Origin: Kondoa subrosea
Lineage: Eukaryota
Assembly (NCBI GenBank): GCA_039545335.1
Contig: BCIN01000001.1
Coordinates: forward strand, 2,669,136-2,733,135
Length of the DNA stretch: 64,000 nt
Direction of reading: 5' to 3'
Shown: piece after piece, positions 1 through 64,000 of the stretch
How the letters are laid out: the number at the start of each line of letters is the position of its first letter
How positions within the stretch are numbered: the stretch's first letter is position 1
Notes under the pieces: generated by a model
What the model saw: only the letters and a program-made list of their open reading frames with translations
What the model was told of the DNA's origin: nothing
Databases searched by the model: none
Program-made: the position numbers and the translations under genes

Positions 1-59
1 ATTTCACCGATTCAAAAGGGCGATTTATCAGGACCGTGTTTCATCCAAGTACTTATGCA

Positions 60-1643
60 TCAGGATGCCAGGACCAAATCAGAGCAGCATTCCCTGTCCT
101 TGCCTCCGTTCCAAGGACTTGTGCTGTAAGACGACTTCTGCTGATCCTCTTCTTCTTGAGTTGGAGCTTCTTCAGTTGCAGAGTCCTCAACCAATAATGC
201 ATTTGCGCGTCTTGGGCGATTAGAAATGTTCGCATCTACTCTCGCGTACTCTTGCTTTAGCTAGTTCAGTGATTAAAGGTAGTCAGTCATTCAGCGGCGA
301 AAATTCTTGCTTGTTTTTAGGCAGAATCAGTCTTCTGTAAGAAACCAACGAAGTGGTTCATAGCATAACTCAGCAAGGATAGAAGAAGAAAGTAGAGTAG
401 GGAAACAACGAATTCCTCCATGTAGGAGCGACCGGTGTAATATGGGTTTGGGCCTGTGCGAGGTTTTGCTCTGTCCCATTTCAGTTCTGGATCGATAGGA
501 GTTGCAGCACTTTCCTTGCTCCGCTTCGGCGCACCTACATCTTTCCCATCTTGCACTTTTCCTGCTGTATAGCAGTTTTTCTTGTGTTGAGCTTTCCAGT
601 CTAAGGCTTGACATTCTTTAGAACAATACATTGCCGCAGAACAACTACCAGAAGAAGAATCAAATGCAGGCCGTCAGATCTAATTCTCGAGGAATTGAGC
701 TAGCACTACTAACCCAATACAAAACTTAAAGTTTGACTGCAATTTGGGTTGCTCATAATGTGCTGCAGCCGATAGGTATGTATAGCAATAGAGACAAGAA
801 TATTCGAAAGTAGGCCCTTTGCGATGAAACCCAGCTGTGATGAGTTTCGACAACCGATCTTCTGCTCTCGGCAAAGACCATATTGATTGATACTCTTTAC
901 AAGAGATGGAACACGCAGTGCGTGCATTAAAGTTTTCCTTGATAAAGGTATCTTAAGATTGTGCAGTAGACGACACCGCTTAGCCAAGATTTGGCATCAG
1001 GAGATGATTGAGGATTGATCTTTTCCAGAATAGCAGTCCATCCGAGGGACCATTGCCTTTTGCTAATAGACCCGTCTGCTAGCATGTCGCACACGTCTGG
1101 TCTTTTGGCAATGGCGTGTAAGATCAAGACACGAAGAGTCTCCATTTCGGAAACGATGCCGTGGCCAATGAGCAGATAGTAGATTGATACAGATACAATA
1201 AAACTTGCGTCCGTCTTGGAATAGCAGCTGAGACCATTGGATTTCAAGAGCATGTACACCAGATATTGGCGGAACCACTCAGCGTCTTTGGGTTCGATTT
1301 TCGATGTATTCAATAGCATTTCGTCTTGGTCCACTTTGCAAGTTTGGCGCAGGCGTTCAAGAAAGATTTCAGAGTTTTGTGACATAATCCGTCGCCAGAC
1401 TAAGTCCATTATTGCTTGTACTTGCATAGACACGTCATGCCCAGGATGGTAGCTCCCACCAGGCCTAGGTAGACTCTCCTCACCTCCGGTCCATGCAGCG
1501 ATCCGGTCATGTCCTATAGCCTCCCTCCATTCAGGTTGATTGCAACCCAGAAATCCATTCCATGCGCCGCATTCAACAGCCTCTTTGTACTGTTCAATTA
1601 GGCTGGGGACCACTTCCTGCAGCTCTCGAGGTAGGGCTTGCAT
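60..1643 (-). CDS. MYND-type zinc finger protein (multi-exon; 5' and 3' ends uncertain)
   Basis: Exon 317-631 encodes YCSKECQALDWKAQHKKNC, the second half of a MYND finger. Long upstream exon 927-1643 on the same strand. A probable acidic last exon ends at a stop at 60-62. Confidence 0.6.
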
Positions 1644-2489
1644 TCCAGCAGGAACTTGGTCTTCGCTGTTTTGGAAGAACCCTGGTCAATTGTCAACAGC
1701 GAAAAGCCATGAGCTCTCTTTCAGCCCAAGCCTACATCAAGCCACTGCTACACAGCGCCAAGTACCCCTCTTCATCAATCCTTGGTCTTTTGCTATGCTT
1801 GAAATCGGCTATGTCTGAAATTGTGGATGTGCTTCCTCTGCTGCATCATTGGACAACGCTGTCTCCTATGACAGAAGCAGGCTTAGCAATCGTCAGTCCT
1901 ATCCTGTTTCTCTCGCTGTAATCAGCTTAAGACAAAGATACATGTGACAGGCAAATGAATATGCTGCGAATGCTTCACCGCCAATGGAAATCTGTGGCAT
2001 CTATTTAGCAAACCGAAGCATACACGACACATCTATAAATCCGACGGGACAAGTGCTAGCGAAAGAAATAGCGCGAAGGCTGGGAAGAGAGAGTTTGATT
2101 CTCGTTGTGCGTGACGTTCACTGCAAATCTTCAATCTGAGTGCTAATTTGCGTGATGTCGGCGTACAGATCGATAATACACTATTACCGACAGGAAAGAA
2201 TCCCTACAAGGTACGCGAGACTGAACTCAAGGTGACTTCTCGCACCTTCTGACTCTCAAGTTCGGTGTACAGGCCTTCACCTGCTCTGCGGCATCGTCTC
2301 CCTCTCCTTCGTCAATATCGATAGCAGACGATACTTTACCAGCTAAAGCGGTTTCATGTCTAGGGTCAAAAGATTTACTTCGAGAACTAGGTGATTGGGA
2401 TGAGCATTTAGAAGATATCGGTGCAAGATGGTTAGGTGTACAAATAGAAATACCCAAGTAGATTCTCAATATATATACACAATGTTAAG

Positions 2490-3955
2490 TTATGAATTAG
2501 CTAAACGAACGTAATCGGTAGAAACGTTATCGTATTCTTCCATAGGCAAAAAATACTTTGACTGATGCAGAGCTAGCCACCTGACACCGAATATTAGCAG
2601 TGTAAGAATATCAAGGGAACTTGAAAACTCGCTTAAGCATATCGCCTATGGATTCTTGCAGCACCGCAACACCTTCTGTGTCCATTGTTGTATGCGCAAT
2701 CAGTTCAGGTAGGTTGACTGGAAAGTACCAATGAGTCTAGAACGCAAGACTCTGCCAGCAACTGACCAAACAAGCGTAAAAGGTGTTCTGCTCCGTAAAT
2801 CGAGCTCATTTCCGTGTCTTCGCCATCTGCGACATATCAATCAGCTGATAGACACACATATCGTAGAGCGAAAGAGCATACTCTTTTTCCTCATCTCGCT
2901 ATATTGACCTCTTTCGAATCGGTATAAGAGATTATTGCCTAAGCACTTGTCGAAGTATAGTTGTAAACCAGCCATCACTTCTTGCGTGAGCGAAGCAGAG
3001 TGTCTGTAGATTCATTTTAGATGACTGCTCTTCGACGAATAGCATACGTACGGCGGCTTGGCATTCGCTGACGCCTCTTCTTGATAGGCTTTGAGAATTT
3101 CTTGAACACAGGGTGATCTTGGCAACGGCACAAGCTATTCTCACTTTAGTTTCCACGTATAGGCAGGCTGGCAGGAGAAAACCTACTTGAGAATTCTTCG
3201 TGACCGCTTCCCAATCATCTACCAGTTGAACTTTGAGCGTGCTAGGTATCGACAACTTTATTTCGGGTCTTTTGCTCCATTCTTCTTCTTGATCCATAAC
3301 AGGTGGTACTTGACTATCTCTACCTCTTTTAGTACCTCTACCAGCAGGTCCATCCTTTTTCTTATTGGTTGGTGCAGAAGCAGAAGTAGTAGAAGAAGGT
3401 ACTTCTTTATCGTTGGTTGATTTAGATAAAGCAGCTTGCTCCCTTTCTACTTTTTCTCGAGCTTTTTGAGATCCTTGAAGTTGTTTTTGCTTTTCTAGAT
3501 TCTCATCGTTGAGTTTCAGTAGTCGACTTTCCGGTACGTATTCGTCCCATCTGTTCGAAACCTTTATTCAAGATAACACAGAGTTATGTAGAAGCAGAAG
3601 ACGAACGTCGTTTTCCAACCTTTGTAATGGACCAGGTAATGAGGTCCAGAAGCTCCAGAATTGTTATCTTCAGGTGACCATAGTTCAGCCTTCAGGACCT
3701 GAATCATGATCACATGAGATACGCTGTTGTGAGCAGGCGGAATGAGGAAAGTATACCTTTGCTTCATACATTCTATCGAATCACGAGGAGTGAGAGAAAT
3801 GACACAAAATGCAGGAGCTACAGACGCACAAAGGTCCATGGAAACAGAGAGCTCTCTCATTCTCGGAGAAGGTGAGCTACAAAGTGAGACAGAGCCATAA
3901 GTACGCGTGCCAAAAGATTTTGGTCGAGCGAGTATGAAGCGCGCACTTTGGACAT
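2490..3955 (-). CDS. EAF3: MRG-family chromodomain protein Eaf3/MRG15 (NuA4/Rpd3S subunit)
   Basis: Spliced N-terminus [19 protein letters not shown], chromo-barrel [13 protein letters not shown] domain [24 protein letters not shown] and [10 protein letters not shown]. Confidence 0.93.
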
Positions 3956-4140
3956 TCGCAAGACGTGTCAATACTAAGCTAAGTGCAGCTGTTGACGAGT
4001 AGAACAAGGAGCTGCGTTATGAAAGAGAGGTAATCGGAGCGAGAAAACAATATTCGTTGATCTTCCCAATCTGAGTTTGAGCAATAGAAGTCTACTCGAG
4101 CTTGCAGCATCATATATACATTTCATTGACATAGCTATCC

Positions 4141-4690
4141 TTAACGGAAAGAAGCAGCAAATCTGCTTCCATATTTGACGAGAATCAGAAGGCTCGCGAC
4201 GAATATTAGGCCAGCAGGCATAACCTGACGGGACACTCAGCCGTCCGAGAAGGGACATTGTAAAAGAAGGCTTACCTTGCCAGACAAGAAGTATCTCCTT
4301 CCCATGATAAAGGTCAAGCATGAAGCAACGCCTAATATACTCTCAGCGCTTATCGATGTCCTAATCAGAACAATCCCACCGATGATCACATCAGGATTCT
4401 GTTGTATCTGGACTGAAAGGCGAGTGCTTAAGCAGTCAGTGCCAACCGTTACAAGACCTTGCAACACGGCCGCACCTCTGTTGACACCATAGAAAGCCAA
4501 CGCGCCTGATCCACAACCCATGCCTAGTGAAGCAACAGAACCAGCCTTCAAATAGCCCATTACTGAGGGGAAACAAGAAAATGAAAAGAGCTAGAGATTG
4601 ACACGGGAAAGGCATACATCCGCCTAGAGTCAACAGAGACGCATATGCGTAGCCGGGCCAATCATAAGCAAGAGAAGAAGATGTAGACAT
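4141..4690 (-). CDS. TMEM14-family small membrane protein
   Basis: YAYASLLTLGG-MGYLKAGSVASLGMG ... MGRRYFLSGKVMPAGL, typical TMEM14 motifs across short exons. Confidence 0.85.
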
Positions 4691-4913
4691 GTCGCTGGCT
4701 GTTCACAGGCCAAAGCAAAGTCAAAGCAATGCAAGCGAGTGCAAGCGAGTGTACAAGGATAAGAAGCAATCGTCGATTCCGCTGCTTGGACTGCAACGGT
4801 CGAGAGTGCCGGTCACTGGATACCACCATAAAGAGCCTTTGAGAAAGGCCATCATACCCAATCAGCGCAATCAGCCTTGTTTTCCTTCTGAAAGCGCTTG
4901 ACACAGTGTAATA

Positions 4914-7692
4914 ATGGTTTTGTTCAGCAGCTCGAAGCGAAGAGGGCGGGAAGCATCAGATGCAGACAGTCATGGACACTATGAACCTTCGGAAGCTGTA
5001 ATGCCTGCTCTATCCACGCAGTCAAGCGAGGAGAACGCCGGGTCCAAGTTATCTAAGATTACATCAATGGACCGAAGGCAATCTTCTGCTTCAGGCCGCT
5101 CCGTGCCTACCATCATGGCCAATGATCCTATTGATTCACCGAAGAAACGAAGGAAATCTGTTCTGATCCAAGTACCTGTCGACGAAAGCACTCAAACACT
5201 GTTACCCAATTCTGTTGCACCTATGTCTTCTTCTTCTCCAGCGCTTGGTGAAGGTTCTCTAGACTTGGATCACTTCAATGTTCAGCCTCCAACTCCAGAT
5301 TCTGTGCATGGTCCGGTATCACTTGAAGCTGCTCAAGATGCTCATCTCATCAAAGGAGCAAACACACCTACGAATCAGCCTATCTTACGTAATAGAGCTT
5401 CACAACTTTCTGTGTCAGATACAGAAGGTCCTAATCGTTCAAGACAAGCATCCAATTCAACAATCACTCCCACTTCAAGAAGTAGAAACAGTTCCTTCCG
5501 ATCTAATGGTCCAGCTCCATTCAAAGGAAGACCAGCAAGACAATCTTCAACCAACTCAAGCATAGGTCAAGCTATTGCTCAATCCACTTCCACTTTAGCT
5601 ATTCATGCTTCACCTGTCTTCCAATCTTCACCGCCTTCATCAATTTCGGGTGGTAGAGGAAGAAGAGGATCCGCTACAGATTTAGATGAGGATGATCAAG
5701 ATCGGTATGGTTATCTGCAGAACATCAATTCCAGTGCTTTGGAAGACGATTTTGGCTTTATTGGCAATACAGCTCAAGGAAGAAATGCTTTTGATGAAAG
5801 TGGTGTATTGGGTTATGCGGTCGCTAGTAGCAAGAGAAACTCGGATTTTCATGCGTTATTTGAAAGCGTAGGGGAAGATGACTATTTGATTGAAGGTAAG
5901 GCAACATCACCAGGATGTATCAATGAGAAGAGGCTGAAGTCCGGGATACAGATTTTGGTTGCGCGTTACAAAAGGAGATATTGGTTCAAGGAAGACTGTA
6001 TGTTTCAGAACACCATCTCTGCTTTTATGCGAATATTTTTGGTTGGATCACGCATGTGAGTGATTGTCAAGGATCAGATGTCAGATACTTACACATTGAG
6101 TAGCTGGTCCTTCCCCTTACCGAAGTTGTCACTGTTGAAAAGCGAATGACAGCAATGATTATACCTAACGCCATACAAATATCTACCCTTCACGCTCGAC
6201 ATACTTTTGCTTCTTTCCTTGCAAGAGATACGACCTATGATTTGATTGTATCCATTTGGCGGATCAGTCATCCTTCTGTACCGCCTGAAGCTGCTTTACC
6301 TGATCATGAAGGACCTGCAACAGCTGCTCTGGATTCGGATGATAGTCACGATGAATTAGGAGCAGAGAAGGAAGATGGAATACCTTCCAGTAGTAGAAAG
6401 AGAAGAGCATGGAGAAAAAGAAGTAAGAGCGATAAAGCTGCTCAACCACCGACCAGTGCTTCTGCTATGGTTGATGCAAAGAAGCGAAACGAAGGGGCTG
6501 AACAGAAGAACAAGAAGACCACTCATAGAGTCACTTCTTTACCACCTTCAGTCGAATGTTTCAAGGATGTCATGATGGACGAAATCTTCAACTCTTCGCC
6601 TGAGAAGATTTATAACTTGATGTTCACCAGTGAAGCTTTCATGCGGGATTTCTGGCAGAGTAACCAGAAGTTGACGGGTATGTTTAGTGAATTGACCTTG
6701 TTTCATCTTACCTGATGATGAAGCAGAAATCCAACTTGGGGACTGGAAACCACCTGCGACAGGCCAATCTCATCTTCTGACTAGAGAACTATCCTACATA
6801 AAGCCTATCACTGCACCAGTTGGACCTAAACAGCTCCGATGTCTCGTATTGGAATGTAGTGAAATGGTTGATTTCGATGATTATGTCGTCGTCTTGACTG
6901 TCACTCGGACGCCTGATGCACCTTCTGGTGGATCTTTCTCTACTAAAACGAGAACGTGTGTTACATGGGCGAAGAACAACATGTGTCGTGTGCAAGTGTT
7001 TTCGACTGTTGAGTGGACAAAGAGTAGCTTTCTCAAAGGTTCGTTGGATATGCTGGGTTCTGTCATCTGAAACTTGAACGTGCTCTCCTCAAACAGGCGT
7101 GATCACTTCGTCAGCGCTAGAAGGGCAGCGATCCTATCATGTGGAACTCACAAAGGAAATGCGAGCTTACATCGAAAAGCACAAGAACGAATTCCACGAA
7201 CAAGTAGCGGACGGTGCAGAAGAGGAAGGAGTAGAAGAGGAACAGGTAATTAATGCAAGTGCGCCTTCGCCGACACAGAACGCAACAACTTCAGAAGATT
7301 CCTGGCTGCGAATTCAGCTTGGTCCAACAGCTGTCATACTGGATGTCTTCGAGTCATTGAGAGATACGTTGCTGGATCTTTCGCCTTTTCAGATGGCTAC
7401 GGGCGCAGTCATTATGCTCCTTATTATATCAAATCTGTGGACTCTCGGATCAGACAGAGAATCCTCCAAGCACAGTCCAAGGCGATCAGCACCTGAACAA
7501 CATCGGAATCCAGATCAAGTCGCCGCTGCAGTACGAGATGTCTTGCAGGAATATTTCGCTGCCGGTCCAGCGACCCCGTCGCAAGCCAAACCTGTCTCGC
7601 ATGAGGAAGAACGGGCTGAGATAGTCAAGATACTGGACGAGTTGGAAGTCCGAATAACGAAACTACGAAACGAATTGAATGCGACGGCTTGA
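4914..7692 (+). CDS. GRAM + VASt (StARkin) domain ER-anchored sterol transfer protein, Lam/Ysp2 family
   Basis: GYAVASSKRNSDFHALF...DDYLIE and IIPNAIQISTLHARHTFASFLARDTTYDLI (GRAM); TRTPDAPSGGSFSTKTRTCVTW (VASt); C-terminal TM segment and coiled coil. Confidence 0.9.
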
Positions 7693-7848
7693 AATTGACG
7701 AAGATTATTTGCATGTACAACTACAGTTACGAATAATTTATTTTGGGTCGTTCCGGCAGAGTCAGTGGACAGATCGATCTAACACTTCGATCTTCCCCTT
7801 TCCATGTTTTCTTTTCCACTATTATGCTATTTGAATACTGACCAACCC

Positions 7849-8380
7849 ATGCCTCTTCTTCGTTTCTCCTCTTCTTTCTTTCTTCTCTTGACCGCATCCA
7901 TCTCTACAGTCTCGGTACGTCTCACAATACCTCCTCCTTAAGCCTCTTGCTCAGTAGTCAATTCGTACTCTCAGATACTGGTCCAATCAATCACCAAAGA
8001 AGCCCATTATATACCGAAATCAATGACCTGCGTGGAGGAGTCCCGACAAGCGGCGATTCACTTTATTGTGCTTCGCTGGTCCCTGCGTTGAGCTTCAGAG
8101 GAGTCTCAGTGATGGGGGCAACGAGTCGCCTTCGGGCATTTGTTACATATCCTACTCCAGGAGCTCGCGGATATTTGGCACACTAACATTCAACGGCAGC
8201 TGGTCTGTATCTAAGCGACTTGACTGGCAAGTTCGCTTTGATTTCATCGATAGACCTGAGCGTCACTTCAATACTCCATCCCTTTGGTGGGTCGTTTCTT
8301 CATCTGTCCATGTGCCGAGCTCATGTATATTCCTAGGCATACTTCTAGACAATGTTCTAGCCCCCTTGCTCACGGCTTGA
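7849..8380 (+). CDS. possible small secreted protein or gene remnant
   Basis: ATG at 7849 begins a signal-peptide-like MPLLRFSSSFFLLLTASISTVS followed by a GTACGT donor. Downstream frames do not join cleanly. Confidence 0.25.
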
Positions 8381-8965
8381 AAATCGACGCCTTTTGCTGT
8401 ATTGCACGGCGTCTCGACGAGGCAGGCCCGAGAGTAACACGGGGTCGCACTGTGGCGCCACACGGATCTGGGGATTACGGTCCCTTCGAGCTGTTGCCTT
8501 GTAGTAACTCAAATACGTTGGGCAAGGAAGGATGACAGCTGGCCAGAGCTCTCGTAACTTAAGAACAAGTTTACGTTGCCAAACACCGGGCCCGGCTGTC
8601 AACGAGCTCTTCAGCTCATCAAGTAAGCATTATTGTTATTATTGGGTTTCTATCTTCTTGACTGGCGTCGACTGGCTTTCAGGAAACCTGATGGCTGGCG
8701 ACTAATATACCGCGTGTACTTGTGCATGGCATGCTACAGCTGTATCTGGTTATTGCTGATAAGCTGACTAATCAAGATGACGGCAAACCTCATAAATGCT
8801 AGCCTGTTAAATTCACCCGTTCTCGTGTGCACTTGTTGCCAAGAGCATGTGGACGCTCGCTGACTTGCTTGCTACACAGTCGTCTGATTGAACTTCATTT
8901 CTTCCTAGCTCTTGTCTGCCGCTACCTGTTCTTAGATCTCCGCATTGATTTCTCCATTTTACCCC

Positions 8966-10436
8966 ATGATTGCAAAGCCTTCCCTTGCCTCTTCTCTCGC
9001 TACTTTAGTTCTAATCTTTGGAGCTGCAAATGGAGCTGTTATACCGCGGAACAACGGCAAAGGCTCATTTTCCAGAATTCAAGATCCAGCGTTCACTATC
9101 CCTTACTTACAGTTAAATTCAGTAGTTTCTTGTGCTAATGAAGATATCAAGAATGTCAGCAATCCGATGTTATTGGTACCAGGTCTGTTCACTCCATAAG
9201 TGACACAGCTCGAATTCAAGCTGAAGTTGGACGATGTGCAGGAACATGGGCAAATGCTACGATGGCTTACGATCCTGGATGGAAAGAGTTCTTAAGTGGA
9301 TTGGGCTACGATATCTGCTATGTATCGCCTCCAGTGAGTGGGAGTGACAGTGCCTGGTGATGAAGCTTTTCTCAGTGGTTTGAATAGCCTTACATGACCG
9401 CAGATGTTCAAGACACACTCGAGTACATCGCAAATGCAGTGTAGGAGCTCTTCTGTCTTCATTCTATCTCATCTTATAGATGCTTGTCTAATAGTCATCG
9501 AATTTACGATGTCACTGGAAAAGCCCTACCAATTATGGGACATTCTCAAGGCGGCATGGCAATCTCAGCAGCACTTACCTATTACCCTTCCCTGCGCAAA
9601 GAATTGTCGCAATATATCTCTTTAGCAGGGTGAGTCAATGTTGCAGTATCACCATGGCAGCTGCTTGATATGTTGGGTGGTCAGATCACTTCATGGAACT
9701 ACGAACGTAGCTGTTGTACCTCAAGATCAATTGACTACAACTGTTCGAGATCCAGCGGTTTGGCAGCAGGGTTATACAAGTGATTGGATTGAGACCTTGC
9801 GTAAGAAAGGTCTGTTTCATGCCACCTTTGGCATAAACATTCGCTGATCTGGGCTACTTAGGCGGATGGTACAACTGGTACATTCTCTTCTTTTCTAGAG
9901 ATTATATCCGGTATTAAATTGGATCCTGACTGTACAGGATCCCAACACAAACTCTCTTCTCTACAGCAGACATGACTGTTCGACCACAAGTCAATGCTTC
10001 TTTATCCGGCAGTGCAACTTATGTTGGAGGAAGTATGACCGGTAATATCCTAGTTCAAGAAGTTTGCCCTGAATTGGCAGTAGCCCATAATGAATTCCTG
10101 GTGTCCAATTTCGCATTCAGTGTTGTGGCTTTAGCTTTGAGTTCGGACAAAGGTTATATTACTGTGAATGAAGCGAAACAAGCCGTGAAGGATGGCAAGA
10201 TTGATTGTTCCATAAATTTCGTGAGTGGCTCTCGAAACATCGAAAGAATGAATTCTGGAAGCTGATTGTCATGTAAAAAGGCACCTAATGCGGATTTGGC
10301 TGCTTACAATACTACCCTGGCTCTAGTCGGTGGATTCGCCAGTGGAATGCCACGAGTTATCGCCCAAACGCATGCAGAACCTTTGTTGCGATCTTATGTG
10401 AACAATGCGAAAGAGAATGAAGTGCACGATGCTTAA
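8966..10436 (+). CDS. secreted CalB-like lipase (alpha/beta hydrolase)
   Basis: Signal peptide, NPMLLVPGT, nucleophile elbow GHSQGG (9538-9555), PAVWQQ, NILVQEVCP...AHNEFL and C-terminal EPLLRSY resemble the lipase B family. Confidence 0.8.
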
Positions 10437-10590
10437 GATGCAGATACATAGGGAACGGGGAGAAGAACAGAAATGCAGGCATGTAAAGTAATTATTGTAG
10501 ATAGAATGATGAGCAGATCGAAAGCAAATATGAAAATGCGTGCATGATTTTTACATATTCGCCAGCCAGAGTCCACAGAAAGAGGGAGGC

Positions 10591-11350
10591 TTACCGCCTG
10601 TTGCGCATGAAAGCAAAGATACCAGCTGTTGCTACCGCTCTGTGAGTCAAATTTCGATGTTAGACAAAGACGTGTCACAATCGAAAAATCTACTTGCGCT
10701 ATACTTCCTACTAATGCCATACCAACGAGTCCCTCTGTACGCACAAGAAATAGCTTAGGTCGCCGGGGCCAAAGCAATTCACGGAACACACCTTTCGATA
10801 CAGCTTTCTGTATCAGGTCTGCCAATGCTTGAGCTTGCAAGTTATGCGGCTCTTTATCCATCAGCATATCTGCTCGTGTCACCAGAGAAACTGAGCTGCG
10901 AGACAGCTAATCCCGATGAATGACGAACCGTTAAACTTCCTCGCTTCTTCATAATTGCCCAATTGATAATGACCCAACGCAAGATAGTACAAACATTCTC
11001 TTCTCCTACTTGGCTCATCACGATATATAGCCATCAAGAGAGCAACTCCTCTTGAGATTTCATCTTTGCTTTGAGGTCCAGCACATTTGACCAATCCCCT
11101 TTACATCCTCCCAATAAGCTGAAGTCAATAGGAAGCAGTTGTAATGAGCATACCAGGCCAAATTGAAACGTGCTTGGACTGTCAAGTGACCTGCTGAACG
11201 TTCGTTGTCGTATTGCTGTTGCAGCACATCCAGTTCTTCGGGTGTTAGCTACGCCCAGGTCCCCATCTCATTGAGCTTTATTCTATACATGATACAAGGA
11301 CGTACAGGAGCTTCTAGATCAGCTGGAGAAGGAAGAATATCAGAAGGCAT
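10591..11350 (-). CDS. FIS1: mitochondrial fission protein Fis1
   Basis: [49 protein letters not shown]-terminal TM followed by basic tail MRNRR. Confidence 0.95.
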
Positions 11351-11541
11351 GGCTGTAAGTGTTCAAGCGAGATTGATATGATGAGCGCAAGGCTTGACCA
11401 CGAACAGTTCGCGCGTGCTTGCATGGATTATACCACAGCTTGCTGATATCCCTAGCCTGACCTTCTACTGGAACCTCTTTGCCTCTTGCTCTGACCAATT
11501 TCTGAGCCTTTGTTATTTTGTTTCAATCTCGAGATAAAGTT

Positions 11542-14215
11542 ATGGGTCTTCTACGTTCTCCGCCTACTCGAATCCCTCAGCCTGTGCCTAGTTTCACATC
11601 ACCATCACGTCCAGTTCCTCAAGCCCCTTCTCTTCAATCTAGACCTTACAATGCTTCACCTGCATGGAGGAATAAGAAATCTGTTACTGGAAGTGCTGGA
11701 TCAGATTCTGATCAAAGTGAACAAACAGTACAACCTGCTCAACCTTCACCTATCTCCCCTCCTATATTACCTCAACCTACTACTTCCGTACAATCACAGG
11801 ATATCTTACAATTACAAGTAACCAATGCTAATCTCTCTACTCTATTAGCACAAACTCAATCTTCTAACGAATCTCTGAAATCGGAAATAAACGAACAGAA
11901 AAGAGTAACGGAAGATCAGAAACTTTATTACGAGAACCAATTATCTATTCTTGCTCAATCGAATACTAAAGAATTGGCGGAATTGAGAGAAGAAGTTCAG
12001 AGAGCTAGTGCGAAAGCTGATTTTGGTTTGGAAGAAGAAAGGAAAGCTTTGGAGGATGAGAAAGCGGTGTTGCATCAAGAAAGGCAGGATTTAAAGCGGG
12101 AAAGAGGAGTAATACTGCAAGAGAAAGAACGTATGTCCAAGGAGAAAGATCAACAGCGAATCACACTAGAGAAAGAAATTGAAGCGCATCATGTCGGTTT
12201 GATGAAGGAGAAAGAAGAACAAGTTGAGCGATTGCAAGATCATGTCACTGAACTGGAGCAAATTAATCGAGATATCCATCGACAATTGGAAGAAGCTCGG
12301 CTTGACCAGGATTTCTTGCTTGGTGGATTTGCAGAGAAAGAACGCCTTGCGAAAACGGAACTTGGTCAGTAATCTTCTGCCTGTTTGGAGACCTTTTCTG
12401 ATCCTGTGATGCCGATGTTTATAGCTCGAAGTCAAGCGGAAACTACTTCTCTTCAAACTCAGCTGAACAAAGCCAGAGTATGTACTTTTTTTCCTTACTA
12501 AGCTACATAATTCTGATACTCTCTCATCAGTCACAACTCACTAAAGTCAGAACCTCTACAAATAACACTCTTACTACTCGTTGTTCAGATCTAGAAAAAT
12601 CCTTAACCGATTTATCAGCCCAACTCACTTCTTCCGATACTGCTCGTCGGAAAGCCGAGCATCGCGTACGAGAACTCAACACAGAATTAGAACTAGCTCA
12701 TCAACAATCCCAACAATCTACCACCCAAAGTCCGAATTACGAAGAATTGGTAACGGAATTGAAATGCACGAGAAAAGAAGTGAAGATTGCTGAGAAACGA
12801 TTGGAGGATACAAGAGAGGAGTTGAAGAGATGTAAAGCGGAAAGAGATGTAGCTTTCTTAAAAATTCAGGAATTGGTTGAAGATAATGCAGAGTTGCAAG
12901 TACGTTCATTTTGTCAGAACTGCTTTTCCTTTTCAGCGCTAACAAGAGATCTACTCAGAATGAGCTGGAAGAAGAAGTCTCGAATAGTAGAGCTCCTTCA
13001 GTATTAAACCCTACAGCTGTACTACCTAAGAACAGGAAGACAGCAAATGTCTTTCGCTCGCCAGCTAGCAAGATCCCTCCATCTGCTTCTCAAGAAGATA
13101 CTTCCCAAACGACAAAGAAAAGGAAACGTCCTGCTAAAGAAGTTGAGAATGCTGCTATACCATTACCTTCCTTGAGCAAAAAGCCTAAAGTCGACACCTC
13201 GAAGCAAAAGAAAAAAGAAAGGATTGAGATAGATTTATCTGATTCCGATGACGAAGAAGAAGAAGAAGAAGAAGAACCTGTTCCGATAGTCAAGAAACCT
13301 AGAGGTCGACCCGTCAAGAAAGATAATAAGAACAAAGCCGAAGCAAAAGAACAACCTGCTAAAAGTCGAGCGAAACCAAAGCAGAAAGTATCGCCTCCGA
13401 CTGTTGAAGTACCACCCGTAGAAGAAGAAGATGGTGATGAGATGGATGTCGAAGAACCTGCTCTAGTGAATGAAGATATAGCTGCCCCATCGGACCAGGC
13501 AGAAGAAGCTGCTCCACCTATTGTCAAAAAACCAAGGGGACGACCGCGAATTCATCCTATTCCAGAACCAGTTCCCGAAGGTACTCCTAAACGACCAAGA
13601 GGTCGACCACGCAAGATTATCGATCCCAACGCAGTAGTAGATGATACCCCTAAACGTCCAAGAGGTCGACCGAGCAAAGACAATAAAGTTATTTATGAGA
13701 AAGGCCCAATGTCGCAAGCTACTAGATCTGCTCAGAAAGAAAGAACCAAAGAGAAAGATATTGTTCCGGAAGAAATTGTAGATGATGATGAAGAGGAAAT
13801 GGTCGAAGAAGCGCCTCCTGCTAAGAAAGTCAAAGGCAAAGCAAAGAAAACAGGGAAAGATCAGGCGGACGAGGAATCAACTCGGCGTCCAGCAGCTGAA
13901 TCTTCTTTGGCTATCAAGAAGGCTGCTAAACCTCAACCGGCGAAAGTCAATAAGAGAGCAAAGAAATCTTCAGACGCAGCAAGCGTTACTTCTTTACCTG
14001 AACCATCTTACAAGATCATCAAGAAAGCTTCTGCAGCGTCTCTTCTCGCTCAAGAACACTCGCAATCACCAGAACCAGATTTACTCAAGACGAAAAAGAA
14101 GAAGATCAAACTTGCTTCTGGTGCATCTGTTGAGAAGTGGGCGAAGGCGTGGGAACAGCAGGGAGAGTCAGCTCTTGGTTTACCTGTACATCTGAGTCCG
14201 ATCAAGAAAAAGTAA
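11542..14215 (+). CDS. coiled-coil protein with four AT-hook motifs in a Lys/Glu-rich C-terminal region
   Basis: Long heptad-rich exons (11542-12900). Last exon carries KKPRGRPVKK, KKPRGRPRI, PKRPRGRPRK and PKRPRGRPSK. Confidence 0.75.
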
Positions 14216-14474
14216 GGTATACCGTGAATGTAATCTAGTTTGTACATGGCAGTGGACATGAGCGTTGTCAGAGATTCTTGTTCAACTCTGCTGCGCACCG
14301 CAACGAAAAGGAAACTCCAGGCATAGGGATGCAGGAAGCGGAATGAAGCAGAAAATGAGCCAGAAGCCGACGCACAGCGGATCGATATACTGGGTAGTCA
14401 AAGTGAAAATGCAAAGCCAAAAACGAGCTATCTCAAATTCGCATTCGAAAAGGAAATCTGGCACTTCATGGACC

Positions 14475-15275
14475 CTAAACGACCGTAGAACTATTGCTAG
14501 CGATCCTAGGCCATAAATCCGCGCATTCCTTCGCAACAGGACCGGTAATCTACGCAAAGATCAGACAAACCAAAGTCAAATTGACAAAACTTACAGCTGA
14601 ACCCTTCATTTCTCCCTTGTTGTTGACAATGACACCAGCGTTATCCTCGAAGTAGAGGAAGACTGTAAGATCGGTCAACTGGGTTAGCGCTGGAATGCGC
14701 AAACCTCGTTCTGACTTACCACCATCGCGCCTTCTCCATGGTTTCTGGATATTCCTGTTAGCCTGTTTCATTACCAAGTGCAACCAGACGTACTCTTTGC
14801 CTAACGACGATAGCCTGGTGCACTTTCTTTCTCAAATCAGGTTTACCCTTCTTGACTGTTTGACTTTCCATCAGCCTTTCTCACTTGTACCCTTCTTATG
14901 TCCACTGACCAGTTGCGAGTACCATGTCACCAGCTGAAGCGGCAGGCAGACGATTGAGACGAGCTCCAAAACGGGTAACGGAAATGATCTATTGCCCAAT
15001 GCTTCAGCCTTTTGGTTCTCCCTTTTTCTTGATTTGAGAGTCGCATACGTATAAGTTCTTTGCTCCAGAGTTATCTGCGCAGTTCATGACCGCTCCAACA
15101 GGCTGGATTTGCGAACATTTCTCAGAACCTTTGATTTTTGCTTTTTGAGTATATTTCACACACCAGAGCCAAAGTCATGCGGAACCTTGAAGACATATCA
15201 GCATATAGGACACAGCTAGATGCTGCAGACACACTTGTTACCACTGATACCAGCACCTCTTGAAGCCTTAGACAT
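14475..15275 (-). CDS. RPL23: 60S ribosomal protein L23 (uL14)
   Basis: Spliced [39 protein letters not shown]...[50 protein letters not shown]. Confidence 0.97.
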
Positions 15276-15583
15276 GTTTGCTGGTTGTTAAGAGTTGAAC
15301 TGTTCCAGGAAGCAAAATTTCGTTTGAGTTCTCGGTATGTCAGTCGAGTAACTTGAAGACGCACGAGCAGTGCTTGAGGTATAGCTTCTGTCAACCTTAC
15401 CGCAGCTCAGAGATTTCCGGCAACTTAGCCATGTCCAAATCAAAATCTTAATCAAGTATTACTAAGCAGCTTCTCGCACCAGCTGCTCGCTCTCAACCCG
15501 CGTCAACGAGGAGAGGACACGTCCACGCCTCTCTCTGGACTTGTTCCTTCACTCTCGTCCGAACTCTGGCGCTTTGCTGAATT

Positions 15584-17864
15584 ATGTCCAACATTCAGGC
15601 AGCTCTGAAAGGGCTCAAGTTTAGCAAACGCAAGGCTCCTCAAGTGCTAGATCTGACTCTCTCCGACTCAGAAAGTGATGGCTCCAAACCAGCGCCTGCA
15701 CCACTTGTGCGATCTCGAATGATAGCTACACCAGCTAAACCAACAGATGATGTAGCAACACCTATAACTTCTGATGCAGAGGATGATATCCCTCTTGCGA
15801 AGCCTCGTTCGAAAGGCAAAGCTAAAATGGTTGGTTTGGGTACACCTTTGGACGAGAATCCTCTAGAAGATATACCTGCTCCTCCAGTCACCGTTCCAAC
15901 TACTATTACTTCTCGCGTTTCTACAGCTGGCGGTCCTTCTGCAACAGCTGCAAAAGTAGAAGCGAAGAAATCGAATGGTAAAGCTTTGTCACATCGCGCT
16001 GCAAGAAGATTAGCTCAAGGCAAACCTGCACTTGTTGTTGAATGGTGGAGGGAAGATCGAGGTTTACCACCGAAGATTAGACAAGCATTACTCGATGGTG
16101 TTTGGCCTGAAGAAACGGATGAATGTTGGAGAGTTTGGGCTGCTACTGAACCTGTGCGCGTTTGTTCAGAATAATTGTCGAAACGTTCTTATCTTTGCAA
16201 TGTTATCTCAAAGCTTGAAGGCAAATGGGTTAGTCGAGAAAGCTGTTCACCATTTTACTGTGCCCATTATCTTTCCATACCAAGTTCACAAGAATGGCTT
16301 TCTTTCCTTATCCTGATCTCTTCCCCTCGTTGAGAGGCGTTTTTGCTACTGCATCAGCAGCGGAAGTATGTCTGTTGATTATTTTCTCTTCGTGTTGTGA
16401 TGAATTATCACAGATCCGCCTTTATCGAATATCGGAAGAAAAGGGCTTAGAGCATCTATCTACGATACTCGATGCTACCGCGAACAACGAGAATGTATGC
16501 TGCTTTGGCTATTTCAATTCACGTTTTGTCTGAATTGTTCAATAGCCGATCATGCCAAAACGACCTGAAAGAGAGTCCTTCTCAGCTTTGGCATGGACAT
16601 TCAATTGGCAGGCTACCAACTCAGAAGAACGAGAAAATCCCCGTGGAGTACCTTTACTTCTCGCTGGCGGGGACGCGGGTGTGGTCAAGATCTACAACCC
16701 TTTGACTCTGGAACATGTGCAGACTTTAGTTGGTCATGGCGGAGTAGATTGTTGCTATTTTTCTGGGAATCGATACTGATGTTCTATTGCAGCCTGTTAC
16801 CGATATCGCTGTTTCACCTCAGATACCTACTTTGATAGCTACAGCTTCTTTTGATCGATCAATCCGAATATGGAGTCTACTCAATACCGATCATCTTTGC
16901 GTAGGCTTATGCGCTGGTAACGGAGGACATCGCAAAGAAGTCCTAGCATTGGTAAATAGCCTTCAGCTGGTGTGCTAAATGTTGGGGACTGATCAAATAT
17001 TTCTCTCAGTGCTTTCACCCCACTCTGCCTCTACTTGTATCTGCAGGTGTAGATAGACACATCAAAATATGGTCCTTACCCGACTCCATGATCTCTCTTC
17101 ATGCCGAAACACCTCTCACTACTTCTACATCAGCAAAAAAGACATCTCAAGCGCAACAGCTGCATGATCCAATCTTTTCCACTAAACTTTTACACGGCGA
17201 TCATATTGATCAACTTCAATTCCTCAATTCTTATTTACTTTTATCAAAATCTCGAGCAGGAAGAGATTTAAGAAATCGACAACCTGACGAATCTTGCGAA
17301 GTGATACTTTGGTCTGTCAATTTACTTAGAGAATTAGTATTGGAAGAATTAGGACCTGGTGAACAAGGTAAAAATGGGTTAGGTTGGGACGCTTTTGAAG
17401 AATCTTTCGCTGGTTCTTTCGATTTGATTTGGAGAATCGTTTTACCTAAACAAGGGTTTTATGGAAAAACTTTTGCTTTATCTGATGATGGATCGAAAAT
17501 CATCATGTGTTTGCAAGGAGCGGTTTGGGAATGCTTACCTGAATTCATACCGGAACGATTTGGATTGGAATATCGATTACCGAAAGAAGCTACTGAAGAA
17601 TGGGAAAGGATTGGGAGAGCACCTATGAGGAATGAAGGCAAGGGTAAAGACAAAGGAATGATTGATTTGGTTTGTGTTGCATTGAGTCCGGATGAGAAGT
17701 GGTTGGCTGTTGCTGGAGAAGACGGGTTGCTGTTCATTTTCAGAAGAGCAGGCGATAGAGGAGCAGAAGAAATGGCCATTGATACTAAAGAAGAAGAGAT
17801 GGACAAGACTGAGATCAGATGGGAAACTCAAGCCAACGGATCGCAAGTGATGATCATCGACTGA
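15584..17864 (+). CDS. EED: WD40 Polycomb protein EED/ESC-like (PRC2 subunit)
   Basis: PLLLAGGDAGVVKIYNP...LVGHGG, CVGLCAGNGGHRKEVLAL, VSAGVDRHIKIW and PIFSTKLLHGDHIDQLQFLNSYLLLSKS align with EED/ESC repeats. Confidence 0.75.
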
Positions 17865-17947
17865 TCGAACGCTACTGTATAATATCTGGCGGAAATCCTG
17901 TTCCATAATTGTAATGCATGATGGATCCGCTACTTTTGCAACCCAGC

Positions 17948-18814
17948 TTACACCCTATAATTTCTCTTGCCGGGAGCGTTGAAGAATTGCCTGTCAGTGG
18001 AATCCACCGTGAGCTATAGAAATAGCAAGGCACAATTCTCACTGACCTAACGATGTAGACCTGAAGACAGCGCAAATCAGCTCCGAGACATTTTTGCAAA
18101 AATGCGCACTGACCTGAAGTGCACTCATGGCGACCATCAACAAACTCTCTCCGATACTGAATAAGAATATCCTCCAGCTCGTACTCGAGACTGTCGACCT
18201 GTTTCGACTGTCCCTCGTTCTAAAGTATTTCTGTGTTCTTTGTATTGCGCTCAAACTACCGCTGAGCTTGTAGATGCTTTCTTCCAGACTTGAAGTGTGT
18301 TCTGTGAGCGAAGTGGGTTTCGCAGGAGCGACTTGCCGGGCTGTTCGTTCAAAAAGCCCAAATGAGTCAAACCAACCATGATAGTCAGCCATTGAACTAA
18401 CGCTCCGATTCGACCATTATGTCAAAGTCCACCAATTTCTCCGATACCGAAGACATCTCATTAGAAAAGCAGAAAGAGTATTCGCCAGTTTTGTGTCCAG
18501 TGAAGATGTAATCTCCTTGACGTTCTCTTTCACCTTCGAGGATAATGGTATCTGAAGGATCCGTAACGGTGTAATCGATATCGAAAGCTCCGCCTGACTG
18601 GACAGCGAAATAAAATCCAATCTTTGATTTAGACGGTATAAGTCAATGGATCATTTGTCACGTCAAAGGAAAGGCAGCACACCTTCTCGCCTGCTTTATC
18701 TACAGCTGCATAGAAGCACGTCCGATCATTTGCTGGGATTGTTGTAGTTAAGGCTGAGCCGTAGACCAGAGCAGGCCAAAGCAAGAGTGTCGCCAAAGCT
18801 GCACTTGATTTCAT
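17948..18814 (-). CDS. p24/emp24/gp25L family cargo receptor (GOLD domain)
   Basis: Signal peptide, TTIPANDRTCFYAAVDKAGEK, IQRTQKYFRTRDSRNRSTVSST, C-terminal TM and FF motif. Confidence 0.92.
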
Positions 18815-19070
18815 TGCCTTTGATTTGTGATTCGTGAAACGCGTAGATCGTCGCTTGAGTGCTATAATATGGTGCTCGTATGGCAGTAGCACTACCACTT
18901 GATTGTTTAGGTCGTTGTATTTGCTCAAAACAAGAGCTTCTCCCATTTCGACGAGATCCACTCCTTTGAAACCTGAATCTAGACGAGTGACCTGTGCTGG
19001 GAGCTGTCAATCGAAGCTGCTCAAACAATACACCAAGAGCAGCCTTTGTTTCTTCGAGCGGAATCCTGGG

Positions 19071-21848
<2,778 letters not shown>

Positions 21849-21873
21849 TGAATTGTAGTAATATCCTTGTTTT

Positions 21874-22491
21874 TTATTGACCAACTATATCTGCATTTGG
21901 AAGCATTCGACGCATTGTGATCGATAGCCTATTCCCTCGAAGCAAAGTTCTTTTGTTGCCTTGATTGTCCGTATAAGTATCTTGTTCTCGAGCGGGAATG
22001 CCATGCTTGTACTCGTAGCGAGCTGGACCGGACAAGATATAGACGTCGCCCGGTCGCAAAAGAATGGATGCATGAACTTGCTCATCCTTTTCAAAGTCCA
22101 TTACAGCGGAAGACAAAAATGAAACGCCCAGTATACCGTCGGCGTATCGAGACAGTAGATCAACATGCGGAGTTATGCCTTGACCAGGTTCGTACAAATT
22201 GATAATCACTTGCAGAGTGAGCTCAGTTTCGAACAGAAGAGAAAAGATATGAGGAGGAAGACGAGGTTGAAGTAATCCAGGTAACACTTGAAGAAGAGGA
22301 GCAATCGCTTTCTCTGCTTCTCCCGCCCAGAGCATACATTGATTCGACGAAAAGGGAGGCAGATTCAGCAGGATTTCTTTCTGCGTTTCTTGTGAGTAGA
22401 GCTTTGTCAAGTGATACAGTCCGGCTGGCTGCAACTTGTCTTCTTCATGATTATCTTCCTCTGATTCCGATCCGAAAAGACTGTCAGGCAT
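21874..22491 (-). CDS. AlkB-like 2OG-Fe(II) dioxygenase
   Basis: IINLYEPGQGITPHVD (HxD), SGPARYEYKHGIP, RLSITMR. Intronless from ATG 22491. Confidence 0.88.
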   Translation of the reverse strand: MPDSLFGSESEEDNHEEDKLQPAGLYHLTKLYSQETQKEILLNLPPFSSNQCMLWAGEAEKAIAPLLQVLPGLLQPRLPPHIFSLLFETELTLQVIINLYEPGQGITPHVDLLSRYADGILGVSFLSSAVMDFEKDEQVHASILLRPGDVYILSGPARYEYKHGIPAREQDTYTDNQGNKRTLLRGNRLSITMRRMLPNADIVGQ

Positions 22492-22753
22492 TCTTCGATT
22501 TGCAGATCCAACACTAGTCCAGTCTGATGCAGGTAAATGTGAACTCGTGAGCTGCTCATCGCGTCTCTTTAGCTTTGTTATGCGAAAGCAAGGGTTGCCG
22601 CACTTTCTTGAAAGCACGCTGTGACAGTCTTGCTTCCGACCATCCAGTCCGAGCACAGCTTTAAGACACACCGCACAGCTGTGCGTCTTCTCCCTCCAGT
22701 GCGTAAGGTTGATAGCTGAGACCGAGTGTGCTTGTTCCAGGACAACATCATTC

Positions 22754-25177
22754 ATGGCTTCATTAGCACATTTCAAGACTCCTGCTGTCGGTCAGTGCTC
22801 TATCGAACCTGTTGGCAGCGTTTCTGATCCGATTAATACCTTAGAGAACGAACCCAATGTAGGCTCTGCCGTCCATCTTGAGCTTGAGAGCGCGCACTGA
22901 CAACAGATGACGCTTGATTAAAGGTTCACTATCTACCTGGCTCGCCTGAACGTAAAGCTGTCGATGCTGCGATCGCCGAATACCGCAAAGCTGGCACCCT
23001 AGAAGTACCTTGCTGGGTCGGTGGTAAAGATAAGTAGTCTGAAACCTTCCCCGCCCTCAAATATCCTATGTTGATCCTGCTTCGGTATCCACAGGTGAAG
23101 ACCAGGTATACCTCCTTCTCGCATTTAGACAACACGCACAAAATCTGATTTCATCTGCTGCTCTCTTTCAGCAACCAAACGCTTCAGAAGAACCCAGGCA
23201 ACTACGAAGAAAATGTAGCTTCAGCTCATCAGGCTGACGAAGCTACAGTCAAGCTAGCTATCGAATCAGCTCTTGCAGCTAAGCGCGATTGGGAAGATAT
23301 GCCATGGAACGATCGAGCTGCGATCTTCCTCAAAGCTGGCGATCTCTTCGCTGGCAAGTACCGCGCAAAGATTGTTGCCGCTACCATGCTTGGTCAGGGA
23401 AAGAATTACTGGCAGGCCGAGATAGATGCCGCAGCTGAAGTATGTCACTCCTCATACTTGGCTACTGAAGTGCTGATCGACTGACTTTAGCTGATCGACT
23501 TCCTTCGCTTTGGAGTCAAGTACGCTGAAGAGGTCTATTCCATTCAACCACCAAAGAACTCAAAGGGTGTTTGGAATCGAGTCGAATATCGACCACTTGA
23601 CGGCTTCGTGCTCGCAATTACACCATTTAACTTCACTGCCATCGCAGGCAATCTGCCAGCTGCTCCAGCTATGCTTGGCAATGTTGTTATCTGGAAACCT
23701 TCACCTCTGGCCATTCTGTCAAACTATCTGATTCTCCAAGTTCTGCACGAAGCTGGTCTGCCAAAGAACGTGATTCAATTCATTCCCGGGCCGCCAGAGA
23801 TGATTTGCAATACTGCTTTCCAGCATCCCGATTTCGCTGGCCTTCATTTCACTGGCTCGACATCTGTCTTCAAACATCTGTGGAAAGAGATCGCTCAGAA
23901 CATCGATACTCTTAAATCTTACCCTAGAATTGTTGGCGAGACGGGAGGAAAGAATTTTCATCTTATCCATTCTTCGGCGGACGTGCAAGCTGCTGTTTTA
24001 CAAAGCATTCGCGCCGGGTTCGAATATTCAGATACGTCTCGCACATGCATGTCTACGAAAGCTAAAATAGGTTACGTAGATACGCCAAAAGTGCAGCGCA
24101 TTAGGACGCTTATACGTTTCCGAATCGATCTGGGAAGAATTCAAGAACCGATTGCAGACTGAATGCAAGAAAATTACGCTTGGAAATCAAGAAGAATCGC
24201 ATTTTATGGGTCCAGTTATGTGAGTCAGCATCTCTAAGCTCTGTCTATTCCCATGATACCTTGTGCAATAGCTCAAAGCAGTCTTACGACAAAATCACCA
24301 GTCTGATTGAAAAAGCCAAGAAAGCTGGAGGGGAAATCATTGCTGGAGGCGGCAGCGATATGTCTACTGGGTTCATGATCGAGCCTACTGTCATCCTTAC
24401 CAAGGATCCTAAGAGTATCACTATGGGTATGTTGAGAGTATGCCAATGCCGAATTCTGGCTGATGTTCTTCCCTTCAGTCGAAGAAATCTTTGGCCCTGT
24501 CATTACAGCGTAGGTCAAGTATCTCTCCAGTGTCAACTTGGTGTGCTCATGGGCATATGTCTCTCTTGATTGTTAGTTATGTCTATCCCGACAACGAATT
24601 CGAAGAGACTTGCAAACTGATCGACGAGACAACCTCTTACGCATTGACTGGCGCCGTGTTTGCCCAAGATCGATCTGCTCTAGTCAAGGCTTCTGCTTTG
24701 TTGCGATCTTCCGCTGGTAATTTCTACATCAATGAGTAAGTGTCCCTAAGCTGCTGACAGGTCGAAACCTAATGAGCGTGTAAAGCAAATGTACTGGCGC
24801 CGTGGTAAGTCACACTTCTTATTATTTGTAGCGAATGACTCAGATCTTGCCGGCGCAGGTTGGACAACGTGAGCCGGTCTCTTTGAGTTGGGAGTAATGT
24901 ACTGACCGTTTTCATAAGAACCTTTCGGAGGTTCTCGCGGCAGCGGAACTAACGACAAAGCGGGAGGTATCTACCTTACCAGCAGATTCCTGAACCCTCG
25001 ATCGAGTAAGTCGGATGCCCAATGATTATGACATGGCTAATGTAACGCGTACTTTGTAGTCAAGGAGAACTTCATTCAGTACGTAATGCACGCGCATTCT
25101 TCAATACAGAATAGCTAAATCGACAACTCTATTCTACCAGCCCTGACACTTTCTTATACCCTAGTAACTCCCAATAA
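22754..25177 (+). CDS. PUT2: delta-1-pyrroline-5-carboxylate dehydrogenase
   Basis: ATMLGQGKNYWQAEIDAAAE, ITPFNFTAI, HFTGST, VGETGGKNFH, EYSGQKCSA (across an AT-AC intron), EEIFGPV, QQPFGGSRGSGTNDK. Confidence 0.96.
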
Positions 25178-25394
25178 ACTGTATTCTAACGAACCAATGA
25201 ACGGAATGAGTCTTCGCATATATAAGATGATTTTACCCCTTGCCTGTTAAGACATTATTGGCCTCTCTTCCTCGTGCAAACTGGATTTGCGGTTAGCGAA
25301 GGACAGCAGAGCTTGTTTGTTCGAACTAACAACGTCAAGTGAAATCCAACACCCCGACCATTACATTCCTCCTGTGTAACGAGTAAGGCAATTA

Positions 25395-26798
25395 TCAACG
25401 AGAAATATGTTCATTGTCTCTTACCCTTATCATATGCTCGTAGTCGAGATCGTCTTTTAGGTTGACCAGACACAAATCTCTGAGTCTCGGCAGTCTGTCC
25501 AATAACTCCCGAACCTGCTTCACTTCCACATCTTTCGGTACATCATACAAACACAAATAGATCAAGCTTGTAGGTAAGACCAAATCAAGAATATTTTTCA
25601 TCGTGTCTTGAGCACCCAATTCGAGTATTTGCAATTGATGGCAAATCCGGAGCTTGTCTCCAAGAAAAGTAACATCCACTGCAGTTGGACAAACTTCCAA
25701 TGTTATAAGCTGAGGACCGAACCGATCTAACACTCGAAGGACTGCCGCTGGCGAAACTCTCGAACAGAACTCCCAGAGTGAAAGCGTGTTGAGTCCAGGT
25801 CCAGCTAGATCGAGCAAAAGTTCAAAATCGTCGTCGCTGAAACCATCTCTAACGAAAAAGAAAAGAGTGGTGAGATTGGACGAAGCTTGTGCGTCTGGCC
25901 AGACTTACATTGGCGAAAAGAAGCCCAATTGAGTCCTAATTTGTCCCTATCAGATCAAAGATGCAAATCGTCAGAGAATTTGTACCCACAAAGAGAGAGG
26001 AAGAGGGTTCAATTGGTGATTATGTAAGGGTCCGTCTTTGGTCTAATCAGCCAGTATACTGGAACTCTTCATTGAACTCACTGAAGGCCGGCTTGGCTAG
26101 GAGTAGGGATTCGAGTTTTGGATAGCAGTTACTTGCCAAAGTCAGAACATGAGCGAGATCCAAGGAGTCTATTCATAAATCAGGAGAAGGCCCCGAGATA
26201 ACAAAGAACACCATTGACCTGCACCTAAATATCGCAAGTGCTGCAATCCACTCATAGCCAAGAGTAAATCCTGCCCTTCGCTCTCGGCGTATTCACCCAA
26301 AGTCAATGCTTGTAGAGACCCGCTACTATAATGTAGTAAGCTGACCATAGCTCTTGTAGCGTAAATGCAGTCTGCTTCATCTTGGAATGTGTCCCTCCAT
26401 TGTATTCGAGTGATATCAAAGCGTTGACCGCAAAGAGCTTTAAAGTTTAAGATTTTGACGAGTTTCGTTTCGGAATAAGGAGAATGGAAAGAAGTATATT
26501 TGATCAAGATCTTCTGAGCTGATGCACCCCAAGATCTGCATACCAAGCAGAGAGGAAGAAGGTATTCGGGTTGATAAAGCCGTTTATAATAGCCTTCCTG
26601 CACGCCAAGTCAGCAGAGGGACGTAGTCTGGGGGCGAACAAGACTGACTGGACGCCACAGAGCTATAGATGTGAAGATTCTGCTCGAAGGCGCATTAATT
26701 AGGCTGAGATAAGCTGCTTTTCGGAAGCAGACTGACCTATCCAAAACCTCCGCAGGTAAGGTTTCGGAAATTACAGCTTGCCCAGCCCTCAAGTTCAT
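25395..26798 (-). CDS. F-box-like / leucine-rich-repeat protein (3' end uncertain)
   Basis: LPAEVLDRIF and LCLVCRSW F-box-like motif followed by LxxLxL repeats. Confidence 0.6.
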
Positions 26799-27153
26799 AT
26801 GTCCAACACCGATATTATCGAAAGAGAGATCTACGGTAACTCCAAGATTGTATGTAGTTGCTTATGTGACTGTTGTCCGAGTCTTTCTTGTTCGTTTTTG
26901 AGTTTGAGACAGGACGTTCAGCAGGTCAAAATGCTGTGAGCGTTATGAATGTGGAAGGAAGAGCGGCGTTCGTCCAGAATTGCTCATGCAATTTTGGCCA
27001 ATTTTCAACTCCGAAAGCCGCGACTGTCGGCCTCGGAGCTCAGAGAGCCACTAGTGAGCCACTAGATATCTGCCTTAGATTGATATACAACCGCGGCGTG
27101 AAGAAGTTAGATGTGCAGGTTGTTCTAGAGCAAGATAACGTTGGCGAAAGACA

Positions 27154-28872
27154 ATGAGTTTTCTGGAGCAAAGTCAGGTTTATGACTATGATTACTCAGC
27201 AGAGGACGCTGTCAAACCTATCCTGGTATCCGAGGATGCAGCAAGACGACCTCTGGCAGACAAGCTGCAACGCTTATGGGCGGATCAGGACAGACCTTTC
27301 CTTACTTTGACGGAGGAGAACATTTCCGCACCTGTTGCTTCCACATCGAATGCGGCACTTAAACCTGCAGGAGCTCTGGACGAAAATGAAGTCAAAACAC
27401 TCAAAGAAACTATGTTGGCCAAACTGAGCCTAGCGTCTAATGAACTGTCGCTCGCTCTAGATCTAATAAATCTTCTCGTGCCGGTCAAGCCAAACCCAGG
27501 AGAAACGGTTCCAGAATTGCCTTTACCTCAATATGCCTTATCTTCTTCTAATTTGACTACACCTTTACCACCTTTCAACCCGGCGACTCAATCTCACAAT
27601 GTCTCACAAGCCTACGCTTCCAAACTCTCTTCATTAGAAACAGCAACTCAATCATTATCGAACGCTTCAACTAGAATTGCGGCCGTTACCGAGAAATCGA
27701 AAATGGATTGGCAAGAATATGTTCGTTGGCGAGATCAAGGTTATGCTTTGGAAGCTAGAGGAAGTATTAAAGGAGCTACTCTGAATGGGAAAAACAGCGA
27801 AAGATTGGCTAAAGATGTAGTGGTTCTGACTACTTGTGAAGAATGTCAGAACCTAGGCTTAAGAACGGTTGGATTCGGTTGGATAGACCTAGATCAGGAA
27901 GAGACAGGAGGCAAGAAGTTAGCTTTTCCTGAGCGAAGAAATGGAAGGAGGAGGTTGAAGATTACTTTGGAAAAAGATGATTACAAAGCTGTGCATTTAC
28001 CGACTTTGCCTGAAGATGATGTACTGGCTGGACGAATGGAAATGCTAGATGAGGATCTGTATGACACGGTGCGCTCTGAATCTATTCTCGCTTGTTCTAG
28101 TGCTCAGTATAATATAGATTCTAAGGGAGCTCCGACGAACACCCTTGCCAAATGAGAAACCACTTGACACGATCGTCGAAGAGAGTTCTATCATCATTCG
28201 GATGGGGAAGCAGCATACCTTGATACTCGAAATGGTAAGATATACAGCTCTCGCGGTCCGAAAAGAGCTATCTAACGAAATGTCACAGGCATCTATTGAC
28301 TCTATCTCACAAGTATCATCGAACTCATCTGTAGAGTGTCATCTCATAGCCTCAGCACTTCATCTGCGCCTATTAGCCATCTATCAAACACGGCGCCGGA
28401 GTTCTCATTTTCTAGGCAAATCAAGAGAGAACTATTCTGTCTTGCGACCCATCGTTGATCTACTTTCGTATCGAGCTGAAGTAGAGGAAGTGCTCCCTTT
28501 GATATCAACGCTTGTTACGCGAATCAAGAAGACTTTGGGCGATCGAGCTGAATTGGAAATGGTCGAATGTTTGGAAGAACCGGTTGAACTGCTTGAGCTC
28601 TTCCAGAATACGAAGGAGAAGCTAGTGATCGGCGGCAATGCTACAATCCGGATCGATAGCGTGTGAGCTCTGTGATCGTCCTGCAGAAGAACTTCGTGCT
28701 AATTGATCAATGCGGCAGACCTAAGATCCAAGTGGCTTTCAGTGCACCAAGGGAAGTAGCTGTCTTGCTACCACATGGACGAATAGTTGCTTCCTCTCGA
28801 GCGCACTTGCAAGATATGCTTCAAATAGAAATGAGGAAAATTAACGGTTTGCAAGATGCTCAGATTGATTGA
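27154..28872 (+). CDS. MED17: Mediator subunit Med17 (Srb4)-like
   Basis: LADKLQRLWADQDRPFLTLTEE and LSLASNELSLALDLINLL resemble the fungal Med17 N-terminus. Confidence 0.7.
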
Positions 28873-29164
28873 GATTAGAGCAACGGGAATCTGAATTGTG
28901 CCGTAACGTGTACTCCTTAAGGCAGACCTACTTTATGGCGGTCAACCGGCATCATCACCTTCCGTATTTGAATTACGAAACTCGACTCAATTCTCAGCCC
29001 TGTACCTGCTAAACCGATGAGCGCATTAGTATGTTATAGCTGCATTGAAAAGCAAGAAATACAATTCAATGCTTGATCATGAAAAGCTACAAAAGTGCCG
29101 AATACGAAAATCCTCTGATCGACCCTTTTACCATCAGTTGTGTCGCCCGCTGTTCCGCGATGTT

Positions 29165-30094
29165 CTATGCGAGAGCAGCGCAGTACTCGGAAGCAGGTCC
29201 GTTGGTGGATCGGCAAACAGTAGCATCTCCACTGAGGAGAGTTCCGGTGAGCAGGTTGTATCGGCCTTAGAAAGTTTGAGCCACAATGCCTTCAAAAAAG
29301 GAATGGACATTGCGTACAATCTACAGTACCGTAGCCCTGTTGTGCTTGTGCCTCAGTGCCATATGTGCACCTGACTTGATTAGTGCTGGAAAGAGCAAGG
29401 CTCAGTGAGTGTACGCGATCGGTTCAGATCCAGGAGAATGTACCTGCCAGGGAAGGCGAAACCATCAGCGAAGAAGGATCCATCCAAGCCTCGTCTAGCG
29501 CAACGCTGAACACTCAGACATGTATCAGAGAGGCTCTCTAGAATACGCGTAAATCAGGACTGACCTGAAAGCAAGCACCCGTGTTTCCAGCTATAGGGAT
29601 ACTTGCTTTGCATCGACTACTATCGCTGACAGGAAGCAACATTCCGGTGTTGGAATCGTATCCGCACGAATACTGAAATGTTCCGTTTCATCAGCTATTT
29701 CGTATTGTATATACCGTCATCGCAAGTGGACTCACGTCAGAGGCGTATTGGCAAACGACTTGATCGGTTTGAGAGGCATTGGTTTCGTCAGGGAAGGCGA
29801 AGCGACGTGCTAAGGAGTTTGCTAAAGGTTCGCCGTTCTTTCCGGGTCCACAAGCAATTCTCTCTGATATGATCCAAGAAGGAACTTCGGATGGCTGAGC
29901 TTCTATACAGGCAAATAAGATGATGTTCAGCGAACGATCGCTACGGAAGATTCTGTTAACTTACGTCGAGCTGTAAGACGTCTGGTACCAGCTCGAATCG
30001 CTTGAGTGTTGACTTGACGGCGAGCATAAGGATCTGTTGGAGCTGATTGAACAAGAAGAAAAGAACCGAGAAGAGCGATCAGTGTGAGCTTCAT
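29165..30094 (-). CDS. small secreted cysteine-containing protein with two internal repeats
   Basis: Signal peptide MKLTLIALLGSFLLVQSA. Spliced product has two units, FAFP...QVVCQY...YDSNTGML and FAFP...QVRCTY...YNLLTGTL. Confidence 0.7.
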
Positions 30095-31210
30095 TTCGTT
30101 TTGGCAAAGGAGTGCGGTGTGAAAAGAGTGTGAGTGTGTCGTTCTGTTGAAGTGTATTGAAAAGCAGTGTTTGTCGTGAAGCAAAGCCAAGCAAGCAAGC
30201 AGAAATATTGTCACCGCGCAACGACATTCTCGCCGACTTTAGGCGTCAAAACAAACGATCCAATCGTGGGTAGAAAGGTATCGCCATCGGTGCAGACCGA
30301 GCACAGAGTAAGATGCACCGCTCTTGCGTGCACCTCATCTTGCAAAATGAGGCGCGCCTCTGGGCACGAAAGTAGAATAATCATAACGAAAGCGGAATGA
30401 AGTTCAAGCCCAGACTTCAGAGACAGCTCTACTTCTTCGCTCGAGCTATATGGAATGAGCGAGGTATTTTCACGAGCACAGATAAGGGGAGACAGCGTCG
30501 CTCATTTGCCACCTATGCGAAGTAAATGAAGTTAGACCTCAGCACAAAGCTAAGGAGTAGCATTTAGCCCCGTGCCACTTGATGCTCCTGGGCCTTTGGA
30601 GGCGGTACAGACAGAAAAAGAGCCACAGGAGATTGACTGGAGCAAGATTGGAGCTTCGTTGCCAGATCTGTTGAATCGTTTCATTTCACCTCCAACCATG
30701 CTCGTTCGAAGCGAGTGGTCAAAATTGGTTGTATTTGCGGTCAAGCTGCGCGAGACGAAGATGCACACGAAGATGGAGGTAGTAAGTACATGATGGCCAA
30801 ACCAAAAGACAAATGCAATGGTTATCAGATCAAGCTGGCCGGATCCATCTGGCAGCGGCGTGTCACTACTAGATCACTACAAGCATATGGCCCGTGGCAA
30901 AGCACAGCTGTACTCCGTAAATCAGCGCTGTTCCGTTTCTCAAGTATCTGCTGCTCTGTGCTTTGCGCTCCCTCGGGAAAATTGTCTCACCTTTGATAAT
31001 GTCTCTCTGTTCTCTTCTGCCGTGCTTGGGGAGATCTGATTGGCATTCTCGACAAAGGGCTCGGCTGTGGTCTCTATGACGCTTCGTAAAGCGGTGCGCT
31101 GCTTTTACCCGGGCGAACACAGTCTACTCTGCGCTTCTTTACATCTCTTCCCTAATCTACCAGCAACTTTGCAAACGCTCAGAAATGAATAGAGCACCTA
31201 TCAACTACTA

Positions 31211-34200
31211 ATGAATTCAGATTTACACTTGCGAAGTCTGGCAGCAAGCCAGCCAGCGGCGCCTCTACGCCGAGCTGTTCCTATTCCGCGAACATACAAT
31301 CTCTTTGGAGCGGATAAGGCTACTACATCACTGGCGAGATCTCCTCTCGCGAGAGGTTCACCTCGACGACCCGCCTCGCTTCCCATGGCCCAAAGTTTTC
31401 CGCCTAGAACGCGGCCTACCGATGCTCACTTTACTTCTGTGCCTCCGCCGCTTGGTTTAGGACGGGCAATGCCTATTCTTCCGGTCAGATATTTCGGTTG
31501 ATCGTGTTCACAGCTATTGATGCACAAAGTAGCCTCGTCCGCAGCCGCAAGCAATTAGGCCTCGTCCGCTAGAGCATCTGCGCCCTCTGCCTCCTGTATC
31601 CTCTTATACGCACCTCCCATATTCCCGTGCTTATACAATCTTCTAGCCACCTTTTGGACTTCGCCCGACTAAATCTTCACCTGACTTGAAGCAAGCTACC
31701 TTGCCAGCCTCAGTGAGCTATCAAATACGTCTTGCATGTATGAATTGAATTTACTTTGTTCAGTTGGAAAAGGACTATCAAAAACCTAATATGAAGACGG
31801 TCGACGCGAAGAAAGAAAAGAAAGATGCCACGGATAAGAAAGCAGATGACAAGAAATCAGAGGATAAAGGGAAAGAACAATTTGAGAAAGACAAGAAAGA
31901 TTCAGAAAAGAAAATAGCGGATGATAAGAAAAAGGCAGTAGGTCAACCAATTAGGAGCAGTCCAAACTCTCGGCTGATTTTCACTAGGACGAGGATAAGA
32001 AGAAAGGTGAAGAATTCGTCAAGAAACAAGCTGACGATGCCAAAAAACAAGCTGAAGAAGCGAAAAAGAAAATGGAGGAGGAAGTAAGCCTCGGGTTGAG
32101 AGAATCGATCTATAACTGATAGAGAGAGATAGAACAAGAAAGCTATGGCTGCTGGTCCAAGTCTGACGGTTAGTCTCGCTGTTTAGTTCTTAATTTTACT
32201 AATTTTAAAGCTCAGAGCATGATGGTAAGTAAGCGGAAGCTCCAAAGGATCTACTCTCAATGAATATAGGGCGCTCCACGTCCGATGCTTCCGGATCTGG
32301 CTCCTGCTGCGTGTGTTATGTTATTAGCTTGATTTGGCGTGATCGCTGATCGGCCATTTCTGTACAAGCCCACCTGCTCCAGTGAGTCTTCTGGACTATA
32401 TCGGGCCTTATCTGAATCTGTTGCTATATAGCCCGCTGCGCCAGTCAGTAATTACGAATTTCTAGTTTACCGTCTGATAGTAGCTACATAGGCAGCTCCA
32501 CCGGCTCCAGTGAGCCAGACATATACTGAACTCCATATTTGCTAATAGAGCTGCTATCTAGCCACCAGCGGTAAGTCGGTTTGTGCATTTCTGATCGTGT
32601 CTGATCTGCTTCGTTATCAGCCTGCACCACCGTACGTAGAACTTGCCTATGCTGATGTGCATTATTTGATTTGATCGTGGTCATTACAGACCAGCTGTAA
32701 GCACTTTCAAGATGTGTCCTATTTCGCAATCTCTGAAATCATTTTGACTTAGGCTGCTCCACCTGTCAGTCAGTGCTCTTGTATGACCTGAGTCTGATTC
32801 TGATGTCAGACTTCATTTTAATGTAGCCACCTGTAAGTGCTCTTGTATGATTTTATCATCCCAGACTCACCTTGATCGTAGCCACCTGTTTGTCTTGGCT
32901 CCTTCTGCCTTTCGTGCTGATCTGAACTTTATTCTTGGTAGCCTCCAGTCCGTTCGGCTTTCTTCATGTAGGGTTGCTTCTGACTTTTTTTCTAGCGTAT
33001 GTCAAAGGCCTCTTCCGTAGCACTCATATCTACGCCTTTGATTAATAGCTCCGCCGCCGCCACCTCCCCCTCCACCTATTCCGTAAGCTCGCTGCAATGC
33101 TCGCAAGACTTATGCTGAAATAGTGTCGCTTGGAATCGTCAGGCCTCCGTAAGTGTTTGGTTTGCGTGATCTGCGTATATACTGACATACTGACTTAGTC
33201 CTGTGAGCCTATCACGCAGTCTGTCTAGCTGTTACTGATTTGCTGGTGATTTCAAAGCCACCGTACGTCCAAGCTTCTGAAATTTTCTAATATGGCATAA
33301 GCTTACACCCTTGATGCTGTAGCCCACCACCACCTGCAGCACCGCCGAAGGCACCAGATCCACCTGTAAAGTTCATACCAAGATTCCGGACTTGCGCTGA
33401 TCCCTGTTTTCGTCTTGTAGAAGCCGGTATGCTGGCTTGATCAACCTTTGGAGATCTCTACTAATGTTGCTGTGTGTTCATAGCCAACGCCAGCCGCTCC
33501 AGTTAGCCTACCATTTCTTGTCGATGTCTGGGCGAGTCTGACTATCTCGGGTATTCAGGCTGCCGCTCCCGTTCCTACTCCAATTCCCGCGATGGTCTAT
33601 CCTTGGGCGGAAATAATGCAACAGCTTGCTCCTGCTCTGATGCAGCAAGCTCAGATCAAGCCTGCGCAAAATGATCCTAAGGCAATCGAGGATTCTGTAC
33701 ATCAGCACAAACCGCAAGAAAAGCCTCAAGAGCACAAAACCTCAGTCGGTTTAATTCGTCCTAGCAGTGTGACGTAGACTCATTGATTTGGTTCAGCGCA
33801 ACGTGCCTTCGGCAGGACGCTTTCGCAAAGTATGGTCATTCCAGGCTCAATGTACACCCTCTAATATTGCTCTGTAGCTCTCCGACGAATGGAATCCCAT
33901 GCAAGACATGATGGAACAACTTGGCGTGCCGGAGCGAGATCGGTATGGTAGCGTACATGTCATAACGAGCCTGTATTGATTGATTGTCTAGGCCCAGTAC
34001 CGGTCAACCGTCTCGGAGAGTCTCTCCACCATTTCATCATGCCGATTTACCTCAAACCAGAGCTCCAGGCATCCCTGCTTTTGGTCAGACCCCACGACAA
34101 TTCTCGCGGTTTCCAGTAAGTGAGCCATAGGCCAATAGGCTCCACGTGCTTATAGGTTTGCCTAGCAGGAGGCGCCCCTGCAAGCACCTATTTTGGAAGA

Positions 34201-36061
34201 CTATGGCCTTCCAAGTTCCGACCGGTCTCGTAACGCTACGAGTGATGTCCCTGAATTGGCAGCAGAGCCACAGAAAACTACATCAGAGCAAGCAACGCCT
34301 TTTAATATCGATAAAGAAGTACAGCAACCAGTTCTCTCAGTCGCAAGCGAGATGTTGCAACCTCTCGCCAATCCTGCTTTACAAAGCACTGTACCTCGAC
34401 ATAGACCACCTGATCCGAACGTGGTACCAAACAATTCTTTGCCGGAAAGGCGTTTCATTTCCCCAAATACCGACTTTGCAGATCTTCGCGAAGTATCTCC
34501 TCAGAATACGCCTAGGTAGATCATGTGAGAGAATACTGTAAACTTAAACTTATTGAGATTCCAGATCTACCGTGTACGAAGCTCTGCCCGAAAACCAGGA
34601 TGGTACATACACCGCAGTCGCTAGCAATGCGCAGAATGATTTGTGAGTCAGTCGGTTTATGATTTGATTTTGCGTTGAGTAGATAGTAATTAGGCCAGCT
34701 GCTTATACTCCTCTTGCGTGAATTGCCTTTTTTGCATACTGTACAAAACTGATTGCGTACATAGGCCTCACACCAAGCCTCTGCCATCTCTTTTTCCTCG
34801 CGACTTTCATAACTTCTTCTCGCCGCCGAAAGGTGATTGGCGAGAGTCTCCAAAGGTGAACGACCCGCATATATTTCTGCCTCGTGTCTAAACAATCTGT
34901 TTTCAGTCTACGCCTAAGCGGCAAAAGCAGTCAAAACTACACACTACTACACTCTATGAGGATCCTTTTGCATTGAATCAGGACGAGCACGCCCAATATG
35001 TAAAGGAACCAAGTCATGAAACCAAGGCAGGCGCTTTTCATGTCAAAATGTTGACCCGTCTGACGCATCGCAGAGCAACTGGCTAGAACCAGAGAACATT
35101 GCTCACGGCTGGCGTACTGCACCTAATACTCCAAGATCTCATAATGTGCATCAAGTGATTAAGTTAACTTTTAGTACGGATGCGAGCTGATGCGGCACGC
35201 AACAGGACCTATTAGATGTCTTCAACGTGAATTCAGAAGAGACCGAAGGGGCTTTCGAAGCCGCCATTCAGATGAACAGTCACCGTCGACCTGCTTTGAC
35301 TTCCGCTCAGCCCTTATATTCTCAGGCACCCGATGACTTGAACGATTTCCAGTTCTACGAAGCGCCATTACATGCAATGCCAGTAATACTCGACCCTGGT
35401 CCTAGTTCAGCGTGACTATATGGCAGCAATTACTAGTGAGCACATCATCTTCAGCCTTGATTGAGGGCAGGCTGACTTCGCGAAGTCCGTCTGTCGAGAC
35501 TCTGAGTGCTGTGTATCAACCAGATCCGCATGAAAATGACCCTCTTCAGCACGAAATGCCATCCTATCCTTCATCTATTGAACCATTTCATGTGAGTCTC
35601 GATTGCCTCGTCCAGCGAGTCACTCTGATGTGTATACGGTATAGCTTGGGTGCCTGAGCCTTACTCTTTCCGTATTCGACCATTCTATCGCAAGACAGCC
35701 AAATGTTGTGCATGAACAGGCTAACAGCGTAGGCTATCCTTCGGTCTATCTCTTCTCTGGCTCCCTTCTAATCTGTGAACTGAACAATCTTCAGGCTATT
35801 CCACATCATGACACAGTTACCACAGTGCCGGATACATTCCAATCTATCATCGAAAGACCGATCTCGCTGGTCAATCACATTACTTCTCGAACGGATGCGC
35901 TTGCAGACTTGCCACACTTTGACCAGTCAGAGCTTTGGGAAGTTCCTGCTCAACAATTGATGCGGCATCGACTGCATCAAACAGACGATCTCGAAGAGAT
36001 GTGTGAAGAAGAAACGTCTTTCGAGATGGGAGTATGGAAAGGATCAGGACCTAGGCATTAG
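31211..36061 (+). CDS. orphan Pro-rich, intrinsically disordered protein encoded by about 40 exons, including a microexon array
   Basis: A continuous reading frame can be built through about 39 GT-AG introns, mostly 44-62 nt. It joins ORF fragments 31211, 31764, 33592, 34193, 35227 and 35708. Lys/Glu/Asp-rich helix followed by a poly-Pro tract. Confidence 0.75.
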
Positions 36062-36182
36062 TGTTGTAACGGCTCTTTACTGAGCATGAAAAATGTATAT
36101 CTTTCAAGTTGTTTCGTCGACCCAATTGTCTGACCCATTTTTGATAGTTTTGGAGATCAGACGATCTTTAAATCTCTCTGCA

Positions 36183-39100
36183 ATGGCAGAGCAGCTTGTA
36201 CGTCAAGCAAAGAGCTATATTGGAGTGATGATCCAATGTTTTGAGCCAGAAAGCGCAAATGCTTGAAAGCAAGCAGCAAGCTCTCCAGTAGGCTCAAGCA
36301 ACCTCCTGATATATCTGTTAAACCCGTGCTCTGCCTTTGATAGGGCTAGCCAAGCCAGAAGAGCGAATTTCCTGGGTCAAGCCTTCGAAGCATTGCGTGC
36401 CCTTCGAGAAATTGGTGTTGCTGTGCAGATCCCTTCAAATTCGACTGGCAATGAAAGCGAGGCTGCCTTCATTCAACACTTTCAAGAGTCTCAAGAGTTG
36501 GTCTTCTCGCTTATGCCAGATTTATATCTCACTTCTAATGCTCCCTTTGATCTTCGCTTAGAAGTGTGCTGGACTATCTACCTACCGAGCTGCCAGCTAT
36601 TGAGGAAGCGCCTATAGGCTCTCCTCTAACGTCTATCTCTTCCAACGATGAATTGGACAAGCCAACGGAACCAGAATCAACCCAGGTTCAAGCAATGCTG
36701 ATTGATACACCTGCAGTCTCGCAAGCGCAGGATGCTTCCACACAAGAAGATCCTGCTAGACCTGTCTCACCCACTAGTGCATCAGTCGAAGCAGCTCTGC
36801 GTCCACCACCGCGAGAAGTCTTTCCGCTTCGACAGAATACTACCGCCAGTACTTCACAGTCTCAGGTCACTAACTCTGAAACTCCAATCACATCTATATC
36901 ACCATCTCTGCTGTCGATGAAGCCTCATCCAGTAGCTTCTACTTCGTCCAGAAGAGCTGATACAAACTGGCGCCCAGCATCTCTACCGTTGCGCTTCGAG
37001 ACCAAGCTACCCAAGCTTCCACAGGTTATACTTCGCAACAGACCTCAAGCAGGTGGACTGTTGCGAAAGAAGAAAGAACGAGAGAAAGATTCTCGGAGCA
37101 GCGGATTGAGCGGTGGAACAGAACTCTTCAAAATGGGTCTCTTGCAACCAACGCACTGTCCAGCCCGCAACATGGTTGGACAGCCGTCAGATAGTAAAGC
37201 AAGAGTGATCAGACCTGGGAAAGTCGTCCTTACGAGCGATTGGTCTGTTGCTATACAAGAATTGAAAGGATTGAGAGCGATGGAAAAGATTGAGCAGCTC
37301 AAGAATGAAGGCAGATGGGCTTTTAGGCAGATCAAAAAGCAGAAAGCACCTTCCATTATCAAGTCACATCGAGATTACATGCTCGACGAAATGGTGAATC
37401 TATAGTATTGACTTCGTTGAATCTATACTGATACTTAGCCCTCAGAAATGGCTCCAAACTGACTTTAAGCAAGAGTCTCGGTGGAAAGTCGCAAGTGCCT
37501 TTTCTATCTCCACCGCGATTCTGGCATATCATGCTGCCTCACCCGAAAATCGTAAAGCCATGTGCATATCGGTCCGTCGTACGCAATTTATCACCGAGGC
37601 AGAAGAAGCAGACGACGTCATCAATACAGAAGAAGTCAACGATGCAATGGATGTTGACCAGCCGATATCAGCTTCCCCTTCCAAAGACGCTCCCGAGCCA
37701 AGTCAAAACATGCCACCTTCTTCCACCTCAGCAAATGCTTCGGCTCAAGTCACTAGTCAAGGGCAGCCTGCCTCGTCTGCCGGTGTTCCCACGAAGAATG
37801 CCTCGGTGTCTTGGGAACAGCTCATACACCTTCGCTCACCATTGTTCCAATTGCCAGATACTGCTACTACTATAAGTCTATCACAGCTTCCGCTGGACAA
37901 GGTTTTACCACCAGACGCAGCTGAAAGAACAAATACAGAACTGCTCAATGGCTTAATGCCTGATATTCCTCTCTATGAAATGTCCCCAGTCCCTGCGGCA
38001 AATGATTTGAATCGTCTTGATCGACGCTTTGACGAATCCTCAGTCAATTATAATCGTATGACCCACGTTTCGAAATGGTTTGACAACAAGCCCTTCTTGG
38101 TCAGTACACTCAATCCAGCAAAGAAACTCAAATTGGACCGAACATGGGGTGATTTGGCCGATATTGGAGTCGGTGATGATCCCCGCGAATATGATCTTAG
38201 ACCCGATACGACTGCTTTTGGACCGAGTCGGTATAGTCTTCTTTTCCAGACGTGCCGAGGTTTAAGTGTTATTCTTCAGATCTCTTCAATGGCCGTAGAC
38301 CAAAAGATCTCGCACCTGGTCTCAACATCGCAACGCCTAAAGAGCCACCTAACGCAAGCTCCAGGAATTTGGATTGGTCTGAAGCGGAAGACAACCTATT
38401 GCTAATGATGTCGAAACAATACTCGCACAACTGGCATCTCATAGCGGAAGTCTTCAATAGTACTACTGTTCGTGTGCCTACTGATCTGCGGCAACCTTGG
38501 GATGTTTATGATCGGTGGAACAAGAGATTTGGTCCTGGTAGTCAACCTAATCTCAATACTGATGGGAAAGAAGCAGCAGGAAATCAAGCTAAGAAAGACA
38601 AAGCGAAGAAGCAGACTGGGTTTGACGGTACGAAGAAGGAGATCAGACATCTCAGTCTGTATGAAGCGGTTAGAGCGATGAGAGCTCGTAGAGATGCGCA
38701 ACCGCCTAAGATGGCTCGTAAGCAGTTTTGTTCAAGAGCAAGTATCTAGCTGAACTTTGTTTGGCATTAGCAAACGCACCTCGCAAAGTCAACCTGTCCT
38801 CGCATGAAACTCACACTCAACCACTTCGACCCATCTTAACGCCTATTGAGATCAGCAAGTTGAAAGGAGAGAATGATCGGCAGCAAGCAGTCCTTCGTCA
38901 ACAGCAGCTCATGCTCCGTCAACAGCAAGCCGCTATGGCTCACCAATTCCAAATGCAACAGCAGCAGAACGCTAGACTGCAACAGCAGCAAATGCAACAA
39001 CAGCAGGCTGAAGCTCAGAACGGGATGCAGAATGGTTCGCAAGGCCAACCTTCGCAACAAGGCGTAAGTGACTTCAATTCTGTTCTGGATCAACAAGCTG

Positions 39101-39541
39101 ACGAGAATCATCCAGTCGCGACCAGGAAGTACTGCTCCGACGAATGGAAGTCCTGTTCAGGGTGCTGGACAACTACCTGTTTCGCCTGCTCCTCAATTCA
39201 ACGGGCAAGTCAATGGCAGCCCTTCAGCAGGTCAACCGAATCAACAGATCCTCGCTTCGATGGCGCTTATGAACCAATTCACTCCAGCTCAAGCAGCTGC
39301 TTTTCAGAATCAGTTCCGAATGAGTGCTAGCTCGCCGGGCAATTTGCAAGGCGGTGACAATCAAGCACAACTTCAAGCGGTTCTGCAAGCTAGGATTGCA
39401 GCAGCTCAGGCTCAACAACATCAGCAACAGAATGCTCAAGGACAGCCATATCCTCAACCAGTCAGTCAGCATTCGCAAAGACAGCCTTCCATGAGCGAAC
39501 CAGAATCGCAACCAGATTTCGCTAGTTTGACAACATTGTAA
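36183..39541 (+). CDS. EAF1: NuA4 scaffold Eaf1/Vid21 (HSA + SANT/Myb domains, Q-rich tail)
   Basis: KIEQLKNEGRWAFRQIKKQK...HRDYMLDEMKWLQTDFKQESRWK (HSA); WSEAEDNLLLMMSKQYSHNWHLIAEVFN (SANT); poly-Q C-terminus. Confidence 0.88.
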
Positions 39542-39629
39542 ACGTAAATTTGATAGGCCATGTCTTGTTAGCAATGTAACCCTGCATGTGTTCGAACGTA
39601 CAACAAGCCCCGAGTCTTTCAGATGCTGG

Positions 39630-42600
39630 ATGTCCTCTCCAAACGATGATTTCAGAATGATACCCGAACGCAGTGATTCCCCTGACAAAAGATACCGCAG
39701 CGAGCATCCTATCGCACCTCAACCTCTCGTCTTGCAGAAATGTGCGCTATCCTATGCAACGTCGCGCGACGCATTGTGTTGATTTTTGGTCCTTCAGATC
39801 AATTATTCGAGACTAGAACTGTGCTTCGCTGTCCTCTCAAGTGTCCTCTGTAGTTTCTGATTGCTTGAATCTCGAAAGCGCTTCTATATCATTGGTTGCA
39901 ACCAGAGCGAAACTCAGTACAAAGTGCTCAAGGTCGATCGCTCGGACCATCGAACGCTCAATGTAGTAGAAGATGGAGCCATCTATAGCAAGACAGAGAT
40001 CTCGGAATTAACGGCAATGATAGAGAACGGGAACAAAGCGACAGGAGGATTAACTTGTCCTATTCCATTGTTCTACGGTATTGCTGGTCAGCAGGCGTAT
40101 TATTAACAGAGTAAATGTATGCTGAGTTATATCGGCAGGTTTCACTCGATTTACAGCTAGCTGGTATGCTGTACTCATCAAGAGAAGATCTGCTGTAGCT
40201 CTGATTGGAGGTCATTATGTCTACCATTGCGAAGAAACGGTCATAGTCCCTATTGATGCAAAGCCAGACAAGAGTACTGAAGAACTGAGGTAAGAATGCT
40301 ATACGGATTCCGAATGATACTGAATTCACAGATGAAGGCTTCTTGCTGCTTTCCAGCAAGTCAATTTATCCAAGAACTTCTATTTCTCGTAGGCTCATAT
40401 ATCGCAACCTTTATCTTGCTTGACAGTATCCGAGCAGATATACCTATGATTTGACAAACACATTGCAACGCAATCTCACACATGGCAAAGCAGACCCTAT
40501 AGCCGAAACAAGTATGAGTGGTGCGGCCAGAGACGGCCCTCCAGCTGCATGGGGATTCAATGACAAGTTCATCTGGAACTGGCATCTGCTGCAAAGCGCT
40601 TTTAACAACCCGGAGGACCAGACCGCTTGGGTTCTACCACTTGTACATGGCTTCTGTGATCAAGCTAGTAAGTCACGAGACTTACGCACGGGAGTTTGAC
40701 TGAGCCGGCAACAGAATTGTCTGTCTTTGGTCGGACTGTCTATGTCACTTTGATAGGTCGGCGATCTCGTCATTTCGCTGGAGCACGGTTCATGAAGCGA
40801 GGGATCAACGATGAAGTGAGATCTTCATTCTTCATACAGACAGCGGTACTGAATGTCTTGCAGGGTTTCGTTGCGAACGATGTTGAAACAGAACAAATCG
40901 TTTCAGAAGCTTTGACAACCCCTTTTCATGCACCTCTTCCTCGCTGGGACATTGAAGCAGCCGAAGATGCGCGCAAACGAAGAGTCAGCCCTCGCTACAC
41001 TAGTTATGTCCAGCATAGGGGAAGTATACCGGTTTACTGGTCGCAAGATGCTTCCGGCATGCAAGCCAAGCCGCCTATCAACAGTGCGTCTCATTCTGCA
41101 CTATCTTCCATACCGTATACTTCTTATAAATGCGATAGTCGGCGTTGTCGACCCTTACTTTTCTGCCGCTGCTTTGCATTTCGATGATCTTTTCGGTCGG
41201 TATTCTACACCTATAATCGTTCTCAACCTCATCAAGGTCTATCTCACTCTTAATTCCATGGAATCAGAACTGATGCACACATAGACCAAAGAAAGTGCTC
41301 CTCGAGAATCGAAGCTTTTGCCCGAATTGACTGAATGTATCGAATATCTCAATCAAACGCTGCCCGAGGAAAAGAAAATTCGATACGTTGGCTTTGACAT
41401 AGCTACCGCAAACAAGAAGTCAGTCCTGCTTTTCCTCACGAGCTGAAGACAAATTGATGTTATTGTTTTAGACACAACGTAGATGTCATTGCTCGCCTGG
41501 AGGATGAAGCTCAGAAAGTCCTTGAAATGACTGGCATCTTCCATAGTGGTCCGCATCCTCTTGCATACAGCGAAGATCAAGATGTGAGCGCAGATGCTTT
41601 ACGATATCGTTCGACCCTATCTTTGCAAACTGGTGTTTGTCGTACGAACTGCATTGATTGCTTGGAGTGAGCTCAGATCTCCTTGTCCTGTCTGACACTG
41701 AGCATTTGCGTAGCCGCACTAATGCTGCACAATTTATTATCGGTCGAGCTGCTTTCGGTCGACAACTACATGCCTTGGGTGTCTTGAAGGATGCAGAGAT
41801 CCCCTTCGATTCTGCTGCAGCTGATCTTTTGACGGGAATGTATCACGATGTGTGCAACATTTTACATCGACTGTATTACTGCTAATTGTGATATAGCATG
41901 GCGATACCATTGCGATACAGTACGGTGGAAGTGTACTTGCGAACACAATCGAGTCGTACAAGATGAAGGAGTGGAAGAGTCGTAGTCGCGATATGCTTGC
42001 TGGAATCAGTCGATACTATGCCAATTCTTTTTCGGGTGGGCTTAGCAAATATTCCGGTCCGCTGAAGTCGCTAAAGTCCTGATTTCACTGGCAGATGCTG
42101 ACAAACAGATCGCTATCAACCTGTTCTTGGGCATGCAGACCGTCGGAATACCGCTTACTGTCAGACCTTCAAATCGATCTTACGTGCATTGGTACACTCC
42201 TACTTTCATCGATCGGGATCCGGACCCAAGCTCAGCTCAGCGGAGTGCTTGTGAGCTTGTTCAGGAGGATGACTCGCATTGGATTGATTAGTGAGTCTGC
42301 CTGTCCTTGTTTGTCACTCTTTAACTTTGATCGTTAGCTATAAGCCGCAATTATTGACTGATATGAAACATCTTTTCGCGTATTCTTTGCATGGCAATCT
42401 AGCCTACACACATCTTCAGTTTGTTCAGTCCTGCTAAAAGATGCTGTGGACTAATTATGAAGCAGTCACGGAGCAGACGCAATGCTTTTCAGCCCCTTCA
42501 AGCCTCGAATGACTCCTCTAGCACTTCGAGATGCTCGCAAGCAGAGCCTTCCCAAGTAAGTGGAATGTCTGTCATGGCAAACCCGCTCAATTACCTTACA

Positions 42601-43271
42601 GAGCAGCCTCCGGCCTAGGAGTCAGGAAATGGATGACCGGAAAGAAAAGCGCTCCAGCAAGTCGAGATATGTCCAGCAGAGTTCCGACGCATGCCGATGA
42701 TGAACGCCATGTTCCGCCTGCTCCAAATGCTATGTCTAGCGAAGCCTTGGGTTATCGTCATCTGCAACCAGCTGTCAGTTCGGCTTTGGCAGCAGAGTAT
42801 GAAGGGTGAGCACACCGACTCAAAGTGATTCTCAGCTTATGTTTCGTGAAAGCTATGTACAGCAATCCATCATCGGTTCGTTATCCGCTTGGATTGGATG
42901 ACAAGCTCTAATATCATCATAGTCTCCGAACAAGATATCAAGATATATGAAACCTGCAATGAGGTACCAGAACGGATTCACAAAGACTCTCCACTCCTTA
43001 GTGCAACTCAGCAGATGTTGTTGGATCATTGCTCTCTGTAGGCTTGGGATACTAGTTTAGGTAGAACTCAGACTCATACTTCCTGCAGCCCTCGGATCGT
43101 CGCGCACCAATTGTTGTGAATGAGACTGTCACTTTCGAAAAGCGGTCTGTTGGCGGAAATCAAGTAACATCTGGGTTTCCTTCTTTAGATGGCCGCCGCC
43201 GAAGATCGAGTTATGGCTTAGGATTTGGGCAACCAAACGGAGAAAAGGTACAAGAAACTAACATTCATTGA
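39630..43271 (+). CDS. FIG4: SAC-domain polyphosphoinositide phosphatase Fig4
   Basis: [44 protein letters not shown], catalytic [27 protein letters not shown]. Confidence 0.93.
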
Positions 43272-43542
43272 GCTCCGGAACTTCACTATTTCAAAAACGC
43301 CTTACTCACGCCTCTCCAGTTTTGCGCCTTCAAATACGTTCTAGTTACTATATCCGTGATATTCAAGTGCTCTGAAGCAATTGTGGTGGTCGCAGGCTAT
43401 GATGGAGAATCATGCTCGATGGAGGAAGGTCAAAGGTCGTTCAAAAGGCAGCTAAGTTTCATGGCTCGACACAGACAAGATGATGAGATGAAAGACGGAA
43501 TAAGATAAAAGCATAAATTTGGTAAATATTGTACAGCGTTCA

Positions 43543-44073
43543 CTATTGTTTCTGAACATGAAGCTCATGAGTATAGTCACCCCCATTAGCATTAGCGACT
43601 AGCCTTGTAAAGTGATGTGTCTGCTCCCAGTAAAGTGAGGAATTGGGTCCTGCGGCTTTCAAGGTCACCCTTTGACCTTGTTCTAAAGCACGCACTTCTG
43701 CTAAGAACCGGTCGAAAATTGCCTTTCCATGGCCTTTCTTTTGCTCGTCGGGATGAACATAGAACAGGGCGATATGTAGATGAGCTTTCCCCGCCTCGTA
43801 TTTCTTCTCAATGATAGCATAGCCCACTACTTGACCGGAAGCCAAAGTAAGGACAAGAATCGCTTCGGTCAAGTTTACGAAGGTGAACCCCAAATGATTT
43901 TCTTCAGCGATTTGCAAGTAGTCCTTTTCTCCTGCTACGAAGTGATCCCAGTGCTCTAAAGGAGTTCCAACCTTCGCATCACGTATCTTGTCGGCTAGTC
44001 GTCCCCTCATCGCTAAGTACGCCATGTTGCCCATGACGTCGTTCGTAATAAGCTTGACAAGATGGAAAGGCAT
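43543..44073 (-). CDS. GNAT-family N-acetyltransferase (intronless)
   Basis: QVVGYA and HIALFYVHPDEQKKGHGKAIF (motif A, Q/RxxGxG). Confidence 0.75.
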   Translation of the reverse strand: MPFHLVKLITNDVMGNMAYLAMRGRLADKIRDAKVGTPLEHWDHFVAGEKDYLQIAEENHLGFTFVNLTEAILVLTLASGQVVGYAIIEKKYEAGKAHLHIALFYVHPDEQKKGHGKAIFDRFLAEVRALEQGQRVTLKAAGPNSSLYWEQTHHFTRLVANANGGDYTHELHVQKQ

Positions 44074-45180
44074 GAAGGTTATGATATAGGTTTGGAAATG
44101 GAATTGCGAAAGAAGAATAATACAGAGAGATGCCCGGCTTAAGGCGAAGAGATGGGATGGGATGAGAAAGAGGAGATGGTAAGGAGAAAAGAGCTATTTC
44201 TCGAAGGTCATAGACGAAGAGGCGAAGAATTCGGGAATACTAATATTAATTTGACAATATTGGCTTCAAAGGTATAACTTATTTTAGAACTAAGCTTTTG
44301 CCGTGCAAATCTGTTCAGTCAGAAGAGCAAAATGATACAGTGCCGATCAGCCATGGCAAAAGGTTGATGAAAGACCATGGAAAAAATTGAAATTGTCCAT
44401 CATGAAAGAACTTGAAGTTGATATCGAGGCGATACTGGGCTCTCTGATGCGATCTACTCGCTGATGTGAGCGCAGGTCTGACTATCTGCTTTTCGATATC
44501 AGATGTTCCCGGCTGCTTTAAGTTTGGGTGAAAGGACTCAGCTGCTGTAGTAATTGTCAAGTTTGTTTCGAGCAGCCAACACTGAATTCAGACGCCAAGG
44601 GCTCGAGCTAGACGCGTCCTCAAGCTAGTCAGAGCACCTGCAGTCGGCCGCTTTCGGTCACTTTATATCAATTGTCACCTTTGTTTCTTCAGCTCGTTCA
44701 AATGCTTCCTTACTGCCTGTCGCACAAGATCTGAGGAGTGATAATCTACCAGATTGACAGTAGACAGTAGACAAGCAATTCCTGGTCGAAGTCAAAGATT
44801 GCCTGGACAAAAAGTTGAATTACAAGAAGGATGTAAATCAAGCAGATAAGATGGTGTAACTTTCGCCAACTCTTGTAGGAACAGAGTAGTAAGAAGGCGC
44901 GCAATAGCGAATGACCTGTTTTGGTTTCGCTCGCCCTTTCACTTGTGCTCGCTTGTTGCCATGGATGTGCTGCGTCACCCGAAGCATGTACTCGGACTTC
45001 AGGTCATGCATGCGCCTTGGGTCTCGAGATGAAACCTTGACTTGGCGGAAAGGAGTTATCGAGATCTGTGTTACCGTTGCTTGATTCCTCTTCTGCTCTC
45101 TTCTTTCTGCTCGTCCGTTTACCAAGTGCTGGCACTGTGTCTTTCATTGTTGCCCATCAACTCTCGTTTGTCCTTTCAGT

Positions 45181-46738
45181 ATGGTTGTCTGTGCCGCACA
45201 GCTGGTCTTGCTCTCTCTTCTTTCTGTATCAGTACATGCACACAATTGGTTGCTCAGCCCGACGCCCCGTAACCCAGGTGAACAACAGTGTCTTGGATTT
45301 CTTGTACCAGCGCTAATCCATCGAACAGGCGAAGGCGGGCTCTACGGCGTAAGCAGTGTCTGACCCTCCGCCGCCCCCTTGTCTGAGCTCGCTCTCGATC
45401 TAGTCTGTACCTGAAGAATGGCAAAACTGTGGATCTGACAATACTGAGATCCCGGATGAAAACCAATTCGAGCGAGGAGCAACCTTTCAATCAAAATCGA
45501 TCTTCAACAATCATGTGTAAGTCAGCCTAGTTTCTCATGTGATGAGCTCACAGTCAACAGCGGCGGTTTTAATCGTTTCGCAATCGTCAAAATGGGCGAA
45601 GAAAACACTCCAGGAGTCTTTTCTGATCCTGCTAACTTCATCAAGCTATCTTGTGTATCTCAGTATGTCGAATCCGACTCACATACTGCGCCAGCACTGA
45701 TCGTCGTCGCCAGCTCTTGCGGTGGACGACGTCAAGATCGAACAGGACCTGAATGTAAGCTCCCACCATCATAGAGCGTAGCATCGTCGCTGATTATATG
45801 CATAGATGATTACGTACGCGCTTCCCGATGCTCATGCAGAACTTCAAACTTAGGTAATCGATTAAGTTCTCGCCTTATAACCTACCTGCCCAATCTGGTA
45901 TCGAGCAAGAGTACTTTCTCTTATATCGCTCTCTTCCAAAACGACGTCCTAATCCAAACCTCAATAGTAATTCTTCGGACGAGCTAGCATGCAAAAATGA
46001 TCTAGTATGGCCTACGCACCTTGAAGATGGCGAATACACTATGCAATGGGTCACATATGGTGTATCAGATAGCGACTCTATAAGGGAGAAAGCACTTCCT
46101 TTTTACCGGTAAGCCTACTCCTTTGAATCGTTTTCAAAATTTTGATGTTTCCACAGGTCCTGTGCCAACATTCGCATCTCGGGCGGCGCAGAAGTCACAC
46201 CAGCTCCGACAGTAAGCTACCTTTCCTTGGTCTCGGTTGGTTATCGAAGTGTAACAGGATAAATGCTCTTTCGAATTTCAAGGAGGAGATCGTGTAAATG
46301 CTATCTTGCACATATCGCTTACTCGCTCTGATCCCGTAATTGCAGGTCTTGAGCATGAAGAACTCAATCTATGAAGTCAGAGATCAAGATCTCGATACCT
46401 CTGTTTGCTCGTACTGGCGATTCAATTCTCAAGACGCTGATGAGTATTGGCCTGAAAGAAGCGGAGAAACAGATGCATCAGCTTTCCGAGTTGGTGCTCC
46501 GGCAGAGTATGTTGCTCATGTAGTTCCTGGCGTGCTGAGCACTTTACTGAATGGTCTTGAAAACAGAGTTGAAGCCTGTGGAGGGCTAGTTGGCGCGAAG
46601 AGAGCAAATACTTCGACCGCCCCTTCAGGCGACGCACCTCCAGATCAGCCAGATGCTGTTTCTGCCGCTCCTCCAAGGCATACTCGCCGACCTTACAGAT
46701 CAGGGCGTCCTCATAGATTCAATTCCCAAAAGTGCTGA
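45181..46738 (+). CDS. secreted histidine-brace, LPMO-like protein
   Basis: 20-aa signal peptide ending VHA, mature N-terminus HNWLLSPTPR, second His in NNHVGGF, then DGEYTMQW and FYRSCANIRISGG. Confidence 0.7.
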
Positions 46739-47745
46739 TTTGAACAAAAGGTACAGCTGGTCTGTATATTTGGAAGTCTGTTGTTTGTCGTCTTGTGAAG
46801 TAGCAGCTGGAATGCAATAAAACACTTCGTGATACATTGTGATGAAGTACAGGAAACGACTATGTTTGATACGGAAGACTATTAACATCATTGTATTGAT
46901 TCTCGTTTACGAGTATCACGATGGGATGAAATAACCAGAAGGTTGTGCGCGAATTTGATCTGCTCCGTTGGTGATTTGCTGTCTTTGAACTCTGTATTCC
47001 CTCAATTTCGCACCCTGTCCATTACATTAGCGTTAATATCAGCTGAATTCGACAACAACATACGATATCGGCTTCTTTCGCATCCATACGAGCTTGTCTA
47101 TCTTCTGCAGACTCTCCAGCTTCACATGCACAATCAGCCGTTCGACCTCCGTTTCGCTTTCGATACACTCACATAACTTTGCCATAATCTTTGTACTGAA
47201 CGAAGGCTTCCTCTCGCCTGGAAAAGGAGGAGGTCGAGCTTGACCGACTTTAAAATAGATCAGACGATGAACGGACTGTGTGCAATGGGTCTGATCGGCT
47301 TACTAGGTGTATCTGCTGCGCTTGGATAAGCTGGAGGAGCATTTGAAATGCCTGGAGATCCTGTGTAGTCTGCCATTGTTGCAGTTGCTTGTCTGGGATG
47401 AACCAAAGTTGAGTTTTGCAAATCCGGGGATCAAGGCAGATTTCGAGGGCGATATGCACCAATACAGCAGGATTGTGATGTCGAACTGCACTGGTGAGCT
47501 GGATATGTACGACGAGGAACTGAAGCTAGACTTATGCTATTTGAAGTCTGCTGACTAAGCAGCCTTAAGGATCAGACAGTGCGAGAGAAGCGGTGTCGAT
47601 CATATCTGTAATGGAACGACGGTGCCTCGTATCGGTGCGACTCTCACGAAGATTTCAAAGACGGATCCACTGAGGTAATACCTCGTCATTTCGAAAGTCC
47701 GTTTCTTCACCTTACACAGCGATTTCGGACTAGCTGCACTTGGTA

Positions 47746-48796
47746 ATGGAACTTCCTACTCTCTTGATCATCGGAGGAACTGGTAACACTGGAAAGAATG
47801 CAGTCAGAACTCTTGCAAATCTGAATAAAGACGAACATCAATATCGGCTTCTAGCAGTCACTCGGTCTCTCAAGTCAGCCGCAGTCGAAAGTCTTGGTCA
47901 GGTGGATAATGTAGAATGGGAGGAAAGAGATTGGACACAGATTGATGAGACTTACTTGAGGAACAAGAATGTTAAGCGGGTCTTTTTATGTGCTGCAAAC
48001 AGTCCCTCGCAATACACGGACGAAGCTGGATTCTTCTTTGCTGCTCTTCAAGCTGGTGTTGACTACGTGGTCAGAGTATCTAGTAAGTCTGTTGTCTTTG
48101 CATTGTAATTCGGAATCGTGACGCGCGAAGATAGCTACAACCTATTCTATTGGACCTGCAAGTCCTACTTATTATGGAAGAATACATTGGGGAATTGAAT
48201 CAATGCTCGAATCTTCTGGTTATGATAATCTGAAGTGGACTTCTTTACAACCTTCGATGTTCGACAGCTATTATTGCGGAGGAGCGATCTCATTCATTCA
48301 AGAGTTCAAGAAAAATGGAAAACAACCTTCGAAATTGAAAGTTACTGCCGATGACATTTGTGGAGCAGCAGTAATAGAAGCCGCAGATGTTGGTGCTATT
48401 GCTGCTAAACTTCTCATGCTTCATGATCCATCTAAGCACGATCATAAGAAGTATATTCTATCTGGACCGCAAGATATCAATGGTCAAGATGTAGTCAAAA
48501 TCGTAGAGAAGATTATTGGCGAGAAAGTGGAAAAGGTTGAATTCAGAAATGTCGATTGGTTGGGCGAGATCATCAACGCAGGCTTTCTGCAAGAGAGATT
48601 CAGATCCTCTCTTTTAGCTGCTGTGAACGGTCTGTGGACAGGCAAGGGAAGTTTGGCAAGCTTGCCTACTAGCGAGCAAATCATGGAATTGGTTCGTCTT
48701 TCTGGTGACTACACGGGAACAGCCACATTTTAAATTTCATCCTAGTGCCCTCCGACCACGACTTGCGAAGAAGCTTTGCGGCAAATGACTGCTTAA
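47746..48796 (+). CDS. NmrA-like NAD(P)-binding Rossmann-fold protein
   Basis: LIIGGTGNTGKNAVRTL, YYGRIHWGIESMLE, WTSLQPS, DVGAIAAKLL. Confidence 0.88.
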
Positions 48797-49004
48797 GCGA
48801 ATTCAACTTAGTTGTCAAGTAGAGTGAAAATTTGTATTTGAATCATGCATGCCAGCATTTCAGTCAGCATCAAAGAAGTGGTCTTCATTTGCACTCTGCG
48901 ATTAACGATTCAATTTCTATTGAGTAGTACAAGTGCGAAACCAATAAATACGATGTTGTTGGGTATTCCAATGTAACAAAGGTATATAGCACCAAATACA
49001 GATC

Positions 49005-51667
49005 TTACAGATGAGCCAATTGCGTTCCTTTCTTCTTTTTCGCGTCTCGGAAGAAGGCTAAGGCAAACATCAATAAACTGTATAAGGCGAGCAAACAGAG
49101 GGCAGAACTTACACCACATCAACGCCCAAACTCCACCCATTGTTACAATTGTACCAGCTATCACGCATCCGAAAACAATCTTTGGTGGAACACTTCCATC
49201 CGGTTCGCGAGATGTTGCTTTCAAACCATTTCTGGGCTGTTTGACATTGAGGGTGAAGATTCCGGTGACGACTTGAGTAGCAATGAAGGTTAGGGTGACA
49301 CAGTATAGACGGAGTAGGATCTGCAAAGAATAGTTTAGCTGCTTAGCTAGAGTCCCATGGTAAGATTCTCACCTTGTCATTTCTCGACTTGGTAGCCTCC
49401 AATGCTAGACGCAGAATTCCGACCAAGACAGGATGATCATGAGACAAAATGACATCGTAGAAAGTCAAACTTTGCTGCATGGTAATGACGTGATCTACCA
49501 AACATGTTTATATCAGCACGCAAGTTAAAGTTACTGTAAGATGATAAATTTACCTTGCAGATCGCCAAGATACATCGAGATATCACCAAGTTCCCTACTA
49601 CGTTTTCGCATGCCTCGAACGACATCAATTTTGGGTGCGAGTAGGCGAGACATGCCAGTAACTAGTTTTCGACTGTCTGCTATTCTTTGCACCAGAATTT
49701 TGGGATCGAAAGGTAGAGAAGCTCCTAATGCTTCGCCCAGACGACGTGGTTTTGATGGGTAAGCGTATTGATCGGGACGAACTTTTTCGCCCTTACTGTT
49801 TAAGGTGATATGTTTTACTTGAGACCGTGTATTAACGCGTAGTATAGAAGCAGGAGTGAAAGGAATAAAGAAGGAAGGTAAAGGTAGATGCCGAAAAGGT
49901 CCAGGTAGAGAATAGAAAGTTTGTGTTTGAGTGACTTTGACTCTGCGTAGAGGTTGTTTGCTTAGCGTCTTCTTTTGGGATTGGATTGCAGCGTCAGCTT
50001 CTATTGACGAGTGATGCCGCATCCAGTCATTCAGTGGATCTGCAAGGTAGCCATCTAGATCGCGCGATTCGCCTTCGATAAAATTGATCAAGGGAAAGAA
50101 TGCATCAACAATGGAATCCATCAAACTGTAAGCGATCCATTCTAGAGGAGGATCAGCTGATGAGCAAGGCAGTAGATGGAGTACTGACGAGAATCTATGG
50201 TGCGCAGTAGTCCATGCTCTTGAATACCACGTCTGGTCGCCAGCAGATGCTTGTCCAAAGGCTCGAAGCGGAACTGTGCATAAGATGGCGCAACTTCAGC
50301 TATCTAGATAGCTCAGAAATTACACTATCACGCACAGATATGATACCATCTTCGTAAATGACAAGGTAGAGATTGACAGCTCCAACACCGACACCTTCTA
50401 CACCTTCTTTCCCGCCCACACCTTCGACGATCTCCAGTTTCCCTCTAGCACTTCTTCTCATCGCATCAGATTCATGTCTTTCCTTCAAGGAGTCCATAAT
50501 TGTTCCCGAACTATCCAAATCGCTCTTCTCTCCTTCCTGCCAATTCCTTTCTTTTTCTTCACTATTGGGAAGGTCCACTTGTTGATCAGATGAAGAATGA
50601 GAAGCAGAGTATTTGAAATAGCTTTCATCCAAAGCTCTGAAAACGATGAATTGATAACCCAAACGATCAAAGTGTTCAATCTTCTCTCTCGTATCTTGTT
50701 GCAAGATATCTTCAATAGTGAGAGGATGTAAAGGTAAGTATTTTCTTAAAGTTCTCATGGAACCTGCTGTAGGTGCTAGAACGTCTAACCACCAGGAAGG
50801 TTGATTTGAATTTATTGGTCGAAGAGGTTGAGAAGATTTGAGGTTGTTCGGTATAAAGGCGGGTTTATCTTTCGACGACGATGAGGAGGTACCGAGATCA
50901 GCTGATGATGGATCTGACTCGGTCACTGCTTGCCAAAAAGAAGAAAGTTGAGCTAAGGCGGGTTGTAAAGATGAAGACTCGTGAATGTCAAAAGCCGAAC
51001 TGATGGTTGATGTTGGACTTATGGAAAGATTAGGCGTCATGAGAGTAAAGAAGGGGTCAGGCGGAATATATGAGTTGTCACTTGATGTGTCGGAAGAGGT
51101 TGATGAGCCAGAAGAAGATGAGTCTCGCCAGAAACGCCAGTTGGGGAAGGAGAAGGATGAACTGTGTGAATGAGTGCTGGCATTTGACGGTCGACGACCT
51201 GCTTTTGACGTAGTGGAAGAATTTGAGCTGCTGGAAGAACTGCTCGAAGAGCTGGAAGAACTAGATGACACTGAAGATTGACTACCACGTCTAGATCGAG
51301 CTCGTCTCAGCTTCTTGAGCGCTTTCTGAGCTGTTCGGTTCACAGTTGATTGCCTTCGTCTGCGCTGACCAGAAGATGCAACAGACATTGCTCGTTTTCG
51401 CTGCCTCCGCCTAGCTAACTTTTCCGGGGTCATAAAGGCAGCAGCAGCAGCTCTTCCGTCCTGCCTTTGCTGTTCCATTTCATCTTCTTCTAAATCAAAC
51501 TCCGAAGGTCGAAGAAAATGGTCTGCTACATCAAACTCCTCTTCCTGATCTTGCTGTGTCACTGAAGGCCTGCTGCCCATCCTTTTTAACTCAATCATCT
51601 CTCCTGCTCCAGCTGCCTCTGGCTGAATTGGCACGTTCATGCTGTGCAAATGTTTATTTCTGTCCAT
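49005..51667 (-). CDS. CorA-family (Alr1/Mnr2-like) divalent cation transporter
   Basis: WWLDVLAPT, LHPLTIEDILQQDTREKIEHF, WIAYSLMDSIVDAFFPLI, MYLGDLQDH, two C-terminal TM helices. Confidence 0.9.
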
Positions 51668-51839
51668 GGCCTTCTTCCAAGAGACGCTCGCTCAACGTCG
51701 AACCGCAATTCCATATATAGTGTGCAACAACAGATAGAGAGATGTGATATACCAACAAACGACGCAAGGAGGTTATCTCGAGTCGGTCACCGTTTTGGAA
51801 GAACAAGTCTTATTTCTTGTTCCACGAGTTTGGCGAGTC

Positions 51840-53892
51840 ATGGTTGAACAGAATGAGAGGCAGCCTTTACTAGGCAAAGGGCCAGAGAGATCCTTGACCT
51901 CGGCGCAGAAGCAGAGGATTGCGTTGGTGTGCTGTATTTTGAGATTCACGGAACCTATATCGTTTGTCTCCTTTCGGACTCGCTGTACAGCTGGAATGGC
52001 TGATAAGTCAATACTACAGACTTCTGGTCATCTTCCGTAAGCGATGAAGTGTCCGATCAGTGTAGATCTGATCTCATTGACCGAATCTAGCATTTGTCAA
52101 TCAAGTGAGTTAAAGCTGCTTTGACACACAGGACATGCTAATGTGGTTGCTAGATGATCAAAGAGCTACAAATAGCGAAAGATGATTCACATGTTGGCTT
52201 CTATGCAGGAGGTTTAGAAAGTCTGCTGTCATTATCTCAATTCTTGACAGGTATGTTCGCTATCTGACTGCTCAACAATCTTCTGATTTTCTCTCAGTCT
52301 TTATATGGGGACGTTTGGCCGATAAGATAGGTAAGATTCTCCCTAAATCTACATTCCCCGATTTTGATTTGTCACAGGGAGGAAACCTGTGCTATGTCTC
52401 GGCACGTTAGGAGTAGCCATATCAACACTTGGCTTTGGATTCAGCAGGAATTTCAAAATGATGGTCGCGTTTCGATGTATAGGGGGATTTATGAACGGTA
52501 ACGTGGGAGTTGCGCAGAGTGTGCTTGCAGAGGTATGCGGTCTTCCCAGAGGCTCTCTCATGTAGCTCATGAGAAGAGCAGATATCGACAGAAGACGATC
52601 AAGCGAGAACACTTTCATACCTTCCTCTAGCTTACGCGTTGGGCTCCATAGTAGTCAGTCTGCTTTGCTTGATTTCGTTTACCGTCTAAAAGCTTACCAG
52701 GGTCCACTAATTGGCGGCTATCGTAAGCTAATGTAACGCTTGATGGCGACACAGACTGACCCATAAATAGTCGTCCATCCATCGAATACCTTCAAATCGC
52801 TAAAACACTCAACCTTCTTCATTGACCATCCTTATGTCTTACCTTGCGCTGTGGCTTCTGGTATATCCTTTATTAGCTTTCTGATAGCTTTGTTCATGCT
52901 AAAAGAGGTTAGTTCTGTTTTTGGCTTGGAAGCATTTGCTCATATAGTGTCCAGACCTTGCCACAAGATCAACATAAGAAGCAAGATAGCTCGGCAGAGC
53001 CAGAAGTACCAGAAGCGAATGAGGCCTTGGAAGCTACCAAACGATCTCGTGTATGGATCGTCCTTGGCAACTTTGCTCTCATCGCTTTGTGCGTTCACTT
53101 CATTGTCTACTCGTGAAATATCTAATTTCACAACCAGACTGGGGACCGGTCTTGGCACAGTACTTCCTCTCTTCTCCTTTACGCCAACTCGACTAGGTGG
53201 ACTGGCCTTTTCTTCATCTAGTATAGGTGTTCTCGTTTCTCTCTCGGGAGCCTTGACGATGGTCATTCAATTCTTCGCTTTCCCTCCATTGGAACACAGA
53301 CTAGGCAACGTCAAACTGTATCGCTTTTCGGTAGCTTTCTTTCCTTTGGTCTTTCTTGGATGGCCAGCGATTGCAAGATTGGCTAAAGGCAGATTCGAGA
53401 TGGGTCATTATCCCGATGCGGCTATGTGGATTGCTATCACGATCAATTTATTACTATCAGGTCAGTCTATCGACTTTTTTAATGCGCATCCGTGCTGATC
53501 TGCTCGACAGCTATTGCCAATTTGGCCTTTTGTAAGCTGACAGCCAATCATCTCTACTATTTTGACTGTATATACAGCTGCCAACATGGTGAATGTCTCT
53601 GATCTGGCTCCATCTCGACATGCGCTCGGAACAATAAACGGTCAGGCAACTACGACTCAGAGTATATCAATTCCGCTGATCTGTTGCATTAGGTCTTGCT
53701 CAGTCAGCAGCTTCCTTCATGCGAGCTATCGGTCCTCTCTCCATCTCTTCGCTTTTCGCCTACGCAGCAGGAAAACACGAATTAGGCGGCTATCTTATCT
53801 GGCTCGTTCTTTTCGTGGTTTCACTCGTTGCTTTCGGTGTCAGCTTCTTAATAAGAGATGAAGGCGCAGAATGGAGAGAGGAAGACAAGTGA
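51840..53892 (+). CDS. major facilitator superfamily transporter (DHA1/ZIFL-like)
   Basis: LRFTEPI, WGRLADKIGRKPVLCLG, GFMNGNVGVAQSVLAE, GPLIGGY, LGTINGLAQSAASFMRAIGP. Confidence 0.9.
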
Positions 53893-54205
53893 AAGTAACA
53901 ATACAGCTTATCAGAAATGCCTGTCCCGCTTGTTTTCGTCTTCTGGTCTTTCTTCTCTGCTTCTTGACATTCGAGTCTTTGGTATCTCAAATCATGCGCC
54001 TTTGCTCATGACACTATAGTACGTCATCTGCGCGAGGCTGGGTTGTTTTAGTGCCTTTTGCAAAGGCAAGACGAGCAGCCTCGAAATATCCAATCCGCAC
54101 TATCCTTGTTCTGTATCTTCAATCCAGAAACCTTTGCGGAATTACTCTGAGCCCATACCTATACCAATTTCAGAACGGACAATATCTACTTCTTCAACAC
54201 CGGGT

Positions 54206-54647
54206 ATGATGGACAAGCTGAAAGCCAAACTATGTACGTCTGATACTTCGATCTCAACAACAAAGAACCGCTCTTATAATCATGCAGCTGGTGAGACGGT
54301 TGAAGAACGAGAAAGGAGAAAACAAGCGGAAGCTGCGTACAAGCAACAGCGTTCGAAGCAAATCGCCGCCCATACTACTCGCGTCGGTATAAACCACAGC
54401 TCAACTGCTGCTGCTGCTGGTGAGCACTTCTACCTATTCTGGAGTGTGCGAGGCTCACTGGTCACCAGGTCTCGCTTTTGATGGAGGCGGAACAGATTCA
54501 GGAAACTCGTCTAGTGCTAGCGATTCTGGAGGTTCTAGTGGCTTCTCAGGCGGTGATAGTGGAGGAGGAGGAGACGGAGGAGGAGGGTCTGTATTTCGCT
54601 ACTACTGCACGCTGTTCGAGCTGAAATATCAATTCAGCGGATGTTAA
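54206..54647 (+). CDS. small orphan Gly/Ser-rich protein, tandem paralog A
   Basis: Four exons giving MMDKLKAKLSGE...AYKQQRSKQI...GGDSGGGGDGGGGGC*. Confidence 0.65.
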
Positions 54648-54960
54648 CTCCAGTCACGATGGACGGAATACTCGCCCTGTACACTCTGTACTACGCTGCT
54701 CTCACTCCTATGGTCATTTAGCTATATTGCTAGCTGTCTGTCTATGTCTTCCTGTGTTCCTCGATTTCACACTTTCCCTTTTCCCGCTCACGTTCAGAAC
54801 AGCCTCATTGATAAGAATCTGGCCGTCGTCCAGGTACGTGCCTGAGAGATGGTAACCCGTCATGTACCGATGTGTTCTTTTTAGAACAGAAGAGGCCTTG
54901 AATTTCTTCTTGTTCTTCTTCTCTTAATGTTTATTGTGTCAATACAATTCACAGCAACAG

Positions 54961-55514
54961 ATGCCTTCGCAGAAATCATTCTTGGGCAGGTTGAAAACGA
55001 AATTGTGTGCGTGCTTGTCATAGCTGCCTCAAAATCGCTGACGCGTGAATTTAGCTGGCAAGAAGACTGATAAGACCGAAGAGTCAAAGAAGAGAACTGC
55101 AATTTCTACCTCGCATTCTACCTCAGACGCTTCTGCGTACAGGAAGCAACGCTCGCAAATCATCTCAAATCAGAATGCGGCTCTGGCTATCATTACAGCT
55201 CAAAACACAGCTCTGGCTACTTCACTGATGGCCGCACAAAGTGCAGCCAGTAGCGCGTCTTCTGGTCAATTCGATTGACGAATGACAGATTTTTGTTATG
55301 CTAACGAGAGATGTTACAGCTTCTGCCTGGAGCGGGTCCTACAGTAGTAGTTTGCCGTCTGGGTGCGATTCCGGATACACTTCTTCTCCAACCTCGATGG
55401 GCTGTGACTCGGGAGCTTCTTTCAGCGGAGGAGGATTCTCAGGGTTAGTCTTTCTCTCTTCTCAAGAGATATGATGCGCATAGGCTGACGTGCCTTACCG
55501 CTATCAGCTGCTAG
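54961..55514 (+). CDS. small orphan Gly/Ser-rich protein, tandem paralog B
   Basis: Four exons giving MPSQKSFLGRLKTKLSGK...AYRKQRSQII...GCDSG...GCDSG...FSGC*. Confidence 0.65.
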
Positions 55515-56199
55515 ATGCTTCTTGGCGGTGTTGTCCCGATCAGATTGTTCTCTATCTCTTTTGTAATATGATGTTCCAAGCTTATGAAAGTGATTGCGGC
55601 TGTTTTTTCTGCTTGCTCAGTACAAATGGATACTTCGAACCCTAGTCTCGCTACGATTGCTTAACGAGCGATTTTGTCTCTCCCCTGTACTACCGTCAGC
55701 CGTCAGCAGCCCTGTTCCCTTGAACAGTACCGAGAGATCCTGTATACATCCTCTGAAGTACTTCATCGGTCTTGACTCTTTCTTCTGTCGAAATCATGTC
55801 CAATTCCTACTGTAAATGTGATGCGAGAGATTTTGCTGAAGTACGGGCACTGCCGCACTGGCGTATACCGATGATTGCTTTGGCGTACTTGCGGTCTCTT
55901 CCTAGTCTCGCTCCTTTGCTGCACCAGCCGAATGCATTTTGTATGTCTAGCCTGACGTGTTTTCAAATCTGCTTGTTGCCGAGGTAGCATGATCTGTCGC
56001 GGCATCTTTAGGTCATACGCGTCTGGTTCGCGCTTTAGCGGACGTATCTCGAAGTGGTCTGCTGTTGTGTAAGCTTTTGGTCCCGTTCGAAAGGGTAAAA
56101 CAGGTTGTCAAAATTCCTCTCTCTCTCTTTCTCAGTGTCCCTGTTCTTGCTCTTGTTCTCTTCCTGTGATCTTGATTTCGCTAGAATCGAGCATCTGCA

Positions 56200-56917
56200 A
56201 TGTCTACCACATCCAAACCAACACTAATGCAAAAACTCAAAGCTAAGATATGTAAGCCAGTCTTTGCCTTCGAGTTTTCATCGCAGCTTATCGCAGCTTA
56301 TATGTTTCTCTTTTCAGTGGGGAGATCTGTCAAAGCGCAAAACAAGAGAACAGAGCAGGAGACAGAAGCCAAAGCAATTTACGAAAAGCAAACAGCTCCG
56401 GTCATCTTCTCTCAAAAAGACTACGCTATCAAAGAAAACCCCGTCTCAGTCGAAGGAACCACCGAAATACGTAAGAGGAAAGAACAAGATCTGGCAGCAA
56501 AGGAAAACTACAAGAAGCAACGAGCCCAAGTCATTGCCTCGCAAAAAGCAGTCTCTAATGCCGATGATGGGTCTGCCACTATCTGTGAGCTTTTCTTCTA
56601 CTTCTACTTCAATGAAGGCTCACTCTGCTTTCGATCCAGTATTCTATGAAATTGTCGCCAGCGAAGCGGCCAATAATCAATCACAACTACCTGCTGGTTG
56701 CCACTCTGGTCATCATTCGTCTAACCATGGTCATCAAACAACTGCTCATTCTGGTCACCATGCCGCTGCTATAGATTCTGCCCATCACACCTCAGCCGCT
56801 TCTCATTCTGCTCATCACACAACCGCTCATTTTGACCATCACTCCCCTGCAGCAGATTTTGGAACTGCAGCAGACTATGGTGGCGGAGGTGATTATGGAG
56901 GTGGCTGCGACTCCTAG
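56200..56917 (+). CDS. small orphan His/Gly-rich protein, tandem paralog C
   Basis: Three exons giving MSTTSKPTLMQKLKAKI...NYKKQRAQVI, a His-rich tract, then GGGGDYGGGCDS*. Confidence 0.65.
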
Positions 56918-57249
56918 TTTCTGTTCCACAGGTCGGTTCTTGCAGTGCTCAAGAAAGCTCTATCTGACCGGAAATTGATATACAGCCCTTACTCTTCCGA
57001 GTGAGAAGAGCGGCCGGGCTGTCTATCAATGCTGCTCTATGTCATGGCTTCTATCGGTCAGTAGCTGGAATCAAAGTAGCTGCACTCCGTAGACTCTCTT
57101 TGTACATATCTAGCATACAGTTCTGGTGATCACTTTCTCGTGGCAGCTCATGAACCCAATAATACAATGCATACATACACGTAGATCATCCCATTCAATT
57201 AGACCAATGAACCGCAAGCCAAAGACAGAGCATCACTCTTTCATGTCCT

Positions 57250-58978
57250 TCACTCGTCATCTTCTGAGTCGATAAACTCTTTGCTCTTGTAAACGACTTG
57301 CTTTTCCGGACTTGCTTTCGCTTTCGCTTTCCCCTTGTTCTTGCTTTCACTGTTCTCAGCCTTCGTCTTGGCTCGATCGCTTTTGGCCGCTTCGAAAGCT
57401 TCAAGATCAGGTATGTCCATGTTAGCTTCATCCAATTTCCCAAGTTCGGCTAACTCAAAAGAGACTTTGTTCTTTCGAGTAGCGAAGACTTGATCCATGA
57501 GGTCAGAGAAGGATTCAATATCGGATGGCAAGTTTGACTTCTTGACGAGTCTTCGAAAACGTCTATGAAGTTCCTTTGCGCTGAATAGATCAAATCCAGG
57601 TTCTGCTTTCTGAATTTTGTTCCAATCCACATCTTTTTCGGTAGGAAATTCCTTTCTTATTGCATAAAGACTAGGTAAGTGAAATAAGCTTGAGGACTGT
57701 GGAGATACAGTATGATGAGATGACTCACGTGCGAACGAGAACATGGCCATGATCTTTACTCCAATCATGTTGCTTGTCGCCAGATGTTCGTACGATCTTC
57801 TCTACAGCGGATTTCCTGTGAATCCACCCTATTAAGAGAGAGCCAATAATGACAAATCTTGAAGGGACCTACCATTTGAGTTCGCATTGCTGTCTTGTTC
57901 TAGTTTTCATCCTCTTCGCAACTTCCGTGAACCGAATCCGATCTTTCTCATCTTTGCCCAACTCCTTCGTGACTTCTTTGACCAATTCTGCCAGTTTGAG
58001 TTCATCTTCAACAATCCATGGACCTTGTTCTCGATCGTCTTTGACTTTCAAATGGTTGTGCCAACGATCTTTGCAATCATCTGCAGTCCGATCAACTTCT
58101 TTCCCAATTTGAACCCATTTCTGACCCAACACTTCCACACTTGCTTTCAATGCTTCATCCTCTTCTGCAGTCCAAGGACCTTTATGGGCCAAAGGATTGA
58201 ACAAACGTTTAATATGACCATAAACTGATAATAAAGGTCTCCCAGGAGTAGCATTAGCGCAACTTGGCCAGAAATCAGGATGTTTGGCTTTTGATTTTGC
58301 GAAAATGACTTGATCCAACATTTCTTTTTGTGATAAAGCAGAAGTAGTTCGATATTCTTCTACAGCTGCTTTCAAAGCTTCATCTTCTACCGATGTATAT
58401 TTGCCTTTTTTGAGGATGAAGAGGTTAGGGTATTGAGCTGTAAGCAAACGAATTTCATCGGCATGCAACCATTTTGAGGACATTAATTGTTGAGCTGTGA
58501 AATCTTCATCTCCATATCGAATCATTCCTTCAGCTAGAGCTGAAGTCTTTGTAGTGACTGGTAAAGTCTTCTTCTTGGCTGGAGACTTTCCATTTGGTGA
58601 CTTGGGTGCTTTCTTGGTCGCTTGAACAGCATGCTTCTTTTTTGTTTCGGCAGAAAGGAAAGGAGGAGGAGTGTAAGCTACTATAGCTGGTCTCGGCGGA
58701 GCAATTGGACCGGCGCGAGAGAAGGAAACTGGAGGTAAGAGATTTGGTAAAGCTGGAGTAACGGAACGAGGCTGGATTACAGGCAATGGGACAGTTGCTG
58801 ATTCAGTCTGCACGTCAAGTGTCTTACACATCAGCATCTAAGCTGATATCCAGTCTTGCATTTGACGCACCTCTTGAACTATTTTCTGCCTTTTGATTTT
58901 CTTGCCATCCTTGTCCTTCTCGCGCCCGCGTTTCTTGGTTCTGGGCTTGGAGGGATCCGATGGATCTGTATAACTCAT
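57250..58978 (-). CDS. Myb-domain protein, Reb1/TTF1-like
   Basis: KKGKYTSVEDEALK, KGPWTAEEDEALK...KWVQIGKEVDRTADDCKDRW, GPWIVEDE...TRTRQQCELKW. Basic N-terminus from ATG 58978. Confidence 0.85.
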
Positions 58979-59408
58979 CGCTGAAGCAGCGGAGTAATGC
59001 GAAGTCGTGGTAGAGAATCAACCAATTTTTGTCGAATGATGCTTGTACCAGAGCGGCGGCTCTGACAAGATGGTAAGCCTGATTAAGCATGTGCATTAAG
59101 CTATAGTTGACGACTCTGTCAGCCTCCGAAGCCAGCAATCGCTGCTGAGCAGTTCACGCTTCGATTCAAGTTTGCAAGGTGTAAGTCAGATGACTGCTCT
59201 TTGTTTGCTTCGTATTGCTTCCCCGCGTTTGTGCTTCTATCTCTCTGGTAGTCTTCTTCTCGCTCCTCGAACATTGCTTCTTTGCATTTGCGGACATGGC
59301 ATGGCCTATTCGTCATTGAAAGCAGTGTAAACCTTTGCTCGTTCTGCTCTTCTTCATCTGAATAATCTGATTCTCTCAATATACATACTGATCCTGTGTT
59401 ATCACAGC

Positions 59409-59808
59409 GACTGTTTTCCTGAACGTGCCCGACCCATCAAAGAGCACCCTCTCATCCCTCAAACCTCTTCTTCTTTCTGCTTTCTCTCGACTAGTAGCAA
59501 CAACAATCGAATCGGATGAAATCCTCTCTGGTAACGCTTCAGCAGATTTATTGAAAAATATCACTTCAGAAAATGATTTCAATTTGTATCGTGATAATGG
59601 GAGCGGGAAATGGATTGATTTGGATGAAGAGAAACCGATTAGTAAGATTGGATTGAGTACGAATGATGTGGTTGGTATTGGATTCAAAGTAAATGGTCAG
59701 TCAAAGTACTTGACTACATCATGCTTGCCGGCTTATGTTTTGAATTCAGGCAAAGACCAGAAGCCTGAGGTAGAAGAACCGTCGGCTAAAGATGAAGGAG
59801 ATGATTGA
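59409..59808 (+). CDS. small hypothetical protein (first exon not resolved)
   Basis: Open frame after a CAG acceptor (TVFLNVPDPSKSTLSSLK...KIGLSTNDVVGIGF), an in-frame intron and an acidic tail. Confidence 0.5.
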
Positions 59809-60078
59809 GACTGGCCGCAGCGAGTCGCGTAGGTGTAGGAGGTGGAACATTGTATGGCTTACTAAACAAATCAGCAATCGAATTTATTGCTTCGCGCTCT
59901 GTCTTCTTCCGCAAAGTTATGGATTCGTGGAGATCAACAAAGTAGCAGATGGCATTCCAGATTGTCCAGAAACGATGCTGAGGCAGCCTAGTACCAATGA
60001 ATCGCTATAATAGATATCAGGATAACTGATTACAGTAAGCGTCCATCGAATCCCAATTAGCTCTACCCAGCTGCTCTA

Positions 60079-60615
60079 TCAATTGTCCTCCACTCTAATC
60101 TCTTGTACTCTAGGCGGACTAATCTGCCTAACCAAAGGAATAGCTTTCAAATCCACGCTCACAAACTCCCCTCCTTTCCCATTCCCGCTTGTTTTCCTAG
60201 GTGAAGTAGAAACCGCTCTTTTAGTATGATCGTAATAAAGGATAGGCGTTTCCAATTCTGATTCAGTCAATTCTTTCTCTTCATCCGTAATCTCTTTCTC
60301 TTCTTCAGTTGAAGCAGACCGACGATAAAAGGCGGTAAGGAAGGATTTGTTCTTTGATTGTTGTTGATTTGTACTGCTAGGTAAAGAAGGTGATCCGGGT
60401 GATTGAACGTAAATTGCTGGAATGTTGCGCCTTTTGCGGAAACGGACGATAAGGTAGATTGATACAATGATAAGAATGAAGCCAAGTAGAGAGAAGACCA
60501 CGAGAAAGGCTAGCTGTGGGATCAGTACTTGTAAGGGAATGTTGAAGAACAAGAGGAGCTTACCTATTTTATTGGCTGATGAAGCGAACTGAATTCGTCC
60601 GAGGTTATGGCTCAT
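60079..60615 (-). CDS. single-pass membrane protein
   Basis: Hydrophobic LAFLVVFSLLGFILIIVSIYLIV followed by basic RFRKRR and a disordered tail. Confidence 0.55.
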   Translation of the reverse strand: MSHNLGRIQFASSANKIGKLLLFFNIPLQVLIPQLAFLVVFSLLGFILIIVSIYLIVRFRKRRNIPAIYVQSPGSPSLPSSTNQQQSKNKSFLTAFYRRSASTEEEKEITDEEKELTESELETPILYYDHTKRAVSTSPRKTSGNGKGGEFVSVDLKAIPLVRQISPPRVQEIRVEDN

Positions 60616-61083
60616 CTCGCGTGCGATGGAAGTCAGGCGTGAAAGGAAGAGGAAAGAACGAAAAGAGACGAAAAGCCTGGGCAAAATAAGATAGCACATT
60701 GTAAAATAAGCCAAACAACACAAGCAAGGAAAATCGACGCGAAGTGGTCAAGTAGCGCGGAAAGCGCGTTTCCAATGCTCTTGGCGTGTCACACTTCATG
60801 AATAGAGTCAGGAGAAGAGAGAGAGAAAGAGCAGGGTTAAGCAATTTAGACATTTGTGGGACTGCTTGACCACGCAGGAGTGGACAGGTACGCTCGCCAG
60901 GAAGCGAGATGGGCAACAAAGATTTGAAAAAGCGTATAGCATAATGAGAAGGGTAGCTTAAGCTCAGTGAAGATACTCTATACAACACAAATCAACTTTG
61001 CATTTTCTTTGCGTCGAAAAAACCCCTTCGTACATACTGCATGCTACTGCGCCCTGTCTCCTAGCACTAATATATGCTCAATA

Positions 61084-62247
61084 CTACTGTTGTTGCTGCT
61101 GTTGCTGTTGTTGGAATCCATAGCCCTCTCCTTTGTTATCTGGCAATAAAGCCAACCTCGCTGTGTATCCCGTATTCCATGAGTCTCCAATTGAATCACA
61201 TGAAACCAATGGGACGCACCAGACAAATCCATTTCATATTTTGCCAGGTTGCTCAAGTAGCTCAACATCATCACATCCTGTATATCGAACAAATGATCCT
61301 AAGCGCTGTAAAGCACAATAGAAACGATAGCAACATACAGCTAAATGAGATTCCATCTCTCCTTCCCAACCTTCTCCTTCAGAAGGTAAACTAGGTAAAA
61401 CAACATTTCCCAAAGTTTCCAATAAAAAGGAAGCTAAAGCAGGATCTGCTTTTTCCATTTCTTCTTCTGATCCCAAGATGGATTCCACATGAGCTAAAAC
61501 TGAATCCAACATTGCTGAGAGTTGATACAAAAGAGTAGAGAAAGTTGAGAGAGGTGATTGAGGAGTAAGAGGTTGTTTTGTAGGGTTCAATAAGAGATCA
61601 ACTATAGTCATTGATCAGTTTGAGGGAGATATAGGAGGGAAGGAAGGAAGAAACGTACGAGCAGGACGTTCTGATTCGTTTACTGCTTCAAACTTGTTCT
61701 TCACTGGCACGAACAAAGCATTCTGAGGTTGAGAACCCATTCCAGTAGCTGAAACGTAAGTCTTGGCTTGCAGGGTTTCTACATCCAGAGTCAAGTGAAT
61801 AGCTTGAGGACCAGCTCGAGAAGTGTAGCGGTCATGAATGAGAGGTGTGTAAGAGTTTAGCTTTGAATGAGTAGTGTACCACCCGACTACAGTGATATCT
61901 TGAGATGAAGCATCTGGTAGAGAAGAAGAAGAGGAAGAAGAAGAAGCGACATTGGAAGGACCCAAGGACAGAGCCTTGGACAGTAGTGACATTGTCTTGT
62001 CGTTCTCTAAATCTTCGAAATCAATCTTGAGCAGTCCATCTTTCGTAAATCCATAAGGTAGACCGAGAGTAGCCGTGACTGTGACTTGATTGCTTCCTAT
62101 TGACCTGTAGCCCAGCAGAGTACCAAAAACTCTGTCTTGCTCTGAGGGTCGCCTCAAATGGTGATCCAGAATAGAGGCCAAAGGGATAGCAGTCAGATTG
62201 ACTGCAGGAGTCGTGCCACTGCTGCTTGAGGCGAAGAGAGAAGACAT
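61084..62247 (-). CDS. eIF3f: eukaryotic translation initiation factor 3 subunit F (MPN domain)
   Basis: SILDHHLRRPSEQDRVFGTLLG, VVGWYTT, AIHLTLD, C-terminal QDVMMLSYLSNLAKYEMDLSARL. Confidence 0.88.
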
Positions 62248-62338
62248 AGCTAGAGCCTATCGCGGTGTCGAAACAAAACGGCTCGGAATTTTCATGCGTG
62301 TCTGGCTTGTCTAGTTACCTCGACGAAGCATCCCTATC

Positions 62339-63746
62339 ATGGCAGCTTCAGCAGTGTTTGACACTTCTTACACTCAGACCGTAGCAGGAGGAGCCGTCTC
62401 TATCCTTTTGGATCCTTTCGAACGCCAGATCACGAATTTGGCTCAATTGCTGTCTCTCTCGCCTAGCATATGCAGTGCAGACTCAGCTAGACCTGCATTC
62501 ATAGAAGAATATAGTCAGGCTGCAAGAGCTGCGCAAGATCAGCAAGCAAAGGAAGCAGTGTTGAGCAAGATTGATGAATTGCTGAAAAGTCAAAAGGACG
62601 CTTTAAGCGGGTTGCAGCAGTCAAGTCAGTGACAGCGTATGTCTATCTGGTATAACTCTGACTCATGACATTTGTCACCAGCTCAAGTGGAATTCGTCAA
62701 TCTATACTTGGCGACTCTGCATTCAGTTTACACTGATGCCTCTTCTGAAAAGCTTTCTTCCCTCTTGAGCACCCTTTTCTCATCCATCACAACACCAGCA
62801 ACTCTATCTACAGCATTACACTTCGTCTCCCCTTCTTCACCTCAAGCTATTCGACAGCAATTAATCAGCAAACTCATTTCTTCGCCTGATTTCGCTCTAG
62901 ATAACCTGGATCATCTGACTTCCCTACCGACTACATTGGCTCAATGGGATCTGCCTCTTTCAGATGCCGAAGACTATTTGTCAACCATTGTCGCTTCCCT
63001 CCTTGAACACGAGAACCATTCTGCAGCCTATGGACTCCTCAAATCCTACTTTGATCCTTCTTCACCTTACTCCTCTTCTACTTCTACAAGTGCAAAGGGC
63101 AAAGAACTACAAACATCTTTCATTAGACTATCGTTGAATCAGCAAGGCGTTTTTGGTTTCCCTTCATTCACAACCCAACATCAAGCGGAACAGAAAATAG
63201 TGGATTACCTCTTTTCTCGTTCAGATTCATTGGAGATCCCTTCCTCTTCTTCTGATGAATCATCAGTGCAAGTGAACAAGGAAATTGTGGAGAACAAGAA
63301 ATTGTCTTTGGTGATTGCAAAATTGCTTGGAGCTTATGTAGGCAAAAAGATTAGTTATTCTGAAGTAAGACAAGCTGTACAAGTCGGTGGAGATGAGGAA
63401 GAAGACGTAGAAGCTGTCATTATCGATGGTCAGTTACCTTTCGAAATCCCAATCATTCGTGTTTTTGATTGATTCGTAATGGTGATTAACAGCTATCAAA
63501 TCTAAATTGATTCAAGCAAGACTCAATCAACCACTCAAACAAATTTCAGTCCTTTCATCTGCTTATTCATCTTTGGAAGCAGCATTACCTTCCTCCAATG
63601 CTGAAGAAATGAAGCAGCTCAAGAGGGAGCAATGGGAATTGGTTCGTTCTAAATTGCAAGCTGCTAAGAAGGGAGTAGATGGTGTGCTTAAGGGATTGCA
63701 AGGAGCGCTTGGTACAGAGGTCAAGGAGGTTGAAGTTGGTGCTTAG
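62339..63746 (+). CDS. eIF3m: eukaryotic translation initiation factor 3 subunit M (PCI domain), divergent
   Basis: C-terminal PCI winged helix ISYSEVRQAV...DVEAVIIDAIKSKLIQARLNQP followed by EQWELVRSKL, matching the eIF3m pattern. Confidence 0.72.
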
Positions 63747-64000
63747 ATCAGCGCGATTATTCGACTGGTAACGAAAATACATCGTGAACCTTCTCTAGCA
63801 TACATATATGCGATGATGATGACGGCCGTGAGAAAGTGAACCAAGTCTGTGTTTGCCTTTTTTCGCACTTAGGCCCCTTGGCACCAAACATCGAACTCTC
63901 GATATGTTCTCGCATCAAAAGCTCGCCCTAATAGCTCTCAGCTCACTCTTCACCTGTCCGTAGCACCCTCATCCGTGGACACAGCCTGAGCTGAGCTCGA

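What the first reader, a model, noticed from the sequence alone, without database searches (positions are those of the whole stretch)
24032..24083. AT-AC intron with U2-type signals next to the PUT2 catalytic cysteine
Seen in sequence: GAA TAT TCA G|ATACGTCTC...GCTAAAATAGGTTACGTAGATAC|GC CAA AAG TGC. Removing these 52 nt restores EYSGQKCSA, the conserved P5C dehydrogenase motif around the catalytic Cys (established knowledge). The nearby GT/AG combinations I tried give the wrong frame. The donor ATACGT resembles the major-spliceosome GTACGT rather than the U12 consensus ATATCCT, so this is probably a rare U2-type AT-AC intron. It ignores two AGs after the branch point and could limit proline catabolism (inference).
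Basis: partly seen in the sequence, partly recalled or inferred. Interest (0 to 1): 0.72.

Follow-up and report, generated by a model that had tools for sequence, protein, structure and literature searches.

The report
Two AT-AC introns in fungal PUT2
A basidiomycete fungus's proline-breakdown gene most likely has two short introns that begin with AT and end with AC instead of GT and AG, a rare but known type, and related fungi suggest that both arose from ordinary introns, one perhaps by a single two-base deletion.

Summary
The 52-nt intron 24032-24083 is there. Of the splice pairs tested, only AT-AC restores FEYSGQKCSA, a motif in 117 of 120 homologues. Two re-assemblies of the same sample show no base difference. 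No RNA run exists, so splicing is inferred. Donor, branch site and length are major-spliceosome type; U1 and U6 were found, the four minor snRNAs were not. The position is old: all 36 metagenome PUT2 loci have GT-AG (34) or GC-AG (2) there, including the nearest relative with intron DNA. So the AT-AC ends look recently derived, not a minor-intron relic. New here: a second AT-AC intron in the same gene (23030-23092) lies 2 nt from a conserved GT-AG intron and ends CAC|AG. One 2-nt deletion at the old donor could make both ends. A gene-finder sample puts AT-AC at about 0.2% of introns (upper limit 0.7%), so it is no genome-wide switch. Regulation of proline catabolism is unsupported. This scan noted about nine other AT-AC introns in this genome before. 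Verdict: new members of a known rare class, with an unusually readable origin.

The parts
22754..25177 (+). PUT2 (P5C dehydrogenase) coding region: 15 exons, 14 introns (12 GT-AG, 2 AT-AC), 543 aa, no internal stop; single copy
   Evidence: Spliced alignment to P0001, 498 of 543 identical; Pfam Aldedh; best PDB matches are P5C dehydrogenases; one match in the genome
24032..24083 (+). Intron 6: 52-nt U2-type AT-AC intron, phase 1 in the Gly codon of FEYSGQKCSA (the finding)
   Evidence: same position is GT-AG or GC-AG in 36 of 36 orthologous loci
24060..24066 (+). Best branch site AGCTAAA, branch A at 24065, 19 nt before exon 7
   Evidence: Self-trained branch model: score 1.1 against -7.4 for the next best site; inferred, not mapped
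24078..24079 (+). Skipped AG, ending 15 nt after the branch A, at the preferred distance for this genome; candidate former acceptor. Its use shifts the frame, with a stop 27 codons later
24078..24084 (+). AGATACG, a direct repeat of the 5' junction 24030-24036; the last four intron bases equal the first four
   Evidence: Seen in sequence; 9 of 2022 canonical introns end in the matching AGATAG; noticed after the fact
24092..24094 (+). Cys codon of GQKCSA (catalytic nucleophile; role recalled)
   Evidence: Motif FE[YF]xGQKCSA in 117 of 120 homologues
23030..23092 (+). Intron 3: second U2-type AT-AC intron, 63 nt, ATAAGT...CAC, followed directly by AG; phase 1 in a Glu codon, 2 nt upstream of a conserved phase-0 GT-AG intron position
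   Evidence: (chosen with 3 of 4 reference proteins); scores 121 against 93 for the best of 71 open canonical solutions
23093..23105 (+). 13-nt microexon giving EVKT, identical to P0001, read correctly only through intron 3's AC acceptor
23106..23171 (+). Intron 4: GT-AG with a weak donor (GTATAC, score -0.6); position not seen in the orthologous loci

Best explanation
PUT2 is an intact gene, and the major (U2) spliceosome removes intron 6 from AT at 24032 to AC at 24083. U1 and U6 read a strong donor whose only defect is A for G at +1. U2 uses the branch A at 24065. At exon ligation the last intron base must pair with the first, so A(+1) favours a terminal C over a terminal G: the AG at 24078-24079 is passed over and the AC 4 nt further is used. 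Intron 3 works the same way, using CAC instead of the AG 2 nt later. Both introns descend from ordinary GT-AG introns. Intron 6 kept its position and changed both ends after the split from the L011 lineage, either by two point changes or by G1A plus a 4-nt insertion behind the old AG. Intron 3 most simply arose by one 2-nt deletion across the old exon/donor junction, which left an A-first donor and moved the acceptor 2 nt upstream to an AC already present in CACAG, keeping the frame and the Glu codon. The introns are probably tolerated, somewhat slower variants, not regulators. Shown: sequence, frame, motif, orthologue ends, signal scores. From the literature: AT-AC tolerance by the major spliceosome. 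Inferred: actual splicing, branch site, mutational routes, near-neutrality.
For: Only pair restoring GQKCSA; 117 of 120 homologues carry the motif; no base difference in two re-assemblies; the other 12 introns and the 543-aa frame are intact; single PUT2 copy and a Pro_dh (PUT1) gene is present. Donors above 93% and 96% of this genome's donors. 34 GT-AG and 2 GC-AG, 0 AT-AC, in 36 loci (30 distinct intron sequences) found by a pattern blind to the ends; L011 (284 of 335 identical, GT-AG) is sister to window+P0001 with support 1.0. 14 of 16 loci that cover the region have a phase-0 GT-AG intron 2 nt downstream of intron 3; L069 reads GGAAAGGAG|GTAAGT where the window reads GGTAAAG|ATAAGT. Literature passages: G-to-A at the first base is rescued by G-to-C at the last, less efficiently (PMC1557818); first-last base pairing in the P complex, AU/AC modelled as tolerated (10.1101/212811); no minor introns in Basidiomycota (PMC10639083).
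Against: No RNA read spans either junction. The re-assemblies are from the same sample and may be the window's source; they were laid over 23400-24600 only, so intron 3 is covered only by the word share of 1.00. In-frame GT-AG alternatives exist at both introns. Intron 3 was not chosen with P0002 nor ab initio at prior 0.002. The same aligner called 3 AT-AC introns in two broken loci (L078, L005), so it can err. Polarity at intron 6 rests on one near relative; P0001's intron ends are unknown, and no near relative covers intron 3. G1A inhibited splicing in S. pombe constructs (PMC4299874). The minor-snRNA searches had no positive control genome.
Confidence: 0.82

Rival explanations
1. Recently inactivated gene: G1A plus a separate change at the 3' end broke intron 6, and the AT-AC fit is chance; transcripts are retained, cleaved or spliced to AG and degraded.
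For: Earlier notes report one-sided broken splice sites elsewhere in this genome (DMC1, PTR2, cytochrome b5, not checked). G1A alone inhibits splicing or leads to first-step cleavage in fungal constructs (PMC4299874). Retention or AG use gives stops after 43, 27 or 30 codons.
Against: Needs matched lesions at two introns, each landing on an AC that restores the exact homologous protein, with no other lesion in 1632 coding nt or 12 other introns. Both donors are unusually strong. PUT2 is single copy and PUT1 is present.
Confidence: 0.06
2. A canonical GT-AG intron is used instead (best case 24051-24096, 46 nt), giving a changed active-site loop FEYSDTSRTCIALGR.
For: In frame, normal length, chosen by the aligner when AT-AC is forbidden.
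Against: Loses Gly-Gln-Lys and adds two residues in a motif held by 117 of 120 homologues; donor GTCTAC lacks the +5 G found in 92% of donors; total score 2407 against 2457 for the model with both AT-AC introns.
Confidence: 0.03
3. The AT-AC ends are relics of a minor (U12) intron, or are still spliced by a minor spliceosome.
For: Both introns are phase 1.
Against: Donors ATACGT and ATAAGT have +5 G and do not match ATATCC; no CCTTAAC branch site (consensus). 36 of 36 orthologous loci across several basidiomycete lineages are GT/GC-AG, including the sister lineage. No U11, U12, U4atac or U6atac found where U1 and U6 were.
Confidence: 0.04
4. The introns are spliced as AT-AC, but are kept by selection as a regulated, rate-limiting step for proline catabolism. 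This is compatible with the best explanation and adds a function.
For: Two AT-AC introns in one 14-intron gene: chance of a second among the other 13 is 0.3% at a rate of 0.02%, 2.6% at 0.2%, 8.7% at 0.7%. L011 looks like a transcript with only this intron retained.
Against: Not conserved in any of 36 orthologous loci. L011 was found by a pattern that requires this intron, so its retention is selected for, and its intron is GT-AG. The hairpin over the 3' half is not special: 48 of 805 canonical introns fold as well. PUT2 is not known to me as the rate-limiting step (recalled: PUT1 is upstream).
Confidence: 0.12
5. Sequencing or assembly error turned GT-AG into AT-AC.
For: No independent sample is available.
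Against: Two contig sets at depth 144 and 52 agree at every base of 23400-24600; two matched errors per intron would be needed; AG inside the exclusion zone (69 of 2022 canonical introns) argues against a GT-AG intron ending at 24083.
Confidence: 0.02

Closest known systems
U2-dependent AT-AC ('type II') introns: human SCN4A/SCN5A and TAF2; 15 human, 6 mouse, 3 Drosophila cases (Sheth et al. 2006, PMC1557818; passages and section 20 read)
   Same: AT and AC ends with an otherwise strong major-type donor; intron 3 has the ATAAGT consensus described for the class (PMC5029451, passages).
   Different: Those are old and conserved (human to puffer fish, human to fly) and are read as relics; these two are absent from orthologues and look recently derived from GT-AG. 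No splicing assay exists here.
Engineered G1A plus terminal G-to-C yeast introns (Parker and Siliciano 1993; Chanfreau et al. 1994; neither paper seen, cited through PMC1557818 and 10.1101/212811)
   Same: Same compensating pair of first and last bases; same predicted preference for AC over AG.
   Different: Natural, in a housekeeping gene, and with competing AGs 2 and 4 nt from the AC.
Nested AT-AC intron of S. cerevisiae RPL30 (PMC5029451, passages)
   Same: Natural AT-AC splicing in a fungus with no minor spliceosome.
   Different: That is a 1-2% side product with an atypical donor; here the AT-AC product is the only route to the conserved enzyme.
AU-first 5' splice site of Aspergillus telomerase RNA (PMC4299874, passages and section 7)
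   Same: A at +1 blocks the normal G-G pairing with an AG acceptor.
   Different: There the result is release after the first step; here an in-register AC is available to finish splicing.
U12-type AT-AC introns
   Same: Terminal dinucleotides; phase 1.
   Different: No ATATCC donor, no CCTTAAC branch site, no minor snRNAs found.
Intron sliding (called at most very rare in PMC10639083, passage)
   Same: Intron 3 lies 2 nt from a conserved position.
   Different: The slide comes with a change of both terminal dinucleotides.

Membership tests
U2-type AT-AC intron | Ends AT and AC, and removal gives the homologous protein | tested here: met
U2-type AT-AC intron | Strong major-type donor apart from +1 (+5 G, +6 T) | tested here: met
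   Above 93% (intron 6) and 96% (intron 3) of 2022 predicted donors
U2-type AT-AC intron | Major-type branch site at a normal distance, pyrimidine at -3 | tested here: met
   Best branch A 19 nt before the exon in both; 81 of 2022 canonical introns have 19, range 11-29; TAC and CAC ends
U2-type AT-AC intron | Junction seen in mRNA | not testable with these tools
   No RNA holder listed. P0001, a 543-aa frame on a 1918-nt contig, is probably a relative's spliced transcript, but its intron ends are unknown
U2-type AT-AC intron | Splicing depends on U1, U2, U4, U6 | not testable with these tools
   U1 (4 matches, below the family cut-off) and U6 present; dependence needs an experiment
U12-type intron | Donor ATATCC | tested here: not met
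   ATACGT and ATAAGT; consensus from PMC3033335
U12-type intron | Branch site CCTTAAC | tested here: not met
   Best sites AGCTAAA and TGTTGAT
U12-type intron | U11, U12, U4atac, U6atac genes in the genome | tested here: inconclusive
   0 of 4 found, but none of the 14 control genomes rang; U1 and U6 were found by the same search
Fungal PUT2 / ALDH4A1 P5C dehydrogenase | Aldedh domain with best solved matches among P5C dehydrogenases | tested here: met
   (8 of 8 PDB sequences at E up to 1e-20)
Fungal PUT2 / ALDH4A1 P5C dehydrogenase | GETGGKN and FEYxGQKCSA motifs intact | tested here: met
   given AT-AC splicing
Fungal PUT2 / ALDH4A1 P5C dehydrogenase | Enzyme activity | not testable with these tools
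   None

The most novel reading that the evidence does not exclude
U2-type AT-AC introns are still being born from ordinary GT-AG introns in a fungus with no minor spliceosome, and can skip the two-mutation barrier: one 2-nt deletion at the donor converts both ends and slides the intron, because about 18% of this genome's introns (358 of 2022) already end in YACAG; intron 6 may show a second short route, G1A rescued by a 4-nt insertion copied from its own 5' junction. That runs against the view that the class is a trapped relic of minor introns (PMC2831892, PMC1557818).
Probability: 0.45. Interest if true: 0.6.

Novelty: new member of a known kind. Interest (0 to 1): 0.42.

Why it matters
Practical: a predictor limited to GT/GC-AG gets this enzyme's active site wrong and would call a working gene broken. 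Evolutionary: the papers I read explain U2-type AT-AC introns as old relics and say that switching needs simultaneous changes at both ends (PMC2831892; PMC1557818). Here two such introns have GT-AG orthologues, one with a one-step route, which makes that question testable with genomes of close relatives. Mechanistic: natural introns with AG 2 and 4 nt from the used AC are ready substrates for testing first-last base pairing in 3' splice-site choice.

Tried and rejected
No RNA holder listed, so no junction test. Genome-wide AT-AC switch: rejected. A self-trained gene finder on 80 stretches of 10 kb plus the window (864 kb, about 4.6% of the genome; 2045 introns outside the window) made 8 AT-AC calls against 2-19 for each of 19 decoy end pairs; with a strict filter, set after seeing, 2 outside the window against a decoy mean of 1.0 (range 0-4). 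Strict recall on 481 planted cases was 246, giving 0.19% (0.02-0.69%), not corrected for decoys. A larger sample could not be had, so the estimate stays wide. Hairpin hiding the two AGs: z -2.2 for the whole intron and -4.6 for a hand-picked window, but 48 of 805 canonical introns of 50-54 nt fold as well and intron 3 has no such stem; rejected as special. Changed snRNAs: U1 5' end and U6 box are ordinary (consensus recalled). 69 of the 105 pattern matches were not PUT2 (tblastn bits 30 or less) and were dropped. Stwintron (recalled idea): 52 nt is too short for two introns where 5% are under 47 nt. Spliceosomal proteins (Prp8, Prp18, Slu7) were not examined. Literature: searches (listings only, apart from the papers cited) showed no report of an AT-AC intron in PUT2/ALDH4A1 (0 ALDH4A1 occurrences in the 15 listed of 215) and none of a U2 GT-AG to AT-AC change by sliding; the library lacks most subscription journals and I opened no supplements, where per-species AT-AC tables (e.g. 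PMC7072748 files S2, S9) could bear on the baseline. Chanfreau 1994 was not held. PMC12230235, PMC11347168 and PMC7367187, passages only, added no basidiomycete AT-AC rate.

Full report
Observation. The stretch 24032-24083 is 52 nt, begins ATACGT after TCAG and ends TAC before GCCAAAAGTGC. The flanking exons match Pfam Aldedh, with profile positions 94-263 before and 267-311 after, and all 8 PDB sequences matched at E up to 1e-20 are P5C dehydrogenases. I listed every in-frame, stop-free pair with GT-AG, GC-AG, AT-AC, GT-AC, AT-AG, GA-AG or GG-AG ends (donors 23960-24089, acceptors to 24139). Only AT-AC 24032-24083 keeps GQKCSA. FE[YF]xGQKCSA is present in 117 of 120 homologues. That the Cys is the catalytic nucleophile is recalled. 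Retention, or use of either AG, gives a stop 43, 27 or 30 codons later. Contigs of two runs agree with the window at all of 23400-24600 (depth 144 and 52); they are one sample and may be the window's source. No RNA run was listed, so splicing is not observed.

Gene model and a second AT-AC intron. Spliced alignment to P0001 (a 543-aa protein on a 1918-nt contig, probably a relative's transcript) gives 15 exons from 22754 to 25177, 543 aa, 498 identical, no internal stop. With AT-AC allowed the score is 2457 against 2407, and two AT-AC introns appear: the finding and 23030-23092 (63 nt, ATAAGT...CAC, followed by AG). The second yields GGKEVKT, as in P0001, through a 13-nt microexon; it scores 121 against 93 for the best of 71 open canonical solutions, whose donors score poorly. 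It was chosen with P0001, P0020 and P0063 but not P0002. An ab initio model chose both introns at prior 0.01 and only the first at 0.002. I put intron 6 near 90% and intron 3 near 80% (judgement). PUT2 is single copy and a Pro_dh gene exists.

Intron type. I trained a gene finder on 864 kb of this genome; in its first training (664 kb, canonical ends only) it got 11 of PUT2's 12 GT-AG introns exactly. Ignoring the first two bases, the two donors score above 93% and 96% of 2022 predicted donors. Best branch sites put the A 19 nt before the exon in both, inside the normal 11-29 range; lengths of 47-62 cover the central 90%. The AG at 24069-24070 is 6 nt from the branch A, closer than any used acceptor, and skipping such AGs is common (756 of 2022). 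The AG at 24078-24079 is at 15 nt, the favoured distance; only 69 of 2022 canonical introns skip an AG 11 nt or more from the branch. So one AG, not two, needs explaining. U1 (4 matches, below the family cut-off) and U6 were found with ordinary ends. U12, U6atac, U11 and U4atac were not found, but no control genome rang. PMC10639083 (passages) and PMC11347168 (passages) report few or no minor introns or snRNAs in Basidiomycota.

Orthologues. A pattern with exon motifs on both sides and any 42-72 bases between them, blind to intron ends but limited to a TTC Phe codon, gave 105 metagenome matches; 36 are PUT2 and 69 were dropped as chance. All 36 have the intron at the same phase-1 Gly position: 34 GT-AG, 2 GC-AG, none AT-AC; 30 distinct sequences, 29 and 1. 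A FastTree tree of the window protein, 25 database proteins and 15 loci (11 of the 26 aligned loci left out as duplicates, short or broken) joins window and P0001 (0.955), then L011 (1.0; 284 of 335 identical; GT-AG at this site), inside Basidiomycota; the link to Cystobasidiomycetes is weak (0.83). The simplest reading is a change from GT-AG to AT-AC after the split from L011. For intron 3, 14 of the 16 loci that cover the region have a phase-0 GT-AG intron 2 nt downstream; the other two are a GC-AG call one codon earlier and a broken locus. L069 reads GGAAAGGAG|GTAAGT where the window reads GGTAAAG|ATAAGT. The aligner also called three AT-AC introns in two broken loci (L078, L005), which shows its false-call risk on decayed genes.

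Mechanism. The last intron base pairs with the first at exon ligation, and AU with AC was modelled as tolerated (10.1101/212811, passages). G-to-A at +1 is rescued by G-to-C at the last base, less efficiently (PMC1557818, section 20). G1A alone inhibited splicing in S. pombe constructs (PMC4299874, section 7). This explains why an A-first donor would pass an AG and take an AC 4 nt later (intron 6) or 2 nt earlier (intron 3), and why both donors are otherwise strong. For origin, intron 3 fits one 2-nt deletion across the old exon/donor junction: the A of the Glu codon becomes +1, the old AG moves into the exon, and frame and Glu are kept. 358 of 2022 introns here end YACAG and could do the same. 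An independent gain beside a lost intron cannot be excluded, since the gene has several positions not seen in the orthologous loci. Intron 6 did not move, so it needs two changes. Its last bases repeat its 5' junction (AGATACG twice); only 9 of 2022 canonical introns end AGATAG. This suggests G1A followed by a 4-nt templated insertion behind the old AG, but I noticed it after the fact and two point changes remain possible.

How common. Outside the window, 2045 predicted introns gave 2 strict AT-AC calls, both in L126 and at the places of earlier notes e1-7522275 and e1-7522276; 19 decoy end pairs gave a mean of 1.0. With strict recall of 246 of 481 the share is 0.19% (0.02-0.69%), best read as an upper range. 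Annotated fungal genomes give about 0.02% (my arithmetic from Table 2 and section 3.1 of PMC7072748), likely an undercount. So AT-AC is not a major class here. A second one among PUT2's other 13 introns has a chance of 0.3-8.7% over that range: a mild oddity, left unexplained. Earlier notes list about nine other AT-AC introns in this genome; I checked only the two positions above.

Regulation. Nothing here supports a brake on proline catabolism. The ends are not conserved, the hairpin over the 3' half is matched by 48 of 805 canonical introns, and L011, which looks like a transcript retaining only this intron, was selected by the pattern itself.

Comparison and verdict. These are U2-type AT-AC introns by every sequence feature I could test; junction reads and snRNA dependence were not testable. 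The class is known (PMC1557818; a yeast case in PMC5029451, passages). What differs is origin: PMC2831892 (passages) derives the class from U12 AT-AC introns and notes that switching would need simultaneous changes at both ends, and PMC1557818 calls it a relic. My searches showed no report of this gene's introns or of a one-step switch with sliding, within a library that lacks most subscription journals. New member of a known kind; interest 0.42, raised by the second intron and the readable route from GT-AG, lowered by the lack of RNA data and of close genomic relatives.

Noticed in passing
window 23030-23092: Second AT-AC intron in PUT2, 2 nt from a conserved GT-AG position; taken into the finding.
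   Followed up: yes
window 23106-23171: PUT2 intron 4 has a weak donor (GTATAC, score -0.6, below the 10th percentile) right after the 13-nt microexon; the microexon is flanked by two unusual donors.
   Followed up: partly
L011 (whole, 1127 nt): Relative's PUT2 with a 3' tail and none of the 8 downstream introns of the window gene, but with the intron at the Gly codon (GT-AG, 55 nt): probably a transcript with one retained intron.
   Followed up: partly
L126, G000:C1:952098-952153 (+) and 959777-959834 (-): Two strong AT-AC calls within 8 kb, at the places of earlier notes; recovered without homology.
   Followed up: partly
L117:3200-3261 (+): Several non-canonical classes were called at this one place (AA-AC, AA-AT, GT-AC), which suggests a real odd or broken splice site with an AAGAGT donor.
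   Followed up: no
window 21874-22791 (-): 2OG-Fe(II) oxygenase (Pfam 2OG-FeII_Oxy_2, AlkB-like) frame head to head with PUT2, leaving at most a few hundred bases between starts.
   Followed up: no
window 31211-36061 (+): Predicted gene with about 40 introns in 4.9 kb; may be one very intron-rich gene or several fused by the model.
   Followed up: no
L078 and L005: Metagenome PUT2 loci with stops and frame breaks: pseudogenes or poor assemblies.
   Followed up: no
G000:C1:1708176-1714185 and C4: Four near-equal U1 matches, two of them 6 kb apart on opposite strands of C1.
   Followed up: no

Follow-up and report, generated by a model that had tools for sequence, protein, structure and literature searches.

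The window analysed here, 64 kb of DNA, contains on its + strand a region that is probably a real and extreme fungal microexon array, as predicted from the sequence. Between positions 32169 and 33558, the best reading of the region is that about 20 predicted microexons encode a proline/alanine tract in a single frame. It is likely that the array belongs to a gene starting at about 31791, in which a Pro/Ala tract of about 89 residues is predicted to be assembled from about 20 exons and interrupted by 21 introns.

The original prediction had resolved this region, said to hold almost no long open reading frame, into 21 GT-AG introns of 45-62 nt and 20 exons of together 267 nt. When the coordinates were rebuilt from the sequence, 21 of 21 introns had GT...AG ends and lengths of 45-62 nt, and the exon lengths were reproduced exactly (9, 41, 13, 12, 18, 9, 11, 7, 12, 6, 6, 6, 1, 34, 6, 4, 5, 43, 6 and 18 nt in order), adding up to 267 nt or 89 codons. 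The exons range from 1 to 43 nt and 15 of the 20 are 13 nt or shorter. The introns occupy 81% of the 1390-nt region, about one intron per 4 codons. The array exons consist of 53% C; the array introns have 19% C and 37% T. No ORF of more than 84 amino acids crosses the region in any frame. Tandem Repeats Finder detected no repeat array in the region, and no Rfam family was found in 31000-35000. The array locus was the sole case of its kind, since no second chain of similar introns and exons was observed within the 64 kb, and no other polyproline tract was found elsewhere in the window.

The predicted features are listed below. Array exons 2-18 and 20 were placed by coordinates and codon phase and exons 1 and 19 by the rebuilt coordinates, the array introns carry the intron scores given, and introns 1-4 are among those also returned by a parse that uses the splice signals alone. 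The combined parse additionally uses the reading frame and codon usage.

31791..31937, +, putative first coding exon, Lys/Glu/Asp-rich; ATG at 31791, ORF 31749-32087, end from the intron parse
31938..31987, +, intron, 50 nt, 21.4 bits; combined parse
31988..32083, +, coding exon, Lys/Glu-rich; ORF and parse
32084..32132, +, intron, 49 nt, 15.7 bits; combined parse
32133..32168, +, coding exon, 36 nt, directly 5' of the array; parse and frame
32169..32215, +, array intron 1, 47 nt, 17.5 bits, CTAAT branch
32216..32224, +, microexon 1, 9 nt
32225..32269, +, array intron 2, 45 nt, 13.5 bits; no branch of the YTRAY type found
32270..32310, +, exon 2, 41 nt
32311..32368, +, array intron 3, 58 nt, 15.9 bits, AAG acceptor
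32369..32381, +, microexon 3, 13 nt
32382..32431, +, array intron 4, 50 nt, 17.3 bits
32432..32443, +, microexon 4, 12 nt
32444..32491, +, array intron 5, 48 nt, 15.7 bits; acceptor not firm, 32483 favoured by the signal-only parse
32492..32509, +, microexon 5, 18 nt
32510..32561, +, array intron 6, 52 nt, 12.8 bits; acceptor not firm, 32568 as a second possibility
32562..32570, +, microexon 6, 9 nt
32571..32620, +, array intron 7, 50 nt, 21.1 bits
32621..32631, +, microexon 7, 11 nt
32632..32689, +, array intron 8, 58 nt, 21.7 bits
32690..32696, +, microexon 8, 7 nt
32697..32752, +, array intron 9, 56 nt, 9.6 bits; low score, boundary not firm
32753..32764, +, microexon 9, 12 nt
32765..32826, +, array intron 10, 62 nt, 20.2 bits; 5' part like intron 11
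32827..32832, +, microexon 10, 6 nt, CCACCT
32833..32881, +, array intron 11, 49 nt, 16.3 bits; 15-nt block in common with intron 10
32882..32887, +, microexon 11, 6 nt, CCACCT
32888..32941, +, array intron 12, 54 nt, 16.6 bits
32942..32947, +, microexon 12, 6 nt
32948..32995, +, array intron 13, 48 nt, 19.1 bits, CTGAC branch and T run
32996..32996, +, microexon 13, 1 nt (C); required for the CCN phase from exon 12 to exon 14
32997..33048, +, array intron 14, 52 nt, 19.8 bits
33049..33082, +, exon 14, 34 nt, longest CCN run
33083..33142, +, array intron 15, 60 nt, 15.6 bits; replaced in the leave-out model
33143..33148, +, microexon 15, 6 nt
33149..33198, +, array intron 16, 50 nt, 14.7 bits; model-dependent
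33199..33202, +, microexon 16, 4 nt
33203..33257, +, array intron 17, 55 nt, 16.8 bits, AAG acceptor; model-dependent
33258..33262, +, microexon 17, 5 nt
33263..33322, +, array intron 18, 60 nt, 18.4 bits; 33339 as a second possible acceptor
33323..33365, +, exon 18, 43 nt
33366..33420, +, array intron 19, 55 nt, 9.3 bits; donor GTAAAG is weak, 33371 as a second possible donor
33421..33426, +, microexon 19, 6 nt
33427..33483, +, array intron 20, 57 nt, 14.6 bits; 33493 as a second possible acceptor
33484..33501, +, microexon 20, 18 nt
33502..33558, +, array intron 21, 57 nt, 18.1 bits; no other array intron keeps the frame open if retained
33559..33744, +, downstream coding exon of 62 codons; homologue searches negative
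33745..33796, +, next intron, 52 nt, 19.6 bits; retention leads to a stop at 33775-33777

The quality of the splice signals was tested with an intron score model trained on 27 introns from elsewhere in the window; the scores are rough, because this collection of ORF junctions is noisy and holds some false introns. The array introns scored 16.4 bits on average, the training introns 17.6 bits and all GT..AG pairs 5.6 bits, and 17 of the 21 array introns were above the 95th percentile of all pairs. A G at position +5 was present in 20/21 array introns versus 23% of the 8848 GT..AG pairs spaced by 45-62 nt, a CTRAY motif 8-35 nt from the 3' end in 15/21 versus 12%, and a pyrimidine at -3 in 19/21 versus 43%. 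When strict intron-like donors were counted in windows of 1400 nt, the one beginning at 32201 contained 20 against a mean of 3.6 on the + strand, and the next-highest window clear of the array locus contained 11. The array region thus has the densest intron signals of the 64 kb.

For a control, shuffled sequences and natural segments were parsed in the same way. With introns limited to 45-62 nt, an open path was found in 0/100 shuffles and in 7/100 natural segments, and the controls reached at most 9 introns and 133 bits, whereas the array gave 21 introns and 350 bits. With lenient settings (introns of 40-120 nt, at least 9 bits), some stop-free in-frame path was observed in 37-44 of 100 shuffles and in 36/97 to 42/100 natural segments. 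Since the lenient controls are so often open, the statement that the region resolves into GT-AG introns is weak when taken alone. Even so, no control exceeded 17 introns and 219 bits at these settings, compared with 21 introns and 350-355 bits for the array. The array is distinguished from the controls by the number and the quality of its introns and is more than chance.

We then followed the reading frame through the array. In frame 0, the spliced exons contain no stop and encode 55 Pro and 20 Ala among the 89 codons, with CCA used 26 times, CCT 16, CCG 10 and CCC 3 times. The frame joins the exon 32133-32168 to the exon starting at 33559, so that the proposed link between the Lys/Glu-rich upstream part and the downstream exon was recovered. 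The other two frames of the spliced sequence have one stop each; as the sequence is C-rich and these frames are nearly open, the open frame is weak evidence. In 16 of the 17 testable exons, the phase of the Pro/Ala codons within the exon was the one given by the lengths of the upstream exons, and the CCN phase runs unbroken over the junctions of the exons at introns 11-17, including the 1-nt and the 4-nt exon. Such a pattern across junctions, with CC or GC fixed at the first two bases and the third base free, would be expected under selection on translation. A reading of the minus strand was rejected: there the pieces read GGN, the 'introns' have CT..AC ends and the longest ORF is 84 amino acids. 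Retention of a single intron led to a premature stop for 20 of the 21 introns, intron 21 being the exception.

The surroundings of the array were searched for homologues. The upstream exons form an open frame that is initiated by an ATG and is in phase with the array. The putative N-terminus, read from the translation, is rich in Lys, Glu and Asp and has no hydrophobic stretch; neither a homologue nor a Pfam domain was found for these exons. When 1.84 billion representatives were searched by phmmer with the 72 residues translated from 33559-33774, there were 0 matches, and the search with the exon 34169-34516 gave no match among longer proteins. A scan of JGI metagenomes with 33559-33744 returned three loci with 52% identity over 29 residues, which were treated as chance. 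At least one of these three loci is on a contig labelled as human-gut metagenome. Further downstream on the same strand, an HSA domain begins at 37446 and a Myb domain lies within 38237-38746, and the search with the Vid21-like exon matched one protein. An HSA domain with a SANT/Myb domain after it is the arrangement of Eaf1/Vid21, the NuA4 scaffold. A permissive parse joins the array and the HSA/Myb region in one frame; a division into two genes would agree with the stop at 36059-36061 and the ATG near 36184 that comes after it. The P5CDH gene in the same window served as a positive control. Two of its exons, of 19 nt (24786-24804) and of 10 nt (24859-24868), lie between introns of 50-54 nt, and both are required for a gapless alignment to a protein of 91% identity. 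Among named species, P5CDH matches did not exceed about 73% identity. In total, 7 introns of the window were verified by homology; they measure 50-67 nt and include no long intron.

To see how firmly the individual boundaries are placed, the array was parsed in several ways. The parse from splice signals alone recovered 14/21 introns exactly, among them introns 11-17, and differed at 7/21, in agreement with the expectation that gene predictors are likely to miss the structure. By the signals alone, 6-7 boundaries are not settled. The combined parse, in which the ORF constraint and codon log-odds were added to the intron scores, returned 21/21 introns. With the P5CDH introns left out of the training it returned 18/21, and introns 15-17 were replaced by two other introns. 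On the P5CDH gene the combined parser had 5 of the 6 verified introns right; it clearly over-splices downstream of 34500. We also obtained another in-frame, stop-free parse with 21 introns, whose summed signal score was slightly higher, at 355.5 bits versus about 344.5 bits for the original parse.

These results bear on the foremost alternative, which we consider unlikely: that an array of short introns is present but has a different structure, with boundaries at nearby sites or some of the tiny exons unused. Candidates are the exons of 4, 5 and 6 nt at 33143-33262 and the weak introns 9 and 19 (9.6 and 9.3 bits). In that case the tract would lose length or consist in part of other residues than proline, or the gene would yield several isoforms by alternative 3' or 5' sites and intron retention. 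The departures of the signal-only parse, the second 21-intron parse, the change of introns 15-17 in the leave-out model and the in-frame retention of intron 21 are all consistent with this, as is the alternative splicing of Coprinopsis cinerea, where the long-read study assigns 67.5% of the alternative-splicing events to retention, 23.5% to 3' sites and 8.2% to 5' sites (PMC12230235). However, the second parse disrupts the Pro/Ala phase, which agrees in 10/16 of its exons versus 16/17 in the original parse, and it yields 35 Pro instead of 55. Several of the alternative introns end at a second AG past the first or measure 40 nt, and this is shorter than all 7 homology-verified introns.

That the segment 32169-33558 is removed as one or a few long introns, or is a decaying relic, so that the proline pieces are absent from the main mRNA, seems improbable. 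A direct join of 32168 to 33559, skipping the whole array, keeps the frame open, and the searches found no orthologue. The phase coherence could also be inherited from an ancestral continuous exon and persist in a recently dead locus. Yet 21 donor-branch-acceptor sets of normal quality would then have persisted unused, and the homology-verified introns of the window are only 50-67 nt. An intron of 1390 nt would be exceptional in such a genome, as fungi with short introns go.

Still less probable is the proposal that symmetric microexons are skipped in a regulated manner, as in schistosomes, and thereby tune the length of the linker or the number of PxxP sites. In its favour, 11 of the 20 exons have a length divisible by 3, and the frame stays open when any one of these is skipped. 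The other 9 exons are asymmetric, and skipping any of them causes a frameshift and a premature stop before 33744. Short introns under intron definition do not favour exon skipping. In C. cinerea, exon skipping made up 0.5% of the alternative-splicing events (PMC12230235), which also argues against it. The weakest alternative, a spliced but untranslated 5' leader of many introns with the start at ATG 33592 or further down, has in its favour this in-frame ATG 11 codons into the exon starting at 33559 and the upstream exons that match no homologue or Pfam domain, but it hardly accords with the CC/GC phase kept over the junctions or with the ATG-initiated upstream frame, and we give it very little credence.

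For the translated array, the favoured reading is as follows. The host is an intron-rich, basidiomycete-like fungus with short introns, and the gene would encode a Lys/Glu-rich N-terminus, the Pro/Ala tract of about 89 residues and then disordered sequence. The 21 introns appear to be of the ordinary U2 type, each with its own donor and mostly with a CTRAY branch and a YAG acceptor, and each would be recognised as a unit by intron definition, which would make the size of the exons immaterial for recognition. As two spliceosomes cannot sit together at exons of 1-7 nt, the introns flanking these exons would be removed sequentially. The composition of the product suggests a linker of the polyproline-II type or a docking tract for profilin, SH3 or WW domains.

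The origin of the array may lie in local duplications of units consisting of an intron and a few codons, by slippage or unequal exchange between flanking CCN repeats, after which the introns would have diverged except for one adjacent pair that is still similar. Units 10 and 11 align with an identical block of 15 nt and identical CCACCT exons, and this is the one pair among 210 intron pairs that exceeds the 99.9th percentile of shuffles. When the region was compared with the window by blastn-short, the 15-mer of introns 10 and 11 and two chance matches of 14-15 nt were observed; no copies of the array introns were found elsewhere in the 64 kb. We only tentatively propose that the polyproline tract of about 20 successive microexons grew as a unit made of one intron and a few proline codons was duplicated locally again and again, with CCN microhomology as the seed. 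The growth of intron units in low-complexity coding DNA as a route distinct from introners and intronization is part of this proposal and equally tentative.

If transcripts confirm the structure, the locus would be a natural test of the minimal exon size and exon packing under intron-definition splicing: its 1.4 kb hold 21 introns, and exons of 1, 4, 5, 6 and 7 nt follow one another. Its intron density would be among the densest packing known to us, and the locus would offer a concrete case for asking how introns multiply in repetitive coding DNA. Such a region would probably be fragmented or missed by standard gene predictors and spliced aligners, and proline-rich linkers in intron-rich fungi may therefore be systematically mis-annotated.

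The exons of schistosome micro-exon genes (MEGs) are symmetric and are mixed by skipping. Like these genes, the array has a coding stretch made up mostly of many very short exons and a predicted disordered product, but 9/20 of its exons are asymmetric. The MEGs are reported to have introns of up to 5 kb and to encode secreted proteins (PMC10526429), whereas the array introns measure 45-62 nt and the N-terminus, judged from its translation, is Lys/Glu-rich and not like a signal peptide. The schistosome likeness and the tuning by exon skipping are thus weakly supported. The bicycle genes of aphids are a family of animal effector genes with long introns, whereas the array gene has no known family. 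What they share with the array is that they are recognisable by their many microexons and not by their sequence (10.1101/2021.09.24.461719 / PMC9168663). In Arabidopsis APC11, a constitutive 1-nt exon between two canonical introns is needed for the frame (PMC4674806); this exon is isolated, experimentally proven and from a plant, whereas the 1-nt exon described here is predicted and stands within an array. A stwintron, in which the donor, branch or acceptor of an intron is split by another intron, was rejected, since each of the 21 introns is bounded by a GT and an AG of its own and neighbouring introns lie at least 1 exonic nt apart. Introns can reportedly arise from tandem arrays, as Zhuo et al. 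are said to have described in PNAS in 2007. In this way and through the introner-like elements of fungi (PMC4457414), many introns could arise locally or repeatedly. The array differs in that only one adjacent pair of its 21 introns is detectably similar and no similar copies were found elsewhere in the 64-kb window; on the 64 kb searched, the introner reading was provisionally put aside.

The closest relatives are the constitutive microexons of mushroom-forming basidiomycetes. In C. cinerea, the one basidiomycete studied with long reads in the work cited, 1,165 gene models are reported to contain an internal exon no longer than 15 nt, and 13 exons consist of one nucleotide (PMC12230235). The array shares with them internal exons of at most 15 nt, down to 1 nt, between short canonical introns, as 15 of its 20 exons are no longer than 13 nt and lie between short GT-AG introns; overlooked microexons also break gene models there (PMC12230235). 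The C. cinerea genes are described as having at least one microexon, with P450 genes enriched, and a run of about 20 in a row that builds a low-complexity tract does not appear in the cited part of that account (PMC12230235). We found no description of a fungal microexon array of this kind in the open-access articles searched. In conclusion, the array is probably a variant of the known basidiomycete microexons, and its new part would be the consecutive run of about 20.

The array and its neighbouring exons, rebuilt from the coordinates of the original prediction, consist of the following elements:

32133-32168 (+), exon before the array
32169-33558 (+), array of 20 predicted tiny exons and 21 introns, each numbered 5' to 3'
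33559-33744 (+), exon of 62 aa after the array

All 21 introns start with GT, end with AG and are 45-62 nt long, and the 20 exon lengths agreed with the original prediction and add up to 267 nt. When the array was spliced, frame 0 had no stop codon and consisted mainly of proline (55 of 89) and alanine (20 of 89) codons. This frame continues the open frame of the exon 32133-32168 and enters the frame of the exon from 33559. The unspliced DNA has no long ORF; in all six frames, the longest one crossing the array has at most 84 aa. No repeat array was detected in the region by Tandem Repeats Finder and no RNA family by Rfam. C makes up 53% of the exons and 19% of the introns, and T 37% of the introns. 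Of the 21 introns, 15 have phase 0, and only intron 21 keeps the frame open when retained. The structural reading as a predicted tiny-exon array stands.

Intron signals were counted with a strict pattern (GTNNGY donor, YTRAY branch near the 3' end, HAG acceptor with H = A, C or T, 40-80 nt). The 1400-nt segment from 32201 contained 20 distinct donors of this pattern, compared to a mean of 3.6 on the + strand and to 11 in the next-highest 1400-nt segment without overlap to the array. No other chain of this type, with intron-like units in close succession and C-rich spacers, occurs in the 64 kb. Rough weight matrices were trained on 27 introns from other parts of the window, 7 verified by homology and 20 from ORF junctions, some of which are surely false. 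The mean score was 16.4 bits for the array, 17.6 bits for this training set and 5.6 bits for all 8848 GT..AG pairs of 45-62 nt, and 17 of the 21 array introns were beyond the 95th percentile of these pairs. G at +5 was observed in 20/21 array introns (background 23%), CTRAY 8-35 nt from the 3' end in 15/21 (background 12%) and Y at -3 in 19/21 (background 43%).

We then asked how often a 1390-nt insert can be crossed in frame and free of stops under a lenient null with introns of 40-120 nt and at least 9 bits. Some open path was found in 37-44 of 100 dinucleotide shuffles and in 36/97 and 42/100 natural segments, so that resolving into GT-AG introns is weak evidence by itself. The evidence from the open frame is likewise weak, because all three frames of the C-rich spliced sequence are almost free of stops. 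The array reached 21 introns and 350-355 bits, whereas the controls reached at most 17 introns and 219 bits. With introns restricted to 45-62 nt, an open path was found in none of 100 shuffles and in 7 of 100 natural segments, with at most 9 introns and 133 bits. The feature unmatched by the controls is the number and quality of the introns, not the mere existence of a path.

The strongest internal evidence for the array is its phase coherence. The preferred codon phase, which is the offset reading CCN/GCN, was scored for exons of at least 5 nt and compared to the phase they receive, which is set only by the summed lengths of the preceding exons. These lengths are fixed by GT and AG dinucleotides, so they cannot be shifted at will. 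Both phases agreed in 16 of the 17 testable exons of the original parse, where chance is 1/3 per exon; the one mismatch is the first exon, which does not code for proline. Since the choice of these sites was possibly guided by the frame, we focused on introns 11-17, for which a parse with splice signals only and no coding information gave exactly the same introns. In the exons among them, the CCN phase was held across all junctions, including those of the 1-nt (32996) and the 4-nt exon (33199-33202). The proline codons (CCA 26, CCT 16, CCG 10, CCC 3) vary freely at the third position. This argues for selection on the protein and against a DNA repeat.

Splicing of microexons was assessed by homology in the P5CDH gene of the window:

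about 22900-25060, P5CDH gene, matching fungal proteins
24786-24804 (+), 19-nt exon, verified by homology
24859-24868 (+), 10-nt exon, verified by homology
24032-24083 (+), apparent 52-nt AT-AC intron, starting with ATACGT and ending with GATAC, at the junction in the conserved catalytic-cysteine motif
23017-23175 (+), 5' part with a further apparent tiny exon of about 11 nt, near 23094-23104

The best named P5CDH matches are from the basidiomycetes Tulasnella and Sistotremastrum (about 70%), and some from Glomeromycota reach about 73% with less of the query covered. P0002, a protein found by the search, is 91% identical. The window is eukaryotic and intron-rich, and we regard its source as a basidiomycete-like fungus. 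In the conserved C-terminal part, the alignment to P0002 was gapless only with the 19-nt and 10-nt exons, which are flanked by introns of 50, 54 and 50 nt. An AAG acceptor occurs in two of these introns and in array introns 3 and 17. Because the microexons are needed for the gapless match, this organism does splice tandem microexons between introns of array size.

Removal of the AT-AC intron led to a gapless match to P0002 with a score of 1139, compared to 1105 for the best GT-AG alternative, which disturbed the motif. Its ends presumably resemble the U2-type with A...C replacing G...G, rather than the U12-type. For the intron before the exon of about 11 nt, no canonical donor was found that keeps the frame and matches P0002.

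The predicted array was robust as a whole. All 21 introns were returned by a parser with an ORF constraint, codon log-odds and intron scores, which clearly over-splices long ORFs further downstream and is therefore permissive. When the P5CDH introns were left out of its training, it recovered 5 of the 6 verified P5CDH introns and 18 of the 21 array introns, with introns 15-17 replaced by two others. Splice signals alone reproduced 14/21, and the differences were nearby alternative sites at introns 5, 6, 9, 10, 18, 19 and 20. An alternative in-frame parse with 21 introns had a slightly higher summed signal score, but only 35 prolines and a frame-shifted middle. Introns 9 (9.6 bits) and 19 (9.3 bits) are weak. 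Compared to the array as a whole, the prediction is less firm for six or seven of the boundaries and for the three tiny exons within 33143-33262; these need RNA data.

Fungi with short introns recognise the intron as a unit, and recognition in the array would thus not be limited by exon size. Each array intron would be recognised by its own signals at a typical short length. An exon of 1-7 nt could not be bound at one time by the acceptor complex of the upstream intron and the donor complex of the downstream intron, so neighbouring introns would have to be removed one by one. Precedents are a proven 1-nt exon in Arabidopsis APC11 (PMC4674806) and, in C. cinerea, 13 exons of one nt annotated from long reads (PMC12230235). 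The predicted product is a tract with 55 prolines and 20 alanines between a Lys/Glu-rich N-terminus and disordered sequence, and its composition makes a role as polyproline-II spacer, or as docking site for proline-binding domains, likely.

Units 10 and 11 of the array, each a CCACCT exon with its intron, have a 15-nt identical block and further matches in common. They are adjacent and, of 210 intron pairs, only theirs exceeded the 99.9th percentile of shuffles; in the same pairwise comparison, the other 19 introns showed no mutual similarity. This likeness and adjacency give a thin indication that would fit an origin by local duplication, in which an intron and a few proline codons were duplicated through the CCN repeats on either side and the introns then diverged.

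Among 1.84 billion representative proteins, no relative of the exon from 33559 was detected, a protein search with the next long exon downstream found none, and no Pfam family was found in the exons flanking the array. A metagenome scan with the 62-aa exon gave only three loci (L001-L003) with 29-residue matches at 52% identity, at least one of them (L002) on a contig labelled human gut. These are probably chance matches to low-complexity sequence.

Downstream of the array, an HSA and a Myb/SANT domain are encoded on the same strand, with one Vid21/Eaf1-like match, from an agaric. Between them and the array lies the following region:

36059-36190 (+), in-frame stop at 36059-36061, then an ATG about 120 nt on that suits an HSA/SANT (Eaf1/Vid21-like) start

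The array gene may run on into the HSA/SANT gene, as joined by the permissive parse, or may end at this stop. Judged by the agaric homologue, the ATG near 36184 has the expected spacing to the HSA domain and would suit a separate start; two genes would be unusually close here. Elsewhere in the window, three further features were observed:

51962-52377 (+), another, smaller chain, with five intron-like units separated by 14-45 nt, preceding a membrane-protein-like ORF (52767-53498)
12887-14215 (+), open frame of 442 aa, Lys/Glu/Pro-rich, with repeated PRGRP-type motifs resembling AT-hooks
56228-56917 (+), open frame with a low-complexity His/Ser/Ala-rich tail that contains repeated HH pairs and is followed by a Gly/Asp/Tyr-rich end

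The original prediction also held that skipping of symmetric exons could tune the linker length or the number of PxxP sites, as in schistosome micro-exon genes. Only 11 of the 20 exons are symmetric and skipping of any of the other nine leads to a premature stop, which speaks against this function. It fares poorly also given the rarity of skipping in C. cinerea, where 0.5% of alternative splicing events were exon skipping versus 67.5% intron retention (PMC12230235). Microexons, even of 1 nt, are documented in a basidiomycete. The likeness to schistosome micro-exon genes was not borne out, as these differ from the array in intron length, exon symmetry and secretion of the product. In schistosomes and aphids, some genes are known to consist mostly of microexons. 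The open-access literature searched yielded no short-intron fungus in which about 20 microexons in succession were described to build a low-complexity tract. If confirmed by RNA, such an array would add to the known microexons.

Follow-up and report, generated by a model that had tools for sequence, protein, structure and literature searches.

A candidate single-nucleotide exon in an intron-saturated, polyproline-coding gene of a basidiomycete

Can a single nucleotide, set between two complete introns, serve as an exon in its own right? The question is raised by a C at position 32996 on the + strand of the window (the whole stretch of 64,000 nucleotides of DNA that was analysed), where the bases from 32979 to 33002 read CTGAC, seven T, CTAG, the single C and then GTATGT. 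Upstream of the C lies a 6-nt exon of two proline codons (32942-32947, + strand), which from its sequence and the gene model ends in phase 0. It is followed by an intron of 48 nt (32948-32995) with a GTCCGT donor of 5.0 bits, a CTGAC at 32979-32983 that ends 12 nt before the acceptor, a tract of seven T and a TAG acceptor of 6.4 bits. Downstream of the C, an intron of 52 nt (32997-33048) has a GTATGT donor of 7.2 bits, a branch-like TTGAT that ends 7 nt before the acceptor and a TAG acceptor of 8.6 bits, the AATAG ending at 33048. The next exon is 34 nt long (33049-33082, + strand), carries nine CCN codons and, again from the sequence and the gene model, is entered in phase 1.

The original prediction had described 32948 to 33048 in these terms; its coordinates are correct and the sequence reads as it claimed, and the two flanking introns are indeed of typical length, since the introns used for training average 53.5 nt (sd 4.9, range 45-62). 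The proposed exon, which is argued from the reading frame, path scores and shuffles, would consist of C 32996 only, the first base of a proline codon whose second and third bases come from the start of the exon at 33049-33082. The layout is that of a spliceosomal single-nucleotide internal exon, an AG-N-GT in which each flanking intron has its own signals and a normal length, and the C is required if the flanking exons are to share one coding frame, although an alternative 97-nt intron would also keep that frame. Judged from the sequence, it is likely that C 32996 is a real internal one-nucleotide exon in a spliceosomal, intron-saturated basidiomycete gene.

The host gene is modelled on the + strand from 31791 to 33777 as 24 exons separated by 23 GT-AG introns of 45-62 nt, with an uninterrupted reading frame. 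It begins with an ATG at 31791 and ends with a stop codon at 33775-33777, giving a coding sequence of 765 nt and a product of 254 amino acids with no internal stop. The first twelve exons measure 147, 96, 36, 9, 41, 13, 12, 18, 9, 11, 7 and 12 nt and the remaining twelve 6, 6, 6, 1, 34, 6, 4, 5, 43, 6, 18 and 219 nt. The predicted protein has an N-terminus rich in lysine, aspartate and glutamate, a proline/alanine-rich core and a C-terminal exon of 72 amino acids, with a total of 67 prolines and 42 alanines, and it is the proline/alanine-rich middle that is encoded by exons of 1 to 43 nt. Of these, five have 6 nt (starting at 32827, 32882, 32942, 33143 and 33421) and others 7, 9, 9, 11, 12, 12 and 13 nt. 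Most of the micro-exons in the core are in phase 0, as are 17 of the 23 introns, so that skipping these exons would keep the frame. A branch-like motif of the form YTRAY is found within the last 35 nt of 20 of the 23 introns, including both of those that flank the C.

Intron density between 32216 and 33501 is extreme, with 20 introns placed within 267 coding bases of the proline/alanine-rich core, or about one intron per 13 coding bases. The intron at 33366-33420 has an atypical donor, GTAAAG, which lacks a G at +5 and is the weakest donor of the gene (2.5 bits, or -0.7 in leave-one-out scoring).

Small exons and short introns are also found in a gene nearby. Among named organisms, Tulasnella (71%) and Sistotremastrum (70%) give the best matches to a P5C dehydrogenase fragment at 23491-24162, and a contig protein matches it at 91%; by its sequence, the source organism is a basidiomycete. 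Further along, at 24736-24918, this gene has a 19-nt exon at 24786-24804 and a 10-nt exon at 24859-24868, set among introns of 50, 54 and 50 nt, and an exact local match to the homologue P0001 across the junctions confirms the two exons. That check was made from coordinates and covers part of the gene; four further introns, estimated by eye, measure about 51, 52, 52 and 67 nt. Introns this short and exons this small are thus normal in this genome. On the other side of the host gene, at 36551-39330, long + strand open reading frames with a weak match to the HSA domain (PF07529, E 5e-5) and a glutamine-rich tail probably represent a gene for an Eaf1/Vid21-like chromatin protein.

Searches for relatives of the host gene were made mainly with the 72-amino-acid last exon. 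This gave no homologue among the longer proteins searched, no match in an exhaustive HMMER search of 1.84 billion representatives, no Pfam family and no usable Atlas match. In metagenome contigs, 523 matches to its back-translated pattern were obtained, none of which was confirmed, and an exact exon pattern of 26 nt gave no match. The locus could be young or decaying.

The argument for the C starts from the reading frame. Both the three 6-nt exons that precede it and the 34-nt exon that follows are runs of CCN codons with variation confined to the third base. Such a pattern is the mark of selection for proline, and it sets the reading frame on either side without reference to the remainder of the gene. 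Both flanking blocks thus read as proline, and with phase 0 at the end of the first block and entry in phase 1 at the second, one base (modulo three) is needed between 32947 and 33049. Without the C, the 34-nt exon falls into a Leu/Arg/His frame and a stop is reached about 20 codons into the last exon.

A comparable need attaches to a second tiny exon, which was absent from the original prediction. This is the 4-nt exon TCCT (33199-33202, + strand), which is flanked by an intron of 50 nt (33149-33198) and one of 55 nt (33203-33257), and the skipping of which leads to a frameshift and a stop. It is the best of seven local paths, at 27.0 bits versus 9.5 for a single intron of 109 nt. Without TCCT, or without both TCCT and the C, the reading shifts and ends at a stop in the last exon, and within the gene model the frame to the last exon is closed only when both the 1-nt and the 4-nt exons are used. 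In this region (33149-33262) the exon that comes next after TCCT is also very small, with 5 nt (33258-33262).

The gene model bears out the prediction that the C combines with the following CT in a proline codon and holds the subsequent CCN run in the proline frame, and also that skipping the C shifts the reading to Leu/Arg/His. Local enumeration of splice paths agrees that retention of the second intron shifts the frame, and the alternative AGs at 32971 and 33020, which had been set aside as leading to in-frame stops, do not occur among the stop-free paths from the donor at 32948. The term frame-obligatory is too strong, since at loose thresholds and over the whole stretch 740,948 stop-free, frame-compatible paths lead to the last exon, and TCCT further downstream is a condition of the frame as well. 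All three frames are open in the proline-rich exons. The frame argument for the C is not absolute, since a 97-nt intron from a donor at 32952 keeps the proline frame and the frame of the last exon is without homology support.

Splice paths were scored with matrices for the donor (6 nt) and the acceptor (14 nt) that were trained on the gene's 19 introns that do not border the 1-nt or the 4-nt exon. In leave-one-out scoring, these introns give donors of -0.7 to 9.0 bits and acceptors of -1.4 to 10.0 bits, a range within which all four sites around the C (5.0, 6.4, 7.2 and 8.6 bits) are found. An unsupervised estimate of donor-acceptor distances in the window outside the gene gave no length peak, and the matrices are therefore poor discriminators beyond the gene from which they derive. 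Locally, every combination of GT and AG sites from 32942 to 33082 was enumerated for introns of 30-150 nt, which left 15 stop-free paths. The best of these, at 31.3 bits, is the 48-nt intron, the C and the 52-nt intron, and it places the 34-nt exon in the proline frame. A path that uses a donor at 32952 with the C as an exon reaches 28.3 bits, one with a 5-nt exon 22.5 bits and a single 101-nt intron 10.3 bits, all three with the 34-nt exon in the wrong frame, whilst a single 97-nt intron that starts at 32952, with GTTCGG as a weak donor, has 7.8 bits and keeps the proline frame with one valine inserted. Across the gene, the top global path, with 134.7 bits, is the model that contains both the 1-nt and the 4-nt exons, and among the 25 global paths listed it is the only one to read proline and alanine, with a few lysine, aspartate, threonine and isoleucine residues, throughout. 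Every sequence-based test that was run favours the candidate one-base exon.

The frequency with which such a site might arise by chance depends on how strictly it is defined. When the interior of the 101-nt segment was shuffled with its ends kept, 17 of 200,000 shuffles gave an internal acceptor-N-donor at least as good as the real one, that is, an AG-N-GT with scores at least equal and both sub-introns of 40-65 nt. With loose cut-offs the same shuffle of the 101 nt gave a composite in 0.22% of cases. A loose scan of the window on both strands found three composite sites, with exons of 1, 4 and 5 nt, all of which are within the gene at 31791-33777. Block-shuffled windows at the loose cut-offs have a mean of 2.58 composite sites, and of 0.64 for one-base exons. 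Three real sites against a shuffled mean of 2.58 indicate that the bare acceptor-N-donor motif is not rare and has no genome-wide significance, and the weight of the one-base exon motif comes from its position in the intron chain and from the frame.

The alternative that survives best is that 32948-33048 is spliced as a single 101-nt intron, such that the C is absent from the main mRNA; the frame would shift after the polyproline run and an early stop would follow in the last exon. What results would be a truncated or NMD-targeted isoform, or the gene would be decaying and non-functional. Both of the outer sites are usable (donor 5.0 bits, acceptor 8.6 bits), the path is locally stop-free, the shifted frame meets no stop before about codon 20 of the last exon, and the gene has no homologue to prove that its C-terminus is constrained. 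Against this stand the score of 10.3 bits versus 31.3 and a length far beyond the 45-62 nt of the gene's other introns, with those of the neighbouring P5C dehydrogenase gene short as well. A 101-nt intron would also bypass a perfect CTGAC, T-tract and AG and a strong GTATGT, the combination matched in those 17 shuffles, and would turn a CCN-periodic exon into a Leu/Arg/His reading. On this evidence the single 101-nt intron is considered unlikely.

Still less probable is a single 97-nt intron that begins with the weak donor GTTCGG (32952) and ends at 33048, in which case four bases would be kept upstream, one valine would be added and there would be no one-base exon. This path is stop-free and ends in the proline frame, and its donor, at 2.5 bits, equals the GTAAAG at 33366 that is accepted in the gene model. 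With its score of 7.8, however, it ranks lowest among the proline-frame options with plausible intron lengths; it is twice the usual length and it skips both a better donor 4 nt upstream and a strong internal acceptor and donor.

Least probable of all is an artefact, either a base-calling or assembly error near 32996 (such as the loss of part of a longer micro-exon) or a 'gene' that is not transcribed, for whilst the gene is an orphan, the site around 32996 is not a homopolymer and thus no obvious error hotspot, and 23 consecutive intron-like segments of 45-62 nt between same-frame blocks that together give a 254-amino-acid open reading frame from ATG to stop are hard to obtain without selection for splicing.

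How might an exon of one base be recognised? In the favoured one-base exon reading, the proline/alanine-rich core would be split by about 20 short introns of 45-62 nt, each with its own donor, branch motif and acceptor, so that splice sites would be paired across the introns, by intron definition. Only one base separates the acceptor of 32948-32995 from the donor of 32997-33048, and therefore two spliceosomes could not coexist there. The two flanking introns would instead be removed in succession, with either order leading to the same product, and the retained C, as the first base of a proline codon, would maintain the frame of the polyproline run. At a recursive splice site, or ratchet point, an acceptor abuts a donor and no base is left behind. 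The present arrangement shares with it an acceptor beside a donor and consecutive reactions on one stretch, which makes it a likely mechanistic analogue, and the process envisaged here would be similar except that one base stays in the mRNA. A true zero-nucleotide recursive site was rejected, as the C lies between the AG and the GT and the frame is lost when the whole stretch is removed. It is reasonable to infer sequential splicing, as was done for APC11 of Arabidopsis (PMC4674806).

The array itself has features that bear on how it was formed. From 32765 to 32995 on the + strand, the families D4, D9 and D10 and z-scores against shuffles mark out a run of intron-plus-micro-exon units with residual similarity between their introns. 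Introns 12 and 13 have a z of 4.1, a score that none of 500 shuffles reaches, introns 14 and 15 a z of 2.8 (5 of 500) and introns 15 and 16 a z of 2.1 (17 of 500). For introns 13 and 14 the z is 0.45 (180 of 500) and for introns 18 and 19 it is -0.7 (390 of 500). At 32765-32887 there are two adjacent units, each an intron with a CCACCT exon, and their introns agree at 17 of the first 18 bases. The relatedness of these two units suggests a recent tandem duplication that created an intron. More generally, the residual likeness of neighbouring introns points to tandem duplication of intron-plus-micro-exon units for part of the array, and it is probably in this manner that the array grew. The one-base exon may have originated from a duplicated unit of an intron and a C, or from a six-base exon that was shortened.

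An introner-like, multicopy origin was considered and rejected, since a blastn-short comparison of 32200-33560 with the window gave only an internal 15-nt repeat and three matches of 14-15 nt that are at chance level. It is a tentative and somewhat doubtful proposal that the locus is a hotspot of intron multiplication, in which units of a short intron and a proline micro-exon have been duplicated in tandem within a low-complexity coding region to give about one intron per 13 coding bases of the core, and in which exons as small as is physically feasible (1, 4 and 5 nt) need an ordered, recursive-like removal of introns. Were it a hotspot, the phase-0 micro-exons could allow combinatorial skipping that tunes the length of a polyproline linker.

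With 23 introns in 765 coding bases, the gene would, if the one-base exon is confirmed, be a compact natural substrate for questions about splicing and micro-exons. One of these is how the spliceosome handles adjacent introns whose signals nearly touch, including the order of removal and steric exclusion, and another is how arrays of micro-exons arise. There would also be a practical lesson, in that gene callers break such genes unless they allow for exons of 1-5 nt.

Several known systems resemble parts of this locus. In the fungal stwintron, as described, an internal intron interrupts a splice signal of an outer intron, which becomes functional after the first excision. The arrangement around C 32996 does not qualify as a stwintron, since each of the two introns has all its signals intact in the primary transcript. 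The micro-exon genes (MEGs) of Schistosoma have very small, mostly symmetric exons between normal end exons and encode secreted proteins. The host gene shares with them a run of micro-exons, of which those of 6, 6, 6, 9, 12 and 18 nt are in phase 0. A MEG of the Schistosoma type was rejected, as the N-terminus here is highly charged with no hydrophobic leader and there are asymmetric exons of 1, 4, 5, 7, 11 and 13 nt; the resemblance is not meant to suggest any kinship.

Exons of a single base are themselves on record. Although it is fair to call them very rarely reported, as the original prediction did, there are published examples from fungi. In the agaricomycete Coprinopsis cinerea, the long-read annotation is reported to contain 13 exons of 1 nt in 13 genes, with 57 exons of 2 nt and another 27 of 3 nt, and leaving out such tiny exons often creates premature stops there (PMC12230235). 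That fungus has short introns, the same kind of feature and a place in the same broad lineage; its cases rest on full-length cDNA reads, whereas the present one is built on sequence logic (PMC12230235). A term search of a Cryptococcus transcriptome paper gave nothing on minimal exon size (PMC3990503).

In the CYP621A P450 genes of Fusarium, a single-nucleotide exon has been confirmed by SRA reads and is described as conserved in at least 20 orthologues (PMC12940212). Here too the gene is fungal and nuclear, an AG-N-GT sits inside an apparent over-long intron (139 nt against a median of 56 in Fusarium), and the base is needed for the compatibility of exon phases. The Fusarium base is a G within AGGGT and belongs to a conserved motif, in contrast to the C of a low-complexity orphan protein described here (PMC12940212). 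APC11 of Arabidopsis has a constitutive, RNA-supported one-base exon between two spliceosomal introns, which was demonstrated with reporter constructs in which the identity of the base did not matter, and its authors argue for intron definition and the successive removal of introns (PMC4674806). The two cases are alike in this proposed route and differ in that APC11 is a plant gene with an experimentally established exon (PMC4674806).

The one-base exon in the present gene is a probable addition to a kind of exon that is already documented and, if confirmed, it would add a basidiomycete case to the few on record. What is unusual here is the context, a polyproline-coding orphan gene whose core has about one intron for every 13 coding bases, with several exons of only 1-7 nt one after another. 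Unlike the conserved-motif P450 and APC11 cases, a confirmed exon at C 32996 would lie in a fast-evolving polyproline region, beside exons of 4, 5 and 6 nt.
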